NCBI GenBank assembly: GCA_048938855.1
Contig: JBHLLT010000002.1
Location: 1 to 64,000 of the forward strand
Reading direction: 5' to 3'
From: Promethearchaeota archaeon
GTDB lineage: Archaea > Asgardarchaeota > Lokiarchaeia > Sigyniarchaeales > SOKP01
Length of the DNA: 64,000 nt
The position numbers and the translations under genes were made by a program. Of this stretch, positions 1 to 64,000 are shown piece by piece; within the stretch, counting starts at the first letter, position 1, and the number at the start of each line of letters is the position of its first letter. The notes beneath the pieces are model-generated. The model ran no database searches, had not been told where the DNA came from, and was given only the letters and a program-made list of their open reading frames with translations.

Positions 1-333
1 ATGCTAGAAGTGTTACAGCAAGATTATGTGAGGACTGCGAGAGCAAAAGGGTGTAAGGAAAAGGCGGTAATACATAAACATGCCCTTAAAAATTCTATGA
101 TACCCACGGTGACCGTTATTGGGTTAAATGTGGCAGGTTTGTTAGCGGGAGCAGTACTTACGGAAACAACATTTGGATTAAATGGAATGGGTTCATTACT
201 AGTACAGGCGATCAATTTGATAGATTACTGGTTGATAAACGCAGTTGTATTTATAATAACAATTATATTTGTAATGGCTACTCTAATAACAGATCTATTA
301 TATGCGATATTAGATCCACGAATTAGATTTTAA
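1..333 (+). CDS. oppB: Oligopeptide/dipeptide ABC transporter permease, C-terminal part (5' end outside window)
   Basis: EAA-loop DYVRTARAKG...HALKNSMIP and C-terminal DLLYAILDPRIRF typical of OppB/DppB. Confidence 0.9.
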   Translation: MLEVLQQDYVRTARAKGCKEKAVIHKHALKNSMIPTVTVIGLNVAGLLAGAVLTETTFGLNGMGSLLVQAINLIDYWLINAVVFIITIIFVMATLITDLLYAILDPRIRF

Positions 334-369
334 TTTTAAATTAAAAAAAAAAGATGTGATTAAAAAAAA

Positions 370-1380
370 ATGGAAAAACCTTATGAAATGGAATTAGAAT
401 TAGTAACAGAAGGAATTCCAGAAGAAGAAAAAGCATCAAAAAATGTGATTTCATGGGCCTTTAAAAACCTAAAATTCTTATTTCTCCCAGGATCTAGATT
501 AGATGATTTAACACAACGAGAAATTGAATTTGAAAGAATAAGAGGTAAGAGAAAATTTATTCGACGATTTAAATCAGTTTTAACAATCACAGGTATCGTT
601 ATCGTGTTTACAGTTGTATCTATAGCGGTTTTCTGTCACTGGCTTTCCCCCTATACTATGGGTTATGTAACCGTTAGTCATCCTGGAGCATGGAGTGCCC
701 CATCACCTGCTCACCCTTTGGGACAATCAGAATTAGGGTATGATGTGCTATCAAGGTTAATGTTTGGAGCGCGGTCATCTTTATCCGTTGCTTTACCAGC
801 TATTATGTTAAGTGTTATTGGAGGTATAGCAATTGGTGTAATTGCAGCTTATTATCGGGGATGGATTGATTCAATTCTCATGAGACTTTGCGATATTTTA
901 TTAGCCTTTCCGGGATTAATTCTTGCTTTGGTAATTATTTCCATTGTAGGGCAGCAAATTGAGTATATAATGATAGTTTGGGGTGTTTTGGGGATACCAT
1001 ACTATGCTAGATTGATTCGGGGTAATGTGTTACAAGCAAGAGAATTACCATATATTCAAGCAGCAAGAGTTGCAGGGGCAGGAAATTGGAGAATAATGTT
1101 TCGACATATACTACCTAATGTGATTCAACCAATAATTATTTCATTCACATTTGACGTTGGATCATGGGTTCTAGGTTTAGCTGCGCTTTCATATCTAGGG
1201 TTTAGCGACCCCAATATGATAGAATGGGGTAACGATATTAACTTCGCAAGAACAAATCTATACTCTGCACCATGGGCTTCTCTGTGGCCTGGATTCATGA
1301 TCTTGCTTACAGTATTAGGCTTTATGCTTCTCGGTGATGGTTTAAGAGATGCTTTAGATCCTAGATTAAAAAACTTATGA
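370..1380 (+). CDS. oppC: Oligopeptide ABC transporter permease
   Basis: HPLGQSELGYDVLSRL, YIQAARVAGAG, LGDGLRDALDPR motifs. Confidence 0.92.
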   Translation: MEKPYEMELELVTEGIPEEEKASKNVISWAFKNLKFLFLPGSRLDDLTQREIEFERIRGKRKFIRRFKSVLTITGIVIVFTVVSIAVFCHWLSPYTMGYVTVSHPGAWSAPSPAHPLGQSELGYDVLSRLMFGARSSLSVALPAIMLSVIGGIAIGVIAAYYRGWIDSILMRLCDILLAFPGLILALVIISIVGQQIEYIMIVWGVLGIPYYARLIRGNVLQARELPYIQAARVAGAGNWRIMFRHILPNVIQPIIISFTFDVGSWVLGLAALSYLGFSDPNMIEWGNDINFARTNLYSAPWASLWPGFMILLTVLGFMLLGDGLRDALDPRLKNL

Positions 1381-1411
1381 AACTTTAGAATTACAAATTG
1401 TTAAATTAATA

Positions 1412-2704
1412 TTGAGTAATAGGAAAATGAAACAAGCAAAAGAAACACAAACTATAGATGTTATGCCAAATTTAGCTTCTGAAAACGAAAGCACAATTAC
1501 GAAAAAACCAGCTCTACTTCAAATTAGAAATCTTAAGACATATTTTTATACAGAGGAAGGGGTTGTAAAAGCTGTTGATGGTGTATCATTTGATATGTAT
1601 GAGGATGAAACTCTTGGACTTGTTGGTGAAACTGGATGTGGCAAATCAGTTACAGCTCTTTCTATATTACGTTTAGTAAGAGTACCCGGCAAGATTCTTG
1701 AAGGATCTGTTATATTTAAGGGAAGAGATCTATTAGATCTAACTGAAAAAGATATGAGGGATTTTCGTGGAAAAGAAATTACTATGATTTTTCAAGATCC
1801 TTTAAATTCACTAAATCCAGTTATATCAGTCGGCAAACAGGTATCAGAAGTTTTCTTTCTCCATCAATCAGAAGAAATGAAACAAACCCTTGATAAAAAA
1901 CTCTTAGAAAGAAAAAAGAAGTTAGAGAAAATAAAAGACCTTAAAAGCAGAGTGGATAATAAAGAAAGATTGTTATCAGAAGAAGAAAAAATAGAAATTG
2001 AAGAACAAATTGCTGAACTTAAGACGGAAGCAGCTCATATTCCAAATATCAAGGATGTGGCATTAGGAAATGCTAGTCGAATAATAAAAGAAGTAGGAAT
2101 CGCAGATGCTGAAGATATATTAAAAAGATATCCTCATGAATTAAGTGGGGGTATGAGGCAAAGAGTAATGATAGCTATGGCACTCTCATGTAATCCTTCT
2201 TTACTAATCGCTGATGAACCTACTACAGCTTTGGACGTCACCATCCAAGCTCAAATACTGGATTTAATGAAAGAATTAAAAACGAAGTTTCAGACTTCAA
2301 TTCTACTGATTACACATGATTTAGGTATTATTGCAGAGTTATGTGATAGGATTGCTGTTATGTATAGTGGAAATATTGTAGAATATGCAACTGCAGTGGA
2401 TTTATTTAAAAATCCTCGCCATCCATATACTAAAGGCTTAATTGCTGCTATCCCTAGTATCGAAAAAAGAGATAGTGAACTAGAAACTATTAGAGGAATG
2501 GTTCCTAATTTAATATATCCTCCCTCTGGATGTAGATTTCATCCAAGATGTGATTATAGATTAGAAATTTGTGATAAAATAAAACCAGTCTTAACTGAAA
2601 TTGGAGATAAGTATTTTATTGCCTGTCATCTTTTTGATTCTAAGTACAAAGATTCACCAAAATTTGATTGGAGCAAAAAAGAAGAGGAATCCTATAAAAT
2701 ATAA
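1412..2704 (+). CDS. oppD: Oligopeptide ABC transporter ATP-binding protein with a charged helical insertion
   Basis: Walker [26 protein letters not shown]-terminal GCRFHPRC Fe-S motif. Confidence 0.93.
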
Positions 2705-2737
2705 AATTTTTAAAATTTATGAGGTGGGAATAAAAAT

Positions 2738-3994
2738 ATGACTATTGGAGAGGAAGAAGTTAAAAATTTTAAAACAGAAAGAACAAAAAGTTCAAAAGTT
2801 GATGACGTTATTTTAGAAGTTAAAAATCTCAAAACTTACTATCCTATCGTTGGAGGATTATTCAAACGCAAAATGGGAGAAGTTAAAGCTGTTGATGGTG
2901 TATCCTTTAAACTCCGAAAAAGAAGAACTCTAGGATTGGTAGGAGAAAGTGGATGTGGAAAAACAACAATTGGTAATACTATCTTAGACCTCGTACAGAA
3001 CACAGAAGGTGAAATATACTATGGAAACAGACGTGTTGATCCAGGAAGAGTAAAAGGATTATGGGAAAGATTAGCTCAAAGAGTAAGATCCTTATATCTT
3101 CCAGGGGTAACCAATATTTATAAACCAAGATCTACAGAAATTAATAATTTCTTTAGAAAAACTCCCCCATGGATGAGGAAACTTTATAAAAGAGCTATTA
3201 GGAGAGGAACAGAAATATTTGAAGACTTCATGATAAGAAAATTTTTTAGGAAAAGAGTTCAAATGGTTTTTCAAGATCCAGATGCCTCACTAAATCCTCG
3301 TTGGAGAATTGTAAACATTATAGGAGAACCTCTCCGTATCTTGGAGGGAATGAGTAAAAAATCTCAAATTAGACAACGCGTTCTTGAACTTCTGGAAACT
3401 GTATCCATGAAAGCTGAACATTTAGATAGATATCCTCATGAATTTTCGGGGGGTCAAAAGCAAAGGATCGTAATAGCCAGAGCTTTAGCATGTAATCCAG
3501 AAATTATTGTATTAGATGAACCTACTTCCGCACTCGATGTGTCTGTACAAGCCCAAATTCTAAATCTGTTAAAAGAATTACAACAAAAATTCAATTTATC
3601 TTATCTTTTTATAACTCATGATTTAAGTGTAGTACAACACATTGCTGATGATATTCGAGTTATGTATTTAGGTAAATTTGTCGAGGGGGGTTCAATAGAT
3701 GAAGTTTTTTATAATCCCACGCATCCTTATTCTAAAGCACTATTATCCGCTCGTCCTACTTTTGATCCCAGTTCAAGGCGGAATAGAATTATTCTTGAGG
3801 GGGACGTCCCAAGCCCTATTAATCCACCTGCTGGATGTGCATTTCACCCAAGATGTCAAGAAAAAGGTGAACATGTAGGATGTGGTATTGATAATCCAAG
3901 AAGAATTCCCCTCGGTGGAACACATTTTATGATGTGTTTACCATTCAAGAATGAGGAAAAATCCTATAAAGGGATGAAATATATATCTGATTAA
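2738..3994 (+). CDS. oppF: Oligopeptide ABC transporter ATP-binding protein with a basic insertion
   Basis: GESGCGKT, FSGGQKQR, DEPTSALD, GCAFHPRC. Confidence 0.93.
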   Translation: MTIGEEEVKNFKTERTKSSKVDDVILEVKNLKTYYPIVGGLFKRKMGEVKAVDGVSFKLRKRRTLGLVGESGCGKTTIGNTILDLVQNTEGEIYYGNRRVDPGRVKGLWERLAQRVRSLYLPGVTNIYKPRSTEINNFFRKTPPWMRKLYKRAIRRGTEIFEDFMIRKFFRKRVQMVFQDPDASLNPRWRIVNIIGEPLRILEGMSKKSQIRQRVLELLETVSMKAEHLDRYPHEFSGGQKQRIVIARALACNPEIIVLDEPTSALDVSVQAQILNLLKELQQKFNLSYLFITHDLSVVQHIADDIRVMYLGKFVEGGSIDEVFYNPTHPYSKALLSARPTFDPSSRRNRIILEGDVPSPINPPAGCAFHPRCQEKGEHVGCGIDNPRRIPLGGTHFMMCLPFKNEEKSYKGMKYISD

Positions 3995-4077
3995 ATTTTT
4001 TTATAAATCTTTTCTTTATTTTATTTTATTATTGAATTTTGGAAATTAAGTTAAAGGAGTATTATCTTTAATATATA

Positions 4078-5250
4078 ATGATGGCAAAAAATTCACAAGT
4101 CTTTATTCTCAAAACTACACCCAAGGATGTACTTCAAGATTATAAAAAATTAATGCAATTAGCTAACTATACAAATATTTTCAGCCAAAAAGAAAAAATA
4201 ATTCTTAAATTAAATCTTAGTTGGTCAAAATTTTTTCCAGCTTGCTCTAGTCCGCCTTGGCAAATAGAGGGAGTATTAAAAACTATGATAGAAGATGGCT
4301 TTAATCCTAAGAATCTTTTTACAGCTGAAAATAGAACAGTAGTCACAAATATTGAAAAAGGTTTAAAAGGAAACAAATGGGGACCACTTATCAAGAAGTA
4401 TGGTGTGTGGTTTGTGCCTTTAACACGAATTTCCTTTATTCCATATGAATCTTTACGATCTAAATTTCTTTCATTGAAAAATAAGACCTTACACGCATTA
4501 GATACAAAGATTTTTCCGGATGGTTTTCTTATTCCTAAGTTTTATGTAGGAAAACCTATAATACATCTCCCCACAATGAAAACTCATGGGCATACTGGAG
4601 CCGTCGGAGGATCATTAAAAAAAACAACTGAGGAGATGAAGCATGGTGGTATAACATGTGCTATGAAGAATGCTTTTGGAGGACTTTTAACAAAAAGGAG
4701 ACATTTCTCACATCAATATATGTCTGAAGTTTTAGTAGATTTATTAATCATCCAAAAACAAATTCATCCAAACATTTTAGCAATTGTCGATGGAACTGTA
4801 TGTGGTGATGGGGCTGGACCAAGAACAATGATTCCTCGAATCAAAAATTATTTACTTGCAGGTTATGATCAAGTTGCTGTTGACACAATTGTTGCAAAAA
4901 TGATGGGATTTGAGCCTCTAAAACTACCTGCTATCAAATTAGCTCACGATGAAGGTCTGGGATGTGGAGATTATGATCAAATTGAAATTATTGGTGAAGA
5001 TATATCTCAAATAAATTGGAATTTTAAAGTCAAGCGTAGTTTAGTAATTTGGGGGGATCAGATGGTGCGTAAAGGACCATTGCAATTTCTTTATCCTTTA
5101 TTTCGAAATGAACTCTTTTTCTTAGGACCAACTTATGCATCAATGATCTATCATGACATGTTTTGGTACCCCACAATTGGCAAGAAAAGAATTAAGAAGT
5201 TTTTCCAAACTGAATGGGGTAGTGTGTTCCAAAATTATCCTAATAATTAA
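4078..5250 (+). CDS. DUF362 domain protein
   Basis: LPTMKTH...TCAMKNAFG, DGTVCGDGAGP and DQVAVD motifs. Confidence 0.75.
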   Translation: MMAKNSQVFILKTTPKDVLQDYKKLMQLANYTNIFSQKEKIILKLNLSWSKFFPACSSPPWQIEGVLKTMIEDGFNPKNLFTAENRTVVTNIEKGLKGNKWGPLIKKYGVWFVPLTRISFIPYESLRSKFLSLKNKTLHALDTKIFPDGFLIPKFYVGKPIIHLPTMKTHGHTGAVGGSLKKTTEEMKHGGITCAMKNAFGGLLTKRRHFSHQYMSEVLVDLLIIQKQIHPNILAIVDGTVCGDGAGPRTMIPRIKNYLLAGYDQVAVDTIVAKMMGFEPLKLPAIKLAHDEGLGCGDYDQIEIIGEDISQINWNFKVKRSLVIWGDQMVRKGPLQFLYPLFRNELFFLGPTYASMIYHDMFWYPTIGKKRIKKFFQTEWGSVFQNYPNN

Positions 5251-5276
5251 GAAATCTTTGCATTACTATATTCATC

Positions 5277-6059
5277 TTAATATCTCACTAATTCTCTTAA
5301 TCTCTTAATATAATCAAATTCTCTTTTTAATACATCAATTCTTAAATGAATTAGAAATTCTATAGATCCCCCCCTGCCTAACAATGGAGATCTAATAATA
5401 TTCTGCACATAAAAACCATTCTGAATATTCCAATGGATTAGATCATTGAGAATTTGAAAAAGATGATCAGGATCTTTTATAATGTTAAATGTTTTATTAT
5501 AAAAATCTACTTCAAAAACAGGTTTTATCAAAGCTATGATATCACTATTGGTTTTGAGTTTTTTTTTCACATTTGGTAATATTTGCTTTATAGAAGCAAA
5601 AGTTATGTCGATAGTACAGATGTCCAATTTTTCCTCAAGACGTATTAACTCACGAGCATCCACACCTAACATTGGAATTATGACTCCTTTCTTTTCCTCC
5701 TTTAATAATGATGGGTGAAGTAAACCAGTAGCCGTATCAATTACATATATTTTTGAAGCACCATGTTTTAATAAACAATCTGTAAATCCACCTATCGATG
5801 CTCCAATATCGGCACATGTCTTTCCTTCCACTAAAATTGAAAAACTCTTTAGGGCGGCTTCTAATTTTAATCCACCGAGCCCAACATAAGGAAAATCTTT
5901 TTTTAATAGGATTTTTGAAGAATTATCAATTCTTTTACTTGGTTTTATTAATTGTTTATTATCTACAGAGATTAATCCATTTTTAATAAGCCATTTTGCT
6001 TTAATTCTGCTTTCAGCAAGACTTCTTTTTACTAATAAAACGTCGATTCTTTCCTTCAT
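5277..6059 (-). CDS. tlyA: TlyA-family RNA 2'-O-methyltransferase (S4 + FtsJ-like domains)
   Basis: N-terminal ERIDVLLV..SR.KA S4 domain; GGLKL, DIGASIGGFTDCLL, LIKPVFE. Confidence 0.85.
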   Translation of the reverse strand: MKERIDVLLVKRSLAESRIKAKWLIKNGLISVDNKQLIKPSKRIDNSSKILLKKDFPYVGLGGLKLEAALKSFSILVEGKTCADIGASIGGFTDCLLKHGASKIYVIDTATGLLHPSLLKEEKKGVIIPMLGVDARELIRLEEKLDICTIDITFASIKQILPNVKKKLKTNSDIIALIKPVFEVDFYNKTFNIIKDPDHLFQILNDLIHWNIQNGFYVQNIIRSPLLGRGGSIEFLIHLRIDVLKREFDYIKRLRELVRY

Positions 6060-7159
6060 TTTTTGTTTCTATTAAGTTTTCTGTTTTCAATTTTTAGTGC
6101 TAAACTCAAACTCAATCTACTAATTTGTATTTTTAAGGATGCTTTATCTCGTAATTTTTTATAAACAAACCGAAAACTAAAACCCATGAGAATAAAAGCA
6201 ACAAAAATAAAAAACCAAATATTTATCGGGTTTAGGCTCTCAAAAAATATAAAATATAGTAAGTTATGGCTTAAATAAATAGTAAGAGAATAGTAAGAAT
6301 AATAAAATAATAATTTATAACTCTTTTTTCTTTCAAATATATTGTAATTTTCTAATAATAACAATAAGGAGAGGAGTAGAGTATCTATTCCAATAGAGTA
6401 AAACATCCATGAAAAGGATTGTCTTCTTAAAAATTCAGGAAAATTAAAAAACAATCCAAATAAAATCAAAACAATTCCTATTAAAATTAAAGAAATTAAT
6501 TTCCTTTTTGTCATATCTTGCTTTTTATGATCAGAACTATTATTTAGATATGATCTAAACATAAAATCTCCAAAAACTGTTCCAAACAAAAAAAAGGGAA
6601 AAAAACTAAGTAATGGATCTTGATCACTACCATGATATAAGATATAATAGAGGATTCCAAAAAAGTTGGAATTACCTTCATAAGGGTTCAAAAAGCTTAT
6701 TAAGAATTGATTACCTATGATAATAAATATTCCTAGAACTATCCTGAAAATCTTAGGTGTATAGAAAAGAGGCCAAATCATAAACATAGATACAGCTACT
6801 GTTAACAAGACAAACCATGTCCATATATAAGAAGGACCCTCTATGATTGTGGTTGGCAAATTATAAATTAATGCTACCAAAAAAATGAGAAAAGCTCGAA
6901 TAAAATGTGAATTTCTCGTAATTCTTTCATTAGATTCGCCAGATCCTTCTGATTTTTTTTGTTTTAGCCTGAAAGACAATGTGATACTCACACCAGATAC
7001 AAATAAAAAACCAGAAACCCCGATAGAATCTAATATCATTATTGTAACATTATGTAGCCAAGAAGAACCGCTTGGTAACCACCAAGCTATTAGATGGTTT
7101 ATAACCATCCAAGTCATGCATAAACCACGGAAAATATCTATGCTTTTAATTCGCTTCAT
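6056..7159 (-). CDS. Polytopic membrane protein, DUF1624/HGSNAT-like acyltransferase domain
   Basis: N-terminal RIKSIDIFRG...H, FLFVSG motif, about 10 hydrophobic segments. Confidence 0.7.
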   Translation of the reverse strand: MKRIKSIDIFRGLCMTWMVINHLIAWWLPSGSSWLHNVTIMILDSIGVSGFLFVSGVSITLSFRLKQKKSEGSGESNERITRNSHFIRAFLIFLVALIYNLPTTIIEGPSYIWTWFVLLTVAVSMFMIWPLFYTPKIFRIVLGIFIIIGNQFLISFLNPYEGNSNFFGILYYILYHGSDQDPLLSFFPFFLFGTVFGDFMFRSYLNNSSDHKKQDMTKRKLISLILIGIVLILFGLFFNFPEFLRRQSFSWMFYSIGIDTLLLSLLLLLENYNIFERKKSYKLLFYYSYYSLTIYLSHNLLYFIFFESLNPINIWFFIFVAFILMGFSFRFVYKKLRDKASLKIQISRLSLSLALKIENRKLNRNKK

Positions 7160-7239
7160 ATCAATCTCATTTATATATATTTTTGATATTATATTGTAAA
7201 ATTAATTAATCGTGGCAATCAATAACAGTTTATTTTCTA

Positions 7240-8094
7240 TTAATTTATTATATTTCCGTAAAGAGTTTCAGAAGAATTGCTTAAAGATATTTGATTATTT
7301 AATATTTTTTCTACTAAATCTTTCAAATTAATTGAGGATTCATTAATTTCAGGAGAAATTCCTTCATTTTCACCATTAAAATTTAACTCCTGATTTTTAA
7401 ACTGATTCAGAATTTTGGAATAATTAGATTGATTTATTTCAATTCCTTTTCTCAAAGCTAAAATCAATGCAGAAACTTCATGCTTTGTTTTTATTCTCTT
7501 TCTTTTATCTTTAATCTTAGTTTTTGATGATTTAGATTCATCAATCAAGAAGATTTTCATACACTTTCTCTTGCCAAAGTGATCGTAGATCATCTTTAAA
7601 AGGTCAATAGTTAATGGTAAAACACCACTCCCGAATTTGAATTCTAACTTTAAGCTATAGGGATTATTTTTTTGGAAACAATCTACCTTATCAATAATAA
7701 ATTCAAGGAATTCTTTTTTGTCAAAAATTGTATGGGAAATCAAAAATAGATCATCCAAAAATATAACAATTCCAATTTGTTTAGTACCGGGATCTACAGA
7801 AAACAATAGATCTGAATAATATTCTTTATATTTTATCTTATTAGCAGCGAGTGCTTTTAAAACATAATGTTGAAAATTTTCATCATAAGAGTAAGGCAGA
7901 ATTTTTACTTTATCATTATATTTCTTAATTTTATACATTTCTTCTGAGGTAGTAAGAATAACGGATGGTAATTCTGGTATTTTATCACTCACATTTAGAA
8001 CATCAAAGTTAATATTTAATCGAGTTAATTCTTTATTAATTCTATAAAAAAAATTTAGGTTCTCAGTTCTAATATATAAAATTTTATTGCTCAA
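7240..8094 (-). CDS. Hypothetical protein with a YqgF/RuvX-like RNase H-fold nuclease domain
   Basis: SVDPGTKQIGIV, LIDESKSS and HEVSALILA match the DPG / VDE..SS / D..AA..I pattern. Confidence 0.5.
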   Translation of the reverse strand: MSNKILYIRTENLNFFYRINKELTRLNINFDVLNVSDKIPELPSVILTTSEEMYKIKKYNDKVKILPYSYDENFQHYVLKALAANKIKYKEYYSDLLFSVDPGTKQIGIVIFLDDLFLISHTIFDKKEFLEFIIDKVDCFQKNNPYSLKLEFKFGSGVLPLTIDLLKMIYDHFGKRKCMKIFLIDESKSSKTKIKDKRKRIKTKHEVSALILALRKGIEINQSNYSKILNQFKNQELNFNGENEGISPEINESSINLKDLVEKILNNQISLSNSSETLYGNIIN

Positions 8095-8138
8095 ATTATA
8101 ATTATAAATATTAGATAAAATTAATAATTTTTAATTAC

Positions 8139-8828
8139 ATGAAATTTCCAACTTTAGAATTAAATAAATATTTTAGTTCTCAACATTCTTTAAAAGGCAT
8201 TTTTTCCGTGTTTGGGGATTTTGGTGTTGGAAAAACAACTTTTGCTCTCCAAACAGCACTCAATTCTGTATGTCAAGGAAATACCATTATATACGTTTAC
8301 ACCAAACCCAATTTCCCCTCAGAAAAAATTTTGTTGATTAATAAACATTCTCTAGATCTTTTAGATAATATTATATTTATTCAGACTACAAGTTTTACAG
8401 AATTAAGTAGCATTATTTTTAATTTTGAATTTCTAATTTTACATTACTTAAATAACCATAAACCTAAACTGGAAATGATTATAATTGATTCTATAACGAA
8501 TTTATATCGATTAGAATTAACTAATAACAAAAAAGAGATGAATTATAATTTAAATTACAAGTTAAATCAGATGTTAGCTAATTTAGCATACTTAAACCAA
8601 AGTTATGGAATTGAAATTTTAGTAATAAATGAAATAAGTAGAAGAAGCTTTGATGATCTCATAATAGATGTGGAAAGTGGTGGAAATGTTATGAAATATT
8701 GGATTAATTATAATCTAAAGATTAGTAAAACTAGTAAATTAAATGAAAGAAAGTTTTTATTTAATAATTTATTTGATAACTTTACACTTGAATTCATCCA
8801 AATTATAAGAGAAGATGGATTTAAATGA
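8139..8828 (+). CDS. RecA-superfamily ATPase, RadB-like
   Basis: Walker A GDFGVGKT, Walker B IIIDSI, ILVINE, SGG.VM.Y; lacks the RadA N-terminal domain. Confidence 0.75.
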   Translation: MKFPTLELNKYFSSQHSLKGIFSVFGDFGVGKTTFALQTALNSVCQGNTIIYVYTKPNFPSEKILLINKHSLDLLDNIIFIQTTSFTELSSIIFNFEFLILHYLNNHKPKLEMIIIDSITNLYRLELTNNKKEMNYNLNYKLNQMLANLAYLNQSYGIEILVINEISRRSFDDLIIDVESGGNVMKYWINYNLKISKTSKLNERKFLFNNLFDNFTLEFIQIIREDGFK

Positions 8829-8952
8829 ACAAAAAGGAATTGATTTCATATAATCCTGGCGCTTTTTTATAAAATATTAAAAAACTTCAAATGTAAATGC
8901 CAAAAATTTTGCAAAATTTAATGTTTTTGATATATTTATTTAGTATAATATA

Positions 8953-10167
8953 ATGAAACAAAAAGATCTAAGTTTAATTAGAGAAGGTTCTATCAAATTT
9001 TACATCCATAATATTGACATAAATTCAATCCCCTCAAAAAGTATGAATGTTTTTTATAATAAAAGGATGGAGATAAATCGCGACATAACAAATTTAAGTA
9101 TAAATGCTTATAAAGAATTATATCAACAAAAAGATCTAGTAGTTATAGATTCTATGGCTGCATCGGGAATAAGTGCTATTAGAATCTTAAATGAATGTGG
9201 AGAAGTAAAAAAGCTTTATATTAATGATATCAATCCAGAAGCAGTTAGATTGATTAAGTTAAATCTAAGGATTAACAATTTAGATAAAGAAACAAATCGA
9301 TACTGCATTACAAACAAGGATGCAAACTTCCTTTTTTCTGAAATTGCGAGTAAGTCAAGTGAAAAGCAGAAAAAACCAAATATAATTTCTATTGATCCAT
9401 TTGGAACCCCAAATCGCTACATTGATCCGGCTTTTAAGGCAATACAAAAAGATAATGGATTAATGTGTATTACCGCTACTGATACAGCAGTTTTATTTGG
9501 AGTAAGACCTAAGGCTTGTATAAGGAAATATTTATCAAAACCTCTTCACAGTGAATATTGTAAAGAGCTTGGTGGACGAATTTTAATCTCTTTCATTTCC
9601 AGAATAGCAAATATTAATAATATGGGAATTACTCCCCTTTTAACATTCTATTCGGGTCATTTTATAAGATTATTCTGTTTAACATTTAAAAATAAGAAAG
9701 AAATTTCAAAATTTTTTGAAAAATTGGGATATTTAATACATTGTAGTAATTGTGGTTATCGATCTACATTTAAAAACATCCTATTAATTCCCAAGAAATG
9801 TCCTGTATGTGATGTCGAGGAAGATCTTGATTTTGCAGGACCAATGTGGATTGATAGACTACATGATGAGTATTTTTTGAAGAATATAATCAATTTAAAC
9901 AGCAATTTAATATATCCTAATCAAAAAAAAATTGACAAACTTTTAAATTATGCTGTTGAGGAAAACAAAATGCCGATTTCCTACTATAACGTTCATAATC
10001 TCTGTCAAAACTTAAAACTAAAAAGTGTTCCGAAAATTAAAGTTATTATTAATGAAATTAGAAATTTGGGATATCGGGCTTCGAGAACTCATTTTGATTT
10101 TTTATCAATAAAAACAGATATAAATCTCCCTACGATAAAAAATATTTTAGTTAAATTACAAAATTAA
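8953..10167 (+). CDS. trm1: tRNA (guanine-26-N2)-dimethyltransferase
   Basis: VFYN.RMEINRD, AASGI.AIR, IDPFGTP, TATDTAVL, CxxC..CxxC, AGPMW, SRTHF. Confidence 0.95.
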   Translation: MKQKDLSLIREGSIKFYIHNIDINSIPSKSMNVFYNKRMEINRDITNLSINAYKELYQQKDLVVIDSMAASGISAIRILNECGEVKKLYINDINPEAVRLIKLNLRINNLDKETNRYCITNKDANFLFSEIASKSSEKQKKPNIISIDPFGTPNRYIDPAFKAIQKDNGLMCITATDTAVLFGVRPKACIRKYLSKPLHSEYCKELGGRILISFISRIANINNMGITPLLTFYSGHFIRLFCLTFKNKKEISKFFEKLGYLIHCSNCGYRSTFKNILLIPKKCPVCDVEEDLDFAGPMWIDRLHDEYFLKNIINLNSNLIYPNQKKIDKLLNYAVEENKMPISYYNVHNLCQNLKLKSVPKIKVIINEIRNLGYRASRTHFDFLSIKTDINLPTIKNILVKLQN

Positions 10168-10199
10168 TTATATCAATTAAAATCGTTAATTATAGAGAT

Positions 10200-10817
10200 T
10201 TGCATAAACAAGATTCTTTTTACAAACAGGCAAAAAAAGAAGGTTATCGGGCGAGATCAGCCTATAAATTATTTGATATTCAGAAAAGATTTAACGTTTT
10301 CAAAAGAGCTTACTATATATTAGATTTAGGATGCGCACCTGGTTCATGGTTACAAGTTGCTAAAAAATTTGCTGAAGAAAATATAGATAAATATAACGAT
10401 CAATTTTATCATCGGGATCATTATAAAATAATGGGAGTTGACATTCAAAATGTAACCCCAATAGAAAATATTTATATTATTAAAGCAGATCTTACAAAAC
10501 GGGAAATACAAGAGGAAATCGATTCCTATTTTAAAAGTAAATTAGATTTAATCTTATCAGATGCATCTATAAAAAAGATAGGTAATAAATTCACAGATCA
10601 TATTAAACAAATTGACTTATGTAATAAAGTATTGAATTTGGTTGAAAAAAACCTGAAATACAAAGGCAATTTAGTCATTAAAGCATTTCAAGGTTCTGAT
10701 TTCAATGATTTCACAAGAAAAATGAAGAAAATGTTTAGATTTTTAAAATCATATAAGCCCAAATCATCAAAAAAGAAAAGTAATGAAATTTTTCTAATAG
10801 GTTTAAACAAAATCTAG
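10200..10817 (+). CDS. rlmE: 23S rRNA 2'-O-methyltransferase RlmE/FtsJ
   Basis: YRARSAYKL, DLGCAPGSWLQ, LSDA, KAFQG, KPKSS..SNE (K-D-K-E tetrad). Confidence 0.93.
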   Translation: MHKQDSFYKQAKKEGYRARSAYKLFDIQKRFNVFKRAYYILDLGCAPGSWLQVAKKFAEENIDKYNDQFYHRDHYKIMGVDIQNVTPIENIYIIKADLTKREIQEEIDSYFKSKLDLILSDASIKKIGNKFTDHIKQIDLCNKVLNLVEKNLKYKGNLVIKAFQGSDFNDFTRKMKKMFRFLKSYKPKSSKKKSNEIFLIGLNKI

Positions 10818-11429
10818 CTATATATTTTGCATTCGTGATTCAATCTCATCAAAATTAATATTATATTCTTCTCCTTTTGACACTACTTCTATCCATTCAG
10901 TTAACCATGGACAATGTTGAGGATTAAATTGGTCTAGATTAGTATCATTACATTTATCCCTAAAGGGACAAACAAAACATGGCTGTCTTGAGAACATATT
11001 CCATATAAAATCTTTATTATTTTTATTAATTTTTAGAATCTGGGCTTCTGCTTCAATTTCCTCAAGTGCAAAGATATGTTTAGTCCACGAAGCATCAACT
11101 AATTCTCGTTTCATTTTTATTTTTGACTGTAGAACTAAGAATTCTAATATTTCTTCTAGATCATTGCGTTGCATATTACTTAGTTCCATGAGTCTATTAA
11201 ATAATATATCTTTTTCTCGATTTATGATCGAAAGAACTGTTTTTTCATCTTTTCTCAAATTTCGGTTAAATTCTTTCTTTTTTTCTTCAATTCTTTCAAT
11301 TCTTCTCTCAACATCTGACTTTTCTTCTAAAGGTCCTTCAACACGCTCTTTAATTTTACACTTGTGACGAGATAAATAAGCAAAACTTTTCCCACAATAA
11401 GGACATGTTTCTTTTTTCTTCTTTGCCAT
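10818..11429 (-). CDS. TFE-beta / Rpc34-like protein (winged helix + C-terminal 4Fe-4S motif) with N-terminal zinc finger
   Basis: C-terminal PCFVCPFRDKC...NPQHCPWLTEW resembles the Rpc34/RPC39 Fe-S motif; N-terminal CPYCGKSFAYLSRHKC. Confidence 0.65.
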   Translation of the reverse strand: MAKKKKETCPYCGKSFAYLSRHKCKIKERVEGPLEEKSDVERRIERIEEKKKEFNRNLRKDEKTVLSIINREKDILFNRLMELSNMQRNDLEEILEFLVLQSKIKMKRELVDASWTKHIFALEEIEAEAQILKINKNNKDFIWNMFSRQPCFVCPFRDKCNDTNLDQFNPQHCPWLTEWIEVVSKGEEYNINFDEIESRMQNI

Positions 11430-11625
11430 ATTTTTTTAAGTATTACAATAATTTTCTAATTATTAAATTATTAATTTTTATAATTAAAAGCACTATGATA
11501 TAATCTTTATGAATATTTTAAAATTAATCTTTCGATTTTGTTCAATTTTCATAGAACTTCTTAGTGTATCTTATATGTGTAAAATCAAAGTCTATTTATA
11601 TTGAAAATTTCAATAATAAAGTATA

Positions 11626-12450
11626 ATGTCTATTAGCGAAATATTAGAAATTAAGGATAAACAAATTAAAAAAAAAAAAGAAATTCTTAATGCTTTAAAA
11701 GCTATTCAAAAATACAAGGACATTTTAACAACAGGTTCAAAGAATTTTGATGATGTATTAGGTGGTGGTTTTAATTCACTGACGAAATATCTAATCTTTG
11801 GAGCAAATAAGACTGGAAAAACCCAATTGTGTCATCAATTATGTGTTCAAGCGTATATTCAGTTCTCTAAAATTTTTGAAGATCAAAAACAGAGACGACA
11901 ATTTATATATTATTTTGATACAGAAAATACATTTCGTCCTGAACGGATTAAGGAATTACTTCTAAATAGTGATATTGAATATAAGGAATTACTTAAGAAA
12001 ATCATTGTGTCAAAAATTATGAGTAATTCAGCTTTACTGTTGTCATTAAAAGAATTTGAAAAATTTATAAAATTGAACCCTATCACCATACTAATTATTG
12101 ACACAATAAATAACCATTATAATTCTGAATTAGCGAATAAGGGAATATCTCCATATAATACTAGAAAAACATTTATAAAAATATTAGATAAGATTAACCA
12201 GTTTACCAAGGATTATAATTTGATTACCATAGCAACAGCTCAAGTAATCTCAAATTTAAATCGAGAATCTTCCATTAGAGCATTACCAAGTGGGAGTCAA
12301 TTATTAAATCAGTACTTTTCGGAATATTTATATTTAGATTATAAAGAACAAGATAAGAGATATGTTCAATTAGTTAATTCTTTAAGATTACCTGAAAAAA
12401 GGTTACTCTATAAAATTACTTCTTCTGGAATTCAAGATTATAAATTTTGA
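11626..12450 (+). CDS. RadA paralog (RecA-superfamily ATPase lacking the N-terminal HhH domain)
   Basis: LTTGSKNFDDVLGGG, GANKTGKTQLCHQLCV, DTENTFRPER. Confidence 0.85.
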   Translation: MSISEILEIKDKQIKKKKEILNALKAIQKYKDILTTGSKNFDDVLGGGFNSLTKYLIFGANKTGKTQLCHQLCVQAYIQFSKIFEDQKQRRQFIYYFDTENTFRPERIKELLLNSDIEYKELLKKIIVSKIMSNSALLLSLKEFEKFIKLNPITILIIDTINNHYNSELANKGISPYNTRKTFIKILDKINQFTKDYNLITIATAQVISNLNRESSIRALPSGSQLLNQYFSEYLYLDYKEQDKRYVQLVNSLRLPEKRLLYKITSSGIQDYKF

Positions 12451-13274
12451 TTTATATCTAAAAATTCTTCTATTGAAAGATTTGTAATATCTTTCAATAA
12501 ATACTCAGAATTAACGAATTTAATTTCATTGTCTATTTTATTTCTTATCCATTTTATTAATAATAATGCGTAATTTAGCTTTTTAATTTTTTCAGGACTT
12601 GCATTTTGACTTTTCTCTATATTCAACTTTGAATATTTACCTATTATGTTTCCAAAATCCATTCCAATGAGGTATATACGGTGAAATGAAGAAAGTAATG
12701 ACTTTATGAAAAAAAGTATTCGATCCCCATCAGTAAATCCTCCAGGATTGACTAAATTTATGTTTGGCTCTACTTGGGTTGTACCTATTATATTTTTAAA
12801 TTGTAATATTTCATGCTTGAATAACTTCAGTGTTTTTAGATTATCTCCATGTGCATGAACAATATTAAAGTTTGCCCAATGAAACTCAGATTTTGATATA
12901 CCATCCAAATCAGTAAATATTGCATCGATCTTAATACCCTTTTCTTTTAATAGAACCGAAGCTCCATCTGCAGTCAAATTTATAAATCCATTGAAAAATT
13001 CCAATCCCTTTCTTTTCAATATAATTTCAATTGTCGATTCTAAAGATGGACCACATCCATAAATAATCACTATGTTTTTCGATGATATTTGAGCTTTAAA
13101 TAAATCTAGTACTTGTTCTAGGTGCCAATTCTTTTTTTTTTTAAGTAATGATGATAAATAATCCCGAGACTTACAATCCTTTTGATAACTAAATTTAAAA
13201 TCTTTAATTATCTTAAAATACCACTCTTTAAATTCCTCATAGAAATCAATTTCTTTCTTTATTTTTATAGCCAA
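12438..13274 (-). CDS. mptE: 6-hydroxymethyl-7,8-dihydropterin pyrophosphokinase MptE-like (DUF115)
   Basis: GCGPSL, ADGA, TDLDG, HAHGDN, GTTQ, GGFTDGDR, GMDFG. Confidence 0.85.
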   Translation of the reverse strand: MAIKIKKEIDFYEEFKEWYFKIIKDFKFSYQKDCKSRDYLSSLLKKKKNWHLEQVLDLFKAQISSKNIVIIYGCGPSLESTIEIILKRKGLEFFNGFINLTADGASVLLKEKGIKIDAIFTDLDGISKSEFHWANFNIVHAHGDNLKTLKLFKHEILQFKNIIGTTQVEPNINLVNPGGFTDGDRILFFIKSLLSSFHRIYLIGMDFGNIIGKYSKLNIEKSQNASPEKIKKLNYALLLIKWIRNKIDNEIKFVNSEYLLKDITNLSIEEFLDINQNL

Positions 13275-13403
13275 CTTTTAGATCATTTAATTGAATTTAT
13301 CTGAATAATAAAATTTTAAATTATTATCTTAATTAATAAAAAACATACGATATAATTCAATTTTATTAGAAAACATAATTAAGTTAAAAAGAGTTAGATA
13401 AAA

Positions 13404-13796
13404 ATGACTAAATGGTTTACCAAAACTCATCAATGGTTTGATGATGCGACTAAAATGGTTGGAATTACCCCTTATGCTGCAGAACAGCTTGGAGAAATCA
13501 GCTTTGTTGATGTGGAAGGCTTAGAAGGTGCTGAACTTGAACAAGTAAAAATGGACGGAGACGAACCTTCAAGTGATCCAATTGATTGCACTGTTGAATC
13601 AAGTAAAGCTGTTGGTGATATTTACTCACCTGTCAGTGGGAGTGTAACTGAAATTAATTCAGATTTAATGGATGAGCCTGAAAAAATAAATGAAGATGCT
13701 TTTACAGCCTGGCTCTTTAAAATTGAACCATCAAATTGGGATGCAGAAAAGAGCAATTTATTAGATGAAGCAGGATATAATGCATTTATAGGGTAG
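13404..13796 (+). CDS. gcvH: Glycine cleavage system H-family lipoyl carrier
   Basis: VGITPYAAEQLGEI and VESSKAVGDIYSPVSG with the lipoyl-lysine. Confidence 0.92.
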   Translation: MTKWFTKTHQWFDDATKMVGITPYAAEQLGEISFVDVEGLEGAELEQVKMDGDEPSSDPIDCTVESSKAVGDIYSPVSGSVTEINSDLMDEPEKINEDAFTAWLFKIEPSNWDAEKSNLLDEAGYNAFIG

Positions 13797-13903
13797 TAAA
13801 TGATTAAGTTTTAAATTTATATTTTTTTAAAAATACTTTTTCTTTTTTTTGTTTGTAAAAAGGAATTCAATGGATGTATAAATTAGAGTAGTAGTATCTA
13901 TAT

Positions 13904-14407
13904 TTATTGAATTGTCCCTGCCTTAACACCAATCATATACTGAAGTAATATAAATGTTAAAACGATTATTAACAATCCAATTCCTAAGATCCAAATCGCC
14001 ATTTTTTTGTTATAAACATATTTAGATGCTTGATAGAGCATTATAAATCCTGTAGAACAAAAAAATATCAAAACAGAGGCAACAATACTTTCTATAATAT
14101 AACTATCATGTATATCTTGAAAGATAAAAACAGGATCTCCTTGTTGTGTAGCTCCTAGTGCGGAAGGATCTCTTACTATTAAATAGACTACACCCATCTG
14201 AAGTATAAATAAGACTATAAGGATAGCTATTATGCTTAAAGATCTTGACGGCATTGGAAGAGAAATTCGTGGAAGATTCATATTTGGAAAGTTAATTTTT
14301 GGCTTTCTTAATGAATTTCCGAAAATCCAAGGAGTCTTAGTTCTGATTTTTTCCATAACTGTTTCAGAACCAATTATTTCCTCTTTCTTAGATGTGTTTT
14401 TTTGCAT
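13904..14407 (-). CDS. OST3/OST6-family membrane protein resembling eukaryotic OSTC/DC2
   Basis: Three TM helices; GVVYLIVRDPSALG and SYIIESIVASVLIFFCSTGFIML parallel OSTC GIIYDVIVEPPSVG and [23 protein letters not shown] (recalled sequence). Confidence 0.7.
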   Translation of the reverse strand: MQKNTSKKEEIIGSETVMEKIRTKTPWIFGNSLRKPKINFPNMNLPRISLPMPSRSLSIIAILIVLFILQMGVVYLIVRDPSALGATQQGDPVFIFQDIHDSYIIESIVASVLIFFCSTGFIMLYQASKYVYNKKMAIWILGIGLLIIVLTFILLQYMIGVKAGTIQ

Positions 14408-14476
14408 AAATTATGAAATAATTATTAAATTATATTTATTAACTTTTTTAATTAATTTTGGACCATATGTGATTTT

Positions 14477-15973
14477 CTAACTTATCCTTTTAAGTAAATT
14501 AAGTAATACTTTCCACACATTTGCAACAGATTGAACCTTTAATCTTTCATCTGGAGAATGAGCGCCTTCATTTGTAGGTCCAATTGAAATCATTTCCATT
14601 TTAGGAAACTTTTTTTTCAAAATTCCACACTCTAAACCAGCGTGAATAGCTTTAATTTTTACATCACCTTTAAAAATCTCCTGATAAACATCCTTATAAT
14701 TAGCTAATAATTTAGATTGAAAATTTGGTGTCCAACCAGGATAATCGGAATCTTTTTTTATATTAATTTCTAAATTACTTAATTCAAAAAGAGTTTTAGA
14801 TTTCTCCCAGATTACATATTTGAAATATTCACTTAAACTTCTTTGGCTTAATTTAATTATAATTTTATCGATTTCAGTATTTATTACACCAAAATTGGAA
14901 GACGTGAATACTAGATCTTTTATCCGAGGGTGCATTGAGATGGGACCGTTATGGAGTAAATACATTATATTTAAGAGATTATCTTGAAGATTTTTTGACA
15001 TTACAACTGTATTGGGATACCCTTCTAATTCTTTTATAGATAAATCTAAATTTAGTTCAATACCATCAAAAATAACCAAGATTTCATTAAAAAGGTTATA
15101 AATAAAGGTTAGAATCTCTGACTTCTTGCTTTTTTCAACATAAAAAATAGATGAAGCTTCTCTTGGAATAGCATTAGTTCGATTACCTCCATCAATTGAA
15201 CAAATTCTGAATGAATATTTTTCATTTAACTCCCAAAGAATTTGTCCGATTATTTTTAATGCGTTCCCTCTTCCTAAATGAATATCTACTCCAGAATGAC
15301 CTCCTAATAACCCAGAGATAAAAATCTTTATTGGTATTAATTTTTTTTCTTGAACATTGATTTCTATAGATTCTTTTTTTATATCAATTATGTGAACTAA
15401 ACCACCTGCACATCCTATGGTTACAGAATCATCCTCTTCAGAGTCAAGGTTTATAAGAAAATCTCCATCTATAAAATCATTTTCAACCGCAAAAGCACCC
15501 CGTAAGCCTTGTTCTTCATCCACAGTAAATAATAAATCTAATCCTAATGAATTGAAATCCAATTCTCCTCTATAAATCTTTTTCATTAGAGTTAACATAT
15601 AACATATTCCTACTCCATTATCTGCGCCAAGTGTTGTTCCTTCCGCTGTAATCCATTTATCGTTATCAATTTCTTCAATTTTTAACTTTAATGGATCTTT
15701 CGAAAAATCATGAGTCACAGATTCATTCTTTTCACAAACCATATCCATATGGCATTGTAGAACGCAATTCTTTATTTGTTTTGCTTTAGTGGGAATACTG
15801 ATTAGAAGATTTCCAATAGAATCAGTCTTATAATTAAAGCCAAAACTCTCTGCTTCTTCTTTTAAAAATGTTCTAATTTTCCCTTCATGTTCAGAACATC
15901 GAGGAATTTTAGAAACTTTTTCAAAATATTCCCAAAATTCAAAAGGTTCTCCTAACTCTTTTAAATTTGGCAA
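14477..15973 (-). CDS. pepD: Aminoacyl-histidine dipeptidase (peptidase M20C)
   Basis: LQCHMDMVC, TTLGADNG, DEEQG, NLDSE, GGHSG, IHAGLECG, HSPDE. Confidence 0.93.
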   Translation of the reverse strand: MPNLKELGEPFEFWEYFEKVSKIPRCSEHEGKIRTFLKEEAESFGFNYKTDSIGNLLISIPTKAKQIKNCVLQCHMDMVCEKNESVTHDFSKDPLKLKIEEIDNDKWITAEGTTLGADNGVGICYMLTLMKKIYRGELDFNSLGLDLLFTVDEEQGLRGAFAVENDFIDGDFLINLDSEEDDSVTIGCAGGLVHIIDIKKESIEINVQEKKLIPIKIFISGLLGGHSGVDIHLGRGNALKIIGQILWELNEKYSFRICSIDGGNRTNAIPREASSIFYVEKSKKSEILTFIYNLFNEILVIFDGIELNLDLSIKELEGYPNTVVMSKNLQDNLLNIMYLLHNGPISMHPRIKDLVFTSSNFGVINTEIDKIIIKLSQRSLSEYFKYVIWEKSKTLFELSNLEINIKKDSDYPGWTPNFQSKLLANYKDVYQEIFKGDVKIKAIHAGLECGILKKKFPKMEMISIGPTNEGAHSPDERLKVQSVANVWKVLLNLLKRIS

Positions 15974-16069
15974 AATTATCCCTTTTAATCAAAATATATA
16001 TATTAATTCAATTATAATAATTATAAAATAACACTAAATTCTTTATAACTTTATTTAAAGGCTAATCGA

Positions 16070-17200
16070 ATGAGCTGGAAGGATCTTTATTCGGAAGTAA
16101 AGAAACGAAAAATGGAAGCACTTAATAAAAAAGATGTAGTGCAAGCTGTTGAAAAACATGGAAAAATCTTAGCAGTTAATGGGAGATATGAAAAACCTAA
16201 AAAAGTAATAGAACACATGTATGCATCATTAAAAAAAGTCATTAGAGAAAAAGACATTTTGAAAGAAGATTTATCTCAATATGATGTTTTACTTATTGGA
16301 TGTCCGGGGAGCGATATACCACATGCATCTTATCCAAAGGTTAAAGATTTTGTAATGAATGGTGGATGGTTAATTACAACTGATTGGGCTATACAAAGCA
16401 TTGTTGAAAATATATTTCCTGGCTTTATTCGCTGGAATCGCGAAAGAACTGCCGATGCAGTAGTTGCATGTCAAATTATAGATCCAAATCATCCTTTTTT
16501 GGAAGGTGTACTTAGTGAAATTCAACAAAGCAAGTGGCAAAAACAAACAGTTAAAAACACAAAGAAAAATGAGTTTAGATGGTGGTTAGAAACAAGATCT
16601 TTTCCAATACAAATTTTAAACCCTCAAGATGTTAGAGTTTTAATTGGTTCTTGGGAAATTCAAAATAAATGGGGAGAATCTCCTGTCCTTGTTGAGTTTG
16701 ATTACGGTAAGATGGGAGGACGAGTAATCCATATGATTAGCCATACTCATTTACAAAAAGGTGGAACGAAAGGAAAATATGCTTCAGCTCTAATCCTTAC
16801 AAATATTTTAGACGAGAAAGTCTCTCAAAAAATGGGGATTTCAAAAAAACCAGCGCCGGGTTATGTTTCTAATTGGCAAACATCGTTTACCTCACCTCAA
16901 CAACAATATCAACCACCTCTTGAAGAACAATGGGTTTCACCAATAGAACAGACAGATTATTTAACACCATCTACAGGAGGGAGTGGTTTAACAGAGACTT
17001 CTCAAATAATTGAAGCAAATGTAAATAGTACAGACTTTTCATATACTAATAAATGTGCATATTGTGATTATGACTTTACTGAATATAAGGGAAAAATTTA
17101 TCTTTGTCAAGCCTGTCATGCACAATACCATGAAAATTGTATCAACTCCCAAATTAATGAAGGTATATGTAAAAAGTGTGGTAGAATTTTGCTCTGGTAA
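16070..17200 (+). CDS. Hypothetical protein: class I glutamine amidotransferase-like domain, Q/P-rich linker and C-terminal C4HC3 zinc finger
   Basis: YDVLLIGCPG...FVMNGGWLITTDWA; C-terminal CAYC..CQAC..H..C..CKKC. Confidence 0.55.
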   Translation: MSWKDLYSEVKKRKMEALNKKDVVQAVEKHGKILAVNGRYEKPKKVIEHMYASLKKVIREKDILKEDLSQYDVLLIGCPGSDIPHASYPKVKDFVMNGGWLITTDWAIQSIVENIFPGFIRWNRERTADAVVACQIIDPNHPFLEGVLSEIQQSKWQKQTVKNTKKNEFRWWLETRSFPIQILNPQDVRVLIGSWEIQNKWGESPVLVEFDYGKMGGRVIHMISHTHLQKGGTKGKYASALILTNILDEKVSQKMGISKKPAPGYVSNWQTSFTSPQQQYQPPLEEQWVSPIEQTDYLTPSTGGSGLTETSQIIEANVNSTDFSYTNKCAYCDYDFTEYKGKIYLCQACHAQYHENCINSQINEGICKKCGRILLW

Positions 17201-17273
17201 AAATTGAAATTACTTTAAGGATGAAAAACAATAAAAAATAAAAAAAAGAATATATAATTTCTGATTATAAAAG

Positions 17274-17471
17274 TTAGTTTTCTATAATTTCTATTGCCTC
17301 TTCAGAACATTGAGTTTCACAAGCCCTGCATCCTACACAATCTTCTCTGTTTTCTTCAATAACATTTACTTTACCTCCCTCAGGTTCACCAAAACATTCA
17401 GAAGGGCAAACTTCATAACAAGTACCACATCCACTGCATGCGTCTAAATCTATTTTTATTTCGAAGGACAT
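17274..17471 (-). CDS. 2x[4Fe-4S] ferredoxin
   Basis: CSGCGTCYEVCP and CVGCRACETQC. Confidence 0.93.
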   Translation of the reverse strand: MSFEIKIDLDACSGCGTCYEVCPSECFGEPEGGKVNVIEENREDCVGCRACETQCSEEAIEIIEN

Positions 17472-17646
17472 AATTTTTTAGCTCCTTATTGTACTAATTT
17501 CTTATTTTTTGATTATTATTATAATAATACTAACTTAGATAATAATATAAAAAATTTAAATTTCGTTTTTATTAAGTTAAATTATCAAATAATTATTATT
17601 TTTTTAATATAAATCGAATTGCATAATTTCAAATTATTAATAGACA

Positions 17647-18759
17647 TTGCAAGCTAAAAAACTCTGGACTTATAATTATAATGAACCAATTCTAGGTTTT
17701 CAATTAGCAGATATTAATAATAATGGACAAGTAGAAATTATTACTTATAATAAAACAGGAAATATATTTTTTATTTCCCTAGATGGCCATTTAATACATA
17801 AAGAATCAATTTCAAAAGATATACCAATATGGCATTTAAAAGTATTTAATATTGATAACACTGGAGAAAAAATATTAATTTTAGGCGGAATGGATGGAAT
17901 ATTAAGAACTTTTAAATGTGATTTAACATATAATTTGCACAGTTTATGGACCCATAAGTTTTATTCATCAATAAGTGGAATCCTTATAGAAGACATTAAT
18001 GGTGATGAGATTAATGAAATCATTACATTTTCTCTCGATAAAACAATAAGGATTTTAAACCCTTTAAGCGGAGACTTAATTTGGGGACAAGTTTTTCAAG
18101 ATGGTATTGGAGATGTAGCTATTTTTAAGCAAAATAAAAATTTAATTCTAGGAGCAGGAAATGACGGTACAATACGAATTTTTAATGGTCTTGATGGAAA
18201 ACTAGTATGGTTTAAGGAATTTTCTGATAAGATGCGATGTGTTAATTTTTTATATTCAACTAAAGGATTGGTAATATTATGTGGTGGCGATGATAAGAAC
18301 TTACATTTTATAGATGAAAAAACACAAAATGAATTCAAAACAGAAGAATTTGAAAATTATATATGGAAATGCAAATCTTACCCCTCTCAAAAATGCTCAA
18401 ATGCTATAATTAGTTCTTACTCTTTTGATTATTTCTATGATTCAATACCAATTGAAGATATACAATTCTCATCAAAAATTGTATGCATTAATGAAAATCT
18501 TGAATATAATTGGGAATTTATGGGTTTAAATACTGAATGCCTTAATATCATTGATAATTTTGATAGAATTATTATTTGTGTAGGTACAACTAAAGGAGAG
18601 CTTATAATAATAGAAGAAAAAAATGGGGGGATTCTTTTCAAAACAAAATATGAGGCATGTTTAAATTCTATTCAGTTTAATGTGGAAAAAAATATCTTAT
18701 ATTGTTCCTATGATGATGGTACTCTGAGTGCGTTCGACATTACAGAGATTGTATCTTAA
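17647..18759 (+). CDS. WD40/FG-GAP-like beta-propeller protein
   Basis: Repeated G.DG.(I/L)R.F blades, DINNNGQVEI and DINGDEINEI loops, Trp-terminated repeats. Confidence 0.7.
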   Translation: MQAKKLWTYNYNEPILGFQLADINNNGQVEIITYNKTGNIFFISLDGHLIHKESISKDIPIWHLKVFNIDNTGEKILILGGMDGILRTFKCDLTYNLHSLWTHKFYSSISGILIEDINGDEINEIITFSLDKTIRILNPLSGDLIWGQVFQDGIGDVAIFKQNKNLILGAGNDGTIRIFNGLDGKLVWFKEFSDKMRCVNFLYSTKGLVILCGGDDKNLHFIDEKTQNEFKTEEFENYIWKCKSYPSQKCSNAIISSYSFDYFYDSIPIEDIQFSSKIVCINENLEYNWEFMGLNTECLNIIDNFDRIIICVGTTKGELIIIEEKNGGILFKTKYEACLNSIQFNVEKNILYCSYDDGTLSAFDITEIVS

Positions 18760-18837
18760 AAGAAAAGGGCTCACTACTTTTTTTGAAATATATACTTATA
18801 TTAATAAAATGGAAAAAAAAATAAAAAATTGAATTTA

Positions 18838-19146
18838 TTAATCTTCTTCGGAAGCTAATTCCTCCTCTAGCTCCTCGAGTGGGACAGGCGCAGGAGTTGT
18901 CAACATACTATATCCAATCCAAATGGCAATAACTGAAATTAAAATTACAAGAAGCCACATAGGAGCAACAACAAATAATCTCCAATCAAGCCAATCAATA
19001 CCAAATAAACGAGCCCATAAATCCCAATTAGGGTTATTAAAAAGAGCATCCATCATCAAATCGACAACGCTACCCATTGTATAAATAATTGCGATTAAGA
19101 TGCCCACTACCATAACTATAGCCCCAATTATCTTATCTTTAGCCAT
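18838..19146 (-). CDS. Small two-TM membrane protein, possibly DPM2-like
   Basis: DKIIG..IIYT first helix, P...IWIGYSMLTTPAP second helix, acidic tail. Confidence 0.5.
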   Translation of the reverse strand: MAKDKIIGAIVMVVGILIAIIYTMGSVVDLMMDALFNNPNWDLWARLFGIDWLDWRLFVVAPMWLLVILISVIAIWIGYSMLTTPAPVPLEELEEELASEED

Positions 19147-19259
19147 TTTTATAACCGTTTTAAATTTTATTTTTTATCAATTTTATTTTAATTCTGAAAG
19201 AAGTTAAGCATCTAATATTTGCTTAATATAATTCTAAAAAAATTATTCAATTAAAACCA

Positions 19260-19283
19260 TTCGATCAATATTAGTTGATCGAA
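19260..19283. promoter_or_regulatory. Perfect 9-bp inverted repeat between divergent genes (candidate operator)
   Basis: TTCGATCAA-tattag-TTGATCGAA. Confidence 0.45.
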
Positions 19284-19366
19284 AGAATGATATTATGATG
19301 ATAAATAAATAGAAAATATAGATGCAAGTAAAAACTTAAAAATTGGTATAATTAAGTGACATTTTA

Positions 19367-20326
19367 ATGACAGAGGAAATGGAATATGTTCTAATAGTTG
19401 GTTCAAGTAATATGGACCTAAATATTTATTCCAAACGTTTTCCTAATCCCGGAGAAACCGTGACAGGAGGATTTTATAAGCAATTTTTGGGAGGAAAAGG
19501 GGCCAATCAGGCTATAGCTTCGACAAGATCGGGAACTAAGACTATTTTTATAGGAAAGGTTGGTACTGATTTATTTGGAGATCAAATGATTTCTAGATTA
19601 CAAAATGAAGGTGTAATTACTGATTATATCATTAGAGATTCCTTAAATCCTAGTGGTGTAGCATTCATACTAATTGATGAAAACGGAGAAAACATGATAA
19701 GTGTGGCTCCTGGAGCTAACGCTAAATTAAATAAAGAAGATATAAATAATGTAAAAGAAGTAATTAAAAAAGCAAAAACAATTGTAGTACAAATGGAAAT
19801 TCCTATTGATATAATTCAACAAATTTTTACAATAGCATCTCAGGGAAAAACTCTAAAAATTTTAAATCCTGCTCCATTAAAACCAATCCCAATTGAAATT
19901 TTACAGAATATTGATATAATAATACCTAATGAAGGCGAGTTATACAGATTACACTCACTTTTAAATCTCAAAAATTTAACAGGACAAGGAAAGGAGAAGA
20001 TCTTACAAGCAGCAGAAGATATTTCAAATTTTGGAGTAAAATTTATTATAGTTACCTTAGGGAAAAAAGGTTGTCTAATGTTTCAAGGTAAAGATAAAGA
20101 ATATTTTGAAATTGTTTCACCAAAAGTCAAAGCGGTAGATACTGTTGGTGCTGGAGATTGTTTTATTGGTGTTTTAGCAAGTTTATTAACTAAGGATGAG
20201 GAAATATTAACTGCAGTTAAACTGGCAACGATAGCTGCCTCAATTGCTGTTACCAGAAAGGGTGCTCAGGATTCTATACCTTTCTTAAATGAGATTCAAG
20301 AAAAATTTAATAAATTAAAAATTTAA
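19367..20326 (+). CDS. rbsK: Ribokinase
   Basis: GSSNMD, GGKGANQA, PNEGE, DTVGAGDCF. Confidence 0.93.
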   Translation: MTEEMEYVLIVGSSNMDLNIYSKRFPNPGETVTGGFYKQFLGGKGANQAIASTRSGTKTIFIGKVGTDLFGDQMISRLQNEGVITDYIIRDSLNPSGVAFILIDENGENMISVAPGANAKLNKEDINNVKEVIKKAKTIVVQMEIPIDIIQQIFTIASQGKTLKILNPAPLKPIPIEILQNIDIIIPNEGELYRLHSLLNLKNLTGQGKEKILQAAEDISNFGVKFIIVTLGKKGCLMFQGKDKEYFEIVSPKVKAVDTVGAGDCFIGVLASLLTKDEEILTAVKLATIAASIAVTRKGAQDSIPFLNEIQEKFNKLKI

Positions 20327-20349
20327 AAAAAATTAAGAGATTAACTTAC

Positions 20350-21024
20350 TTGATGCAATTCGATCTACCCAGTCAAAGAGGAACACCATTAAGGAGAAAT
20401 AAATTTCAGTGGCTAAAAATAGAGATTGAGTCAAATAAATTAGATGATATTTTCCTTGTCAATGGAAATTCCTTTTATTTTAAGGGAATTTCAAATTCAA
20501 ATTTAAAAATCGCACCCAATTCTTACTATATGGTAATAAATAAAGGAATAGACTTAATTAGGCTCAATTTTAATCAAGATATTACCAACCATGAAATAAT
20601 ATATGATCCATATAAGTTTGAATCTTCAAAGAAGATTAATCTTGATGCTAGATTTTTTGAGCAAAATTATGATATACCTAAGGGCTATATTGATACACTT
20701 TCTAAATGGTATAGTTTTAAATTTACATATCCAAATTATAATTTGATTTTTTTAAAACCAGAATTTGGGCTTTCAATTCAACTTCATCACCACAGAAATG
20801 AATCTTGGGAAATTATTAAAGGAAAACCAATTGTTCTAAGTAAAAACAAATTGTATTATTTTGTGGAATCTAGTTCAGTTTTTCATCATCCAACAAATAC
20901 ATACCATACTATTATTAACCCGAACAAAAAAGTAGATAAATTTATTATTTTAAGAGAAAAATGGGATGGTTATTTTGATGAGAATGATATAGAAAGAGTT
21001 TATAATCCTAACCATTATCTATGA
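20350..21024 (+). CDS. Cupin-domain protein (mannose-6-phosphate isomerase type II C-terminal-like)
   Basis: LSIQLHHHRNESW..KG, H.I.NP, DENDIER. Confidence 0.65.
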   Translation: MMQFDLPSQRGTPLRRNKFQWLKIEIESNKLDDIFLVNGNSFYFKGISNSNLKIAPNSYYMVINKGIDLIRLNFNQDITNHEIIYDPYKFESSKKINLDARFFEQNYDIPKGYIDTLSKWYSFKFTYPNYNLIFLKPEFGLSIQLHHHRNESWEIIKGKPIVLSKNKLYYFVESSSVFHHPTNTYHTIINPNKKVDKFIILREKWDGYFDENDIERVYNPNHYL

Positions 21025-21047
21025 CTTTTTGTAATCATACAAAAAGT
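21024..21047. terminator. 10-bp inverted repeat directly after the stop codon (possible terminator hairpin)
   Basis: ACTTTTTGTA-atca-TACAAAAAGT. Confidence 0.35.
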
Positions 21048-21251
21048 AGACAAAAAACTCTCCATAAATTATAACTGAAAGGCAACTGAGAATCTCTTCA
21101 AAAATTCAACCTACACTTATAAGTTTTATGATTTTTGCTAGCTTAACCTAAAAGTTTAATTTCAATTAAACACTTAAAACCTTACCGTAATATAATATAC
21201 AAGAAAAAAATTACAGAATAATATAAATGGAATAAGTAGATTGGTTAGAAA

Positions 21252-21827
21252 ATGGCTCCAGATGAAGAATCTGATGAAAAAATATCAGAAGAAATGGAAG
21301 AACAACCTCAGAATGAATTAGAAAAAGACTCAGATTCAGAGAAAGAGACTGAAACTGAAACTAGAGATGAAGTTGAAGAAGATTTAAGTAGTAGAGGAGA
21401 AATAGATACAGAAGCAGAGTTAGATCGGTTAAGATTCAAATACAGAGGGTATACTCTTGAAGAATTGAAGAAAATGAATATGGATCAGTTCATTCAATTA
21501 TTACCAGCGAGAGCACGACGATCTTTAAAACGAGGTTTACCTCCTAGACAAAAGAAATTACTCGAACGATTAAGACGGGCTTATAGAGCAAAAAAAAGAG
21601 GAAAAGATCTACTTACAAGAACTCATGTAAGGGATATGGTAATCTTCCCAGAAATGGTAGGTCTTAAAATCGGGATTTATAATGGTAGAATTTTTGAAGT
21701 TGTTGATATAAAACCAGAAATGATAGGTCATTATCTGGGAGAATTTTCAATAACTAGAAAACGGGTACAGCACGGATCACCGGGTATAGGAGCCACAAGA
21801 AGCTCAAAATACGTTCCATTAAAGTAA
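21252..21827 (+). CDS. rps19: Ribosomal protein uS19 with acidic N-terminal extension
   Basis: [42 protein letters not shown]. Confidence 0.97.
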
Positions 21828-21856
21828 TATTTATAAAAAAATTGAGTTGATTAATA

Positions 21857-22336
21857 GTGCCAACTTGGGGTTATTCCTTTACAGAACAAAAGTATGATAT
21901 AGATAGAATAGCAAAAGCATCTGGTAGAGATATCAGAATTAAGCCAAAACAAGCAAGAGAAATTTGTGCCGTAATAAAGGGAATGAAAGTGGATCAAGCA
22001 AAAACCTATTTAGAAAAAGTAATTCGGTTAGAACAATCAGTACCTTTTAGACGATATAAGAAGAAAGTAGCTCATAGAAGCGATTTAAAACAATTTAAAT
22101 GGTATGCTGGGCGGTATCCTCAAAAAGCAGCAGCAAGAATTTATGAAATTCTCACATCTGTAGAATCAAATGCAGAATATAAAGGTTTAGACATCGATCT
22201 CTGTAGAATTATTCATGCTGCAACACATAGAGGAAGAATAATAAAAAGATACGTTCCACGTGCTCGTGGTCGTAGTACTGCAAAATTTAAGTACTTATCA
22301 CATGTAGAAATTGTCATTTATGAATTCCCAAGTTAA
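21857..22336 (+). CDS. rpl22: Ribosomal protein uL22
   Basis: VPFRRYKKKVAHR, GRYPQKAA, PRARGR; operon position. Confidence 0.97.
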   Translation: MPTWGYSFTEQKYDIDRIAKASGRDIRIKPKQAREICAVIKGMKVDQAKTYLEKVIRLEQSVPFRRYKKKVAHRSDLKQFKWYAGRYPQKAAARIYEILTSVESNAEYKGLDIDLCRIIHAATHRGRIIKRYVPRARGRSTAKFKYLSHVEIVIYEFPS

Positions 22337-22384
22337 ATAAAAAATGGATATGGATAATAATAAATTGTAGATAAATGAGAAAAT

Positions 22385-23167
22385 ATGAGCCCATTAGTAA
22401 AAAATTTCATTGAACAAGGGATTAAATTGATGCAAATAAACGAATACTTACGCTCAGAGTTGATTCGTGCTGGATTTGCAGGTGTAGAGTTACAACGTAC
22501 TCCACTTGGAGTGAGAATAACGTTGAAGACAAGTCGGCCCGGACTCGTGATTGGTAAAGGGGGAAAACGTATTCAAGAGATAACAGACGTTTTACAAGAT
22601 AGGTTCGGTTTGGAAATGCCTCAGATAGAAGTTGAAGAGGTTGCAGAACCAGATCTTGATGCTCAAATTATGGCAGAGAGATTAGCGTATAGTTTAGATA
22701 GAGGAAGACACTATAGAAGAGCCGGGTATTATATTTTAAGGAAAGTAATGGATGCTGGGGCACGTGGAGTGGAAATTATTATTTCAGGAAAAGTCACTTC
22801 TCAAAGGGCAAGAACACAAATCTTTCGAGCTGGTACTATGTCTAAAAGTGGTCAACCCGCTCAAGAAGGGGTTGATAAAGGTGTTGCTCAGTGTATTCAA
22901 AAATCAGGTGTATTAGGAGTAATTGTAAAGATAATGCGTGCAAATACAAAAATGGGAGATGATATTAAAATCAATGATAAACTTTTATCAAAAGCTCAAA
23001 CAGAAAAAGTAGCAAAATCTACAAAGACACGAGCAGAATATTTAATAGAAGCAAAAGAAGGAGTATTGCCTAAAGAGGATAAAGAATTACTTGATGAAGT
23101 TGATGAGGGAGAAATATCGGAGATTTCCTTAATCCCAAATAATGAAGATGAAGAACAAGAACCATAA
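22385..23167 (+). CDS. rps3: Ribosomal protein uS3 with acidic C-terminal tail
   Basis: RPGLVIGKGG KH motif, GARGVEIIISGK. Confidence 0.97.
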   Translation: MSPLVKNFIEQGIKLMQINEYLRSELIRAGFAGVELQRTPLGVRITLKTSRPGLVIGKGGKRIQEITDVLQDRFGLEMPQIEVEEVAEPDLDAQIMAERLAYSLDRGRHYRRAGYYILRKVMDAGARGVEIIISGKVTSQRARTQIFRAGTMSKSGQPAQEGVDKGVAQCIQKSGVLGVIVKIMRANTKMGDDIKINDKLLSKAQTEKVAKSTKTRAEYLIEAKEGVLPKEDKELLDEVDEGEISEISLIPNNEDEEQEP

Positions 23168-23204
23168 AAGGAATAATATTCAAATAATAATGATGTGATG
23201 AGGT

Positions 23205-23402
23205 ATGGATATCTTAACAGCCAAAAAAATACGCGAAATGGATGATAGAGAAAGAGAAAGAGCTTTAATTACTTTAAGAGAAGAACTCATGATGCTTTAT
23301 TCAATGCAAACCGGAGGAGGACTTTCGGATAACCCTGCTAAGTCAAAAATATTAAGAAAGCAAATAGCAAGATTACTTACAATAATGAACGAAGAACGAT
23401 GA
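23205..23402 (+). CDS. rpl29: Ribosomal protein uL29
   Basis: IREM...NPAK.K.LRKQIARLLT. Confidence 0.95.
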   Translation: MDILTAKKIREMDDRERERALITLREELMMLYSMQTGGGLSDNPAKSKILRKQIARLLTIMNEER

Positions 23403-23716
23403 TGGAAGATCCAAGATTTCTGATATACCATGATTTGATTGGCATAAATACCTTTGCTAAACCCAAATCAAAATTAAAAGATAAAAAATTCTTACATATT
23501 GGCATTGTGATTGACGAAACAAGAGATATGATAATTACAGAAAAAAATGATAAAATTAAGAAGTATATTAAAAAAGATTATATATTTAGGTTTGAAATTT
23601 CACACTTCATGGATGATGAAGTGAAATATCATTTAGAAGTAGAAGGTAATAGAATAGTCGGACTTCCTGTAAATAGATTAAGAAGTCTAAAGAAAAAGAG
23701 ATGGTTAAAAATATGA
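23399..23716 (+). CDS. rnp1: RNase P protein subunit Rpp29
   Basis: HDLIG, GIVIDET.DM, VEG..I...P..RL; conserved position between L29 and S17. Confidence 0.88.
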   Translation: MMEDPRFLIYHDLIGINTFAKPKSKLKDKKFLHIGIVIDETRDMIITEKNDKIKKYIKKDYIFRFEISHFMDDEVKYHLEVEGNRIVGLPVNRLRSLKKKRWLKI

Positions 23717-24054
23717 GTCGAAATATTGGTATCCCTGGTGTTGTACCTCCTAAAAGTAAGGCTGAAGATTGCAAGGATCAAGATTGTCCATTTCATGGTA
23801 CTACAAGAATTAGGGGAAAGATTACAAAAGGAATCATCGTAAGTAAAAAATCAAAAAATACTGTCATTATTAGAAGAGATTATGTTCAATTTATTAAAAA
23901 ATATCAAAGATATGAGCGTCGAAATACAAGGTTAGCTTGCCATTTACCAGAGTGTTTAATACATGAAGTCGAATTAGGAGATCTAGTAAGAATAGGAGAA
24001 TCTCGAAAATTATCTAAAACAAAATCATTTATAGTATTAGGGAAGGTGGTTTAG
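23701..24054 (+). CDS. rps17: Ribosomal protein uS17 (true start probably ATG 23713)
   Basis: RNIGIP, CPFHG, KYQRYERR, GESRKLSKTKSF. Confidence 0.97.
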   Translation: MVKNMSRNIGIPGVVPPKSKAEDCKDQDCPFHGTTRIRGKITKGIIVSKKSKNTVIIRRDYVQFIKKYQRYERRNTRLACHLPECLIHEVELGDLVRIGESRKLSKTKSFIVLGKVV

Positions 24055-24480
24055 TTGGGTACCAGAAGGAAAATGGGAAGAAAAACATACATCAAACCAA
24101 GAACAAGTTATGGATTATGTAATGGATCAAGGATTATCATTACTGATAATTCTGGAGCAAAAATTGCTCAAATCATTAATGTAGATGGTTTTAAAACCCG
24201 ACTAAGGAGATTACCAAAAGCTTCCGTGGGTAGTGTATGTACAGTCACAATAAAAAAAGGAAAACCAGAATTAAGAGGTAATATAGTAAAAGCTGTAATA
24301 GTACGACAAAAAATGATTTACAGGCGACTAGATGGCTCTAGACTCTGTTTTGAAGATAATGCGGGCGTTATTATAACAAAAGATGGTGAGGTCAAGGGAA
24401 CAGAGATAAGAGGCCCAGTCGCAAGAGAAGCAGCTGAAAGGTTCCCAAGAATCGCCTCAATTTCATCATTAATAATATAA
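24055..24480 (+). CDS. rpl14: Ribosomal protein uL14
   Basis: DNSGAK, FEDNAGVI, KGTEIRGPVAREAA. Confidence 0.97.
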   Translation: MGTRRKMGRKTYIKPRTSYGLCNGSRIIITDNSGAKIAQIINVDGFKTRLRRLPKASVGSVCTVTIKKGKPELRGNIVKAVIVRQKMIYRRLDGSRLCFEDNAGVIITKDGEVKGTEIRGPVAREAAERFPRIASISSLII

Positions 24481-24494
24481 TTGGATGATTAAAT

Positions 24495-24923
24495 ATGAAA
24501 GCTGAATCACGAAAACCAAGAAAACAAAGAAAAGCTCTCTATAACTATAGTAATAATCAACGGTCAAAATTGCTTAGTACAAGAGTAGCAGATTTTCTCC
24601 GTGATGAATATGGGATTAAAAAGCTTCCCCTTAGAGTTGGTGACCATGTAAGAATAACACATGGCGAATTTACTGATTTTGAAGGTGAGGTAATTGAAAT
24701 CACTAAAGATCAGCGAGCTAAGATTAAAGAAGCGCAATTTGAGAAAACTGATGGTACTCAATTTCATCCTCCGATTCATATATCAAATTTAATAATTACA
24801 AAATTTACTAAAGAGAAGAAAATGGATCCATGGCGAGCAAATATGATTGAGAGAAAAGCTTTATATGGATTTTATAAAGAAGAACTAAAAGGTCCAAAAA
24901 AAGAAAAAGAGGTTGAGAAATAA
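24495..24923 (+). CDS. rpl24: Ribosomal protein uL24
   Basis: SRKPRKQRK, PLRVGD.V.I..G KOW motif, IHISNL.IT. Confidence 0.96.
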   Translation: MKAESRKPRKQRKALYNYSNNQRSKLLSTRVADFLRDEYGIKKLPLRVGDHVRITHGEFTDFEGEVIEITKDQRAKIKEAQFEKTDGTQFHPPIHISNLIITKFTKEKKMDPWRANMIERKALYGFYKEELKGPKKEKEVEK

Positions 24924-24926
24924 AAA

Positions 24927-25679
24927 ATGACTAGGCACGGTGGTCAAAAAGTATTAAAGAGACTTAATACTCCTGCTTATCTACAAATTAAAAGAAAGCA
25001 CGGGACATTTTTTGTAAAACCAACACCAGGTCCTCATTCTAGCAGATTTTGTTTACCTTTGCTACATATCGTTAGAGATTTACTTACTATTGTGGATACC
25101 CACAAGGAGGCTAAAAAGCTTATTGGGTTAGGTTATTTTAAAATTGATGGGAAAATTGTAAGAAATAAATCATACCCCGTAGGATTGATGGATGTTATAT
25201 CCATAGACAAAATGAATAAATATTATAGAATTTTACCAGATTCTCATCATGGTCTAATACTCCATGAAATATCTGAAGAAGAAAGTAAATATAAATTATG
25301 TAGAATTAATAATAAAACCACTGTCAAGGGAGGTAATATTCAACTAAATCTTCATGATGGAAGAAATATTTTGATTAATATTCAGGATCCAAGAATTCCT
25401 AAAGAAGACAAATACAAGAGGATGGATGTTCTTAAAATCTCTATTCCTGAGCAAGAAATTCAAAAAATATTAAAATTTAAAGAAAAAAATACTGCTATCA
25501 TTATGTCTGGAAAAAATATTGGACAAGTTGGAAAAATTATCAATATAGTAAAAAGATTTGGCCCCAAAGCCAGTACAGTTTCAATTCAGCATAATGGTAG
25601 TCACACAGAGACATTATATGATTATACATTTATTATTGGAGAAGAAAATTCTGAGATCAATTTACCTATTGAAAGCTAA
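24927..25679 (+). CDS. rps4e: Ribosomal protein eS4
   Basis: LKRL..P, P.PGPH, PVGLMDVI, QLNLHDGRN. Confidence 0.97.
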   Translation: MTRHGGQKVLKRLNTPAYLQIKRKHGTFFVKPTPGPHSSRFCLPLLHIVRDLLTIVDTHKEAKKLIGLGYFKIDGKIVRNKSYPVGLMDVISIDKMNKYYRILPDSHHGLILHEISEEESKYKLCRINNKTTVKGGNIQLNLHDGRNILINIQDPRIPKEDKYKRMDVLKISIPEQEIQKILKFKEKNTAIIMSGKNIGQVGKIINIVKRFGPKASTVSIQHNGSHTETLYDYTFIIGEENSEINLPIES

Positions 25680-25695
25680 ATAGATAAAATTAGAT

Positions 25696-26298
25696 GTGAA
25701 AATTATGTCGAGTAAAATACAAAAAAAGACACCAGATAATCTCTCAAAAGAATTTGATGAGAAATGGAAAAATCCAATGAAAAGGCCATACTTAGAAAAA
25801 ATGGTTCTAAATATTGGTGTCGGAGTTGGTGGAGAGGAGTTAGAAAAAGCAGTAACAGTTTTAGAGACTATTGCAGATCAAAAAGCAGTAAAAACAGTCT
25901 CAAAAACAAATGTAAAAGAATTTAATCTAAGAAAAGGCCGTCCAATAGGAGCAAAAGTAACTGTTAGGGGGAAAAATGCAGAAAAATTGCTAAAAAAATT
26001 GTTAATAGTCAATAATAATAAAATATTAAGAAAAAGTTTTGATGATTATGGAAATTTTGGATTTGGAATTACTGAACATATTTCTATACCTGGGATTGAA
26101 TATGATAATAGAATTGGAATATGGGGATTAGATTGTGTTGGTAGAATAATAAAACCAGGTATGAGAGTAAAATCTAGAAGAAAATCTCGAACTAAAGTTC
26201 CTAGTCATCATTACGTATCGCGTGAAGAGGCTCAATATTTTTTAAAACAAAATTATAGTGTTCAAATAGTAGACAAGTTAGATTTAGAGTTTATATGA
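25696..26298 (+). CDS. rpl5: Ribosomal protein uL5
   Basis: NPMK...KMVLNIGVG, PIGAKVTVRG, FD..GNFGFGI.EHI. Confidence 0.97.
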   Translation: MKIMSSKIQKKTPDNLSKEFDEKWKNPMKRPYLEKMVLNIGVGVGGEELEKAVTVLETIADQKAVKTVSKTNVKEFNLRKGRPIGAKVTVRGKNAEKLLKKLLIVNNNKILRKSFDDYGNFGFGITEHISIPGIEYDNRIGIWGLDCVGRIIKPGMRVKSRRKSRTKVPSHHYVSREEAQYFLKQNYSVQIVDKLDLEFI

Positions 26299-26317
26299 TT
26301 AAATAAGGTGAAATAAG

Positions 26318-26467
26318 ATACCACAAGGCAAGCATTATGGAAAAGGAGTTCGTGAATGTAGACGATGTCATACTCATAGAGGTATAATTAGACGCTATGG
26401 TCTATATATTTGTCGTAGATGTTTCTATGAAATAGGAAAAGATATTGGATTTAAAAGATTTGAATGA
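26318..26467 (+). CDS. rps14: Ribosomal protein uS14 (zinc-binding), 49 aa, apparent AUA start; not in ORF track
   Basis: Own translation: (I/M)[48 protein letters not shown]; lies between L5 and S8; GGTGA 6 nt before ATA. Confidence 0.95.
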
Positions 26468-26505
26468 AAATTAAATTGGAAAAAATAAGAAAAGGGTGAG
26501 TATTA

Positions 26506-26889
26506 ATGACAAATACAATAGCAGATGCATGTTGTGCTCTTAAAAATGCAGAAAAAGCACGAAAAACAGAAGTAGTGATAAGTCCAGCCTCCAAAGTTCT
26601 ACAACAAATTTTCCGAATATTTCAAAGGCATGCATATATTGGTGAATTCGAAAGATACGATGATGGACGTCAGGGTAAATTCAAAATTGCCTTATTAGGT
26701 AAAATTAATGATTGTGCGGGATTAATGAGGTTAAATTATAAAACCTCTCAGTTTGAATTATTGGAAAGAAAATTATTACCGGCACCCGGATTAGGATTAA
26801 TAATAATGACCACAAATCAAGGAATTATGACCATGAGAGAAGCGGAAGAAAGGAATATTGGTGGTCATACATTATGTTATATCTATTGA
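26506..26889 (+). CDS. rps8: Ribosomal protein uS8
   Basis: YIGEFE..DDGRQGK, LLPA..LG.II.TT.QGIM. Confidence 0.96.
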   Translation: MTNTIADACCALKNAEKARKTEVVISPASKVLQQIFRIFQRHAYIGEFERYDDGRQGKFKIALLGKINDCAGLMRLNYKTSQFELLERKLLPAPGLGLIIMTTNQGIMTMREAEERNIGGHTLCYIY

Positions 26890-26911
26890 ATTATTATAAA
26901 GTGAAGAATTT

Positions 26912-27490
26912 ATGGTAAAAATAGCATTCTTTAAGGAAGAATTGGAAATTCCCAAAGGAGTAAAAGTTACTCTGGAAGGTGGCCATAATATTAGGGTAAA
27001 AGGTCCAAATGGAGATATTACTAAAGATTTCTCACATGTCAGAGGTATTTTGGTTTCTATCGAAGGGAATAAAATCAATTTTTCTACTAATTTTCCAAAA
27101 AGTGGTACCCTTGCATTAATTAAAACTATAGTAAGTATTATAAATAATCTAATAATTGGAGTTCAAACTAATTATAAATATATATCAAAAATCTGTTATT
27201 CACATTTTCCTTGTAATTGTGAAGTCAAATCCGATAAACAGGAGATTCATATAATAAATTTCCTTGGGGAGAGAGCTCCTAGAAAAGCAAACTATCCTAA
27301 AAATGTAGAAGTGGAAGTGAAAGGAGATGATGTATACTTCATCGGGCCGGATAAAGAACTATTAGGGCAAGCTGCGGCAAATGTTAAAAGAGCTTGTCGT
27401 ATTAGAAAAAAAGATCCTCGAGTCTTTCAAGATGGAGTCTATTTATATAAAAAAATGCTAGGAGAAGAAGTTATCTGGGAAATACAATAG
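26912..27490 (+). CDS. rpl6: Ribosomal protein uL6
   Basis: YSHFP, NFLGERAPR, KDPRVFQDGVY. Confidence 0.97.
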   Translation: MVKIAFFKEELEIPKGVKVTLEGGHNIRVKGPNGDITKDFSHVRGILVSIEGNKINFSTNFPKSGTLALIKTIVSIINNLIIGVQTNYKYISKICYSHFPCNCEVKSDKQEIHIINFLGERAPRKANYPKNVEVEVKGDDVYFIGPDKELLGQAAANVKRACRIRKKDPRVFQDGVYLYKKMLGEEVIWEIQ

Positions 27491-27505
27491 ATTGAGGTTA
27501 TTATT

Positions 27506-27997
27506 ATGGCACAAGATAAACGATTATTGGAACTTAGGAAAAGAATTAATAAAAAAAGACCTTCGTTTAGGCGAGTTGAATCTTGGAGATATAAAAGGGT
27601 TTCAGATTCATGGAGAAAAGCGAGAGGAATTGACTCAAATACTCGGAAGAAAAAGAAATCGGGGATTAAATCACCTACAGTTGGATATAGAAATCCAAAA
27701 AAAATAAGAGGTTTACATCCATCTGGTTATGAAGAAGTCCGAGTAACCACATTTCAAGACTTAAAAAGTTTAAATAAAAACCAGCATGCAATTAAGATCT
27801 CTAGTAGGTTAGGATCCAAAAAACGTATTGCTCTTATCGATTATTGTCAAAGAAGAGGATTTAAGATATTAAACCTTGGAATTTCCCAAAAAGAACTTGA
27901 AAGATTAGAAGCAATAACCGAGGCACCTCTATCTGATATGGAGGATGAGGAATTTTTGGATATTGATGAATTAGAAGATGCTTTAGAGGGAGAATAA
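27506..27997 (+). CDS. rpl32e: Ribosomal protein eL32 with acidic C-terminal tail
   Basis: KRPSFRR, WRKARGIDS, GYRNP..IRGLHPSG. Confidence 0.97.
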   Translation: MAQDKRLLELRKRINKKRPSFRRVESWRYKRVSDSWRKARGIDSNTRKKKKSGIKSPTVGYRNPKKIRGLHPSGYEEVRVTTFQDLKSLNKNQHAIKISSRLGSKKRIALIDYCQRRGFKILNLGISQKELERLEAITEAPLSDMEDEEFLDIDELEDALEGE

Positions 27998-27998
27998 T

Positions 27999-28460
27999 AT
28001 GAACTTAAAACCACAAAAAAGAATGGCTGCTGAGATTCTCAAGTGTGGTGAGAATCGAGTCTATTTTGATCCTTATCTAATTGAAGACATTTCATTAGCT
28101 ATAACACGTGAGGATGTTCGTAATTTAATAAAACAAGGAGCAATTCAAAAAAAATATAAACAAGGTAATTCTAAATACAGAAAAAATCTTCGCCATGAAA
28201 GAAAGAAGAAAGGAAGAGCAAGGGGTTTAGGTAGAAGAAAAGGAACAAAATATGCTAGAACGCCAAAGAAAAGAGCTTGGATAAGGCGAATTCGTCCAAT
28301 TAGAAGAGAGTTGAAAAAACTTCGGGATCGAAAACTAATTACTAACGCCAATTATCGAAAGTTATATAAAAATGCTAAAGGTGGAATGTTCGTTAGTGTA
28401 GCACAATTGAATAGATATATTAAAGAGAAAGAATTAATAAGACGAGGAAGAGGACGATAA
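27999..28460 (+). CDS. rpl19e: Ribosomal protein eL19
   Basis: QKRMAAEILKCGENRV, ITREDVR.LI, YRKLY..AKGG.F. Confidence 0.97.
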   Translation: MNLKPQKRMAAEILKCGENRVYFDPYLIEDISLAITREDVRNLIKQGAIQKKYKQGNSKYRKNLRHERKKKGRARGLGRRKGTKYARTPKKRAWIRRIRPIRRELKKLRDRKLITNANYRKLYKNAKGGMFVSVAQLNRYIKEKELIRRGRGR

Positions 28461-28462
28461 AT

Positions 28463-29056
28463 ATGGCAAGAGGACCAAAGTATAAAAGAGCAATGCGACG
28501 TCGTGATGAGGGTAAAACAGATTATCACAAGAGGTTAAAATTACTAAAATCTAGAAAATTAAGAGTAGTGGTTCGAGCAACTAACAATCACACAAGAGTT
28601 CAAATTATTCAATCTAAATTAGGAGGAGATAAAGTCTTAATTTCCGCTTTCTCAAAAGAATTACCCGTAAAGTTTAACTGGAATGCAAACACAGGAAACG
28701 TTCCAGCAGCATACTTGACAGGGTATTTAGCCGGGATGAGAGCAAAAAGTAAAAATATCCAAGAAGGGATTTTTGATTTAGGCATTTTTTATCATAGAAA
28801 TCGAGTACTTGCTGCGTGTAAAGGAGTAATTGATTCAGGAATTAATATTCCCTACCGTGAAGAATTTTTTCCAGAAAATTTAGAAGATAGAGCTAAAGGT
28901 ACTCACATTGAAGATTACGCAAAAACTTTAAAATCTAATGAACCAGAAAAGTATGAAAAATTATTTTCTGGTTACATAAATAAGAATAAGGTTAATCCAC
29001 AGAAAATTAGCCAACTTTTTTCAAATTCATTAAAATTAATAAATAATAAAGCTTAA
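28463..29056 (+). CDS. rpl18: Ribosomal protein uL18
   Basis: MARGP.Y...RRR.EGKTDY..R, N.PAAYLTG. Confidence 0.97.
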   Translation: MARGPKYKRAMRRRDEGKTDYHKRLKLLKSRKLRVVVRATNNHTRVQIIQSKLGGDKVLISAFSKELPVKFNWNANTGNVPAAYLTGYLAGMRAKSKNIQEGIFDLGIFYHRNRVLAACKGVIDSGINIPYREEFFPENLEDRAKGTHIEDYAKTLKSNEPEKYEKLFSGYINKNKVNPQKISQLFSNSLKLINNKA

Positions 29057-29070
29057 AGAAGTGTAAAACA

Positions 29071-29685
29071 ATGAGTCGATTAAGAAGTGTTGAGGAGGAA
29101 TGGTCTCCTAAAACCAAACTGGGTGAACTTGTAAAGCAAGGGCTCATTACTCTAGATAAAATCTTTCAAAATAATCTTGTGGTAAAAGAAAAAGAAATTA
29201 TTGACATTCTCTTGCCACAATTACGTGAAGATGTTATCACAATTCGTATGGTACAAAAAATGACTGCGAGCGGTCAAAGAAGCCGATTTAAAGCAGTTGT
29301 AATTGTAGGAGCAGACGGTTTTCTGGGGGTTGGGGCATCAAAAAGTAAAGAAGTTGGTCCTGCTATCAGAAAAGCTATTGATAAAGCAAAACTATCTGTA
29401 GTTCCTATTATGAGAGGATGCGGAAGTGGGGAATGTGGGTGTGGTGGCACTCATAGTATTCCATTTAAAATAGAAGGAAAATGTGGCTCTGTTAAAATGC
29501 GGTTAATCCCTGCTCCTGCAGGAGTTGGGTTAGCATGTGCGGATAAAGTCAAACAAGTATTAAGATTATGTGGAATTGAAGATATTTGGAGTAAAACTTT
29601 TGGTGATACAAGAACAAGTGAGAACCTAGTGAAAGCTACGTTTGATGCCTTAAAGAATGCACATAAATTAAATGTTAATTTGTAA
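29071..29685 (+). CDS. rps5: Ribosomal protein uS5
   Basis: W.PKTKLG.LV, VQKMT.SGQR.RF, GKCGSV...LIPAP.G.G. Confidence 0.97.
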   Translation: MSRLRSVEEEWSPKTKLGELVKQGLITLDKIFQNNLVVKEKEIIDILLPQLREDVITIRMVQKMTASGQRSRFKAVVIVGADGFLGVGASKSKEVGPAIRKAIDKAKLSVVPIMRGCGSGECGCGGTHSIPFKIEGKCGSVKMRLIPAPAGVGLACADKVKQVLRLCGIEDIWSKTFGDTRTSENLVKATFDALKNAHKLNVNL

Positions 29686-29702
29686 ATACGAGTGGTGTAT
29701 AG

Positions 29703-30227
29703 ATGGCTATGGCAAAAAAAAAGTCAAAAATTAACGAGATGGAATCAATCCCGAAACTATATTTTGCAATTCGTATTCGAGGAGCTCCTGGGATGAGGAG
29801 AAAAATATTGGATACATTAAAAATGCTCAGAATGCATAAATTAAATCATGGTGTTCTCATTTGGGGAACTCCTTCATATAAGGGAATGCTTGTTAAATGT
29901 AAAGATTATATTTCTTATGGAGAAATTGATGAAAAAACCTTGATCCGATTATTAAGAGTAAGAGGCAGAATCGAAGGTAATCAAACTTTAACGGAGGAAT
30001 ACATAAAAAACCTTACTAAATATAGGAATTTCAGAGAGCTGGCAAAAGCTTTGATTAATGGAGAAATTCAATATCGAGAAAAGGATATATATAAAATTAA
30101 ACCAGTTTTTCGATTACATCCACCCAGAAAAGGACATTGTGGGACGATAAAGAAGCATTATAATGAAGGGGGAACCCTCGGCAATGTTGGAATTTATATT
30201 AATGAATTAATTCATAAAATGCTATAA
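29703..30227 (+). CDS. rpl30: Ribosomal protein uL30
   Basis: AIRIRG, TL.MLR, FRLHPPRKG, INELI.KM. Confidence 0.96.
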   Translation: MAMAKKKSKINEMESIPKLYFAIRIRGAPGMRRKILDTLKMLRMHKLNHGVLIWGTPSYKGMLVKCKDYISYGEIDEKTLIRLLRVRGRIEGNQTLTEEYIKNLTKYRNFRELAKALINGEIQYREKDIYKIKPVFRLHPPRKGHCGTIKKHYNEGGTLGNVGIYINELIHKML

Positions 30228-30241
30228 TCTTAAGGTGAGTA

Positions 30242-30727
30242 ATGATGACAAGAAACTTTCCTAAAAAAGTCCGAAACATGAGAGGAAGACGGACTCATGG
30301 GTATGGTAGAGTAGGTCAACATAGAAAGACTGGACAAAGAGCTGGAAGAGGAAAAACTACTCAATGGAAAAAAAGCAAAAAAAGTTACTACTTAAAGCAA
30401 AAAGAACTTGGATTTCCAGATCCAGATTGGGACTTGGGAAAGAAGGGTTTTAAAAGACCACAGGATATAACCAGAATTTATCAGGTTAATACGATAAATA
30501 TTAAAGACTTAGATAACAAAATAGATAATTTAGTTTTAGATAAAAAAGCAGATAAATCTGGAAATACCTATAGTATAAATCTGAATAAATTAAATATTCA
30601 AAAAATACTTGGGCGAGGAGAAATAAATAAGGTAATTAATATTACTGTGAATAAAGCTTCTAAAAAAGCGATTGAGAAAATCCAAGCTGCTGGGGGTAAA
30701 ATTACCTTATTATCGCAAGCAGAATAA
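30242..30727 (+). CDS. rpl15: Ribosomal protein uL15
   Basis: RG.RTHGYGRVGQHR, GKKGF, KILGRG, AIEKI.AAGG. Confidence 0.96.
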   Translation: MMTRNFPKKVRNMRGRRTHGYGRVGQHRKTGQRAGRGKTTQWKKSKKSYYLKQKELGFPDPDWDLGKKGFKRPQDITRIYQVNTINIKDLDNKIDNLVLDKKADKSGNTYSINLNKLNIQKILGRGEINKVINITVNKASKKAIEKIQAAGGKITLLSQAE

Positions 30728-30790
30728 ATCAAAAGTTAAATTATTTTCCAACTAAGAATTTTTTAATTATATTACCTAAAAGAACATAAA

Positions 30791-30934
30791 ATGGAAGCTG
30801 CAAACATTGATGAAAACGATACCGATGATTCTGATACTAAGAGAAAAAAGAATCATGTTTATTTAATAATTTGTATAATTTTAATGATTGTCTTAATGCT
30901 CCCTTCTACATTAGCATTTTTAGCCATATTTTAA
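30791..30934 (+). CDS. 47-aa small protein with a single C-terminal TM helix; not in ORF track
   Basis: Own translation: MEAANIDENDTDDSDTKRKKNHVYLIICIILMIVLMLPSTLAFLAIF; fills the gap after rpl15. Confidence 0.55.
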   Translation: MEAANIDENDTDDSDTKRKKNHVYLIICIILMIVLMLPSTLAFLAIF

Positions 30935-30947
30935 ATTATTACTGATT

Positions 30948-31589
30948 TTAATAAAGCATCTTATTTGCTAATTGGATTAACCCTGGTAATATAAAAATAA
31001 ATCCAAGTGTGTTTCCAACAATATGTACAATTGTAAATATTGCACCTGTAAGAAAACGAGCTATGAATTGATTAATGGTCCCATAAGTTAAAACGTCAAT
31101 TAATGTAGAAATAACCTGAAAGTTTAAAGTCATAAATGCCCCTATAAATCCTAAGATTACCATAACTGAAAATTTATACATATCATCATCAAAGTTTATT
31201 ATTCTTTTTTTTATAAATAAAGAACTGATTATTGCTCCCGATAATCCGATCAAAGAATAATATCCTAATTGGAATGCTAAAAGGGGTAAAGGAGAAGCAC
31301 CAAAAGGATTAAAAAAGCAAAAAATAAATGAACTCAAAAACCCTACAATCACTCCATCTCTTTTCCCTAATATAAAACCTGATAAAAAAATAGTTAGAGT
31401 AAATAGCTCAATATTAGGAATTTGAACTAACAAATAGCCTAATACTATAGCTAAAGCTATGAAGGTGCTTATCAATGCAATTCGAAAAGAAGTCCTTTCT
31501 AACCATATTGAATGATTTACCTTTTCTTGTTCCGTTTGTGTTACTTCAACTTTTTCAATAACTTTTTTAAACTCAGATTCTAACTCCAA
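30948..31589 (-). CDS. ECF transporter substrate-binding S component
   Basis: IALISTFIALAIV, IPNIE, G.ILG...G..VG; hydrophobic helices; TIVHIVGN. Confidence 0.75.
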   Translation of the reverse strand: MELESEFKKVIEKVEVTQTEQEKVNHSIWLERTSFRIALISTFIALAIVLGYLLVQIPNIELFTLTIFLSGFILGKRDGVIVGFLSSFIFCFFNPFGASPLPLLAFQLGYYSLIGLSGAIISSLFIKKRIINFDDDMYKFSVMVILGFIGAFMTLNFQVISTLIDVLTYGTINQFIARFLTGAIFTIVHIVGNTLGFIFILPGLIQLANKMLY

Positions 31590-31654
31590 TATTCTCAGAT
31601 TAAGATTTTCAAATAATAGTTATGATTAAAAATGATAGGGAATTTAAAAATATG

Positions 31655-31671
31655 TAGGATAACTTATCCTA
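31655..31671. promoter_or_regulatory. Perfect palindrome resembling a DtxR-family operator, upstream of the ECF S-component gene
   Basis: TAGGATAA-c-TTATCCTA; related copies at 32805 and 32865. Confidence 0.55.
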
Positions 31672-31691
31672 TGACAAATTTGTCTAAATAT

Positions 31692-32099
31692 TTAAACAGA
31701 AAAGAAATCTTTAAGGTTTGAAATATCAGAATTTACCGATTTAGGCTTATTAAAGTAAACCTCATTTGGGTAATTTCTAATCGAAAATTCAGCTAATTGA
31801 AAAAGAATTTTATTAAGTGCTCTTCCTTTCTGTGTTAAACAATACTCAATATTTACAGGTGTAGTTGAAATTACTAATTTTTCAATTAATTTTGATTCAA
31901 TTAATTCTTTCAAGCGCAATGATAGCATCTTGGTGCTAATTTGAGGATTTGATTTTAAAAATTCTGAAAATTTTTTTTTTCCTTTAAAGAGATCTCTTAT
32001 TATTTGCAATGTCCATTTTTTACCTAAATAATTCAATGCTATTTCAATCGGACAATTTTTCATATTACTCAAATCTTCCCAAACTTCCAATTTCCTCAC
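31692..32099 (-). CDS. HxlR-family winged-helix transcriptional regulator
   Basis: CPIEIAL..LGKKWT..IIRDL, IS.KMLS.RLKEL, P..IEY.LT.KG. Confidence 0.92.
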   Translation of the reverse strand: MRKLEVWEDLSNMKNCPIEIALNYLGKKWTLQIIRDLFKGKKKFSEFLKSNPQISTKMLSLRLKELIESKLIEKLVISTTPVNIEYCLTQKGRALNKILFQLAEFSIRNYPNEVYFNKPKSVNSDISNLKDFFSV

Positions 32100-32160
32100 A
32101 ATATTACAAATTAGTTACTATTTAGTTTAAATATTATAATTCTTTGTTACTATTTAACAC

Positions 32161-32181
32161 TTTATAACATAATGTTATAAA
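32161..32181. promoter_or_regulatory. 10-bp inverted repeat between the divergent hxlR and SRPBCC genes
   Basis: TTTATAACAT-a-ATGTTATAAA; GTTACTATTTA direct repeats at 32114 and 32146. Confidence 0.4.
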
Positions 32182-32211
32182 CTTTAATAATTGCTTTATT
32201 GATCCTTTAAA

Positions 32212-32673
32212 ATGGAAAACATAATTTTAATTAAAGAAGAATTAGATTGCGACATTAATTTCGCCTATAAAATGTTTACGGTTAATAATGCCTTAGAAAA
32301 ATGGTTAACTGAAGAAGCAAATGTGGATCCTAAGCTTGGGGGTAAATTTGAACTTTTTTGGGATCCAAAGAATAAACAAATAAACAGTACAATCGGTTGT
32401 AAAATTACTGGGATTGAAAGAAATAGATTTATTTCATTTGATTGGAAGGGTCCAATGGAATTTCAAAAGTTTATGAATACAGCTGATCCTCTTACTCATA
32501 TCATCGTATTTTTTTCTGAAAATAGTAATAATCCATCTAAAACGATAATATATCTATTCCATACAGGTTGGAGAAATAATGATGAATGGCAAGAAGCACG
32601 TAACTATTTTGAAAAAGCTTGGTCTAAAGCTTTACAAGGATTAAAAGAAAGAGTTAGAAGTAAAACCATATAA
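32212..32673 (+). CDS. SRPBCC/AHSA1-like domain protein
   Basis: L.KW, GG.FEL.W, ISFDW, LFHTGW, W..AL..LK. Confidence 0.85.
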   Translation: MENIILIKEELDCDINFAYKMFTVNNALEKWLTEEANVDPKLGGKFELFWDPKNKQINSTIGCKITGIERNRFISFDWKGPMEFQKFMNTADPLTHIIVFFSENSNNPSKTIIYLFHTGWRNNDEWQEARNYFEKAWSKALQGLKERVRSKTI

Positions 32674-32804
32674 CTATAAGGTCCTATTTTTCAACCTCTT
32701 ATTTTTTGTTATTAGTGGAATTATCAAATATTTTTAATTTTAACTTATGAATATAACCATCACTTCTAGATACATTATTTTATGAATAGAGGGTTAAAAT
32801 TCCG

Positions 32805-32881
32805 TAGGATAAATTACCATATCTTTAAATAAGGTGTTTCTTTCACAAATTTATATTTAGGAGAAATGGTAAGCTATCCTA
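32805..32881. promoter_or_regulatory. Two inverted copies of the DtxR-like operator upstream of the DUF4430 protein gene
   Basis: TAGGATAAATTACCATA (32805-32821) and, on the minus strand, TAGGATAGCTTACCATT (32881-32865). Confidence 0.5.
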
Positions 32882-32927
32882 ACATAATTTAAATATTAAA
32901 AACAATACTCTGAATGACTTTAAAAGT

Positions 32928-34727
32928 ATGAAGAATTTAAAAAAAATTATATATTTCATCGCCACATTAGTTCTAATCCAATTAATCTTTTCATCATCAG
33001 TCCCAATTGTTAAAGCTGATAACACAATCGCAGATTCATATTATCAAAATCTTGATTTTAATCGTACGTATGTATATGAAGTATCTAAATTCGGAGATTC
33101 AGTAGGATGGTACAACTTCACCCCTTGGCCTGGTAATTCTTATGAAGGAGACTGGAAATCTAATACTGGTGGTCAAATATGGATTAATTTAACTGGATTT
33201 TATAAAAAGGATTCAAACGATTGGGGAAATGTATTTGAAGATCCTATACCTTGGTATGATCTTAATATAATAGAAAACAATCTAGGTCTTCTTAATATAA
33301 ACTTCACTTTGAATAATAGATCCAATAGTGAAGTCGCAAGAGCATTGACTCTTGGTTTTAATAATTTTCAATCAGGTTTTCTAATTCCAAATGCTAATCT
33401 TACACAAATTAAAGAACTTGCGACACAGCAAGCCGATCCGGGGGGATTATATGATATTGTTGGTAAGATTGAATTAGAAGAAACTTATAATTTCCTTTAT
33501 ATTGGTTTTAGCCAAATAGGTGGTAACCAACAGACTGATTTAATCTATGACAAAAAGTCTGGGCTGTTAGTTTGGGCAAAAACTAGTATTTTTGGATACT
33601 TACTCGAAATTCAATCTTTAAACTTTACTCTTGATTATGCTTCAAGTTTTATTTATAATGTAGACAATTTTGGTGGAGCAGTTGGTTGGTATAATTTTAC
33701 GCCATGGCCAGGAAATTCATATGAAGGTGATTGGAAAACTAATTCTGGTGGACAAATAATTGTGAATTTTACAGGTTATTACGATAAAGACCCAAACGAT
33801 TGGGGTAATATTCTTTATGGGCCCATTCCCTGGTTTGATATTGAAGTGGTTGAAAACATATCCAGTATCTTTTTAACAAATTTTACCCTTAGTAATAGAT
33901 CGAATAGTGAACTAAGTTGGGCTCTTACTCTTGGATATAACAACTTTCAACCAGGTTTTCTTCTTCATATCGTGAATAACTTGACCAGTGTAAAGAAATT
34001 AGCTCTGCAAGAAGCATCAGGATTTGTTAATGGATTAGTAACTATTGAAGAAACAGAACTAGCAATTAAGATTACATTTGATCAAATTGGTGGAGGTCAA
34101 GGGACTTATCTAATTTATGAAAAACGAACAGGTCTTTTACTCTGGGTAAAAACATTTGTAGGTAGCTATCTACTCGAGATGGCTATTAATGAATATACCC
34201 CTTGGGAGTTTGATGGGGAAAATAATATAATTCCAAATGATCTCCTGCAAAAGGCTTTACCCTACATAATTATTTCTTCAATTAGCATCATCTTAATGTC
34301 TACATCAATGATCATTTCAAGAGTAAATAGGAAATTCAAGAAATTTAATAAATTTGTCTTGATTGCAATATTAGCAAGTGCTAGCTTTACTTCATTTTTT
34401 GTGTTCACATCTAGTATAAAGATAGGAGAAGTAAATGAACCTTTGAGAAATGTTCAAGATATTTCATTAGTTGTTGATTATGGAAATGGCACAATAAAAA
34501 TGTGGGAAAACTTTGAATTATCAAATTATAATACTACAGCATTTGATGCTTTAAAGAAGTGGTGTAAAATAGAATATACTGATTATGGAGATATGGGAAT
34601 TCTAGTAGAATCTATTAATCACCTAAAAGGAAATTGGCGTTTTTCAATAAATGATGAATTTCCAGGAGTTTCAGCAAATAAATATAATTTACAGAATGGA
34701 GATTTAGTAAAGTGGATTTTTGGATAA
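32928..34727 (+). CDS. Signal-peptide surface protein with a tandemly duplicated 193-aa domain, two TM helices and a C-terminal DUF4430-like domain
   Basis: GWYNFTPWPGNSYEGDWK occurs twice 579 nt apart; C-terminal VDYGNG, TAFDAL, G.LVESIN, W.FSIN, A.KY.L.NGD.V.W. Confidence 0.75.
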   Translation: MKNLKKIIYFIATLVLIQLIFSSSVPIVKADNTIADSYYQNLDFNRTYVYEVSKFGDSVGWYNFTPWPGNSYEGDWKSNTGGQIWINLTGFYKKDSNDWGNVFEDPIPWYDLNIIENNLGLLNINFTLNNRSNSEVARALTLGFNNFQSGFLIPNANLTQIKELATQQADPGGLYDIVGKIELEETYNFLYIGFSQIGGNQQTDLIYDKKSGLLVWAKTSIFGYLLEIQSLNFTLDYASSFIYNVDNFGGAVGWYNFTPWPGNSYEGDWKTNSGGQIIVNFTGYYDKDPNDWGNILYGPIPWFDIEVVENISSIFLTNFTLSNRSNSELSWALTLGYNNFQPGFLLHIVNNLTSVKKLALQEASGFVNGLVTIEETELAIKITFDQIGGGQGTYLIYEKRTGLLLWVKTFVGSYLLEMAINEYTPWEFDGENNIIPNDLLQKALPYIIISSISIILMSTSMIISRVNRKFKKFNKFVLIAILASASFTSFFVFTSSIKIGEVNEPLRNVQDISLVVDYGNGTIKMWENFELSNYNTTAFDALKKWCKIEYTDYGDMGILVESINHLKGNWRFSINDEFPGVSANKYNLQNGDLVKWIFG

Positions 34728-34787
34728 GCATCTTTTTTTTTAACTTCTATAGAATTAAATAGAAACTTGAAGAATAAGTGTAAATAA

Positions 34788-35231
34788 TTAATATTTCATA
34801 TCTTTTGTATCAATTTTTTTCAAAACAGGTTCCATTTCTCTGAATGCTTTTCTAATTTTATGAAAATAGTAACCTAATTTATACCCCTTCTTACAATTTG
34901 TAAATAACATGAAATTATTATCAGCAGAACCAACTAGAATAATTGTATACCCTTTAGTTCCTCTTATTACAATATCTCTTAATTCACCTTGTTCTAATCC
35001 TTGACTAATCTTTTCTCCTAAAGAGATTAATGTAGCTGGACTTGCACTATAAATATCCCAAACAACATCAGCCGTCTCAGAACTTGCAATTCTTAACCCA
35101 GTTTTTGAGACTACTGCAGTTCCCTCTAAATCTGTTGACGCTTCAAGATTTTCTAGATTCCGCATTAGCTCATCTAGTATTTCTTGGCTAATATCAATTT
35201 CAGATTCTTTTGCTTTTTCCAATTTAAACAC
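34788..35231 (-). CDS. Roadblock/LC7 domain protein
   Basis: GTAVVS.TGL.IAS, SA..ATL.SLG, G.L.DIVIRG.KGY. Confidence 0.85.
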   Translation of the reverse strand: MFKLEKAKESEIDISQEILDELMRNLENLEASTDLEGTAVVSKTGLRIASSETADVVWDIYSASPATLISLGEKISQGLEQGELRDIVIRGTKGYTIILVGSADNNFMLFTNCKKGYKLGYYFHKIRKAFREMEPVLKKIDTKDMKY

Positions 35232-35262
35232 CTTACTTATGATAATATTAATTTTTAAGAAT

Positions 35263-36681
35263 TTAAATGTTTTTTAGTTGAAAGCTTCTTAATTCTTTGA
35301 GGAATACTGGATCTCCTTTCTTTACATTTTTATTTTCTTCCTTTATACCAACAATAACCGCACCTTTAGTACCAAATGTGTTTAAAATCTTAGTAAAAGG
35401 TGGTTCCAATACTTTACCAATAAGTTTTTTTGCACCAATAGTGCTTTGAGCTAAACCAGTACAAATAATTCCTTCAGAATGTTCGGGATTTTTAATATTT
35501 CCTCTTTTAATTTTATATCGGTAAAACGTAGGCGGTTTATTATAAATTTTCAATAATTCTGCTGATCCTAATATTCTTAAAGTAGTTGGAGGTAAATCTA
35601 ACCGACTTAATAACATGAATGTGCTCTCTTTTCTTATTAAAACCTTTTCTTTAAATAAAACAATCGCTTTAAATCCTCGATCTTCTTTTGATCCAGTTGT
35701 TTGGATCCTTTTTCCATCCAATTCATAATATGGATAGATATATCCTGTCGTAGTAAACATTCCAATAGTAATATGCATTTGAATCCCAAAACTTGTTTTA
35801 GGTTTGAATAAGGGATTATTATTAACCTTAACTTCGATTATCCTGCAATTTTCAAAAGCATTAGGATTTGATGTTGCATAACAGCCTCTATAAACTTTCT
35901 TCCAATCAATTCCTTTAATATTAATTCCAACTCTATCACCTGCCTTTGCTGTTCGAACATTTTGGTGGAATATCTGGATATTTTTAACTCTGCCAGATAT
36001 TTTTAAGGGTACAATTTCTAGATCTTGATTTAGATTTAATTTACCATTTAAAATTGTACCAGTTAAAATAGCACCCAACCCTTTTATTGGAAAATGATGA
36101 TCAATAGGAATAATAGTATCTCCTTCGATATGTCTTTTAATCTTTAAAGATTCCACAATCTTTAAGATTCCTTCTTTTAATTCCTCAAATCCTATTTTAT
36201 TTTTAGCAGAAACCGCAAAAATAGGTATATTATAACCAAAAGAAGTTGTTTCAAAAAATTCTCTAGTTTTTTTTATTTCTGCATCAACATTACCGCTGAA
36301 CAAATCAATTTTATTGAGAACAACTATGATTTTATCGATTTTAAGAGATTCTATCATAATAAGATGCTCTCCAGTTTGGATTTGAGGACCTTTGTTAATA
36401 TCAATAACGATTATAGCACAATCTATAATTTCTACAGAAGATGCACTAATTTTTATCAAGTCAGCATGACCAGGACCATCTACTAACGTAACTATGTACT
36501 TATCAAGCAAGAAGCTTGTAAAACCCAAATCAATAGTGATCCCACGTTCTCTACTTTGAGGATGTGCATCAATTCCTGCTGTAGAGATTATTTGACTAAG
36601 TACTGAAGCAATTTTAGTTTTTCCCGAGTCAATATGACCAAATAATCCAATGTGTATCGGAATTTTATCCTCTATTGACAT
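35263..36681 (-). CDS. selB: Selenocysteine-specific elongation factor SelB/EFSec (archaeal/eukaryal type)
   Basis: GHIDSGKT, D.HPQSRERGITIDLGF, VDGPGHADLI, NKID, DHHFPIKG.G, LDLPPTTLRI; no bacterial winged-helix extension. Confidence 0.93.
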   Translation of the reverse strand: MSIEDKIPIHIGLFGHIDSGKTKIASVLSQIISTAGIDAHPQSRERGITIDLGFTSFLLDKYIVTLVDGPGHADLIKISASSVEIIDCAIIVIDINKGPQIQTGEHLIMIESLKIDKIIVVLNKIDLFSGNVDAEIKKTREFFETTSFGYNIPIFAVSAKNKIGFEELKEGILKIVESLKIKRHIEGDTIIPIDHHFPIKGLGAILTGTILNGKLNLNQDLEIVPLKISGRVKNIQIFHQNVRTAKAGDRVGINIKGIDWKKVYRGCYATSNPNAFENCRIIEVKVNNNPLFKPKTSFGIQMHITIGMFTTTGYIYPYYELDGKRIQTTGSKEDRGFKAIVLFKEKVLIRKESTFMLLSRLDLPPTTLRILGSAELLKIYNKPPTFYRYKIKRGNIKNPEHSEGIICTGLAQSTIGAKKLIGKVLEPPFTKILNTFGTKGAVIVGIKEENKNVKKGDPVFLKELRSFQLKNI

Positions 36682-37102
36682 CCTATTTTAATTTCTTTTT
36701 TAAATATAATTAAAAATGATTTTCTTATAAAATGAATTTTTTCATTTTAAACCTATAATTCCAAACAAATATTTATTAATCCGTTTACTCTATATTAGAA
36801 ATAATATCTTGTTATAAACAAAATTTGGTTGGATTATGATTCAATATCAATTGAATTAGATTTTACCCCTAAATTCATAATCCCAGTATTTTATAGGCTT
36901 TATGTCTAGTATACTCAACCTTGGAAGATAGTAGAATATCTTACGAGTGCTTAACTCATCCATTCCCTGTTTTAAAGATTAACATCATCACAAATTTGAA
37001 TCTGATTCCTTATAGCATTATATACTGATGTAAAGCTCCATTAAAGTTAAATAATGATAAATAAATATTATCAAAATTATAATAAAAAGGAGGTGAAAAA
37101 GT

Positions 37103-37291
37103 ATGGACATAAAAAGAGCAAAGGAATTAACTACTGAATTAGCAAGTTTAATAGATCATATTGATAAAGAAGTTATAAGCGAATTTAATAAAATGAGTGA
37201 AAAACTGCAAAATGAGATAAGGGTTAAAGTTTTAGCAATTCTGAATGAATTAGACATTAGATCTGGAGAAGTAATAGACTTCGGAAGCTAA
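37103..37291 (+). CDS. Small helical hypothetical protein
   Basis: 62-aa ORF preceded by a strong SD, AAGGAGGTGA. Confidence 0.65.
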   Translation: MDIKRAKELTTELASLIDHIDKEVISEFNKMSEKLQNEIRVKVLAILNELDIRSGEVIDFGS

Positions 37292-37490
37292 TTTTTAATT
37301 AATAGAAACTGATTACAAAAAACTAATAAATTTTTTTTATTATATCTATAAAAAATTAAATGAGATTTTAGAGAGAAATATGAAAAATAACATAATAATT
37401 CTTTTAAATATTGGACTCTAATAGACTTATAATTAAAGTTTTATTTTTCTTAAATAAAGGATATTAAAATAACTTCAAATTGATGGATTT

Positions 37491-38357
37491 ATGAGTAAAT
37501 TTTGTCCATATTGTGGCAATCCCGTAAAAGAAAGTGATAAATTTTGTATTATTTGTGGTAAACCTCTGCTTACTGATATTCCTAAGCGAGAAAAGAAGCC
37601 AGAAATACAGGAAGCTAAGAAAGATGAAAAAGTCAAGCCAGTTGAAAAGAAGGTAGAAATCACAAAAGAAGAAGTAGAAGAAGTGGCTGATGAAGAACCA
37701 ATACTTGTTAAGAAAAGTGTATTTAAAAAAACTAAAGAAACAGGAGATGTTAAACCTCTTCCAGAAGAAGTAAAAGAACAAATGGTTTATTACATAGAGT
37801 ATAATGATCTCCAACTAAATAAAAAGGTTTTAGTTGAAAAATTAACTGAACTTTCTAAATCCACTAAAGATCCTAAATATGAGTATGATCAGAATTTTAA
37901 GAAAGAAATAACATTAAAATTGGAAGCACTAAAAACTCTAATAGACGAATTGAAACAGAAAGAGAGTGTAATCAAACAAAATTTAGAAGAACCTTTCATA
38001 GTTCAAAGGATCACAACTGATATTGATACTAAAGTATTCCAGCTTGAGAATTTATCAAAAGAACATAAATTACATAAAGTTGATGAAGAGACTTTTGAAA
38101 AATTAAAAGAAAAATATAAACAAGAAAAATCTGACCTAGAAAAACAGAAGGAAGATTTAATAGCAGGGATGAAATTATGGATTAAAGATTTGAAATTAGA
38201 AAAAGCAGAATTAAACAGTGAACGAAAACTTAATAAAGGTAGATTTCATGCAAAAGAGATAACAGAGGAAGAGTTTCAGAAGAATGATAAAGATTTTGAT
38301 TTGAAAATAAAGAAAGCAGACACAAAAATAAAAACCCTAGAAGATTTAACAAATTAG
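37491..38357 (+). CDS. Zinc-ribbon + coiled-coil protein
   Basis: FCPYCG...FCIICG followed by long E/K-rich heptads. Confidence 0.8.
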   Translation: MSKFCPYCGNPVKESDKFCIICGKPLLTDIPKREKKPEIQEAKKDEKVKPVEKKVEITKEEVEEVADEEPILVKKSVFKKTKETGDVKPLPEEVKEQMVYYIEYNDLQLNKKVLVEKLTELSKSTKDPKYEYDQNFKKEITLKLEALKTLIDELKQKESVIKQNLEEPFIVQRITTDIDTKVFQLENLSKEHKLHKVDEETFEKLKEKYKQEKSDLEKQKEDLIAGMKLWIKDLKLEKAELNSERKLNKGRFHAKEITEEEFQKNDKDFDLKIKKADTKIKTLEDLTN

Positions 38358-38407
38358 GTTTTTTCGTAAAAATATTTTATTAATAATTATTATTATTCTT
38401 GATAAAC

Positions 38408-38533
38408 ATGAGAAATAAATTACTTGCGATTATAATCCTACTAATAGCACTGTCACTCATCGTGATTGGTATAGTTCAAGGGCAAAACTTAATAATAAAT
38501 TCTATTTATGAAGAAATGGCCTTAGTAGCTTAA
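38408..38533 (+). CDS. 41-aa small membrane or secreted peptide; not in ORF track
   Basis: Own translation: MRNKLLAIIILLIALSLIVIGIVQGQNLIINSIYEEMALVA. Confidence 0.5.
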   Translation: MRNKLLAIIILLIALSLIVIGIVQGQNLIINSIYEEMALVA

Positions 38534-38829
38534 TATTCCCACTTTCCCTTTTTTGCAAGCGCTGAATTATCTAAAAAACCTTTCTTCTGAAATATCTTTT
38601 CTTGTGATTTTCTATATTTATTTGCAAGATTATAATGAGCTTTACACAAATAAATCTTATGAAAAGCATTAGTTTTAAATTTCAGACCTGCTTTCTCAAT
38701 AAATTTTTTCCAAGAGTTTTCAGAAAGTGATCGAACAACATTTTCACGACAACCTTGAATCGAGCAAATTCTATTTTTGGCTGATCTGGTCAAATCTGTT
38801 TTATCTTTAATCTCTTTCGGAAGTTTCAT
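38530..38829 (-). CDS. Small basic hypothetical protein with a putative C3H zinc site
   Basis: CSIQGC...YLCKAHY. Confidence 0.7.
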   Translation of the reverse strand: MKLPKEIKDKTDLTRSAKNRICSIQGCRENVVRSLSENSWKKFIEKAGLKFKTNAFHKIYLCKAHYNLANKYRKSQEKIFQKKGFLDNSALAKKGKWEY

Positions 38830-38899
38830 AGTTAAACACTTGTAAAAACTTTATTAGAATAAAATATTATGTTTTTTAATATAATATATCTTAAAATTT

Positions 38900-39622
38900 T
38901 TGCTAAAACAGATGGATTCAGCCAACTTAATTTTTAATAGAGAAATAATTCAAAAAGCTTTATATCCTTGTGAATCTCCATTACGCGTCTCTATTAAAGA
39001 TAGTTTTTTCACTAGTTCTGCTGTTCTTTTTACTATAATTCCATATAAGAATAAACCTTATGAACTAGTTCTAATTCATCGCTCAGATAAAGGAACAAGA
39101 CATCGGGGTGAAATGTCATTTCCTGGAGGTAAGTTTGAGCCTCAATATGATAAAAGTTTAAGAGACACCGCATTAAGAGAAACAGAAGAAGAAATAGGAG
39201 TATCTCGTGACAAAATTAATATTTTAGGTTGTTTGGATGATTTTCCAACAATGACGCGTTTTATTATCACTCCATTTTTAGGTACAATTGACAAAAATCA
39301 AGTTTTGATAAGAGACGAGAGAGAGGTTCAAAAAATTCTTAAAATCCCGATTGATTTTTTTACAAGCAAGATACATTTTCAAGAACAAGCCGTTGATATT
39401 GAAGATAAAAAGTTCCCAATCTTTTATTTTAACTATTTTGATAAGGATAATTCTCAAAAATATACTGTATGGGGCGCAACTGCCTACTTAATTGTATTAT
39501 TTATTGAAAAAATTTATGAAGTCACAATGTCAAAATTAGGATTAGAACGTTTTAAACTTGAAAAAATTAAACATCTGAAAGAATATATTAAATATAGAAA
39601 TCAAATAAAAAATAAATTCTAG
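38900..39622 (+). CDS. Nudix hydrolase, CoA pyrophosphatase subfamily
   Basis: H.GEMSFPGG, ALRETEEEIG, VWGATA. Confidence 0.9.
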   Translation: MLKQMDSANLIFNREIIQKALYPCESPLRVSIKDSFFTSSAVLFTIIPYKNKPYELVLIHRSDKGTRHRGEMSFPGGKFEPQYDKSLRDTALRETEEEIGVSRDKINILGCLDDFPTMTRFIITPFLGTIDKNQVLIRDEREVQKILKIPIDFFTSKIHFQEQAVDIEDKKFPIFYFNYFDKDNSQKYTVWGATAYLIVLFIEKIYEVTMSKLGLERFKLEKIKHLKEYIKYRNQIKNKF

Positions 39623-39626
39623 ATTT

Positions 39627-39782
39627 TTAATATCTAATTTTCTGTAATTTGGATATATACTCTGGACAATTTTTACATTCTGGAATTTTACATAAAAATT
39701 GAATTTTCGGAAGTGTACATGACAGAAAAAAAGGACATTCTTCTAAATTTAAATCAATATTTATTTCTATATTACTAATCAT
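39627..39782 (-). CDS. 51-aa Cys-rich small protein; not in ORF track
   Basis: Own translation: MISNIEINIDLNLEECPFFLSCTLPKIQFLCKIPECKNCPEYISKLQKIRY. Confidence 0.5.
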   Translation of the reverse strand: MISNIEINIDLNLEECPFFLSCTLPKIQFLCKIPECKNCPEYISKLQKIRY

Positions 39783-40038
39783 AGATATTCACTCATTCAT
39801 TCTTATTTTACTAGATTATAATTCAGTATTTATAAAAGAAAAAACGGTGAATATTTAGTAATTCAATATTTTAAATAGTCTAATTTTGAAATTGTTATAA
39901 AATTAAAACTAACAATATCTAGACTATATTATTGCCTCAATAAGTATGAACCCATAATTTTTTGATAAAAAGTAATAAGAAATATCAATAATCTTTCTTA
40001 ATTTATTATACTAATCAAAAAATAAAATTGATTAAATT

Positions 40039-41256
40039 ATGAAGTATAGAAAAATGGGATCTCTTAACTGGGATGTATCAGTACTTGGATTTGGTGCTAT
40101 GAGACTTCCCTTGATTGACCAAAATACTGTTGATGAGAAAGAGGCAATTAGAATGATCCGTTATGCTATAGATAACGGAGTGAATTATATAGATTCAGCT
40201 TACCCTTATCATCATGGGACAAGTGAAATAATTGTAGGAAAAGCGCTTCAAGATGGATATCGAGAAAAAGTTCACCTGACAACAAAATTACCAATATGGG
40301 CAGTGAGAAAAAGTGAAGATTTTGATAAGTATCTTCAGGAACAAATCGATCGACTACAAACTAATCCTGACATATATCTATTCCATGGATTAACAAAGAA
40401 CCGTCTGGAGAAAATTAAAAAGTTAAATTTAATTGACAAAATGGAAAAGGCAAGGGAGGAAGGATTTTTCAAATATATAGGGTTTTCATTTCATGATAAT
40501 TTTGAAGTCTTTAAAGAAATAATTGACTATTATAAATGGGATTGTTGCCAAATACAGTTTAATTATCTTGATATAAAATACCAGGCAGGTATTAAAGGAG
40601 TAGAATATGTGGGTAGTAAAAATATTGCTTTAATCATTATGGAACCAATTCGAGGAGGAAAATTAGCTATTTCGGAGAACGAATTAGATTCACGACCAGA
40701 TATCAAGAAAATATTAGAAAAATCAACCATTAAAAGAACAATGGCAGATTGGGCTCTACAATTTGTGTGGGATCATCCTGAAGTCTCTGTAGTATTAAGT
40801 GGAATGAGCTCTATGCAACAAGTCAAAGAAAATATCGATTCCGCGAATAGATCGGAAGCAAACAGTTTATCAGCAGAAGAATTGAATACAATTTCGGAAT
40901 TAAGGAAAATTTATGATAAATATGATCTTGTGCCATGCACTAGTTGTAGGTATTGCCTCCCCTGTCCTAATGGAGTGGCAATTCCGTGGATTTTTAGACT
41001 CTTGAATGAATTAGGATATTGGGGTGAACGACGGAGAGATTTGTTAATCTCTTTTTATAATAGATGTGCAAAAACACAAGAAGAATTTGAAAAAAGACTC
41101 TCTGAAGAAGAAGAAGTTGAGGGTGCGGCAAGTCTATGTACGAAATGTGGTGAATGTCTTGAAAAATGCCCTCAACAAATTGATATTCCGGATGTTATGG
41201 AGAAGTTAAATGGAATTTTTGAAGAAGGAAAAGAAATCTCAGAGTTTTTCTATTAG
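40039..41256 (+). CDS. Aldo/keto reductase with C-terminal 4Fe-4S domain
   Basis: LGFGAMRLP, NYIDSAYPYH, MEPIRGG, CTSCRYC.PCP, CTKCGECLEKCPQ. Confidence 0.92.
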   Translation: MKYRKMGSLNWDVSVLGFGAMRLPLIDQNTVDEKEAIRMIRYAIDNGVNYIDSAYPYHHGTSEIIVGKALQDGYREKVHLTTKLPIWAVRKSEDFDKYLQEQIDRLQTNPDIYLFHGLTKNRLEKIKKLNLIDKMEKAREEGFFKYIGFSFHDNFEVFKEIIDYYKWDCCQIQFNYLDIKYQAGIKGVEYVGSKNIALIIMEPIRGGKLAISENELDSRPDIKKILEKSTIKRTMADWALQFVWDHPEVSVVLSGMSSMQQVKENIDSANRSEANSLSAEELNTISELRKIYDKYDLVPCTSCRYCLPCPNGVAIPWIFRLLNELGYWGERRRDLLISFYNRCAKTQEEFEKRLSEEEEVEGAASLCTKCGECLEKCPQQIDIPDVMEKLNGIFEEGKEISEFFY

Positions 41257-41347
41257 TTATCTTGAGGTATTTATCGTTGTATTATTTATAACCAAAAACT
41301 TATTTTAAAAAGATAAATACTTTGAATTAGAAACAAGCAATTTTTAT

Positions 41348-41440
41348 GGCCCTTGACGGTTGGAGTGGTCTCTGACGCTGGGCTTCAAACCCAGTTATCC
41401 TGCGGAGGGATAGGGGTTCGATTCCCCTCGAGGGCCGCCA
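41348..41440 (+). tRNA. selC: tRNA-Sec (anticodon UCA), 9/4 fold, CCA encoded
   Basis: 9-bp acceptor GGCCCTTGA/TCGAGGGCC, 7-bp D stem, CTGGG-CTTCAAA-CCCAG, long variable arm, 4-bp T stem GGGG-TTCGATT-CCCC, G73-CCA. Confidence 0.97.
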
Positions 41441-41452
41441 ATAATAATTAAA

Positions 41453-42829
41453 GTGTTTTTTATGGTTGATTTTAGCAAAATTATTGATTTTTTTAATAAA
41501 AAGAATATACCTGAAAATATGTTAAATAGAGGTCAGCTTGTTTTAAATGAGTTTTTAAGACCAATAAAAATATTTTTTGAACAAAAAGCTGCACCCAAGG
41601 ATCCTTGGACTGATGAACAAATAGAGTTCCTTCTTCAAGTTTTATCAAATATGGACACAGATAAAGACATTAATGCTGCTAGAGTAGGTGAAAGAGAAGC
41701 AAGGATTGCCTCAAAACTACATTTGAAGACTTCAGCAGGATTTTGTCATGGTGTTGGAAGAAGTGGCTTTTTAACAGCTGCTCAACCAAAAGCACCAGGA
41801 GGCTCAATAATGTATGAATTATCAAACTATTTAGCTCGAAATATATTGAGAGAAAATGGGTTACCAAACATAAAAGATGCTATAATAACACCTGTATGTA
41901 CAGGAATGTCATTAGCATTAGCATTAGGAGCTTTAAATCCTTGGCAGTGTGATAGTAATTCGGTTTATAAACGAACTGTTTTAGTTCCCCAGATAGATCA
42001 TAAATCACTTTTAAAATCAATTAACCTTATGGGTTTTAAGGCAAAAATAGTTCCAGGGAAGATTTTTGGAGATGCTGTAAGAATACCAATTGGAGATATT
42101 AAAAAAAATTTAGACGAAGATTGTTTTGCAATTATCTCAGTAACTAGCTTTTTTCCACCTCGAGAACATGATGATATAAAGGAAATTTCTAAATTTGCAA
42201 AAGAAAACAATCTTGTGCATATTGTCATTAACGCATATGGGGTTCAAAGTCCAGAATGGATGAAATTGATTCGTTCAGCAATAGATGCAGGAAGAGTAGA
42301 CGCTATTATTCAGTCTACAGACAAAAATTTTCTAACACCCGTAGGAGGAGCAATAATAGCATCACCTATAAAAGAAAATATAGTAAAGATTAGCCAAGCA
42401 TATGCTGGTCGTGCTTCTGCTACTCCAGTTGTGAATTTTCTAATTTCAATCTTATCATTGGGGATCTCTGGTTATCAAAAGTTAATTGAACAACAACAAA
42501 ATAACCGTAAAATTCTTGAAATAAAACTCAGAGCAGTTGCAAATAAAATAAATGAGAGAATACTTGATATTTATAATCCAGTTGCAGTCGCATTATCATT
42601 GGAAAACATGAAAGATGAGCATCTATATGCTCTTGGTGGAGCATTGTATAATTTAAGAGTAACAGGACCAAGAGTATATAATCCAAAAGATAATATATTT
42701 GGTACCTGTTGTAGTGATTATCTAACTCCATATATCGTAATGAATGCCGCAATTGGAGCAACTGAGAAAGATATAATTTCTGCTGTAGAGAGATTTGAAA
42801 AAGCATATAATCAAGTAGTTCAATCATAA
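41453..42829 (+). CDS. spcS: O-phosphoseryl-tRNA(Sec) selenium transferase SepSecS
   Basis: GEREAR, HGVGRSG..A.QPKAPG, TGMSL, DHKS, NAYGVQ, QSTDKNF (PLP lysine), YAGRASA; directly downstream of tRNA-Sec. Confidence 0.96.
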   Translation: MFFMVDFSKIIDFFNKKNIPENMLNRGQLVLNEFLRPIKIFFEQKAAPKDPWTDEQIEFLLQVLSNMDTDKDINAARVGEREARIASKLHLKTSAGFCHGVGRSGFLTAAQPKAPGGSIMYELSNYLARNILRENGLPNIKDAIITPVCTGMSLALALGALNPWQCDSNSVYKRTVLVPQIDHKSLLKSINLMGFKAKIVPGKIFGDAVRIPIGDIKKNLDEDCFAIISVTSFFPPREHDDIKEISKFAKENNLVHIVINAYGVQSPEWMKLIRSAIDAGRVDAIIQSTDKNFLTPVGGAIIASPIKENIVKISQAYAGRASATPVVNFLISILSLGISGYQKLIEQQQNNRKILEIKLRAVANKINERILDIYNPVAVALSLENMKDEHLYALGGALYNLRVTGPRVYNPKDNIFGTCCSDYLTPYIVMNAAIGATEKDIISAVERFEKAYNQVVQS

Positions 42830-42948
42830 AAATATATCAAATTTTCTAATATTCTATTTAAACAGAAATGAAAATAAATAAAAACTATAAGTTCTATATT
42901 TTACTATAAATTATTTGAACATTTTAAAATCATAAGTTAGGGTTCGTA

Positions 42949-43629
42949 ATGGAAAATCGACTTTTAACTCAATTTAATAACGTCATTACTTCTCAATGGC
43001 TTTTTAAACAATTAGAAGAAGAATATGGGTCCTTGAGCCCTCGAGAGTTATTTGAATTAGCTTACCATACATGCAATTCAGTAACAATGAGAAACATTTA
43101 TATTAAACAATCAACAAGCGAAGATGTAGGGGGTTCTAAAGCTGTTTTTTATTCAAATAGCAAGAAATTTATTGCCATAGAAGGATTAGATAAATCACTA
43201 AAAATAACTAAATACTTTAGTGAAGGAACAACAGGCGATAAAGTAATCACAGAAATTCACCCTTTGCTAAAAAAGAGAAAAGAATTATTCGCTAAAAAAG
43301 ATGCTGAACTTAAAACCCAAATATTAAAGAGCATTTTAGTTGAAAGAAAACTTGATGAATGCGCAAATTTAGTTATGTTGAAAGGAATAAATCGAAAAAT
43401 ATATTTTGCTATAGGTGATGCTAGAGAATCAGCTGCTGTTGTTCCAATATTTATGGAGGCTGAAGGGGCCAGTTTAGTTCAATTAGCTTTAAATAAATGG
43501 ATGGAAACTTCTCAAAGATTAGAGCAAGAACACAATTTTCCCGACAACCTTGTTCCCGGAATTCTCAAAAACCTTACACAAATAAAAAAGTGGCTTCTTG
43601 ATCTTATTAATTCAAATTTAGATAAATAG
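42949..43629 (+). CDS. Hypothetical protein
   Basis: 226-aa ORF with protein-like composition; no motif recognised. Confidence 0.7.
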   Translation: MENRLLTQFNNVITSQWLFKQLEEEYGSLSPRELFELAYHTCNSVTMRNIYIKQSTSEDVGGSKAVFYSNSKKFIAIEGLDKSLKITKYFSEGTTGDKVITEIHPLLKKRKELFAKKDAELKTQILKSILVERKLDECANLVMLKGINRKIYFAIGDARESAAVVPIFMEAEGASLVQLALNKWMETSQRLEQEHNFPDNLVPGILKNLTQIKKWLLDLINSNLDK

Positions 43630-43787
43630 GACTTTATTTACTCCTTTTATTCTTTCATTATCTCTATGATATAATTCTAAGGTAAGTAAAGATAACACAG
43701 AGGCATATATAAAAAAACGTAAAATAGATGTTTCACGATCAAATTTCTTAAAAATTAACATAATCTGCTTTAAGTTAATATTTGAAA

Positions 43788-43962
43788 TGGGCCATCGGGG
43801 ATTTTCATGCTTTTTTTAATCAATCAAGCTTTTTGAACCCCGGATCTCAGGTTTTTACTTTCTCAGACAATTTTACTTAATGTATGTCCGATGGTCATTT
43901 ATAAGACCTGCGCTTGTTGACCAAGCACCTAAACCTTGTTAACCAAGCTAAGCAAATGGCCC
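43788..43962 (-). tRNA. tRNA-Ile (anticodon UAU) with three introns (21/22, about 37/38, 59/60)
   Basis: GGGCCAT/ATGGCCC-A acceptor, GCTT/AAGC D stem, CAGGT-CTTATA..A-ACCTG, CGGGG/CCCCG T stem; removing 43916-43939, 43854-43899 and 43802-43831 gives a 75-nt cloverleaf. Confidence 0.88.
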
Positions 43963-44114
43963 AAATCAATTGAAATATAAAATTATTATAAACTAATTAA
44001 ATCAGAAAAAAGATAAAAATTTTTTTATTGGAGTACTCTGTTATATTTATAATTGAAGTGATAAAAAGAGAGATCTTTATATCAAAAAATAAAAATTGAA
44101 AATGTTGAATTAAT

Positions 44115-44528
44115 ATGGCTGAAATGTTAACAGATTTGCTTCAAAATATCTATAAAAGGATTGCGCAATTAGGACAATCTATTCAACAGCTTAACGAGTC
44201 TATTAATAATCTAAATCAGAATATTGAAGACAAGATTGCAAAATTAACCTCAAAATTAGAAGAATTCTCTAATGAGATAAATCTTACTCAAACTAAACAT
44301 ATTGATGCTGTAAAGGAGATTGGAGCAGGAACAACTGATGAATTAAAAGTAATCCAAGAAGGATTAGGTTTAGCTGCTTTAAAAAACTTAATTAAAAAAC
44401 TAGAGGATTTTTCCAAGCTTTCTGAAGGTGTTCTTAACCAAGATACTGTAAATTTACTATTATCAGAAGCAATTGATTCTGTTAAAAGCCTTAAAAAATC
44501 TATTAAAGAAGAAGAGGTAATGGAATAA
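44115..44528 (+). CDS. Coiled-coil hypothetical protein
   Basis: Continuous heptad pattern; similar start and length to the next ORF. Confidence 0.75.
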   Translation: MAEMLTDLLQNIYKRIAQLGQSIQQLNESINNLNQNIEDKIAKLTSKLEEFSNEINLTQTKHIDAVKEIGAGTTDELKVIQEGLGLAALKNLIKKLEDFSKLSEGVLNQDTVNLLLSEAIDSVKSLKKSIKEEEVME

Positions 44529-44948
44529 ATGGCTGAAGCTTTATTAGATCAAATGATCCAAAAAATAAATCAGATTATGGCTTCATTAGATGGGACAATA
44601 GCTCAGATTAACCAAATGAGAGGTTCAATTAATCAGATGAGTCAGAATTTCTCTGAACAAACAGTAGCTATGACAGAAAATATTAGATTAATAGTAGAAG
44701 TCTTAAAACAATTTCGTGTGCAATCCACAAAAAGTCTTACTGACCTATCCGATGATTTTAATCAAAAAGTAAAAGAACTCTGGGAAAAAAAATCTATAGA
44801 AACAATAACGGAAGAAGAAAAGAAAGCTATTGACATTATAAAACAAGCATCTAAAGCAGTAACAGACAATCTTTATTTTGCTCAATTATTGAATATAATT
44901 CAGAGTATAAGAGAAGAAACCAATAGGATAATTAGTGCTAGTCAATAA
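44529..44948 (+). CDS. Coiled-coil hypothetical protein
   Basis: Heptads; ATG immediately follows the upstream TAA. Confidence 0.75.
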   Translation: MAEALLDQMIQKINQIMASLDGTIAQINQMRGSINQMSQNFSEQTVAMTENIRLIVEVLKQFRVQSTKSLTDLSDDFNQKVKELWEKKSIETITEEEKKAIDIIKQASKAVTDNLYFAQLLNIIQSIREETNRIISASQ

Positions 44949-45021
44949 CAAATTTTTAATTTTTTTAAACTTAGTTTTAATTTAGTTCAGTATTATATAT
45001 ATAAAAGGTGTATAAGTTTAA

Positions 45022-45927
45022 ATGCCAACAGGTTCTTTCGTTATCTTACTTCCCACTGAATCAGATTACAAAATTTTAGGCTATTATTTTAAGGAAGGAA
45101 CATCTGGTTTTGAAATAACAAACGATTTATTTTTAAGATTAAACCTTGATCATTCAAAGAACGAATTTAATCTGCTAAAAATAAAGGATCTTCAAATTTT
45201 TTCATATATTCATAAATTTAAAGGAAAACTATCTCGAAACGCTTCAGGAATTATAATTGGGCTATTATTAAACGAAGATGATAAACCAAATAAGTTTCGA
45301 TCCTCTCTTAAAGAAGCAGCAGAAGCTTTCGAGATTCCTAGTCTCAATATTCTTAAGAAATCAAAAGAACAATTTGAAGCGATATTAAAAGATGTATATT
45401 TGGAGCATTTAGAACCATTAATAGATATTCTTCAACCTGACACATTGAAAAATAGTATTATTAACATTACAAAATTAATGCTTAGTGGTGGGAAAAAGGA
45501 AAGAAAAATTGCTCAGGAACTTTTGGAAAAGGTTGAAAATGGTGAACATAACAAAATCTCGGAACATTACAATACTGCTGAGAGTGCTATGAAATCTTTA
45601 GAATATGAAAAAGCTGCAAAATTTTATAATAAAGCGGCAGAAATTGCAGAAGGTCTCTATATAATGGATATCGCAACTTCTCTTAAAGAAAAAGGTAATT
45701 TTTCCCAACAGATTCCTGATTTATCTAAAGAGAGAGAAAGAATTGTGCAAGAAGCGAGAAATGCTCTAAGAAATGAGGATTTTCATACAGCTTACACTTA
45801 TTATAAAAGAGCGAGTGAAATTTCAAAAAAATTGATCCAATTCGATAAAGAAGAAGAATATCGATTAAAAGCAAAAGCTTTAGAAGATTTTTATAAGATC
45901 GATGAAAAATATAGAAAAAATAAATAA
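45022..45927 (+). CDS. Hypothetical protein with possible longin-like N-terminus and TPR-like helical C-terminus
   Basis: N-terminal beta-beta-alpha-beta-beta-beta-alpha pattern; YEKAAKFYNKAAEIA and FHTAYTYYKRASEIS repeats. Confidence 0.55.
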   Translation: MPTGSFVILLPTESDYKILGYYFKEGTSGFEITNDLFLRLNLDHSKNEFNLLKIKDLQIFSYIHKFKGKLSRNASGIIIGLLLNEDDKPNKFRSSLKEAAEAFEIPSLNILKKSKEQFEAILKDVYLEHLEPLIDILQPDTLKNSIINITKLMLSGGKKERKIAQELLEKVENGEHNKISEHYNTAESAMKSLEYEKAAKFYNKAAEIAEGLYIMDIATSLKEKGNFSQQIPDLSKERERIVQEARNALRNEDFHTAYTYYKRASEISKKLIQFDKEEEYRLKAKALEDFYKIDEKYRKNK

Positions 45928-45987
45928 ACTTCTCTTGTATTATTTTTTATAAATATTATCTATTACATTGGTTGTCTTTTTTCTGAA

Positions 45988-46818
45988 ATGGCGGAATTTA
46001 ATCAAAAAATTATATGCTTACTCACTGATTTTGGCTTAAAAGGTCAACATTATGTTGCGAGTATGAAAGGGGTCATGTTAAAAATCAATCCTAATATAAG
46101 AATAGTCAATATCACCCATAATATTACTCCGTTTTCAATAATCGAAGCATCATATATTTTAAAATTAACTTATATGCTTTTTCCTGAAGGATCAATATTT
46201 ATAATTGTAGTTGATCCAGGAGTTGGAAGTTCACGAGAAATTTTAGCAATTAAAACAAAGTCAAATCATTATTTTATTGGACCTAATAATGGAATATTTT
46301 CTGGTACAATTGCTAACAATATAGAAGAATGTATTGAAATACAAAACGATTATTTTTTTAATAAACCAATTTCGAATACGTTTCATGGAAGAGATATTAT
46401 GGCACCAGTTGCAGCACATTTGATATCTGGTGTTCCATTAAATAAATTTGGACCTCAGTTTGACCAAAATCTTATAAAAAAATTCCCATTTAAATATAAT
46501 ATTGATTTCAAGAATAAGATTGTTCAATGTGTAATTCAATACATAGATACTTTTGGAAATATAACAACAAATATACCAATAGCCAATAATAAGATTCAAA
46601 ATAGTGAAATCACCTTAAATGAAGGAAAAGGAATAATTGTTGAAATTGGGGAAAAAATATATGAAGGGCATTTTACAATAAATTTTTCAAGTGTTCCAGT
46701 TGGATCAATCTTATTTCTTATTGGTTCGACTGGATTTCTTGAAATTTCAATGAATCAAGGAAACGCCTCTAAAGAATTGGGATTAAATACAGGAGATATA
46801 ATAAAAATTAAATTATAG
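45988..46818 (+). CDS. SAM hydroxide adenosyltransferase / chlorinase-fluorinase family (DUF62)
   Basis: LLTDFG, VVDPGVG, GPNNG, SNTFHGRDI.AP, IDTFGNI.TNI. Confidence 0.92.
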   Translation: MAEFNQKIICLLTDFGLKGQHYVASMKGVMLKINPNIRIVNITHNITPFSIIEASYILKLTYMLFPEGSIFIIVVDPGVGSSREILAIKTKSNHYFIGPNNGIFSGTIANNIEECIEIQNDYFFNKPISNTFHGRDIMAPVAAHLISGVPLNKFGPQFDQNLIKKFPFKYNIDFKNKIVQCVIQYIDTFGNITTNIPIANNKIQNSEITLNEGKGIIVEIGEKIYEGHFTINFSSVPVGSILFLIGSTGFLEISMNQGNASKELGLNTGDIIKIKL

Positions 46819-46833
46819 AGCGAATTTTTAGGT

Positions 46834-47967
46834 ATGGAAAAAGAATTATTAGCTTGTATTGATAAAAAAAATAAAAAATTTTTACAATCTGGCCAAGTTT
46901 CAAAATATATTTTTCCCGTGGAAAGAAAAATAGCCCATAAAAAAAAAATTAGTCATTTAATTACTAGATTCTTTATATTGTCCGTAAAACCAAATGGTTC
47001 TCAATATTATTTGGTGCAAAAACGTGGAAAAACAAAAGAAACTTTTTCAGGTTTTTTCACCGATTCATCTTCAGGACATGTAAATTGGGATAAAAATTTA
47101 AACCTAAATAAAATTAGGCAAAACGCATTAAGAGAACTTAAAGAAGAATTTGGAATCCCTATATCTGAAGTTAAGAGAATGAAGTTTTACGATTTAAATA
47201 CAGAAGGAGATGAAATCGCATATATATTTATAGGATGTGTTGATATAAATACTCCATTAAATCCAGATGAGAATGAGTTGGATGTTAAGTTTAGTAAATT
47301 CTATAATAAGTCCGAACTTGAAGAACTCTTGGAAAAAGAACAATGTATCGATTATTCAAAAGAAATTTGGAAAAAACTTTTAAATATAAACATTTTCACA
47401 CTCTTCAATAACAAACCTGAGTACTCCTTTAGAAATAAAAATTCAATTGCTTTATTCATAGGAAGATTTCAACCTTTACATCATGGACATCTTTATGTTA
47501 TAAAGCAGATTTTAAAATCTAGGAATTTTCTTAAAATTGGAATTGGTAGTTCTCAATTATCCCATACTCTCAATGATCCATTCACATCTGAAGAAAGGAA
47601 AATGTTTCTTATTAAAGCCCTAGAAAAAAGAGGTATTTCTTCAAGTTCATATGAAATATATGATATACCTGATATTTTTAATGCAACTAAATGGGTAGAT
47701 CATGTAATTTCGATAGTTGGGGAATTTAATTCAATTTACTCTAATAGTGACTGGGTAAGAGAATTATTTTCTAATAAAGGAATTAAAGTTGAGAAGAAAT
47801 TATCAATTTTTAATAAAAAATTCAGTGCGTATAATATTCGTAGATTAATTTCTAAGAATGATAAAAAGTGGAAAACTCTAGTACCAAAAGAAGTAGTTGA
47901 GCTTATTGAAGAATTCAATGGAATTAATCGAATACAATCTCTATATGAGAAAACAGGTAATTTATAA
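46834..47967 (+). CDS. Nudix-like domain fused to archaeal-type NMN adenylyltransferase
   Basis: N-terminal QKR..K.TF.G..D.SSGHV and ALRELKEEFGI; C-terminal IGRFQPLHHGH, IGIGSSQ, DPFT.EER. Confidence 0.88.
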   Translation: MEKELLACIDKKNKKFLQSGQVSKYIFPVERKIAHKKKISHLITRFFILSVKPNGSQYYLVQKRGKTKETFSGFFTDSSSGHVNWDKNLNLNKIRQNALRELKEEFGIPISEVKRMKFYDLNTEGDEIAYIFIGCVDINTPLNPDENELDVKFSKFYNKSELEELLEKEQCIDYSKEIWKKLLNINIFTLFNNKPEYSFRNKNSIALFIGRFQPLHHGHLYVIKQILKSRNFLKIGIGSSQLSHTLNDPFTSEERKMFLIKALEKRGISSSSYEIYDIPDIFNATKWVDHVISIVGEFNSIYSNSDWVRELFSNKGIKVEKKLSIFNKKFSAYNIRRLISKNDKKWKTLVPKEVVELIEEFNGINRIQSLYEKTGNL

Positions 47968-49025
47968 TGTCACATGAAATCTTAGAAATTGATGGATCCT
48001 TAGGAGAAGGTGGTGGTGCAATACTTCGAATAGGAGCAGGATACTCAGTTTTGTTTGAAAATCCAATTCGAATTAAAAACATAAGAGCTAATAGATCTAA
48101 ACCGGGATTAAGATTACAGCATTTAATTGGCTTAAAAACCTTATCTGAATTAACAAACAGTGACTTGTCTGAATGTCAGATTGGAACCACGCAAATAACA
48201 TTAAAACCTAAAAGATCAATTAAAAGTAATATTGATGTCGAAATTGCTACTGCTGGTAATCTTGGTTTATTACTTCAACCTATTCAAATTGCATGTTTAG
48301 GTTTTAATAAACCAGAGAAAATAGAAATAAATATGAAGGGAGGGGGGACATTTGGAAAGTGGGCTCCAAGTCTTAATTATCTTCAGCGTGTGACATACAG
48401 TATTTTTAAAAATCACGGATTTAACATTAATATTGATATTCAGAAACATGGTTTTTATCCTAAAGGAGGTGCTGCCGTAAAATGTACTATAAATCCTCCA
48501 AAAAATAGTCTTAAATCGCTTAATTTGGTGGAATTAGGCGCTATTGATTTAATTCAGGGAGAGATTATTTGTACTGAGCATTTAATTAATAAGAAAGTAT
48601 GTGAGAGAATAAAGAAATCTGCAGAACAACGAATTGCAAAACAATTACATCTTGATGGTAAGATCGACTATAAATATGTACAGTCCCTAAGCCCTGGAGT
48701 AGGTCTTTCTCTATGGGCAAATTCAGATACAGGAGCCATAATTTCTACTGGAACCATATTAGGAGAACGAAATATTAGTTCAGAAAACCTCGGGATTATA
48801 GCAGCTGATAAACTTATTAAATATATTAAAAACAAAATTCCTGTTGATAATTATCTTAGCGATCAATTAATTCCTCTCATGGGATTTATTAAAAAACCTT
48901 CAAGGATAAAAGTCCTAGAGGTAACAAATCACACTAAAACAAACCTAGAATTGATAAAATTATTTTTGAATAGAAATTATCAGATTAAAAATGAAAAATC
49001 TCATTCCATAATTGAATTTCTCTAA
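47967..49025 (+). CDS. rtcA: RNA 3'-terminal phosphate cyclase
   Basis: IDGS.GEGGG.ILR, NIRANR.KPGL..QH, GFYPKGG, DQLIP, catalytic HTKTN. Confidence 0.95.
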   Translation: MSHEILEIDGSLGEGGGAILRIGAGYSVLFENPIRIKNIRANRSKPGLRLQHLIGLKTLSELTNSDLSECQIGTTQITLKPKRSIKSNIDVEIATAGNLGLLLQPIQIACLGFNKPEKIEINMKGGGTFGKWAPSLNYLQRVTYSIFKNHGFNINIDIQKHGFYPKGGAAVKCTINPPKNSLKSLNLVELGAIDLIQGEIICTEHLINKKVCERIKKSAEQRIAKQLHLDGKIDYKYVQSLSPGVGLSLWANSDTGAIISTGTILGERNISSENLGIIAADKLIKYIKNKIPVDNYLSDQLIPLMGFIKKPSRIKVLEVTNHTKTNLELIKLFLNRNYQIKNEKSHSIIEFL

Positions 49026-49149
49026 TTGACAAATAATATTTATAAATAGAAAGTTTTAATCAATTATTTATCAAAAGATTAGAAGAAATTTATATAAGAA
49101 TATTTTATTATATGTTTATTATAAAAATTATTAATATATTCACATAAGA

Positions 49150-50052
49150 ATGTCTCAGACAGTTGCCGCATTTCAGCGATGCCCAAGATGTGGAAATGAG
49201 AATACAGCTGATAGTTATGCCTGCAATTTCTGTGGATTTAGGTTGAAAATAGAAAGAATTGAAAAAATTAGGTTTTTTAGGAGATATGAGGCAGAATGGA
49301 CAGGACCTTACCATTGGTATATGAAGATTTTTTATCTTTTTGTGAATGCACCAAAAGCCTTTCACGATATCAACCATAAAAGAAGTAAAGCCCCTGGATG
49401 GTTAATTCTTCTATTTTGTTCTTTGTTATATGGATTAATGGGTTTAGCAATTTTCTCACATGTTAGTATTACAGGAATTCCACCTTATACTTTTGGTCAT
49501 TTTCTTTATGGAATTGTTTTTTTCGCATCATTTTTTGTATTTGGTTTTTGTTTTCAATTAGTATTTTTTTGGTTTTTAATATGGGCATTTAGTAAAAGTG
49601 CTAATTATGCAGTTGGATTCACAGATAAATTAGAAAAACGCTTTGGTGGATTAAAAGAAGAAAAAGAAAAATATAAAGAAACAGAAATAAGTCCATTTAG
49701 TATATATAAAGGTGGAACGATGCTACAATTAGAAGGAGCATATAAATTCAGAATGATGTTATGTGCTTTTACACCATTTTTAGCAATAAATGCAATTAAG
49801 ATTTTAATAGTTGTTCTTGGATTCCCTACTGTCAATGATGTTAATCTTGATCAATTATTTAATGCGCCAACTTGGGCAGTTTTGGATGTAATCGATGCAT
49901 TAACTCTAGCTACATGGGTCCCAATTCTAATGACACTCGCTATAAGAGAATTAAGTAATTCTTCTACTACGCGTGTATTAATACCTAATATAATTATAGG
50001 TGTAATAGTAGCTATTATATTCTATTTCCTACGTCCAACATTATTTGGTTAA
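49150..50052 (+). CDS. Zinc-ribbon + Yip1-like five-TM membrane protein
   Basis: CPRCG..CNFCG; LFVNAPKAF..I lead-in followed by five hydrophobic helices. Confidence 0.65.
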   Translation: MSQTVAAFQRCPRCGNENTADSYACNFCGFRLKIERIEKIRFFRRYEAEWTGPYHWYMKIFYLFVNAPKAFHDINHKRSKAPGWLILLFCSLLYGLMGLAIFSHVSITGIPPYTFGHFLYGIVFFASFFVFGFCFQLVFFWFLIWAFSKSANYAVGFTDKLEKRFGGLKEEKEKYKETEISPFSIYKGGTMLQLEGAYKFRMMLCAFTPFLAINAIKILIVVLGFPTVNDVNLDQLFNAPTWAVLDVIDALTLATWVPILMTLAIRELSNSSTTRVLIPNIIIGVIVAIIFYFLRPTLFG

Positions 50053-50116
50053 ATTTATTAGCTTTCAATCAAAACGAAATATTAAAATCCTCATTTTTTA
50101 CATATTTAGTTGTAGT

Positions 50117-50737
50117 ATGACAGAAGAATCTAATACTCCCGATATTGAATCAAAAATAGAATCTGAACTATTTGCTTTAGTTAAATCAATTACTAATTTA
50201 AATATAAAATATCAAAAAGGGGTTGTTAATCAAAATTTCTTTAAAAAAGCTTTAAAGACGACTATGAATAACTTCATAAAATTAAATTTCACTTTAGAAG
50301 AAAATAAAATTCAGTTGGCAGATCTCCTCAATAGAATGGATTTTACTGAAGAATATAACTCCGCTATAGAGATCATTAATCGAGTTTCATCACTCAATAT
50401 ATCAGAAGAAAGTATTTCTCCAAAAAATCATACATTTTTAGAATTACCAGGAATTACTTCTGAAATAACAACGTCTTTCATAACTCTGATGGATGCGTTA
50501 ACGCTAGAAGGTTTATCAAACAACAATTTAATAATAAATTTATTTGAGGAATTAACTGATAATTTAAGTAAATTCCCGGGATTAGATGATATTCTAATTA
50601 GGGTTGAATCAGTTCAAACCAAAACGCTAAATCACACCAACCAATTATATTCAGATTTACAATTGAAAGAAAAATTAATAGAAGATTTATATCAAATTTT
50701 CAAAGATTTTCAAAACAAGCTACGGGTAAATTCTTAG
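50117..50737 (+). CDS. Vps28-like ESCRT-I subunit (start moved to ATG 50117)
   Basis: ELFALVKSI..L...Y.KG.V and SEITTSFITLMDAL.L match Vps28 N- and C-domain motifs (LF..I.T...LEKAY; FIT.MD.L.L). Confidence 0.75.
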   Translation: MTEESNTPDIESKIESELFALVKSITNLNIKYQKGVVNQNFFKKALKTTMNNFIKLNFTLEENKIQLADLLNRMDFTEEYNSAIEIINRVSSLNISEESISPKNHTFLELPGITSEITTSFITLMDALTLEGLSNNNLIINLFEELTDNLSKFPGLDDILIRVESVQTKTLNHTNQLYSDLQLKEKLIEDLYQIFKDFQNKLRVNS

Positions 50738-50827
50738 GCAAAATAAAAAAATTAATATTTTTTAAGAAATTTCATTTTATATAATTTAATTATTGAATTT
50801 CTAAAGAAGAGCATAAGGTAATTTATT

Positions 50828-51106
50828 ATTCCACGTCCAGCATTACGATCTAAATCTCAAGCACGAAAAATTGTCAATACACCCGGGAACAGAAATGTAA
50901 CCCATTATTGGAGAAAAAAACCAACAAAAGCAAAGTGTGCAATATGCAAAAGACCGCTTCAATCTGTTCCAAGATTGAGACCTTCTAAAATGATTAAAAC
51001 TCAAAATACAGCCAGAAGGGCAAATCGAACAGAAAGTGGAAGATATTGTGCAAAATGTCTTCAAACATTAATAAAAGAGACGGTTTGGAGTCAAAAAACA
51101 TCTTAG
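50828..51106 (+). CDS. rpl34e: Ribosomal protein eL34, 92 aa, apparent AUU start; not in ORF track
   Basis: Own translation: (I/M)PRPALRSKSQARKIVNTPGNRNVTHYWRKKPTKAKCAICKRPLQSVPRLRP...ANRTESGRYCAKCL; precedes cmk and rpl14e. Confidence 0.95.
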   Translation: MPRPALRSKSQARKIVNTPGNRNVTHYWRKKPTKAKCAICKRPLQSVPRLRPSKMIKTQNTARRANRTESGRYCAKCLQTLIKETVWSQKTS

Positions 51107-51198
51107 AATTTTTAAATATTTAATTCTTTTTGTGGAAAAAATCTTAAGTAGGTTATTTCTTAATTCAATTAGATATTACGTTAATATATTTTCATAAA

Positions 51199-51732
51199 AT
51201 GATCATAACAATCTCAGGACTCCACGGAACTGGCAAATCTACTATTGCTAAATTAATTGCTGAGAAATTAGGAATCCAATATTATAGTACTGGCCAAATT
51301 TTTCGAGATCTTGCCAAAGAAATGAATATGACTCTAGAGGAATTTACTAAATATGTCGAAGAAAATCCCGATATCGATGAAAAACTAGATAATAAAATAA
51401 TTGATATTGCTCGCAAAGGAAATATAATTATTGATAGCCAATTAAGTGGTTATATCCTCAAAACCATAGCAGATTTTAAGATATTATTGAATTGCTCACT
51501 AGAAACAAGAATTAAGCGTATGGCAGATAGAGATGATAATGACTATGAAGAAAAGGTCAAGGAGACAATGATTAGAGAAAAATCAGAATTGGAACGATTT
51601 AAACGTCTCTATGATATAGATTTAAACAATCAAGAAGAATTAGACCAATTATATGACCTTATTATAGATACAGAAAATCTTACAATTGAAGAAATTTTGG
51701 ACAAAATTCTGTTGTTCATAGAAAAAAAATAA
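51199..51732 (+). CDS. cmk: Cytidylate kinase (archaeal type)
   Basis: ITISGLHGTGKST, G.IFR.LA, RE.SE..RF..LY.ID; synteny L34e-cmk-L14e. Confidence 0.93.
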   Translation: MIITISGLHGTGKSTIAKLIAEKLGIQYYSTGQIFRDLAKEMNMTLEEFTKYVEENPDIDEKLDNKIIDIARKGNIIIDSQLSGYILKTIADFKILLNCSLETRIKRMADRDDNDYEEKVKETMIREKSELERFKRLYDIDLNNQEELDQLYDLIIDTENLTIEEILDKILLFIEKK

Positions 51733-51871
51733 TGTTTCTGTTTTTCAAAAAATCGAAAAAATTTTATGGTTATTTTGATTTTTAAAATTACTAAAAATGT
51801 TATATGTTTACTGGATATAGTAAACTCCCAGTAACGTAGAAATAATTAAAAATAATTTGGTGACAAATTAT

Positions 51872-52144
51872 ATGAGCGTTTATGATATTGGAAGATTATG
51901 TGTAAAAACAATGGGAAGAGACGCAGGACATTATTGTGTTATTGTTGATGTAATCGATAAAAATTACTTGCTTATTGATGGTTTAAAGATTCGAAGAAGA
52001 AGGGTAAATTATAAACATATTGAACCAATTGCAGAAACAATTAATATTAAAAAAGGAGCTAAACATGAAGAAGTCGAAGCTGCAATAAAAACTGCTAAAT
52101 TAGAAAAAAAAATGAAAGAAATAATGTCTATACCAATAAAGTAG
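51872..52144 (+). CDS. rpl14e: Ribosomal protein eL14
   Basis: IGRLCVK..GRDAG..CVIVDVID.NY.LIDG, RRRRVN.KHIEP. Confidence 0.96.
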   Translation: MSVYDIGRLCVKTMGRDAGHYCVIVDVIDKNYLLIDGLKIRRRRVNYKHIEPIAETINIKKGAKHEEVEAAIKTAKLEKKMKEIMSIPIK

Positions 52145-52191
52145 CTTCCAGGTTAAAATTCCAAACAAAATTTTTTATTTATTTTTAATTT

Positions 52192-52355
52192 GCAACGGTT
52201 GCCTAGCCCGGTATATGCATGGTGCATAAACGCACCAAGTTCGGAACGGCGCCGGCTTGGAGTGGAAGTTATCCCAGAAAGCCGGTGTGTGAATGCACTC
52301 GGGGGTTCAAGATATAAGAAAATACTTCTTATAAGAATAAATCCCTCCCGTTGCG
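52192..52355 (+). tRNA. tRNA-Ser (anticodon GGA) with three introns (21/22, 37/38, 58/59)
   Basis: GCAACGG/CCGTTGC-G acceptor, CCGGC/GCCGG anticodon stem, long variable arm; removing 52214-52246, 52263-52279 and 52311-52340 gives an 84-nt class II tRNA. Confidence 0.92.
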
Positions 52356-52382
52356 CTTTTTTCTTCATATTAACTATTTGAG

Positions 52383-52976
52383 CTAAACATCTGGAAATTC
52401 CAAAGATTTTGCTTTTTGACCAGCAAACATTCCTCCCATACTACCAGAAGCTTGACTTTGAAGTTTGAGAAGCCTTTGAACAATAGTGTTAAGTCCTAAA
52501 GAACAAAGGAAATACCATGCGGTGAAATTTATAAAACGAGGACCTGCTGCGATAAACGCGCCAATTAAGGGAACATCATTTGCATTCATAGGAGACAATG
52601 CAACAGCTTTACCAGTAAATAATGTATTTACAAAAAAAAAGATAATGATCATTGGAAGAAATGTTACACAAGCTGGCTTCATTCTTTGCAGAGACATCCT
52701 TTGTTGAGTTTGTTTAAACATAGCATCTTTGCGTTCCCATCTTTTTCGAGCCTTTCTATAGCGTTCAGGGTCGATCTCTGCTAATTCAATTATTTTTTGC
52801 TTCTCTTCTTGATGAGCTTTAATTTGTATCTGTTTGCGGTTTAATTCATTGGTGTCTACCAATAACTTCGTTAAAGCTGCAGTAATTAAAGCTGTAGTGA
52901 CAGCTAATAGTAGAACAGCTAACATTGAACCTGGGGGAGTAGTAATAAAGTCCAAAAAGGCATTTTGTAACAACAT
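52383..52976 (-). CDS. DUF106 / EMC3-TMCO1 family membrane insertase (Oxa1 superfamily)
   Basis: TM - coiled coil - KP..VTFLPMII TM - WYFLCS motif; downstream of secY. Confidence 0.9.
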   Translation of the reverse strand: MLLQNAFLDFITTPPGSMLAVLLLAVTTALITAALTKLLVDTNELNRKQIQIKAHQEEKQKIIELAEIDPERYRKARKRWERKDAMFKQTQQRMSLQRMKPACVTFLPMIIIFFFVNTLFTGKAVALSPMNANDVPLIGAFIAAGPRFINFTAWYFLCSLGLNTIVQRLLKLQSQASGSMGGMFAGQKAKSLEFPDV

Positions 52977-53181
52977 CTTTATATTTTAATATCTCGAAAT
53001 TATTTTAAAGTTTTCATTTAGTATTTTTTTTGATAATTTTCATCTAAAGCATTTTATATTGTCTGCTAGCAGAAATTATTTTACTGAACACAATAATCCT
53101 AAATTATAAGTTTACTTTTTTTTTTTTTATCTCTAGAGATATTTTCTACGCTCAATTAGAAGAAAACAACTGAACCGTGAT

Positions 53182-54696
53182 CTAATCCATTCCTAACATT
53201 GCCCGCAAACCGGGATACTGTGAGGCAGCTAACTCCTTTGATATTTGTTCAGCATATTGGTGAATTATCCCTATAGCTATAAGAAGGCCCGTACCAGAGC
53301 TCAACGCACCTAGAGTATCTGCGCCAAAACTGAGACTAGCGATAATAAAGCCGTTCAAAATGACGAGAGTAGGTATATATCTTTTCAGGATTCTTTCGAT
53401 TACCTTAGAGGAGCTTCTAAATCCGGGAATCTGCATTTTTGAATCTATAATTTGTTGAGCGATATCACGTGGCGCCAGGCCTGAAACTTCGACCCAGACA
53501 CGGCCGAGCATTACACATAAAACTATAAATATCGCTAAATAAATAAATCCTCTAGCTGGATTTAAAATAAAGTCATCTATTCCCCTTGGTGGAGTAAGTA
53601 AATATACTAGTCCTCCCGTTGGAACAAGTTGGGTGCCTTGAGTTGATCCACCTTGTACTTCGTTAAATGTGCCTATCAAGTTAACCCAGAAATCGGGGAT
53701 AAGCCCCCCATTCTCAGCACGTATTCCAGAATGTGGACCAGCAAGTAATTGTGCAAAAAATAATATATTTGCATACAATGCATTGACTAAAATAACAGGA
53801 ATGTTTGAAACATAAAGTAATTTCATTGGATATTTACTTTTAAAGCCTCGACTACCACGATATGCCAACGGTATCTCTACACGCGTTGATTCGAACCAAA
53901 TTACAATAACAAAGATCACAATGGTAGTAATTACACCTAATAGAGACGGATATCTATTACCCGCACCAAAAACTCGGATAAATAGTGTGTTTAATTGCCC
54001 TGCATTGTCAGGATTACCATCAAACAATGCTTGAAAGAATGCTATTACAACCCCTCTAGCTAACCCATCAGCAGGATTATCTGTTGCCGTAGGTAGGGGT
54101 GTAGGAATAAGACTAAAACAGTTCCAAAAGATTTGTCCAGCAATACCTGCAGCTATGAACAAAGAAACACCACTTCCAAGCCCCCAACCTTTTTGGAGGA
54201 CTTCATCAAGTAAGATGATAACAATTCCTGCAAAAAGTAATTGAAAAAACACAAAAAATGCTCTATCTATAGCTAATGGTCCAAAAGCTCCACCCATAAT
54301 ATATGCTGTAGCATTGAAGATTGTTAAAAATATGGAAAGTACTTTTTGTGCTCCACTAAACATTGCTCTATCATATGGATCAGACATATTTACTTTGATT
54401 ATTCGAGAACCAAGAAGTAATTGCATAATTAGTCCAGCTGTGACTATAGGACCAATACCTAATTCTGTTAACATTCCCCTCTGACTAGCAAGGATAACCC
54501 TTAGCCAATAAAAATAATCTGTTGATTGTTGAATATTTACACCATAGAGGGGAACATTGCTCATAAGTAAGTAAATTATCAAAACAATAGCAGTCCAGAT
54601 AAATTTCTCTTTAAATGTAACTTCACGTTGTGGCTGTTTTATTTCTGGCATTATTTTTACAAACGGAGTGAAGAATTTAAGGAACTTACCAGGCAT
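53182..54696 (-). CDS. secY: Protein translocase SecY/Sec61-alpha
   Basis: EK..WT, ELGIGPIVTAGLIMQLL, GWGLGSGVSLFIA, YP.KLLYVSNIPVIL, SGTGLL. Confidence 0.98.
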   Translation of the reverse strand: MPGKFLKFFTPFVKIMPEIKQPQREVTFKEKFIWTAIVLIIYLLMSNVPLYGVNIQQSTDYFYWLRVILASQRGMLTELGIGPIVTAGLIMQLLLGSRIIKVNMSDPYDRAMFSGAQKVLSIFLTIFNATAYIMGGAFGPLAIDRAFFVFFQLLFAGIVIILLDEVLQKGWGLGSGVSLFIAAGIAGQIFWNCFSLIPTPLPTATDNPADGLARGVVIAFFQALFDGNPDNAGQLNTLFIRVFGAGNRYPSLLGVITTIVIFVIVIWFESTRVEIPLAYRGSRGFKSKYPMKLLYVSNIPVILVNALYANILFFAQLLAGPHSGIRAENGGLIPDFWVNLIGTFNEVQGGSTQGTQLVPTGGLVYLLTPPRGIDDFILNPARGFIYLAIFIVLCVMLGRVWVEVSGLAPRDIAQQIIDSKMQIPGFRSSSKVIERILKRYIPTLVILNGFIIASLSFGADTLGALSSGTGLLIAIGIIHQYAEQISKELAASQYPGLRAMLGMD

Positions 54697-54937
54697 TTTT
54701 AATCAGGAATATTAATTTTTTCGATTGTATTATTTTGAGTTCACTTGAGCAAATAACAAATTCTAAAAAATGAAATGTAATAAAAAAAAAAATAGATTTT
54801 TAAAAAAAGTTTACTATTTGAAAACGGAATTTTTATGATAACCAAATAGTCAATTGTTATATTTAAAAAAAAATAAATAAAAAATATTAACTTCTTTGAG
54901 ATTGAAAATATAAATATCTTCAATAAATGGGAGTTTC

Positions 54938-55228
54938 TTAGAAGAGACTTCCAATACCGGTAGGTTCTTCTTCTTCTGGTTCTTCTTTCTTCTTCTTTTC
55001 TTCCTTTTTCTCTTCTTTTTGAGCTCCTTTTGGAGCAGCAGCAACAGGTGCAACACTTGCAGATTTTATAATATCTTCAATCTTTGTTCCTTTTAAACCC
55101 GCAATTAGTTTAGATATTTCAGTTTTATCAATTTTAGCACCCGCGGCAGTTAATACTTTTTCTACGTTTGATTCGGTAATTTTACCTCCAACTTTATGAA
55201 GTAATAAAGCTGCATAAATGCTTTCCAT
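54938..55228 (-). CDS. rpl12: Ribosomal stalk protein aP1/L12
   Basis: ME.IYAALLLH..G, Ala-rich hinge, acidic tail G.GSLF. Confidence 0.96.
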   Translation of the reverse strand: MESIYAALLLHKVGGKITESNVEKVLTAAGAKIDKTEISKLIAGLKGTKIEDIIKSASVAPVAAAPKGAQKEEKKEEKKKKEEPEEEEPTGIGSLF

Positions 55229-55302
55229 TTTATTTAACCTCTTTTTTATTTTTTTATCATTATTTTTGTATTTTTTAATTTACTTTTCAAAAAAATTATA
55301 AT

Positions 55303-56199
55303 TTATCCAAAGAGTCCTCCAATTCCAACGTCTTCTTCTTCAGATTCCTCTTCTTTTGGTTTTTCTTCATTGTCTTTAATCTCTTCTTCCTCAGTAAGAA
55401 CTTGAATCCCCTCCCCGAAGATAATAGCATTTAGGCTATTTGCTTCAGAAACAGCTTTTCGAATATAATCTTCGGACATATCTTCTATAAAGTAGGGCAT
55501 CTCAAATAGAATGGCTAATGCTTCTCTATAAGCCTTTGCAAAATCTTGTCTAAAATGTTCTATATCCATATACAAGATATCTTCGGGTACAATTTCACCA
55601 TCACTCCAAGCAAAGTGAATTTTAATCAAGGATTCTATCGGAGTAATTCCTAATTTTTTCAAAACTGCTGCCTGTTTTACGTCTACAATATCACCCGCTT
55701 TATGTGTTCTTGTATCCTCTCGAACGTGAATAGTATCATTCATAATTCTGGTTGGTAATCGTAATGTCATATTCAACTCACTAATAACTTGCCCTGTTGG
55801 CAATCCAGTATCCCCCGCAGGAACCCAAATATCCACGGGGGTGACTTCATTAGGTTTTGCTGGAACCATCCACTCGTTTTCAAGGAATATATTCTTTAAT
55901 TCAAAGATATCAAGATTAGTAAAAACTAAACTCGATTGACCTGGGATATGATTAACAAATTCATCTAAATTTTTCTTTTTAGATTCGTTTTTGAATTGTT
56001 CTATTGCACGGAGTTGAAGAGATTTTTTAGACATTCTAAATACTGCTTTTCCTCTTAGAATTTTCCGCATTGTTTGTATTTGCATATCGTTAATATGAGC
56101 AACTTCGATCACAATAACATTTTTATAATTTTTAAATAAATCAACCAATTGATTAATTTCATTTATTTTCCATTGTGGAATATGCTTATTTTTAATCAT
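55303..56199 (-). CDS. rpl10: Ribosomal protein uL10/P0
   Basis: IPQWK, Q.MRK.LRG, VPAGDTG, L.KLGI.P, acidic tail GIGGLFG. Confidence 0.96.
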   Translation of the reverse strand: MIKNKHIPQWKINEINQLVDLFKNYKNVIVIEVAHINDMQIQTMRKILRGKAVFRMSKKSLQLRAIEQFKNESKKKNLDEFVNHIPGQSSLVFTNLDIFELKNIFLENEWMVPAKPNEVTPVDIWVPAGDTGLPTGQVISELNMTLRLPTRIMNDTIHVREDTRTHKAGDIVDVKQAAVLKKLGITPIESLIKIHFAWSDGEIVPEDILYMDIEHFRQDFAKAYREALAILFEMPYFIEDMSEDYIRKAVSEANSLNAIIFGEGIQVLTEEEEIKDNEEKPKEEESEEEDVGIGGLFG

Positions 56200-56203
56200 A
56201 AGT

Positions 56204-56932
56204 TTACACCCCTATTGTTTTTAAGAATTCTTCTGTTACTTTAACAGGTGTCCCCATTGTAGACTTTAAATACATTGATTTAAAATTATTGAATCTATGA
56301 GGCATTTGATCTGCTATAAAATTCACGACAGTTTTCATATTTTCAAATAAATGTTCAGAGTTCATAGATTTTTTTCCTATCTTGGCAAATATAATAGGTT
56401 GCTTTTTCATCTGAATTCTAATAATTTTTTTATATCGTTCATAAGCTACTCTTAATTCATCTGGACTGGAAATAATTCCATATCCTGTAGGGAAAGGTTT
56501 GGGTATTTTACCGACGGGACCAAGGAATCTTGCTAGGTATCGAGCAACATCTCTCATCATTTTATCTTCTACGATAAAAAATTCATACTTTTTGGCAAAC
56601 TTTTTCTTAATCTTTTTTTCTTCGTTATTTAAATTAACTAAACCATCTGAATCAATGGTATCAATACCTAATTTTTTTGCTTCAAGCAATATCTCATCAG
56701 AAGCAATCACACAAATATTAGGTTTATCATTTACAGTGATATCATTAGATAAGATAATTTCCTTATCAATTCGGTTTTTAGGATCATTTAAATTAACATC
56801 TTTAATATTAATAATTAGGTCAATAGATTCATCAAATTTTCTAACTTTATCTTTAAAACCATCTTTTTTTATAACTGAAAAGTCTATAGCAGCATTTAAT
56901 GACTTTCTTAATAATTTATCATCTACTTTCAA
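56204..56932 (-). CDS. rpl1: Ribosomal protein uL1
   Basis: RKFDESIDL.IN, LGP.GK.PKP, Y.KSTMG.PV. Confidence 0.96.
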   Translation of the reverse strand: MKVDDKLLRKSLNAAIDFSVIKKDGFKDKVRKFDESIDLIINIKDVNLNDPKNRIDKEIILSNDITVNDKPNICVIASDEILLEAKKLGIDTIDSDGLVNLNNEEKKIKKKFAKKYEFFIVEDKMMRDVARYLARFLGPVGKIPKPFPTGYGIISSPDELRVAYERYKKIIRIQMKKQPIIFAKIGKKSMNSEHLFENMKTVVNFIADQMPHRFNNFKSMYLKSTMGTPVKVTEEFLKTIGV

Positions 56933-56938
56933 TTTTAA

Positions 56939-57506
56939 TCATTCACCTCTTATTTTATCATCATACTCTCCATTGTCAATTCGTTTTTGAATAATCCTAG
57001 GATCCTCTCCTTCTACTGTTATACCTACTGACAATGCAGTTCCCAGCACTGTTTTTACTGCCGCTTTATAGGTCTTATCCAAAAATTTCTCTCTTTTACC
57101 TTCGACTACATTTTGAATTTGCTCAAGTGTCAAATTGCCAATTTTTTTCTCAGCTGTAGCAGATGTACCTTTTTCAGCACCAACTTCTTTAAGCAACAAT
57201 GATGCTGTAGAGGGTGTTTCAATGAAAATTTCAAACTGTTTTGTTTCTGGATCGCATTCTATTCTTACGGGTACAGTTAATCCTTTAAAAACCATCGTTT
57301 GCTTGTTTATCTCGTCCACTACGTCTTTAATATTTATACCTGTGGGGCCTACGGAGGGGCCTTTACCATTGCTTGACAAAAGCGATATGCTTTATGTAAT
57401 AGGCGGCCCTCCTGATGCATTTGGGGTCTAATCGAAACGATTATTAAAGATATACACTCCCACCAGTCACAAGAGCCTTAACAATAATTTTACCTTTATC
57501 ACTCAC
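56939..57506 (-). CDS. rpl11: Ribosomal protein uL11, 164 aa after splicing of three exons: 57506-57457, 57419-57399, 57362-56939
   Basis: Joined exons (50+21+424=495 nt) read [44 protein letters not shown]...; GTG start with GGTGA 6 nt upstream; heads the L11-L1-L10-L12 cluster. Confidence 0.9.
57363..57398 (-). other. rpl11 intron 2 (36 nt, relaxed BHB-like)
   Basis: GGAGGGCC-GCCU-AU^U...UGGU-AA^A-GGCCCCUCC: strong exon-exon helix, 3 of 4 central pairs, internal hairpin AAAGC/GCUUU; in-frame UAA. Confidence 0.82.
57420..57456 (-). other. rpl11 intron 1 (37 nt, BHB-like)
   Basis: UGGG-AG^U...CCCA-AA^U: perfect 4-bp central helix with two 3-nt bulges; internal hairpin UAAUCG-UUU-CGAUUA; contains an in-frame stop and shifts the frame. 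Confidence 0.85.
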
Positions 57507-57757
57507 ATATACTCACCGTTTATAATTGAAAATCTTTGTTAAAAAAATATCTAAAAAAATATGAACGCTAAATTAATACAAATTTCTTTCCAATATCTTT
57601 AAATATATTGAAACCGCTTTAATTTGCGTCCTAAGTTTCTTAGAATAATTTTTTTAAACTTAGTGAGTTTTAGAATTAAGCAATATTAAAAAATTTTATC
57701 TTTCAAAAGGAGACTTTCAAAAATAAAGCAAAAAAAATCATTAAGGAGTTTGAAAAG

Positions 57758-57943
57758 TTAACCTCTACAACAAAGTCTTCTTCCAAATTCGAGATTACAC
57801 TTATAATATTCTTCAGACAAAATTTCTTTTACAGTATCATAATCTAAATTTACTATTTTAGCTATATCTTCAATAGCGTTTCCTGGAGTGGATATTAATT
57901 GACAAATTTTTTTTTTAATTTCTTCAGTAATTTCTACGGTCAT
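57758..57943 (-). CDS. Small HTH-like protein with Cys-rich C-terminus
   Basis: IEDIAKIVNLDYDTVKEIL helix-turn-helix pattern; C-terminal CNLEFGRRLCCRG. Confidence 0.6.
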   Translation of the reverse strand: MTVEITEEIKKKICQLISTPGNAIEDIAKIVNLDYDTVKEILSEEYYKCNLEFGRRLCCRG

Positions 57944-57974
57944 TATGGTAGATTATTGCTTTTAACTAATAAAT

Positions 57975-59120
57975 TTAAGTAGTAAATTTTATAATTTCAT
58001 CAACAATCTTGTAATTTGGTAAAATTAAATCTGCTGCTCCACTTTCGGCGGCGGCTTTGGGCATCCCATATAATATACTTGTTTCTTCAGATTCAGCAAT
58101 TGTTTTACCTCCTTCTTGCTTGATTGCCTTCAATCCAGAAGCCCCATCAGTTCCCATTCCTGTCAGTAAAATACCAAGCGTTTTTTCCTTATATACTCGA
58201 GCTGTTGAAAAAAACAATACATCGACAGAAGGTCTACAAAAATTCACAGGCTCCCCTTCATAAGTTCTTATACAAGGTTTATTATCTTTAACAATAACTT
58301 GCATATACATATCTCCGGGTGAAAGATAAATTATGCCTGATTTTATCTCTTCATTGTTCATACCTATTTTTACATTGGCTTTACATATATTTTTTAAAGA
58401 TGTGGCAAATTGTCGCATAAACAGATGGTTTAGATGCTGTACGACTAGAATTGGTACTGGAAAGTTTTTAGGGATCTCACTAAGAATCGTTCTTAAAGTT
58501 CTTGGACCACCTACACTCGCCCCTATTACTATTATTTTTGTCGGTACAGTTTTTATGGTAATCGGAGAGAGATCTAAAAAGTAATCCTCTGATCTTTGTT
58601 CTAATGACCTTTCTAATTCTATATAGGGGCCTCCCTTTGTTTTAATTTTTACTTCTTGGCTTTTCTGAATAAAAATATCTTTACTTAATAACCTTATTTT
58701 GTTATCAATTTTATTTACTTTTGCGATGTCTGCCATAATGATTTTTGAAATTAATTTGTCTTTAATAGTTGGAATTACCTCCTTCCATATTCCTTCAGGT
58801 TTAACGATATAATCATAAAATTTTAGAATAAGGGGAATATCAAGAGAATCTATATTGCTAGGATCTTTATCAGATAACACTATAGTAGTAATGTCAAACT
58901 GCTTAATTATAAGATAAAAAGGTGAGTACCAGGTTTTATTTTCAAACTCAATGTCGAGTATTAATAAATCAGGATTCTTGCTTTTAATTATTTTAATAGC
59001 TTCTTGTTCATTCCGAACAAGATCAACTACTTCTGTCTCTTTATGAGAAGAAAGCATATCAGATAGTAGAGTTCTGCGGTATGCTGACTCAGAAGCTATT
59101 AGTACTCTTTTAGGCATCAT
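57975..59120 (-). CDS. cheB: Protein-glutamate methylesterase CheB with atypical receiver domain
   Basis: GASVGGP (Ser), VVQHL (His), RPSVDVLF, LTGMGTDG (Asp), YGMP. Confidence 0.92.
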   Translation of the reverse strand: MMPKRVLIASESAYRRTLLSDMLSSHKETEVVDLVRNEQEAIKIIKSKNPDLLILDIEFENKTWYSPFYLIIKQFDITTIVLSDKDPSNIDSLDIPLILKFYDYIVKPEGIWKEVIPTIKDKLISKIIMADIAKVNKIDNKIRLLSKDIFIQKSQEVKIKTKGGPYIELERSLEQRSEDYFLDLSPITIKTVPTKIIVIGASVGGPRTLRTILSEIPKNFPVPILVVQHLNHLFMRQFATSLKNICKANVKIGMNNEEIKSGIIYLSPGDMYMQVIVKDNKPCIRTYEGEPVNFCRPSVDVLFFSTARVYKEKTLGILLTGMGTDGASGLKAIKQEGGKTIAESEETSILYGMPKAAAESGAADLILPNYKIVDEIIKFTT

Positions 59121-59227
59121 AATATACGTTATGTTCTACAAAAACTAATGAAATTTTTTCTTAATATATATTCTGATAATCAAAATAAATTAGGATAAGA
59201 CCAAATCTGGAATGTTATTGTTCAAAA

Positions 59228-59899
59228 TTAGTTTTCTAGAACAACTTTATGTGTAATTTTTCCGATTTTTTCTATTGAGGCTTCAATAAGATCTCCCGGT
59301 TGAATTGGTCCTACTCCATTCGGGGTTCCCGTTGCTACAATATCATCTGGAGTGAATGTTATGAACTTAGAAAGAAAGGCTAGGACCTCCGGAATTTTAA
59401 AAATCATATGTTTTGTATTTGATTGTTGACGAATTTCTCCATTTATTTTTAAGTTTATGCTTAAGTTATGAGGATCTACAATTTCATCACGAGGAACGAC
59501 ACGTGGTCCGATAGGTCCAAACGTGTCGAAATTCTTACTTCGATACCAAGGCAATTTAATATTTCGATCACTGATTTGCATTTTTCTAGCTGTAATATCA
59601 AGAAAAATTGTATATCCTCTGATATAATCATATGCTTGTTCTGGTTTTATATTTTTACAGTCTTTAGAAATAATAAGAGCTAATTCCACCTCATGATCGA
59701 CTTGGTTATACTCCTGATTATTATATAGCAATTTTGGGTAAATTATAGGATTTCCTTCAGTGATTAATGTATTTAAAGTTTTTACAAAAAATATTGGTTC
59801 TTTAGGTATCTTTGAATTCATTTCTCTGGCATGTTCAATATAATTGCGTCCAAGGCATATAATTTTAGATGGTTGAATTAATTGATTTCCAATCTTCAT
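59228..59899 (-). CDS. Fumarylacetoacetate hydrolase family protein
   Basis: KIICLGRNY.EH, HEVELA, DITAR, KNFDTFGP.GP, ATGTP.GVG. Confidence 0.93.
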   Translation of the reverse strand: MKIGNQLIQPSKIICLGRNYIEHAREMNSKIPKEPIFFVKTLNTLITEGNPIIYPKLLYNNQEYNQVDHEVELALIISKDCKNIKPEQAYDYIRGYTIFLDITARKMQISDRNIKLPWYRSKNFDTFGPIGPRVVPRDEIVDPHNLSINLKINGEIRQQSNTKHMIFKIPEVLAFLSKFITFTPDDIVATGTPNGVGPIQPGDLIEASIEKIGKITHKVVLEN

Positions 59900-60013
59900 A
59901 ATTTTTATCCGTTTCCGAATTATTAAAGTTAAATCAGATATTAATTTAAAATATGTTTAAAGTTTAAAGAAATTTATTTTCCTATTGAAGAAAGGATTAC
60001 AAAAAAATTACTA

Positions 60014-60598
60014 ATGAAATTGAAAATAATGAATGAAAAAATAGTAGACACTGAAGAAAAAAGTTTATTTCAGAAAAACTTAACTAAAAAGATAGCTTTA
60101 ACAGCTATTTTCATAGCAGTTGGATTAGTTCTGAGCTATATCAATCCATTTGCATACTTTCTGATAGCTGGCACAAGAATCAATCCTTTTGCCCACTTTA
60201 TTAATGCTATTACTGGTGTTCTTATTGGCCTCACCTTTTCATGTATTACAGCATTAGGAATAGCTAGTCTCCGATTTATCCTTAATATCGGGACAATTCA
60301 TGCATTTCACGGAGGAATATCAGGAGCTCTAGTAGTTGGAGCAGTGTCACATCTCCTACGTAAAAAATTTCCCAAATATGTTGAATTTGCCGCATTTTTT
60401 GAACCAATAGGAACTGTTTTTATTGGTGGAACAATCGGACAATTAGTTGCACCAATTGGAACGATTTTTGCAATTGATGGATTTCTAACATATTGGGGTT
60501 TATTTGCTATGAGTTGTATACCAGGTTCTCTACTGGGTTATGTAGTACTATCTATTCTTGAGAAAACCGGTATTACTTGGAAAGATTTCTACGATTAA
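60014..60598 (+). CDS. thiW: ECF transporter S component, ThiW-like
   Basis: PFAHFINAITGVLIG, LR...GTI.AF.G.I.GAL, EPIGT..IG. Confidence 0.8.
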   Translation: MKLKIMNEKIVDTEEKSLFQKNLTKKIALTAIFIAVGLVLSYINPFAYFLIAGTRINPFAHFINAITGVLIGLTFSCITALGIASLRFILNIGTIHAFHGGISGALVVGAVSHLLRKKFPKYVEFAAFFEPIGTVFIGGTIGQLVAPIGTIFAIDGFLTYWGLFAMSCIPGSLLGYVVLSILEKTGITWKDFYD

Positions 60599-60626
60599 TA
60601 TAATAAAATACAACATTACATGATAT

Positions 60627-61214
60627 ATGATATATAAGAAAGAAGATCATTTCAATGGTTTAATAGGACATAGTACTCTGCTTTATGGTGAAACTAATAC
60701 TAAAAAAACTTTTTTTACTTCTAAATTTGTTCAATATCTTATTGAAACAAAAAAAATCGTACCTAAAGAAATATCCATCTTAGACTTTGCTCCTCCAATA
60801 ACTTATATAAAAGATATCAAAATTGGCGGTAAAATCAAAGATTTTTATGAAAGAAGTGTTGTTTGTAATAATATTTATTTTGAAGGTGAAATAATCCCAC
60901 CTCGGCTAAATGCACGAAACATACATGAACTTTTTAAATTTTCATGTCATAATTTTAAAAAAACATATAGCATTTTAAAAAAATTCAACGACAATCCAAC
61001 AGATATATTGATTATTAACGATATTTCCATTTATCTTCATATAGGGAATAAAAAATTAATTCTAGACTCAATAAAAAAAGCTCATACCTTTTTTGGGAAT
61101 TCTTATTACGGTTCTTCAATAATAAAATATTTTACTCCTCACTTTAATTTAAGAGAAAAGCGATTAGTTGAATATTTGATAAAAAAAATGGATTATGCTT
61201 ATTATACAGAATAG
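60627..61214 (+). CDS. P-loop-like hypothetical protein with degenerate Walker A
   Basis: TLLYGETNTKKT, ILDFAP, PPRL, LIINDISIYLH, GNSYYG. Confidence 0.65.
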   Translation: MIYKKEDHFNGLIGHSTLLYGETNTKKTFFTSKFVQYLIETKKIVPKEISILDFAPPITYIKDIKIGGKIKDFYERSVVCNNIYFEGEIIPPRLNARNIHELFKFSCHNFKKTYSILKKFNDNPTDILIINDISIYLHIGNKKLILDSIKKAHTFFGNSYYGSSIIKYFTPHFNLREKRLVEYLIKKMDYAYYTE

Positions 61215-61298
61215 AACTAATATTTTGAGACAAAATAATTTTAATTAATGCTCAATTAAATTATCTACAAAAAAAAAATAAAATTTTATAAGATAATT

Positions 61299-61943
61299 AT
61301 GAAAAAGTTAATATTATTCGGGCCCCCAGGAGCTGGTAAAGGAACTTTTAGTTCACAGATTAAAGTAGTTATACCTCAAATCGTTCATATAAGTACTGGA
61401 GATATATTTCGTGAAAATCTAAAAAATGAAACTCCTCTCGGATTAAAAGCTAAATCGTATATGGATAAAGGCGAATTAGTACCTGATGATGTAACCATTG
61501 AAATGGTGCGTGATAGATTAAATAAAGAAGATGTCAAGAAAAATGGTTTTATTCTTGATGGATTTCCTCGAACTTTACCTCAAGCTGAATCATTATCAGA
61601 TATAACCGAAGTAGATTTGCTCCTATTATTACAGGTTTCTAGAGATATTATATTTAAAAGAATTTTAGGTAGGTATGGTTGTAAATCCTGTGGAGAAATC
61701 TATAATAAATATACCCTCCCTCCGAAAGTTGAAGGAATATGTGATAAATGCGGTGCTGAGATCAAATTTGAGCAAAGAAATGATGACAATGAAGAAACAT
61801 TAAAAAGTAGATTAGACGCATATGAAAAAAATGCTAAACTTCTTATCAAATATTATAAAAAAAGAGGGAAGCTGAAGAAAATCGATGCAACCGATACATT
61901 AAGTTATACTGAGGATGAGATTAAAAAATTTATAGGATTATAA
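61299..61943 (+). CDS. adk: Adenylate kinase, bacterial-type long form with zinc lid
   Basis: GPPGAGKGT, HISTGDIFR, GELVPD, GFILDGFPRT, CKSC..CDKC lid, QR.DD. Confidence 0.95.
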   Translation: MKKLILFGPPGAGKGTFSSQIKVVIPQIVHISTGDIFRENLKNETPLGLKAKSYMDKGELVPDDVTIEMVRDRLNKEDVKKNGFILDGFPRTLPQAESLSDITEVDLLLLLQVSRDIIFKRILGRYGCKSCGEIYNKYTLPPKVEGICDKCGAEIKFEQRNDDNEETLKSRLDAYEKNAKLLIKYYKKRGKLKKIDATDTLSYTEDEIKKFIGL

Positions 61944-61970
61944 ATTTCTTTTTTATCTTAATACTATATC

Positions 61971-62723
61971 ATGAAATTTAATATATGCATTCCAATTCCA
62001 ATTAGAAATCCAAGTATACAAGTAGTTCAACCTATAATTGAAAGAGTATTAAAAACTAATGCTAATTTAATTGAGTTAAGATTTGATTATATTACGGATT
62101 TCAAATCAATTTCTATGGAATTCCTAACCAGCCTGTCTAAAATTATTTCTCCTCAGTCTACTATTATATTTACTTTCAGAGATCCATCTGAAGGAGGACA
62201 TGTTCAAATTCAACAAGAAGATCGCTTCAATATTTATAAAATGTTTATTAATGCTAAACCAGATTATATTGACATTGAAATGGCTTTAGATAATAAAATT
62301 TTGGATGAGTTGATAAACCTAGCTCAGCAAAATAGAGTGAACTTGATCTTTTCTTATCATGATTTTAGCAGAACTTTCTCATTTGAAGAAGCAAGAAATT
62401 ATATTCTAAATTTCGAATCTAGATTGGCTCAGGAATTACATATAGATCAAAAATTGTTTGAAGAGCTCATTTATAAGATAATCTTCACCGCGAATACATT
62501 TGAGGATAATCTAACTCCATTAAAACTTTGTAAAGATATCTCCAGTTCTAAAAAGAAAATTATATCTTTCTGTATGGGACCATTAGGTGTTTTTTCTCGA
62601 ATTATTTGCGTTATTACTGGGTCATATTTAACTTATGCTTTTCTAGAAGAGTCTGAAAAGACAGCAGAGAGTCAGATTCAGATTGAAAAAATGAAGGAAA
62701 TTTATGATTTAATTTTAGATTAG
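61971..62723 (+). CDS. aroD: Type I 3-dehydroquinate dehydratase
   Basis: IELRFD, IFTFR..SEGG, YIDIE, SYHDF, Schiff-base K, MG..G..SR. Confidence 0.9.
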   Translation: MKFNICIPIPIRNPSIQVVQPIIERVLKTNANLIELRFDYITDFKSISMEFLTSLSKIISPQSTIIFTFRDPSEGGHVQIQQEDRFNIYKMFINAKPDYIDIEMALDNKILDELINLAQQNRVNLIFSYHDFSRTFSFEEARNYILNFESRLAQELHIDQKLFEELIYKIIFTANTFEDNLTPLKLCKDISSSKKKIISFCMGPLGVFSRIICVITGSYLTYAFLEESEKTAESQIQIEKMKEIYDLILD

Positions 62724-62792
62724 CTCTAAATTCTTCATTTACGAAAATTTTAATTATGAAGATTAAAAAAAGTAGATTTTTTAAATTAATAT

Positions 62793-63998
62793 ATGGTTGT
62801 TTATTTTGCCTTTTTATTCCATATTTATCAACCCCCAGTGCAAATTCCAATTGTAATCAAGCAAATTGTAAATGAATCGTACAAACCAATAATAGAAGCT
62901 TTAAAAGATAATCCAGATGCGAAACTGGCTCTTAATATAAACGGAACTTTAACTGAGCAACTCCACGATTTTGGGTATGACGATTTGATTAGTCAAATTG
63001 CTACTTTAGCCTCCAACGGACAAATTGAATTTACAGGCTCTGGAAAATTCCATCCTCTACTTCCTTTGATCCCTGAACCTGAAGTCAAACGCCAAATTAG
63101 TCTTAATAATGATACAAATCGACATTTTTTTGGTAAACATTATAATCCTTCCGGATTTTTTCCACCGGAAATGGCTGTATCTGAAGAAGTATTTAAAACC
63201 GTGAAAAAAGCAGGTTATAATTGGATTATTATGAGTGGAATTGCAAATACCTTACCAGAGTTTCCTACAAACTATATATCGGTTCATCCGAATGGATTAA
63301 AATTGATATTTAGAGATGATTATATTTCAATTGACTGTGCTTTTGATAAAATTGATAATGTTGATGAATTTATTAAGCGTCTATATTATAAGCACACATC
63401 TGAGGATTATTATGTCATATTAGCTATGGATGGCGAGACTTTTGGACACCATGTTAAACATGCGATAAAAAATTTTTTAATTCCGTTATTTCAGGCACTT
63501 CCCCATAGAAATGATGTAAAGATATGTACTATCTCAGAAATTATAGAAAAATTTCCTAAAGGTTTTACTCAAGTTCCACGAGATTCAAGTTGGTCAACAA
63601 TGCCATACGATATCGCTACAGATGTTCCATATCCGTTATGGTTCGATCCCCAAAATGAAATCCACATTGAACAGCATAAATTTTTCATGTATGCACTTAC
63701 ATTAATCCATCTTTCGACTAAATATCGCGATGCTATGGATGACGAGAAAAAAAGGATATTTGATAATGCTCGAAATCTGTTAGATCGGGGAATTCATAGC
63801 TGTCAGCAATGGTGGGCATCGCGTAGACCTTTTTACAGTCCAGATATGATTCTGCGTGGATTAAATGAAGTATTAATGGCTAGCGTAAATGCAAAACGTA
63901 GCATACCTGAGAACGCACCAGATATTAGAGATGCAATGGAACTTATAATGGAAGATATGCTAAAAGCACAAAATAAAATTGTTTTATCTTTAATTTGA
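62793..63998 (+). CDS. Glycoside hydrolase family 57 protein
   Basis: FHIYQP, ESYKP, HPLLPL, GFFPPEMA (nucleophile), AMDGETFGHH (acid/base), SSWS. Confidence 0.92.
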   Translation: MVVYFAFLFHIYQPPVQIPIVIKQIVNESYKPIIEALKDNPDAKLALNINGTLTEQLHDFGYDDLISQIATLASNGQIEFTGSGKFHPLLPLIPEPEVKRQISLNNDTNRHFFGKHYNPSGFFPPEMAVSEEVFKTVKKAGYNWIIMSGIANTLPEFPTNYISVHPNGLKLIFRDDYISIDCAFDKIDNVDEFIKRLYYKHTSEDYYVILAMDGETFGHHVKHAIKNFLIPLFQALPHRNDVKICTISEIIEKFPKGFTQVPRDSSWSTMPYDIATDVPYPLWFDPQNEIHIEQHKFFMYALTLIHLSTKYRDAMDDEKKRIFDNARNLLDRGIHSCQQWWASRRPFYSPDMILRGLNEVLMASVNAKRSIPENAPDIRDAMELIMEDMLKAQNKIVLSLI

Positions 63999-64000
63999 AA

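What the first reader, a model, noticed from the sequence alone, without database searches (positions are those of the whole stretch)
43788..43962. tRNA-Ile with a UAU anticodon and three introns
Seen: a minus-strand cloverleaf interrupted in the D loop (24 nt, clean BHB GCU-UGGU-UA^A/GUCA-AC^A-AGC), the anticodon loop (46 nt, only a relaxed motif) and the T loop (30 nt, UUCA-AA^A/UGAA-AA^U). The mature anticodon loop is CU-UAU-AA, with a short variable loop and A73. Established: most archaea read AUA with agmatidine-modified tRNA-Ile2(CAU) made by TiaS. UAU anticodons are typical of eukaryotes, where intron-dependent pseudouridylation occurs, and are found in only a few archaea. Inference: eukaryote-like AUA decoding in a genome that uses AUA heavily; the long structured anticodon intron may direct U34 modification.
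Basis: partly seen in the sequence, partly recalled or inferred. Interest (0 to 1): 0.72.

Follow-up and report, generated by a model that had tools for sequence, protein, structure and literature searches.

The report
Three-intron Asgard tRNA-Ile(UAU), no TiaS
This is a real isoleucine tRNA gene, split by three small introns and carrying the unusual anticodon UAU. It very probably reads the very common AUA codon in a Loki-type Asgard archaeon whose whole class lacks TiaS, the usual archaeal enzyme for AUA; a few other archaea are already known to read AUA this way.

Summary
The minus strand 43962..43788 encodes a 175-nt pre-tRNA. Removing introns of 24 nt (D loop), 46 nt (anticodon loop) and 30 nt (T loop) leaves a 75-nt cloverleaf with anticodon UAU, a 5-nt variable loop and A73.

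- **Relatives:** among 93 distinct relatives' genes there are five intron sites. The D, variable-loop and T introns come and go, and intron-less alleles fix those exon junctions. The anticodon-loop intron is present in every gene.
- **TiaS:** it is not found in this genome, nor in any of 161 genomes of its class. I find only two CAU tRNAs, initiator and elongator Met.
- **AUA use:** AUA is 34.7 per 1000 codons.
- **Across 301 Asgard genomes:** every UAU gene I confirmed lies in a TiaS-less family, and I confirmed them in seven such families. None of the six motif hits in TiaS-positive families was a tRNA.

This way of decoding AUA is already published for Nanoarchaeum, Korarchaeum and ARMAN, and multi-intron Asgard tRNAs were published in 2024. 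The gene is therefore a new member of a known kind. This scan has already noted the same thing in at least 53 other genomes.

The initiator tRNA keeps its anticodon-loop intron just as faithfully. No RNA data could be obtained.

The parts
43788..43962 (-). Whole pre-tRNA-Ile(UAU) gene, 175 nt, G1 at 43962 and discriminator A73 at 43788. CCA is not encoded.
   Evidence: orthologues
43940..43962 (-). Exon 1 (23 nt): acceptor 5' strand GGGCCAU, U8 U9, D stem 5' strand GCUU, D loop AGCUUGGUUA
   Evidence: the acceptor strands stay complementary across 10 different sequences
43916..43939 (-). D-loop intron, 24 nt, strict hBHBh' motif (GCU-UGGU-UA^A ... GUCA-AC^A-AGC; inner helix CAAG/CUUG)
   Evidence: h 3/3, H 4/4, h' 3/3; absent in 6 of 93 distinct orthologues, with junction GGUYA|AAGCG
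43900..43915 (-). Exon 2 (16 nt): D stem 3' strand AAGC, G26, anticodon stem 5' strand CAGGU, loop C32 U33 U34 A35 U36 A37
   Evidence: the 12-mer CAGGUCUUAUAA is invariant in 92 distinct arms
43854..43899 (-). Anticodon-loop intron, 46 nt, at 37/38 (equally 38/39 because of an A run; same mature RNA). The motif is relaxed: the central helix is U33-U36 : GUAA, shifted by one. There is an inner 7-bp hairpin CGGACA/UGUCUG and a conserved 5' N-U-G-R-Y-C.
   Evidence: hairpin with compensatory changes; H pairs 91-92 of 92; present in 93 of 93 distinct orthologues; no intron-less arm in 161 class genomes
43832..43853 (-). Exon 3 (22 nt): A38, anticodon stem 3' strand ACCUG, variable loop AGAUC, T stem 5' strand CGGGG, T loop UUCAAA
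43802..43831 (-). T-loop intron, 30 nt, at 59/60; motif GGG-UUCA-AA^A ... UGAA-AA^U-CCC
   Evidence: h 3/3, H 4/4, h' 2/3; absent in 63 of 93 distinct orthologues, which read UUCAAAU or a close variant
43788..43801 (-). Exon 4 (14 nt): U60, T stem 3' strand CCCCG, acceptor 3' strand AUGGCCC, A73

Best explanation
This is the functional gene for tRNA-Ile(UAU) of a Loki-type (Promethearchaeia) Asgard archaeon. The 175-nt transcript carries three endonuclease-type introns: D loop, anticodon loop 37/38 and T loop 59/60. Inferred: a two-subunit splicing endonuclease (two EndA paralogues in the genome) cuts them out and RtcB joins the exons, giving a 75-nt tRNA to which CCA is added. Inferred from the absence of TiaS and of a third CAU tRNA: this tRNA is the cell's only reader of AUA, the ninth most used codon. 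U34 pairs with the A of AUA directly, probably after some unknown modification that keeps it from reading AUG. The same solution is used by every TiaS-less Asgard family I could inspect, so it is an old lineage trait and not a private mutation.
For: The cloverleaf after in-silico splicing is called tRNA-Ile(tat). The D and T introns fit bulge-helix-bulge motifs. There are 93 distinct orthologous genes with 10 different but always complementary acceptor stems and 4 T stems. Intron presence/absence at four sites reproduces the exon junctions. The intron hairpin covaries. Lineages with a canonical motif (C32-A35 paired to UAAG/UGAG/UAGG, then a 3-nt bulge, then the stem) splice to UAU unambiguously. 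TiaS_FLD: 0 hits in the own genome (97% complete), while controls ring in 4 archaea; 0 of 161 class genomes; 171 of 301 in the phylum sample. A full-length Asgard TiaS protein with all three Pfam TiaS domains finds nothing at E<=1. My intron-tolerant finder gives 45 tRNA loci, with only initiator and elongator CAU tRNAs. AUA is 34.7 per 1000 codons. The pattern GCGCNGGNCTTATA hits 81 of 111 genomes of TiaS-less families against 6 of 190 in TiaS-positive families. All six of those, plus the single hits in the TiaS-less families f5 and f6, are not tRNAs. True multi-intron UAU genes were confirmed in families f1, f2, f7, f16, f17, f20 and f25. EndA is present in two copies and RtcB in one.
Against: The anticodon intron of this genus fits only a relaxed motif, and a splice register with four or fewer 5' loop bases would give UAA. 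My tRNA finder is home-made and its set is incomplete (45 loci, several isoacceptors ambiguous), so a hidden CAU tRNA cannot be excluded. The genome is a 93-contig MAG with 7% contamination. An unmodified U34 would be expected to misread AUG, and no modifying enzyme was identified.
Confidence: 0.85

Rival explanations
1. The anticodon intron is needed for modification of U34 and U36 before splicing, as Pus1 needs the intron of yeast pre-tRNA-Ile(UAU). It adds to the main reading and does not replace it.
For: The anticodon-loop intron is present in all 93 distinct family genes and in every UAU gene seen in six other families, and no intron-less arm exists in 161 class genomes. U33/U34-A35(-U36) are base-paired to the intron. 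The intron 5' bases N-U-G-R-Y-C and the hairpin are conserved beyond what I can explain by the splice motif. ARMAN-2 (PMC3239211) carries a 37/38 intron in its UAU tRNA and Korarchaeum (PMC6000648) also has an intron in its UAU tRNA. C. merolae tRNA-Ile(UAU) has D, anticodon and T introns with partly intron-dependent pseudouridylation (PMC9602550).
Against: The initiator tRNA-Met keeps its anticodon-loop intron in all 29 parsed genomes of the genus, so retention is not special. Pairing of the anticodon with the intron is the normal geometry of any 37/38 intron. There is only one TruA/Pus1-family gene, as in ordinary archaea. The intron has no conserved C/D-box guide (the CUGA is not conserved). 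Mycoplasma mobile reads AUA with an unmodified U34 (PMC3575796).
Confidence: 0.2
2. Splicing uses another register or another motif, so the mature anticodon is not UAU (for example UAA), or the exon with the anticodon is removed.
For: Because of the A run, any 5' cut after four or fewer loop bases would give CUUAAAA (my reading). The strict motif search does not find the anticodon intron. It does find a cryptic motif, GUCA/UGAC, that would delete exon 2.
Against: The tRNA has a 5-nt variable loop, so it is not a Leu type. Relatives with canonical motifs give UAU only. The shifted helix U33-U36:RUAR is kept in 91-92 of 92 sequences. The cryptic D-intron/anticodon-intron pairing shows no covariation.
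Confidence: 0.04
3. AUA is really read by an undetected tRNA-Ile2(CAU) with a divergent TiaS-like enzyme, and the UAU gene is redundant or a pseudogene.
For: The tRNA set I recovered is incomplete. The Atabeyarchaeia-2 Ile-TAT gene was flagged 'possible pseudo' by tRNAscan-SE in PMC11291895 Supplementary Data 4.
Against: 0 of 161 class genomes have TiaS by profile and a full-length Asgard TiaS finds nothing. The UAU gene is conserved with compensatory changes in 93 distinct sequences and seven families. UAU genes and TiaS exclude each other across 301 genomes. The pseudogene flag is what a covariance model gives for unremoved introns.
Confidence: 0.04

Closest known systems
tRNA-Ile3(UAU) of Nanoarchaeum equitans, Candidatus Korarchaeum cryptofilum and the ARMAN lineages (PMC8450103, PMC6000648, PMC3239211)
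   Same: An archaeal tRNA-Ile with a genomically encoded UAU anticodon, in genomes that lack TiaS and tRNA-Ile2(CAU). ARMAN-2 has an intron at 37/38 and Korarchaeum also carries an intron in its UAU tRNA.
   Different: Here it is in Asgard archaea, with three to four introns per gene and five intron sites in the family. It is shared by a whole class and several further families, not isolated small-genome lineages. In this genus the 37/38 motif is relaxed.
Eukaryotic cytosolic tRNA-Ile(UAU), including the three-intron gene of Cyanidioschyzon merolae (PMC9602550)
   Same: UAU anticodon reading AUA, and an intron next to the anticodon that pairs with it. [quoted passage not shown]
   Different: In yeast, pseudouridines 34 and 36 are made by Pus1 in an intron-dependent way. 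Here no modification and no dedicated enzyme is known. Eukaryotes also have IAU, which is absent here. Common descent is not shown.
Multi-intron tRNA genes of Thermoproteales and of Atabeyarchaeia/Freyarchaeia (Sugahara 2008, cited in PMC11291895; Valentin-Alvarado 2024, PMC11291895)
   Same: Several bulge-helix-bulge introns per tRNA gene at non-canonical sites (D loop, variable loop, T loop 59/60), and a genome with two EndA paralogues.
   Different: The published Asgard survey covers other classes. It lists one Ile-TAT gene only in a supplementary table, as 'possible pseudo', and a Freyarchaeia Ile2-CAT. It does not discuss AUA decoding.
Mycoplasma mobile tRNA-Ile2(UAU) (PMC3575796)
   Same: Loss of the C34-modifying enzyme (TilS there, TiaS here) is compensated by a UAU tRNA.
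   Different: It is bacterial and intron-less. U34 was shown to be unmodified, and IleRS and the ribosome are adapted. None of this is known here.

Membership tests
Archaeal elongator tRNA (cloverleaf) | 7-bp acceptor stem, D arm with A14/G18G19/A21, 5-bp anticodon stem with a 7-nt loop (U33, purine 37), 5-bp T stem with a UUCRANY loop, discriminator base | tested here: met
   ARAGORN on the spliced 75-mer. The acceptor stem (10 sequences) and T stem (4 sequences) stay complementary across 93 distinct orthologues, though the parser itself required full pairing of both stems.
Bulge-helix-bulge (EndA-type) introns | Two 3-nt bulges separated by a 4-bp helix and flanked by helices, with cleavage after the second bulge base | tested here: met
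   D intron strict (3/3, 4/4, 3/3). T intron 3/3, 4/4, 2/3. Intron-less alleles confirm the junctions.
Bulge-helix-bulge (EndA-type) introns | The same motif at the anticodon-loop intron of this gene | tested here: inconclusive
   There is no strict motif. The central helix is shifted by one base and is kept in 91-92 of 92 sequences. The motif is canonical in other families.
Bulge-helix-bulge (EndA-type) introns | A splicing endonuclease able to cut non-canonical or relaxed motifs, and an RtcB ligase, in the genome | tested here: met
   Two PF01974 genes (C93:17001-17225, C34:19990-20238), consistent with a two-subunit enzyme. One RtcB. Enzyme activity was not tested.
TiaS-independent AUA decoding by tRNA-Ile3(UAU) | Encoded anticodon UAU in a tRNA with Ile-type features (A37, A38, A73, short variable loop) | tested here: met
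TiaS-independent AUA decoding by tRNA-Ile3(UAU) | No tiaS gene | tested here: met
   (own genome 97% complete; 0 of 161 class genomes)
TiaS-independent AUA decoding by tRNA-Ile3(UAU) | No tRNA-Ile2(CAU) | tested here: met
   Only an initiator (A1:U72, three G-C pairs in the anticodon stem) and an elongator-type CAU tRNA were found. The finder is home-made and its set is incomplete.
TiaS-independent AUA decoding by tRNA-Ile3(UAU) | Charged by IleRS and reads AUA but not AUG | not testable with these tools
   Needs biochemistry.
Eukaryote-type intron-dependent pseudouridylation of tRNA-Ile(UAU) | Intron at 37/38 pairing with the anticodon | tested here: met
Eukaryote-type intron-dependent pseudouridylation of tRNA-Ile(UAU) | A Pus1-type enzyme and pseudouridine at positions 34 and 36 | tested here: inconclusive
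   There is one TruA/Pus1-family gene only. The modification state is unknown.

The most novel reading that the evidence does not exclude
The obligatory anticodon-loop intron of Asgard pre-tRNA-Ile(UAU), with its conserved 5' UGRYC element and hairpin, is the recognition platform for modification of U34/U36 before splicing. If so, the eukaryotic intron-dependent way of making an AUA-specific UAU anticodon was already in place in TiaS-less Asgard archaea before eukaryotes arose.
Probability: 0.15. Interest if true: 0.85.

Novelty: new member of a known kind. Interest (0 to 1): 0.45.

Why it matters
AUA/AUG discrimination is a place where the three domains use different chemistry: lysidine, agmatidine, and pseudouridine or inosine. 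This gene belongs to a pattern in which about two in five sampled Asgard genomes, including the whole Loki-type class, have no TiaS and carry a UAU tRNA with an intron beside the anticodon. That is the arrangement eukaryotes use. No paper I could search discusses this for Asgard archaea; one UAU gene appears in a supplementary table as a possible pseudogene. Two questions become testable: whether the eukaryotic solution was inherited from the archaeal host lineage, and what, if anything, modifies U34 in archaea that lack TiaS. There is also a practical point. Standard tRNA finders miss or mislabel these genes, so Asgard genomes look as if they cannot read a major codon.

Tried and rejected
1. 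ARAGORN and Rfam on the unspliced gene find nothing. This is expected for three introns and is not evidence against the gene.
3. ARAGORN's third 'tRNA-Met(CAU)' at C79:16080-16184 has an implausible structure and is a mis-call of another intron-containing tRNA. Its 'Ile(aat)' with a 1284-nt intron is spurious.
4. Two further CUUAUA-type parses in the own genome are most likely other isoacceptors. C31 has a GCC..CCG acceptor stem and G73, which I recognise from memory as the archaeal tRNA-Asn type. C81 is most likely Val.
5. The second CAGGTCTTATAA hit in the own genome (C49:219610) lies in a coding region.
6. Intron-less anticodon arm: there is no exact hit in 161 genomes. The one-mismatch CAU hits lie inside a conserved protein gene.
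7. BLAST with a one-intron orthologue into other classes found nothing.
8. In the Odin-like genome G041, ARAGORN's 'Ile(tat)' at 634678-634782 is really tRNA-Thr(GGU) with a variable-loop intron. The true UAU gene lies within the 300-nt segment 153802-154101.
9. Test of descent from tRNA-Ile2(CAU) by a C34-to-U change: the pattern GCGCNGGNCTCATA gave NGGA-stem CAU tRNAs (Met or Ile2 type not resolved) in both TiaS-less and TiaS-positive families, plus coding hits. The result is inconclusive.
10. Pairing of the intron's UGACC with the D-intron's GGUCA shows no covariation.
11. A C/D-box guide in the intron is rejected, because the CUGA is not conserved.
12. 'Universal retention means function' is weakened by the initiator tRNA control.

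Full report
**The observation**

The window is G000:C49:1-64000 of a 3.95-Mb, 93-contig, 30% G+C genome. Public contigs carrying the same gene are almost all labelled Promethearchaeota or Promethearchaeia, that is Loki-type Asgard archaea.

On the minus strand, 43962..43788 reads GGGCCAU ... AUGGCCC-A. ARAGORN and Rfam see only the neighbouring tRNA-Sec and miss this gene.

- window 43916-43939, 24 nt;
- window 43854-43899, 46 nt;
- window 43802-43831, 30 nt.

This leaves 75 nt, which ARAGORN folds as tRNA-Ile(tat). It has a 7-bp acceptor stem, a 4-bp D stem, anticodon arm CAGGU-CUUAUAA-ACCUG, variable loop AGAUC, T arm CGGGG-UUCAAAU-CCCCG and A73. The precursor is far more structured than shuffles (z = -4.95).

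My motif scan scores the D intron as a strict bulge-helix-bulge: outer helix 3/3, central helix UGGU/GUCA 4/4, inner helix 3/3. It scores the T intron as 3/3, 4/4, 2/3. It finds no strict motif for the anticodon intron.

**Comparative proof that the exons are right**

BLAST and pattern searches recovered the orthologous gene in the genus, the family and public MAGs. I parsed 129 loci, giving 93 distinct precursor sequences.

There are five intron sites:

| Site | Intron size | Occurrence among 93 distinct genes |
|---|---|---|
| D loop, two sites | ~24-30 nt each | no intron in 6, one in 61, two in 26 |
| Anticodon loop | 44-60 nt | present in 93 |
| Variable loop | 29-32 nt | present in 25 |
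| T loop | 30-33 nt | present in 30 |

Genes carry one to four introns; 54 of 93 carry three.

Alleles without the D intron read ...GGUYA|AAGCG. Alleles without the T intron read UUCAAAU or a close variant. These are exactly the junctions predicted for this window.

Ten different acceptor-stem sequences and four T-stem sequences occur, always complementary. The parser required complementarity, so the evidence is that it succeeded in 129 of 133 loci.

No intron-less anticodon arm exists in 161 genomes of the class. The one-mismatch hits are at background level, and the three CAU-like ones lie inside a protein gene.

**The anticodon intron**

In 92 distinct arm sequences of the family, CAGGUCUUAUAA is invariant. 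The next bases are N-U-G-R-Y-C, and the 3' end is A-R-U-A-A-A-N-R before CCUG.

A 7-bp inner hairpin shows many compensatory changes, for example CG/UA, GC/AU and AU/UA.

The central helix of the splice motif is shifted by one base relative to the canonical form: U33-U36 pair with R-U-A-R in 91-92 of 92 sequences. Because of an A run, cutting at 37/38 or at 38/39 gives the same mature RNA for this gene.

Other lineages have a canonical motif: one member of the family (L049), family f2, and the families outside the class. There, C32-U33-U34-A35 pair with UAAG, UGAG or UAGG, followed by a 3-nt bulge ending in A38 and then the stem. That leaves UAU without ambiguity.

A splice register giving UAA is formally possible from the sequence. 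It does not fit a tRNA with a 5-nt variable loop, nor these canonical relatives.

The conserved UGRYC can pair with G29/G30-U31-C32 in 86-92 of 92 sequences, with single-sided changes only. I could not show that this helix is real. Its alternative partner in the D intron shows no covariation. This remains unexplained.

**What reads AUA**

- AUA is the ninth most frequent codon: 34.7 per 1000, 34% of Ile, more frequent than AUG at 21.1.
- The TiaS FLD profile finds nothing in this 97%-complete genome, while it rings in four control archaea.
- A full-length TiaS from another Asgard genome, carrying all three Pfam TiaS domains, finds nothing at E<=1.
- A finder I wrote recovers 45 tRNA loci. It anchors on the acceptor stem and T arm, enumerates bulge-helix-bulge introns, and passes the spliced candidates to ARAGORN.
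- Among those loci the only CAU tRNAs are an initiator (A1:U72, three G-C pairs in the anticodon stem) and an elongator-type Met. There is also one Ile(GAU).
- The splicing machinery is present: two EndA paralogues, consistent with a two-subunit enzyme of broad specificity, and one RtcB.

**Distribution**

TiaS is found in 0 of 161 genomes of the class (7 families, 30 genera) and in 171 of 301 genomes sampled across the phylum. The split by family is sharp.

I searched the same 301 genomes with a 14-nt motif, GCGCNGGNCTTATA. It covers the 3' end of the D stem, nucleotide 26, the 5' strand of the anticodon stem and the loop up to A37.

| Families | Genomes with a motif hit |
|---|---|
| TiaS-less families (f1, f2, f5, f6, f7, f16, f17, f20, f25) | 81 of 111 |
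| TiaS-positive families | 6 of 190 |

I inspected the hits:
- All six hits in TiaS-positive families are coding sequence, not tRNAs.
- The single hits in families f5 and f6 are also not tRNAs.
- True multi-intron UAU genes are present in families f1, f2, f7, f16, f17, f20 and f25. Family f7 is an Odin-like 1.42-Mb genome that I fetched whole.
- Every true gene has an intron directly after CUUAUA.

So the UAU gene and TiaS exclude each other across Asgard archaea.

**Comparison with what is known**

- tRNA-Ile(UAU) replacing TiaS and tRNA-Ile2(CAU) is published for Nanoarchaeum and Korarchaeum (PMC8450103, PMC6000648) and for ARMAN, where the 37/38 intron was spliced in vitro (PMC3239211).
- Abundant multi-intron tRNAs in Asgard archaea were published for Atabeyarchaeia and Freyarchaeia. 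The supplement lists an Ile-TAT gene as 'possible pseudo' and a Freyarchaeia Ile2-CAT (PMC11291895).
- I found no paper that mentions TiaS together with Lokiarchaea, or that discusses agmatidine in Asgard decoding.
- The red alga C. merolae has a tRNA-Ile(UAU) gene with D, anticodon and T introns and partly intron-dependent pseudouridylation (PMC9602550). This is a striking parallel but not evidence of descent.
- This scan has already recorded the same reading in at least 53 other genomes. Those notes agree with what I found independently.

The idea that the intron guides U34 modification remains a hypothesis.
- For it: the intron is always present, the anticodon pairs with it, and there is unexplained conservation.
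- Against giving this much weight: the initiator tRNA-Met keeps its anticodon-loop intron in all 29 parsed genomes of the genus. There is only one TruA/Pus1-family gene. The intron has no conserved guide-RNA boxes.

**Verdict**

This is a genuine, correctly described gene. It very probably encodes the sole AUA decoder of a TiaS-less Loki-type Asgard archaeon. It is a new member of a known kind. The lineage-wide pattern is of moderate interest for the origin of eukaryotic AUA decoding. RNA-level proof is missing because no sequencing runs could be queried.

Noticed in passing
window 41348-41436 (+) and 41453-42829 (+): A tRNA-Sec gene (Rfam 61 bits) lies 17 nt upstream of a SepSecS gene (Pfam E 4e-109). 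The selenocysteine tRNA and its conversion enzyme are therefore adjacent, about 1 kb from the tRNA-Ile(UAU) gene.
   Followed up: partly
window 43892-43897 with 43918-43922 (minus strand): The intron bases UGACC after the anticodon loop are complementary to GGUCA at the 3' end of the D intron. Together they make a cryptic bulge-helix-bulge that would excise the anticodon exon. Relatives show no covariation, so it is probably chance. The strong conservation of N-U-G-R-Y-C remains unexplained.
   Followed up: yes
G041:C1:153802-154101 (segment holding the gene) and L313 (G052): The Odin-like tRNA-Ile(UAU) genes have a T loop UCCGAAU, with C where U55 is nearly universal. They also encode the 3' CCA, as do the genes of families f16, f17, f20 and f25. 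The Loki-type family does not encode CCA.
   Followed up: no
L105 (DATKTW010000158.1): A contig of a MAG labelled Candidatus Nanopelagicaceae bacterium carries a complete Loki-type tRNA-Ile(UAU) gene (150 nt, GGGCCAU acceptor). This is probably an Asgard contig mis-binned into a bacterial MAG. Several hits are labelled Hod-, Hermod- or Thorarchaeota but carry the Loki-type gene.
   Followed up: no
G000:C49:256440-257540 (L352) and G000:C81:43440-45100 (L353): The first two of the four tRNAs inspected there, Arg(UCG) and Asp(GUC), have intact anticodon loops with their intron in the D loop and variable region respectively. So 37/38 introns are not the rule in this genome. The Lys and Phe(aaa) calls in L353 were not inspected.
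   Followed up: partly
G041:C1:634678-634782: ARAGORN calls this Odin-like gene tRNA-Ile(tat). The best parse is tRNA-Thr(GGU) with a 28-nt variable-loop intron whose hairpin contains CUUAUA. This is a caution for automatic UAU calls in intron-rich genomes.
   Followed up: yes
window 44115-45927 (+): Three ORFs next to the tRNA gene have no Pfam family, or only weak coiled-coil-type matches (SF-assemblin, COG4_N). Their function is unknown.
   Followed up: no

Follow-up and report, generated by a model that had tools for sequence, protein, structure and literature searches.

Relaxed bulge-helix-bulge inserts as probable mRNA introns in the ribosomal protein gene rpl11 of a family of Lokiarchaeia

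The window analysed here, a 64,000-nucleotide stretch of a Promethearchaeota archaeon genome (GCA_048938855.1, contig JBHLLT010000002.1), contains a gene for ribosomal protein uL11, rpl11, that is interrupted close to its 5' end by two short inserts, A and B. To judge from the gene sequences, these are very likely genuine mRNA introns, each forming a relaxed bulge-helix-bulge (BHB) motif that would be cut by the splicing endonuclease EndA and joined by RtcB; the rpl11 mRNA very probably must be spliced. In the proposed mechanism, folding of the pre-mRNA would bring each insert together with its exons into a relaxed BHB; a two-subunit EndA would then make its cut behind the second base in each bulge, leaving the exons to be ligated by RtcB, the two introns probably being removed one after the other. 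Without both cuts, translation would end after 20–25 codons: the unspliced RNA reaches a stop after 20 codons, and the RNA from which A alone has been removed after 25. The two introns would belong to a family of 28–38-nt mRNA mini-introns of this Lokiarchaeia family, which share a pentaloop hairpin and are also present in other genes; they would spread and vanish mainly by lateral recombination in which the gene's entire 5' block is replaced and, rarely, be copied to a new site. The layout of the gene is given in Table 1.

Table 1. Features of rpl11 and its surroundings in the window (introns and functions are predicted)
Feature	Position	Strand	Description
rpl11 exon 1	57457..57506	(-)	50 nt; start codon GTG; codons 1-16 plus 2 nt of Ser17
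Last 6 nt of exon 1		(-)	5' strand of the intron A central helix (57462-57459) and 5' bulge
Putative intron A	57420..57456	(-)	37 nt; phase 2, codon 17; frameshift and stop
Elements within intron A		(-)	apex hairpin 57443-57429; 3' helix strand 57425-57422
Micro-exon A18-I24	57399..57419	(-)	21 nt
Putative intron B	57363..57398	(-)	36 nt; phase 2, codon 24; in-frame TAA
Elements within intron B		(-)	apex hairpin 57393-57379; 3' helix strand 57368-57365
rpl11 exon 3	56939..57362	(-)	uL11 match above NCBIfam cut-off
Sites D and C in exon 3			after cds nt 83 (D) and 100 (C); empty here, intron-bearing in relatives
GGTGAG, Shine-Dalgarno-like	57512..57517	(-)	upstream of the GTG start; common to many GTG-start alleles; putative function
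Conserved upstream element	57588..57635	(-)	imperfect inverted repeat; kept in nearly all family loci
rpl1, rplP0 (uL10), rplP1	54938..56932	(-)	downstream of rpl11; same probable operon

A preliminary description of this DNA had started from an open reading frame for an L11 lacking its N-terminus; this call is confirmed, and the TTG start chosen by the caller (57379) falls within intron B. The description had located the missing residues upstream, split by inserts of 37 and 36 nt with a stop in each and a frameshift in the first, and its coordinates, lengths and stops are borne out, as is the restoration of the frame by EndA-rule cuts after the second bulge base: exon 1, the micro-exon and exon 3 join into 495 nt encoding an unbroken 164-aa uL11 with its conserved 12-residue motif. 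The inserts are also present in the DNA of other datasets, as it had proposed to check. Run X1, possibly the source of the assembly, spans the whole insert stretch with 0 differences; a contig from another study (X6, record 31) bridges insert A, and insert B is found entire and with 0 differences in contigs of X2, X5 and X6, the flank on one side being limited to 19 nt. An intact rpl11 elsewhere, which the description had set against its own reading, is found in the source genome neither by tblastn nor with the Pfam L11_N model. In its probable operon, rpl11 heads rpl1, rplP0 and rplP1; no frame-breaking inserts are found in these three genes, and no interrupted genes in the remaining part of the ribosomal cluster of the window.

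A spliced alignment of 90 distinct genomic rpl11 loci from related genomes, those nearest to the source genome being labelled mostly Promethearchaeota and including Loki_b32, provides the comparison of presence and absence that had been suggested, and the pattern is precise: 50 loci have one to three inserts, whereas 40 are intact. The inserts lie at exactly four places, after coding nucleotides 50 (A), 71 (B), 83 (D) and 100 (C), corresponding to codons 17, 24, 28 and 34 and all within 50 nt. They are combined in the 50 loci as C (16), B (9), A (7), AC (5), D (4), AB (3), ABC (3), AD (2) and BC (1), so that 20 genomic loci carry A and 16 carry B; as carriers are kin or share alleles, these counts show consistency and overstate the number of independent events. 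Among 48 further loci, mostly from metagenomes, 30 have inserts (33 inserts, no new site). Lengths range from 28 to 38 nt, and each of the 67 genomic inserts, if left in place, either shifts the frame or contains a stop; splicing restores the frame in every case. At the frame-restoring register, the four pairs of the central helix are complete in 59 of the 67 inserts and three of the four form in the other 8, compared with 2.9% of shuffled inserts reaching 4/4. At site A, the helix is 4/4 in all 20 carriers while its pair 1 is U-A in 10, U-G in 3 and A-U in 7, a compensatory change; at site B, three to four of the four pairs form in the 16 carriers. A draw of 151 Asgard genomes, which is a sample and not proof of absence outside the Lokiarchaeia family, contains truncated L11_N matches inside the family only, the listed matches outside it (~110 genomes) being all whole. 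The contigs of L153, L159, L168, G242:C63 and G260:C167 end within or beside rpl11 intron sites, as is expected if the intron state varies within populations.

In terms of geometry, intron A forms all 4/4 pairs of its central helix and has an inner stem of 2 bp, so that the perfect 4-bp helix first described for it stands; its two 3-nt bulges do so only in part, as the 3' bulge is without a direct closing pair (G opposite G) in 20/20 carriers and the exon-exon helix begins ~4 nt further out. Of the GCCU/UGGU fold drawn for intron B, the strong exon-exon helix holds (5 bp, a bulged C and 3 bp), but just 3/4 central pairs form, owing to a U.U mismatch, and there is no inner pair. The strict canonical hBHBh' motif, in which both 3-nt bulges are closed directly by inner and outer helices, is found in neither A nor B and often at site D of relatives; A and B are best classed as relaxed BHB/BHL motifs. 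The micro-exon provides the outer helix of A as well as the outer and central helices of B, and the same GGAG bases are contested. By constrained folding, forming both motifs together costs 7.7 kcal/mol, A alone 4.1 and B alone 1.1, and either motif costs 1–2 kcal/mol once the other insert is gone; these costs suggest that splicing would be sequential, with B first weakly favoured, and a one-after-the-other order is also probable, since the outer helices of A and B draw on the same bases of the micro-exon.

The exons around the inserts carry a corresponding imprint. The helix-forming set of synonymous codons is found at site A in 18/19 carriers versus 0/69 non-carriers, at site B in 14/16 versus 2/72 and at site C in 25/25 versus 8/63; the frozen codons of site A include GTG13 and TCA19, which belong to the outer helix set back from the bulge. 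Part of this freezing could reflect shared ancestry of a block swapped between species, but synonymous identity is back at background a few codons away from sites B and C. Nonsynonymous differences per codon amount to 0.028 in carriers versus 0.037 in intronless genes over codons 17–34, and over codons 2–34 synonymous and nonsynonymous differences are similar in the two groups; the exons of carriers are thus under normal purifying selection and appear to be translated. Full-length L11 proteins with Ser27 (P0043, P0062) were considered as spliced copies and rejected, being intronless alleles of other lineages, and Ser27 failed as a marker of A+B alleles among rpl11 loci.

The source genome encodes two EndA paralogues above the TIGR00324 cut-off (C93:17001 and C34:19990) and an RtcB on C81. 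The C93 protein has what we take to be the Tyr/His/Lys triad pattern, and the C34 protein is without the presumed His; together they would constitute a two-subunit, hetero-oligomeric enzyme, with the putative roles of the subunits read from these residues. This two-subunit form is reported to be common in Asgard genomes (bioRxiv 10.64898/2026.10.13.758758), and 23 of the 35 tRNA calls of the source genome are longer than 95 nt, which fits intron-rich tRNAs. With the U.U mismatch of B and the unclosed 3' bulge of A, cleavage would need a permissive enzyme; in one case, an (alpha-beta)2 EndA that lacks the specificity loop displays limited BHL activity only (PMC12397907). Taken together, the precise presence and absence at BHB cuts, the compensatory helix change, the frozen codons, the purifying selection and the co-occurrence of EndA and RtcB strongly support the earlier proposal that this archaeon splices a ribosomal protein mRNA with its tRNA splicing machinery.

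Inserts at all four sites share a hairpin with a 5-nt loop of consensus C-AWWUC-G, in which the U is conserved in 63, the C in 55 and the G in 54 of the 67 inserts. The loop is closed by C-G on a stem of at least 4 bp in 41/67 inserts versus 1.6% in the null. In A, C and D the hairpin is separated from the 3' cut by 13–15 nt; in B, 9 nt separate it from the 5' cut. Known EndA does not need such a conserved apex loop, and the C-AWWUC-G apex is not evident in the tRNA introns of the source genome. Tentatively, and with the balance tilted against it, these inserts may be a mini-intron family that is actively spreading and whose pentaloop is read by a trans-acting factor serving mobility or splicing control. 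Were this the case, splicing would be a switch for the ribosomal stalk operon as well as for other genes, and the 5' block of rpl11 would be a cassette whose diversity is kept by selection and exchanged between species.

An explanation by assembly or sequencing error might be raised for a metagenome-assembled genome with a contamination estimate of 7%, but it is refuted, its probability being negligible: dozens of independent genomes have homologous inserts, as do DNA contigs from other studies. It is also very improbable that the ribosome skips the inserts and that no splicing takes place, as in the bypassing of T4 gene 60 or of the yeast mitochondrial byps. The rpl11 inserts do resemble byps in their size of 28–38 nt, their internal hairpin and their in-frame stops; however, take-off and landing codons match in just 10/67 of them (1/20 at A, 0/16 at B, 5/25 at C and 4/6 at D), and the conserved pairing runs from intron to exon at the EndA register. 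Scarcely credible is a decayed or unused 5' end, with a truncated L11 made from an internal start or an L11 that is dispensable here. A 146-aa ORF does open at TTG 57379, such truncated entries exist in databases, and L11 is dispensable in some organisms, knockouts being viable in several bacteria and the yeast rpl12 deletion viable but slow; yet this TTG sits inside insert B, codons 2–34 are equally constrained in carriers and intronless genes, and removal of every insert restores the frame exactly.

A slim chance is left to excision of the inserts from the DNA in part of the population, or from the RNA by another nuclease/ligase pair that reads the pentaloop and not the BHB. An apex loop conserved without being needed by known EndA may be bound by another factor, and the intronless locus L347, from which C is precisely absent, is 97% identical in its 5' exons to the C-bearing L131. 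Against these readings, no precise DNA joint with the source genome's codons is found in four runs, the end repeats are just 0–4 nt long and variable, and the geometry agrees with the EndA rule at all four sites. An exact search of JGI metagenome contigs for the doubly spliced junction returned 0 matches. Other classes of intron were tried and rejected: the GT...AG ends of spliceosomal-type introns occur in 0/67 inserts in any equivalent register, and the 28–38-nt inserts have no Rfam match, ribozyme core or ORF of a group I/II or homing-endonuclease intron.

Inserts of similar design are seen in other genes of the genome. The gene for RNase HII (G000 C81:88136, +) has a 30-nt BHB-type insert in its DEAGRG motif with the same pentaloop hairpin, and nearly all genus members searched have a stop-containing insert; that for AMP phosphorylase (G000 C74:52205, -) has a 30-nt BHB insert of the same design in the HSTGG motif, patchy in the genus; and that for an FGGY-like sugar kinase (G000 C25:37252, +) has a 30-nt frame-breaking insert in the DHGTGG motif, with a central helix of only 2/4, which is absent in G210. 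Interrupted genes amount to just 1–2 per 460–660 orthologues compared, a type of comparison (in one case 662 orthologues versus G023) that inserts shared with the reference escape, and a rough lower bound of about ten or more interrupted genes per genome is suggested. A noisy de novo scan, from whose list the RNase HII insert is missing and which gives no count, has as its top mini-intron candidates G000 C6:135358 (-), C70:92320 (+), C55:34930 (-) and C20:115397 (+). The cbf5 gene of the source genome is uninterrupted, and no close match of insert A or B elsewhere is among the BLAST matches listed (contig C49).

Intron states are scattered in a tree of the uL11 C-terminus and uL1, with sisters differing at 100% support, and in pairs that differ in introns identity drops from about -200 to +110 between flanks of >90%; the leader and the first ~110 nt of rpl11 form a block swapped between species, with the conserved upstream element at its upstream edge. 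Where two loci are at least 92% identical in the 3' gene, their 5' identity has a median of 0.96 for pairs of like intron state (n=27) and of 0.82 for pairs of unlike state (n=29). The 5' block of the source genome is 96% identical to that of L109 and the 3' part 79%, and its closest relatives by 3' gene (L348, L344) have an intronless block. This mosaic of 5' identity against the 3' gene argues that whole rpl11 5' alleles are swapped between species by recombination. The site C insert (codon 34) of L373 and L391 has a B-type hairpin and a new central helix, which makes it a probable case of an intron copied between sites. The diversity of the 5' block may come from the shielding of a conserved target site against a mobile element, from a role in feedback control of the stalk operon, or from neutral spread in a conserved GC-rich stretch. 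A virus carrying site A found no support: the exon pattern matched 11 viral contigs, none with L11.

Published splicing inside archaeal coding sequences is, in the literature searched, that of cbf5 alone, whose pre-mRNA intron is described in Desulfurococcales and Sulfolobales (Watanabe 2002; Yokobori 2009, PMC2738675); its motifs, which are often relaxed, are cut by a hetero-oligomeric EndA, and introns in other archaeal protein genes were predicted and unconfirmed as of 2009 (PMC2738675). The rpl11 introns share the testable features of such a cbf5-type EndA-spliced mRNA intron, and not of a strict canonical BHB: they are short (28–38 nt, against 16–44 nt in cbf5), interrupt a conserved motif close to the 5' end of the coding sequence, have a relaxed BHB in which a putative hetero-oligomeric EndA would cut behind the second base of the bulge, and are patchy among relatives. 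In cbf5 a single intron occupies a single site; it arose once, was lost from a few lineages and is proven by cDNA, whereas for rpl11 we infer splicing from the genes; and rpl11 differs in having four sites in a stretch of 50 nt, as many as three introns in one gene, a 21-nt micro-exon, a shared apex hairpin and lateral block exchange, as well as in being a ribosomal protein gene of an Asgard host. In Haloferax volcanii, the 5' UTR of HVO_1309 contains a BHB intron that is likewise an mRNA substrate of EndA, but is single, outside the coding sequence and frame-independent (PMC7714728). Several small BHB introns per gene, repeated gains and two EndA paralogues are likewise known for the non-canonical tRNA introns of Asgard archaea (PMC11291895; bioRxiv 10.64898/2026.10.13.758758) and Thermoproteales; these multi-intron genes are tRNA genes, unlike rpl11, and the word mRNA is absent from the text of the Asgard preprint. 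Archaeal rRNA introns with homing endonucleases are also spliced by EndA, patchy and moved laterally with their flanks, unlike the ~100 rpl11 inserts in having an ORF, none of the latter exceeding 38 nt or containing one. In the literature covered, which left subscription journals largely outside, cbf5 and the HVO_1309 5' UTR are the mRNA substrates of archaeal EndA found, the Asgard papers found treat tRNA introns only and none describes Asgard or L11 mRNA introns; the preliminary description likewise knew of no published multi-intron ribosomal protein gene in archaea.

If so conserved a ribosomal protein gene contains as many as three introns and an exon of just 21 nt, archaeal coding genes can be multi-exon; gene callers shorten these L11 proteins (146-, 128- and 118-aa entries). 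The four sites of rpl11 in many allele combinations offer a natural experiment on the arrival, movement and loss of BHB introns, how they arrive being left open by the 2026 Asgard tRNA preprint (bioRxiv 10.64898/2026.10.13.758758). The bearing on the origin of split genes claimed in the preliminary description is weak, because the chemistry is unrelated to that of spliceosomal introns and the gene was seen split in one family only; what holds is a parallel to eukaryotic split genes, not a claim of ancestry. A nearer counterpart in eukaryotes is mRNA splicing by an endonuclease plus a ligase, for example that of XBP1/HAC1.

Upstream of rpl11, the conserved element without Rfam match is probably the promoter or operator of the rpl11-rpl1-rplP0-rplP1 operon; its candidacy as an L1-binding leader was dropped, alifold supporting just two short hairpins. 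The region 57635-57563 (-) comprises the inverted repeat and, downstream of it, a GCGTTC box. Two leader types exist in the family, one with a GTG start and an SD-like GGTGA and one with an ATG start and no such sequence. Just upstream of rpl11 lie a 61-aa ORF (57758-57943; no NCBIfam match) and a CheB-like gene (57975-59120), both kept in close relatives; secY and a DUF106-like gene directly follow the stalk operon (window 52383-56932), and adk stands apart (61299-61943). Second, divergent rpl11 copies in two relatives (G230:C33:1052-1516 and G073:C671) are probably bin contamination. Elsewhere in the window, a tRNA-Sec gene (41348-41442) directly precedes a 458-aa ORF (41453-42829); in G006, a single 488-aa ORF runs through the tRNA-Sec region into the neighbouring gene, probably an effect of ORF extension.

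Follow-up and report, generated by a model that had tools for sequence, protein, structure and literature searches.

Two tRNA-type introns flanking a 21-nt exon in the rpl11 gene of an Asgard archaeon and their probable stepwise splicing

Introduction

The rpl11 gene for ribosomal protein uL11 described here, from a Loki-type Asgard archaeon, is broken on the minus strand by two tiny inserts (37 nt and 36 nt) that flank an exon of only 21 nt. This raises the questions of whether the inserts are spliced from the mRNA, in which order, and whether their removal controls the gene. A first-pass annotation of the same DNA had proposed that the micro-exon is almost entirely occupied by splice motifs and that splicing could gate uL11 synthesis at the head of a ribosomal stalk and secY gene run. 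The window, i.e. the whole stretch of 64,000 nucleotides analysed, is C49:1-64000 of a 3.95-Mb genome bin (G000), with a GC content of 30%. The data are best explained, at a probability of roughly 0.6, by constitutive stepwise splicing of two tRNA-type mRNA introns that are distributed separately.

Structure of the gene and assembly support

When both inserts are taken out, a full and intact uL11 frame is obtained, and this split rpl11 is the sole match to uL11 in the genome (one gene copy). It is organised as follows:

57457..57506, minus strand: exon 1, 50 nt, GTG start at 57506, codons 1-16 plus 2 nt, placed by protein match to intron-free relatives
57420..57456, minus strand: intron 1, 37 nt, frameshifting, HBh' motif, in-frame TAA at 57446-57444, CCCA at 57425-57422 pairing with exon 1
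57399..57419, minus strand: micro-exon 2, 21 nt, holding the last base of Ser17, ASGGPP and two bases of Ile24
57363..57398, minus strand: intron 2, 36 nt, relaxed hBH motif with an internal hairpin, in-frame TAA at 57394-57392
56939..57362, minus strand: exon 3, in which 57361-57357 form the 3' strand of the exon helix of intron 2

Exon 2 has exactly the limits, length and strand given in the first-pass annotation, which had also placed both premature stops correctly. Unspliced rpl11 RNA stops after 20 codons at TAA 57446-57444, and RNA keeping insert 2 alone stops after 25 codons at TAA 57394-57392. A spliced alignment blind to the motif put both junctions in BHB register with zero shift.

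An assembly artefact or chimera is scarcely credible as the origin of the inserts, although the sequence comes from a metagenome bin with 7% contamination. A single contig covers the entire stretch at even depth, homologous inserts occur in dozens of genomes, and both inserts are found on DNA contigs from three studies with 0-6 differences, where the best-matching run might be the source of the assembly itself and the other two studies are further ones. Since the inserts recur on contigs of three studies, they are not an assembly error.

Occurrence of rpl11 inserts in the family

The rpl11 gene was compared in 113 species-level genomes of the family, whose kin are not independent, and in additional metagenome loci. 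Inserts were located at four sites within about 50 nt, namely after CDS nt 50 (intron 1), 71 (intron 2), 83 and 100. No insert was found in 59 of the 113 genomes, whereas 54 carried at least one. Single inserts were seen at site 100 in 18 genomes, at site 71 in 10, at site 50 in eight and at site 83 in four; the combinations were 50+100 (five genomes), 50+71 (three), 50+71+100 (three), 50+83 (two) and 71+100 (one). One insert initially assigned to site 95 is counted here under site 100. In three loci (L168, L169 and L308, from G005, G096 and G150), three rpl11 introns enclose two micro-exons of 21 and 29 nt. A fifth site may exist in the metagenome locus L226, where an insert of 31 nt lies near CDS nt 95-97.

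The 21-nt micro-exon occurs in 6/113 genomes belonging to two genera. Intron 50 was present without 71 in 15 genomes, 71 without 50 in 11 and both in six, a co-occurrence that is not significant (Fisher p 0.085, with kin not independent). The exon helix of intron 2 is nearly as complete in genes that lack the intron (4.9 of 6 pairs) as in those that have it (5.1), since the codons for Gly and Pro complement one another. In this way, the GGPPIGP motif may offer ready-made splice contexts.

Splice motifs of the two introns

Intron 1 has an HBh' motif with a central helix UGGG/CCCA of 4/4 pairs, the exon side of which is:

57457..57462, minus strand: strand contributed by exon 1 to central helix 1 (UGGG), and the two bulge bases (AG), with 4/4 pairs in 25/25 distinct carriers

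The first pair of this helix is U-A in 14, A-U in eight and U-G in three of the 25 distinct carriers, so that U-A and A-U replace each other in a compensatory manner. A relaxed hBH motif is formed by intron 2 in G000, in its 3-pair variant, with a 5-bp exon helix and a central helix of 3/4 pairs, one G-U; the fourth pair is present in 15/27 site-71 carriers and is often a mismatch at this site. Of the 4-bp central helix that should end 2 nt ahead of each cut, intron 1 has all pairs and intron 2 has 3/4. Neither intron of G000 shows the strict hBHBh' form (two 3-nt bulges, each helix-closed), which was found at sites 83 and 100 and in three site-71 carriers. Relaxed forms prevail, with HBh' in 24/25 site-50 carriers and hBH or the full motif in 13/27 site-71 carriers. 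In random 28-38-nt coding segments in fixed register, HBh' arose at a rate of 0.35% and the relaxed 3-pair class at 1.8%. The earlier description of both motifs as relaxed and BHB-type was borne out.

On comparative grounds, the rpl11 inserts are selected splice signals and not debris, and they are very likely spliced in vivo. Conservation of the intron sequence is 0.77-0.83 vs 0.49 at four-fold sites, and this excess could point to a function beyond splicing. Most hairpin loops of the rpl11 introns contain the word TCG/TTCG, at whichever of the four sites the intron lies.

The micro-exon and its shared strand

Two short segments describe how the micro-exon is used by both motifs:

57467..57477, minus strand: exon-1 strand of the outer helix of intron 1 (CDS nt 30-40), pairing with 57415-57405 (exon-2 nt 5-15)
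57405..57409, minus strand: shared strand GGGCC, pairing either with exon 1 (57477-57473) or with exon 3 (57361-57357), according to geometry, pair tables and constrained folding

Within the micro-exon, nt 1 lies in the bulge of intron 1, nt 5-15 in its outer helix and nt 11-15 in the exon helix of intron 2, which is completed by the start of exon 3, while nt 16-19 belong to central helix 2 and nt 20-21 to the bulge. In total, 18/21 nucleotides have a role and five (57409-57405) have two competing ones. The micro-exon hence contributes parts to the motifs of both introns, as the first-pass annotation had stated, and its wording that the exon is almost entirely occupied by them was, if anything, an understatement.

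No exon helix stands directly beside the 3' bulge of intron 1 (h = 0 in every carrier listed). The outer helix forms 9-10/11 pairs in 28/28 intron 1 carriers (mean 9.64), compared with a mean of 5.23 in 92 non-carriers. It was the top helix in a hypothesis-free scan and was seen in carriers of five genera, and the difference between carriers and non-carriers is mostly one of synonymous codon choice. Comparison of these sequences demonstrates selection for the exon 1/exon 2 outer helix.

By geometry, the full folds of intron 1 and intron 2 are mutually exclusive, as they have five bases in common, and since the two exclude each other, stepwise splicing is implied. Constrained folding predicted helix 1 and fold B jointly at a probability of ≤0.005 in G000. 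In nascent G000 RNA, the folding model gave helix 1 a probability of about 0.9, a value that speaks for removal of the 5' intron first. The full-length prediction varied with the folding window, fold A vs B being 0.56 vs 0.03 in a short and 0.05 vs 0.29 in a longer one, values to be read in a model that assigns low probabilities even to the textbook motifs of site 100. As the prediction flips with window length, equilibrium folding cannot fix the order of the introns. Geometrically, fold B can coexist with the central helix of intron 1 and 3 bp left over from its outer helix, so that both introns might be cut at the same time.

Two further ideas about the double-intron genes were rejected. Direct skipping from exon 1 to exon 3 would keep the frame, yet provides no central helix (UGGG against UGGU). 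A Ser codon in exon 3 appeared as a candidate adaptation to the double intron (3/7 double carriers vs 4/148 others), but these three carry a common exchanged block. The identical exon 2 of 6/7 double carriers is, on the same grounds, no independent sign of constraint.

Splicing machinery

Two EndA paralogues are encoded in the genome. The protein on C93 (alpha) aligned best to the A. pernix catalytic subunit (E 4.5e-34) and contains the crenarchaea-specific loop (L1/CSL) with its Lys, as well as the Tyr/His/Lys triad. In the protein on C34 (beta), the His is absent. RtcB is present as well (E 3e-170). From these features, the EndA of the genome is of the (αβ)2 type with a broad-specificity loop. 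Asgard EndA has been reported as (αβ)2 with an L1 loop and was tied to relaxed motifs (PMC5829648). The broad-specificity endonuclease that the first-pass annotation considered necessary for such motifs is thus encoded in the genome, together with the ligase.

A tRNA-SeC gene lies in the window at 41348-41440 on the plus strand. Many of the ARAGORN tRNA calls for G000 have introns, which lie in non-canonical places in several cases, and several calls seem to have been parsed wrongly.

Spread of the introns

The history of the introns was followed on a FastTree tree of rpl11 codons 41 onward plus rpl1, in which several inner nodes are weakly supported. Fitch parsimony required 17 changes for 21 carriers (19.6 with shuffled labels) and 14 for 17 carriers (16.1 with shuffled labels). 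G007, the sister and closest sampled relative of G000, has a site-100 intron only and neither of the G000 introns. Between G000 and G007, identity is 75% in CDS nt 30-105 and 89% distally, whereas G000 and G094 are 98.7% identical in CDS nt 30-105 and 82% distally. The 3' edge of the G000 tract is spanned without differences by contigs in runs X2 and X6 of two studies. G018 and G108 (L025 vs L172) are 97% identical distally and 80% in CDS nt 30-105, and intron 71 occurs only in G108; the short 5' block in which these near-identical species differ (rpl11 nt 1-85) looks like a clean exchange tract. Lateral exchange of intron-bearing blocks would fit these patterns best, the alternative being strong constraint plus repeated loss.

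Similar inserts in other genes

A search of conserved genes for like inserts, of the kind suggested with the first-pass annotation, yielded at least seven in six genes, unrelated enzymes among them. This census, which was independent of the motif, detected seven inserts in 6/1752 orthologues, including uppS-like and AMP-phosphorylase-like genes, against a single 81%-complete relative as reference. As it misses shared introns and short first exons, seven is a lower bound.

Outside rpl11, four 30-nt stop-containing hairpin inserts were located in G000 at C16:18884-18913 (plus), C49:457983-457954 (minus), C6:135358-135329 (minus) and C74:52205-52176 (minus). They split the conserved motifs uppS-like DG^NRR, TGGG^K, WD^WGSG and AMP-phosphorylase-like HS^TGG. 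A candidate insert on contig C1 of G000 was not confirmed. The relative G023 has HBh' inserts of 31 and 30 nt at C1:292034-292004 (minus) and 1382056-1382085 (plus) (L067, L102), which are absent from G000; one lies in a purA-like WGDEGKG motif and one in an EF-2-like TDSD^DEEQERG motif.

Downstream genes and regulation

The genes that follow rpl11 are:

56204..56932, minus strand: rpl1, TTG start 6 nt past the rpl11 stop; the tail of rpl11 contains GAGGTGA, which resembles a ribosome-binding site
55303..56199, minus strand: rpl10
54938..55228, minus strand: rpl12
54697..54937, minus strand: rpl12-secY spacer, 241 nt, with long T-runs
53182..54696, minus strand: secY, a conserved neighbour

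The five genes are co-oriented, as the first-pass annotation had noted, but nothing except the gene order speaks for the proposed coupling of secY, which starts 241 nt beyond rpl12. It follows rpl12 in 28/30 loci, with spacers of roughly 230-440 nt in relatives, and probably forms its own transcription unit. A sigma-70 promoter and terminator scan stayed at the level of shuffled sequence, sigma-70 models being ill-suited to archaea. Two other explanations of the 5' region were tried at 56800-57760: an L1-binding or other ribosomal protein leader over the introns was rejected for want of any Rfam match up to E 5, and no group I/II intron was matched up to E 5 either, the inserts of 36-37 nt not being ribozyme-sized.

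Alternative explanations

In the preferred explanation, two tRNA-type mRNA introns, distributed separately, have come to lie 21 nt apart in a Gly/Pro-rich 5' hotspot of rpl11. Very probably, an (αβ)2 EndA would cut both and RtcB would join the exons. Intron 1, having no exon helix beside its 3' bulge, would depend on the longer-range 10-bp exon 1/exon 2 helix, and intron 2, whose central helix is imperfect and whose 5' site lacks an intron helix, on the exon 2/exon 3 helix. The full folds would quite probably alternate through the five common bases, so that the introns leave singly with strand exchange, with a slight preference for losing intron 1 before intron 2, while the RNA is still being transcribed. 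The exon in play would always be helix-held, which may limit exon skipping. The micro-exon would be a by-product of intron accumulation, and the double-intron block might have been passed between species by recombination. Splicing would be constitutive processing and not an evolved switch, while still making uL11 depend on EndA and RtcB.

Both inserts might also be genuine EndA introns that are cut independently or together, the outer helix merely stabilising the RNA and imposing no order. The HBh' motif of intron 1 requires exon-2 nt 1 alone, helix 1 and fold B have no common bases, and in G150 both folds are predicted together at 0.3-0.4 in a longer folding window. However, the joint state is predicted at ≤0.005 in the six other double carriers, and the outer helix including the five common bases is kept in 28/28 carriers and 7/7 double carriers; as it is kept in all 28, it is probably needed, and free cutting is rather unlikely. 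That the inserts are not spliced at all, with ribosomal bypassing, an N-terminally truncated uL11 from the internal TTG at 57379, or a decaying gene instead, is very improbable. The in-frame TTG does yield a 146-aa ORF, and uL11 is dispensable in several bacteria. Against this, the take-off and landing codons mismatch (AGT/AAT, ATT/AAA), unlike those of bypassing elements (T4 gene 60, byps), the protein sequence of exon 1 is retained in all carriers, and compensatory pairing in BHB register is seen at four sites.

The gate suggested in the first-pass annotation, in which EndA/RtcB capacity would set uL11 output and polarity would also affect rpl1, rpl10, rpl12 and secY, stood in one part: any required splicing makes uL11 dependent on EndA/RtcB. 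As an evolved control device it is unlikely, and still more so for secY. Retained introns do lead to early stops, the inserts are concentrated within the first 100 nt, with at least one in 54/113 genomes, and the introns are more conserved than neutral sites. For the cbf5 intron, a role as regulator has been suggested (PMC2738675), and HVO_1309 seems to be a case in which excision of the intron is important for expression (PMC7714728). Yet gene order is unchanged in the 59 insert-free genomes, the sister genome carries another intron, introns occur solo more often than together, the sites are interchangeable and apparently laterally exchanged, and like inserts hit unrelated enzymes. Moreover, rpl1 has a ribosome-binding-like site of its own, secY is distant, and a census of Asgard tRNA genes takes the permissive EndA as background (bioRxiv 10.64898/2026.10.13.758758). 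A related idea, in which rpl11 splicing would become slow and ordered through the shared-strand switch and would compete with translating ribosomes, is likewise doubtful.

Relation to known systems

In HAC1/XBP1, a tRNA-type ligase joins mRNA exons and the unspliced RNA does not give the full protein, as in rpl11. That system employs Ire1, a nuclease devoted to stress sensing, and its intron position is conserved, whereas a housekeeping EndA is implied for rpl11 and the intron is absent from half of the family. One conserved intron position across the clade, as in HAC1/XBP1, was not found in the 113 genomes (59 without insert, four alternative sites).

The rpl11 introns would work like the cbf5 pre-mRNA intron of Desulfurococcales/Sulfolobales, which is also a short BHB-type coding intron, often relaxed, with a hetero-oligomeric EndA and patchy loss (PMC2738675). 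A regulator role has been proposed there and is unproven, and the same applies to rpl11. However, cbf5 has one intron at one site, whereas rpl11 has two introns flanking a 21-nt exon, four sites in the family, a ribosomal gene and an Asgard host; splicing of cbf5 was demonstrated in RNA and that of rpl11 is deduced from DNA. As proposed for rpl11, several BHB motifs per RNA and ordered removal are known from multi-intron pre-tRNAs (PMC3728597 and archaeal cases it cites). There, the order is set by motif stability, position or a motif formed after prior removal, while in rpl11 two helices compete for one exon strand, which sits in an mRNA and whose bases also encode protein. The 5'-UTR BHB intron of HVO_1309 in Haloferax volcanii is likewise an EndA substrate within an mRNA, and its excision appears to be relevant to expression (PMC7714728) but, unlike those of rpl11, it lies in the UTR, is single and breaks no reading frame. 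Interrupted Asgard tRNA genes share repeated gains of small BHB inserts and a permissive (αβ)2 EndA with rpl11 (bioRxiv 10.64898/2026.10.13.758758); that work covers tRNA only, and the terms 'mRNA' and 'cbf5' are absent from its main text.

In 2020, the cbf5 intron was still called the sole BHB intron of an mRNA apart from the one in the HVO_1309 UTR (PMC7714728). No report of rpl11 introns or Asgard mRNA introns was found in a literature search of incomplete coverage. With the relaxed-BHB features that can be read from its DNA, the rpl11 case would represent a novel variation on the cbf5-type mRNA intron.

Conclusions

In the literature searched, cbf5 is the sole archaeal coding sequence with documented EndA splicing. 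A core ribosomal gene with 21-50-nt exons and as many as three introns, in which splice helices constrain the synonymous codons, would show spliceosome-free multi-exon mRNA processing in Asgard archaea. The rpl11 precursor (about 140 nt) is a small and fully specified substrate for studying how RNA structure controls order and exon inclusion. How BHB introns spread is an open question to which the exchange tracts seen here are relevant. In practical terms, uL11 is in standard use as a phylogenetic marker, and its gene is called in truncated form in about half of the family.
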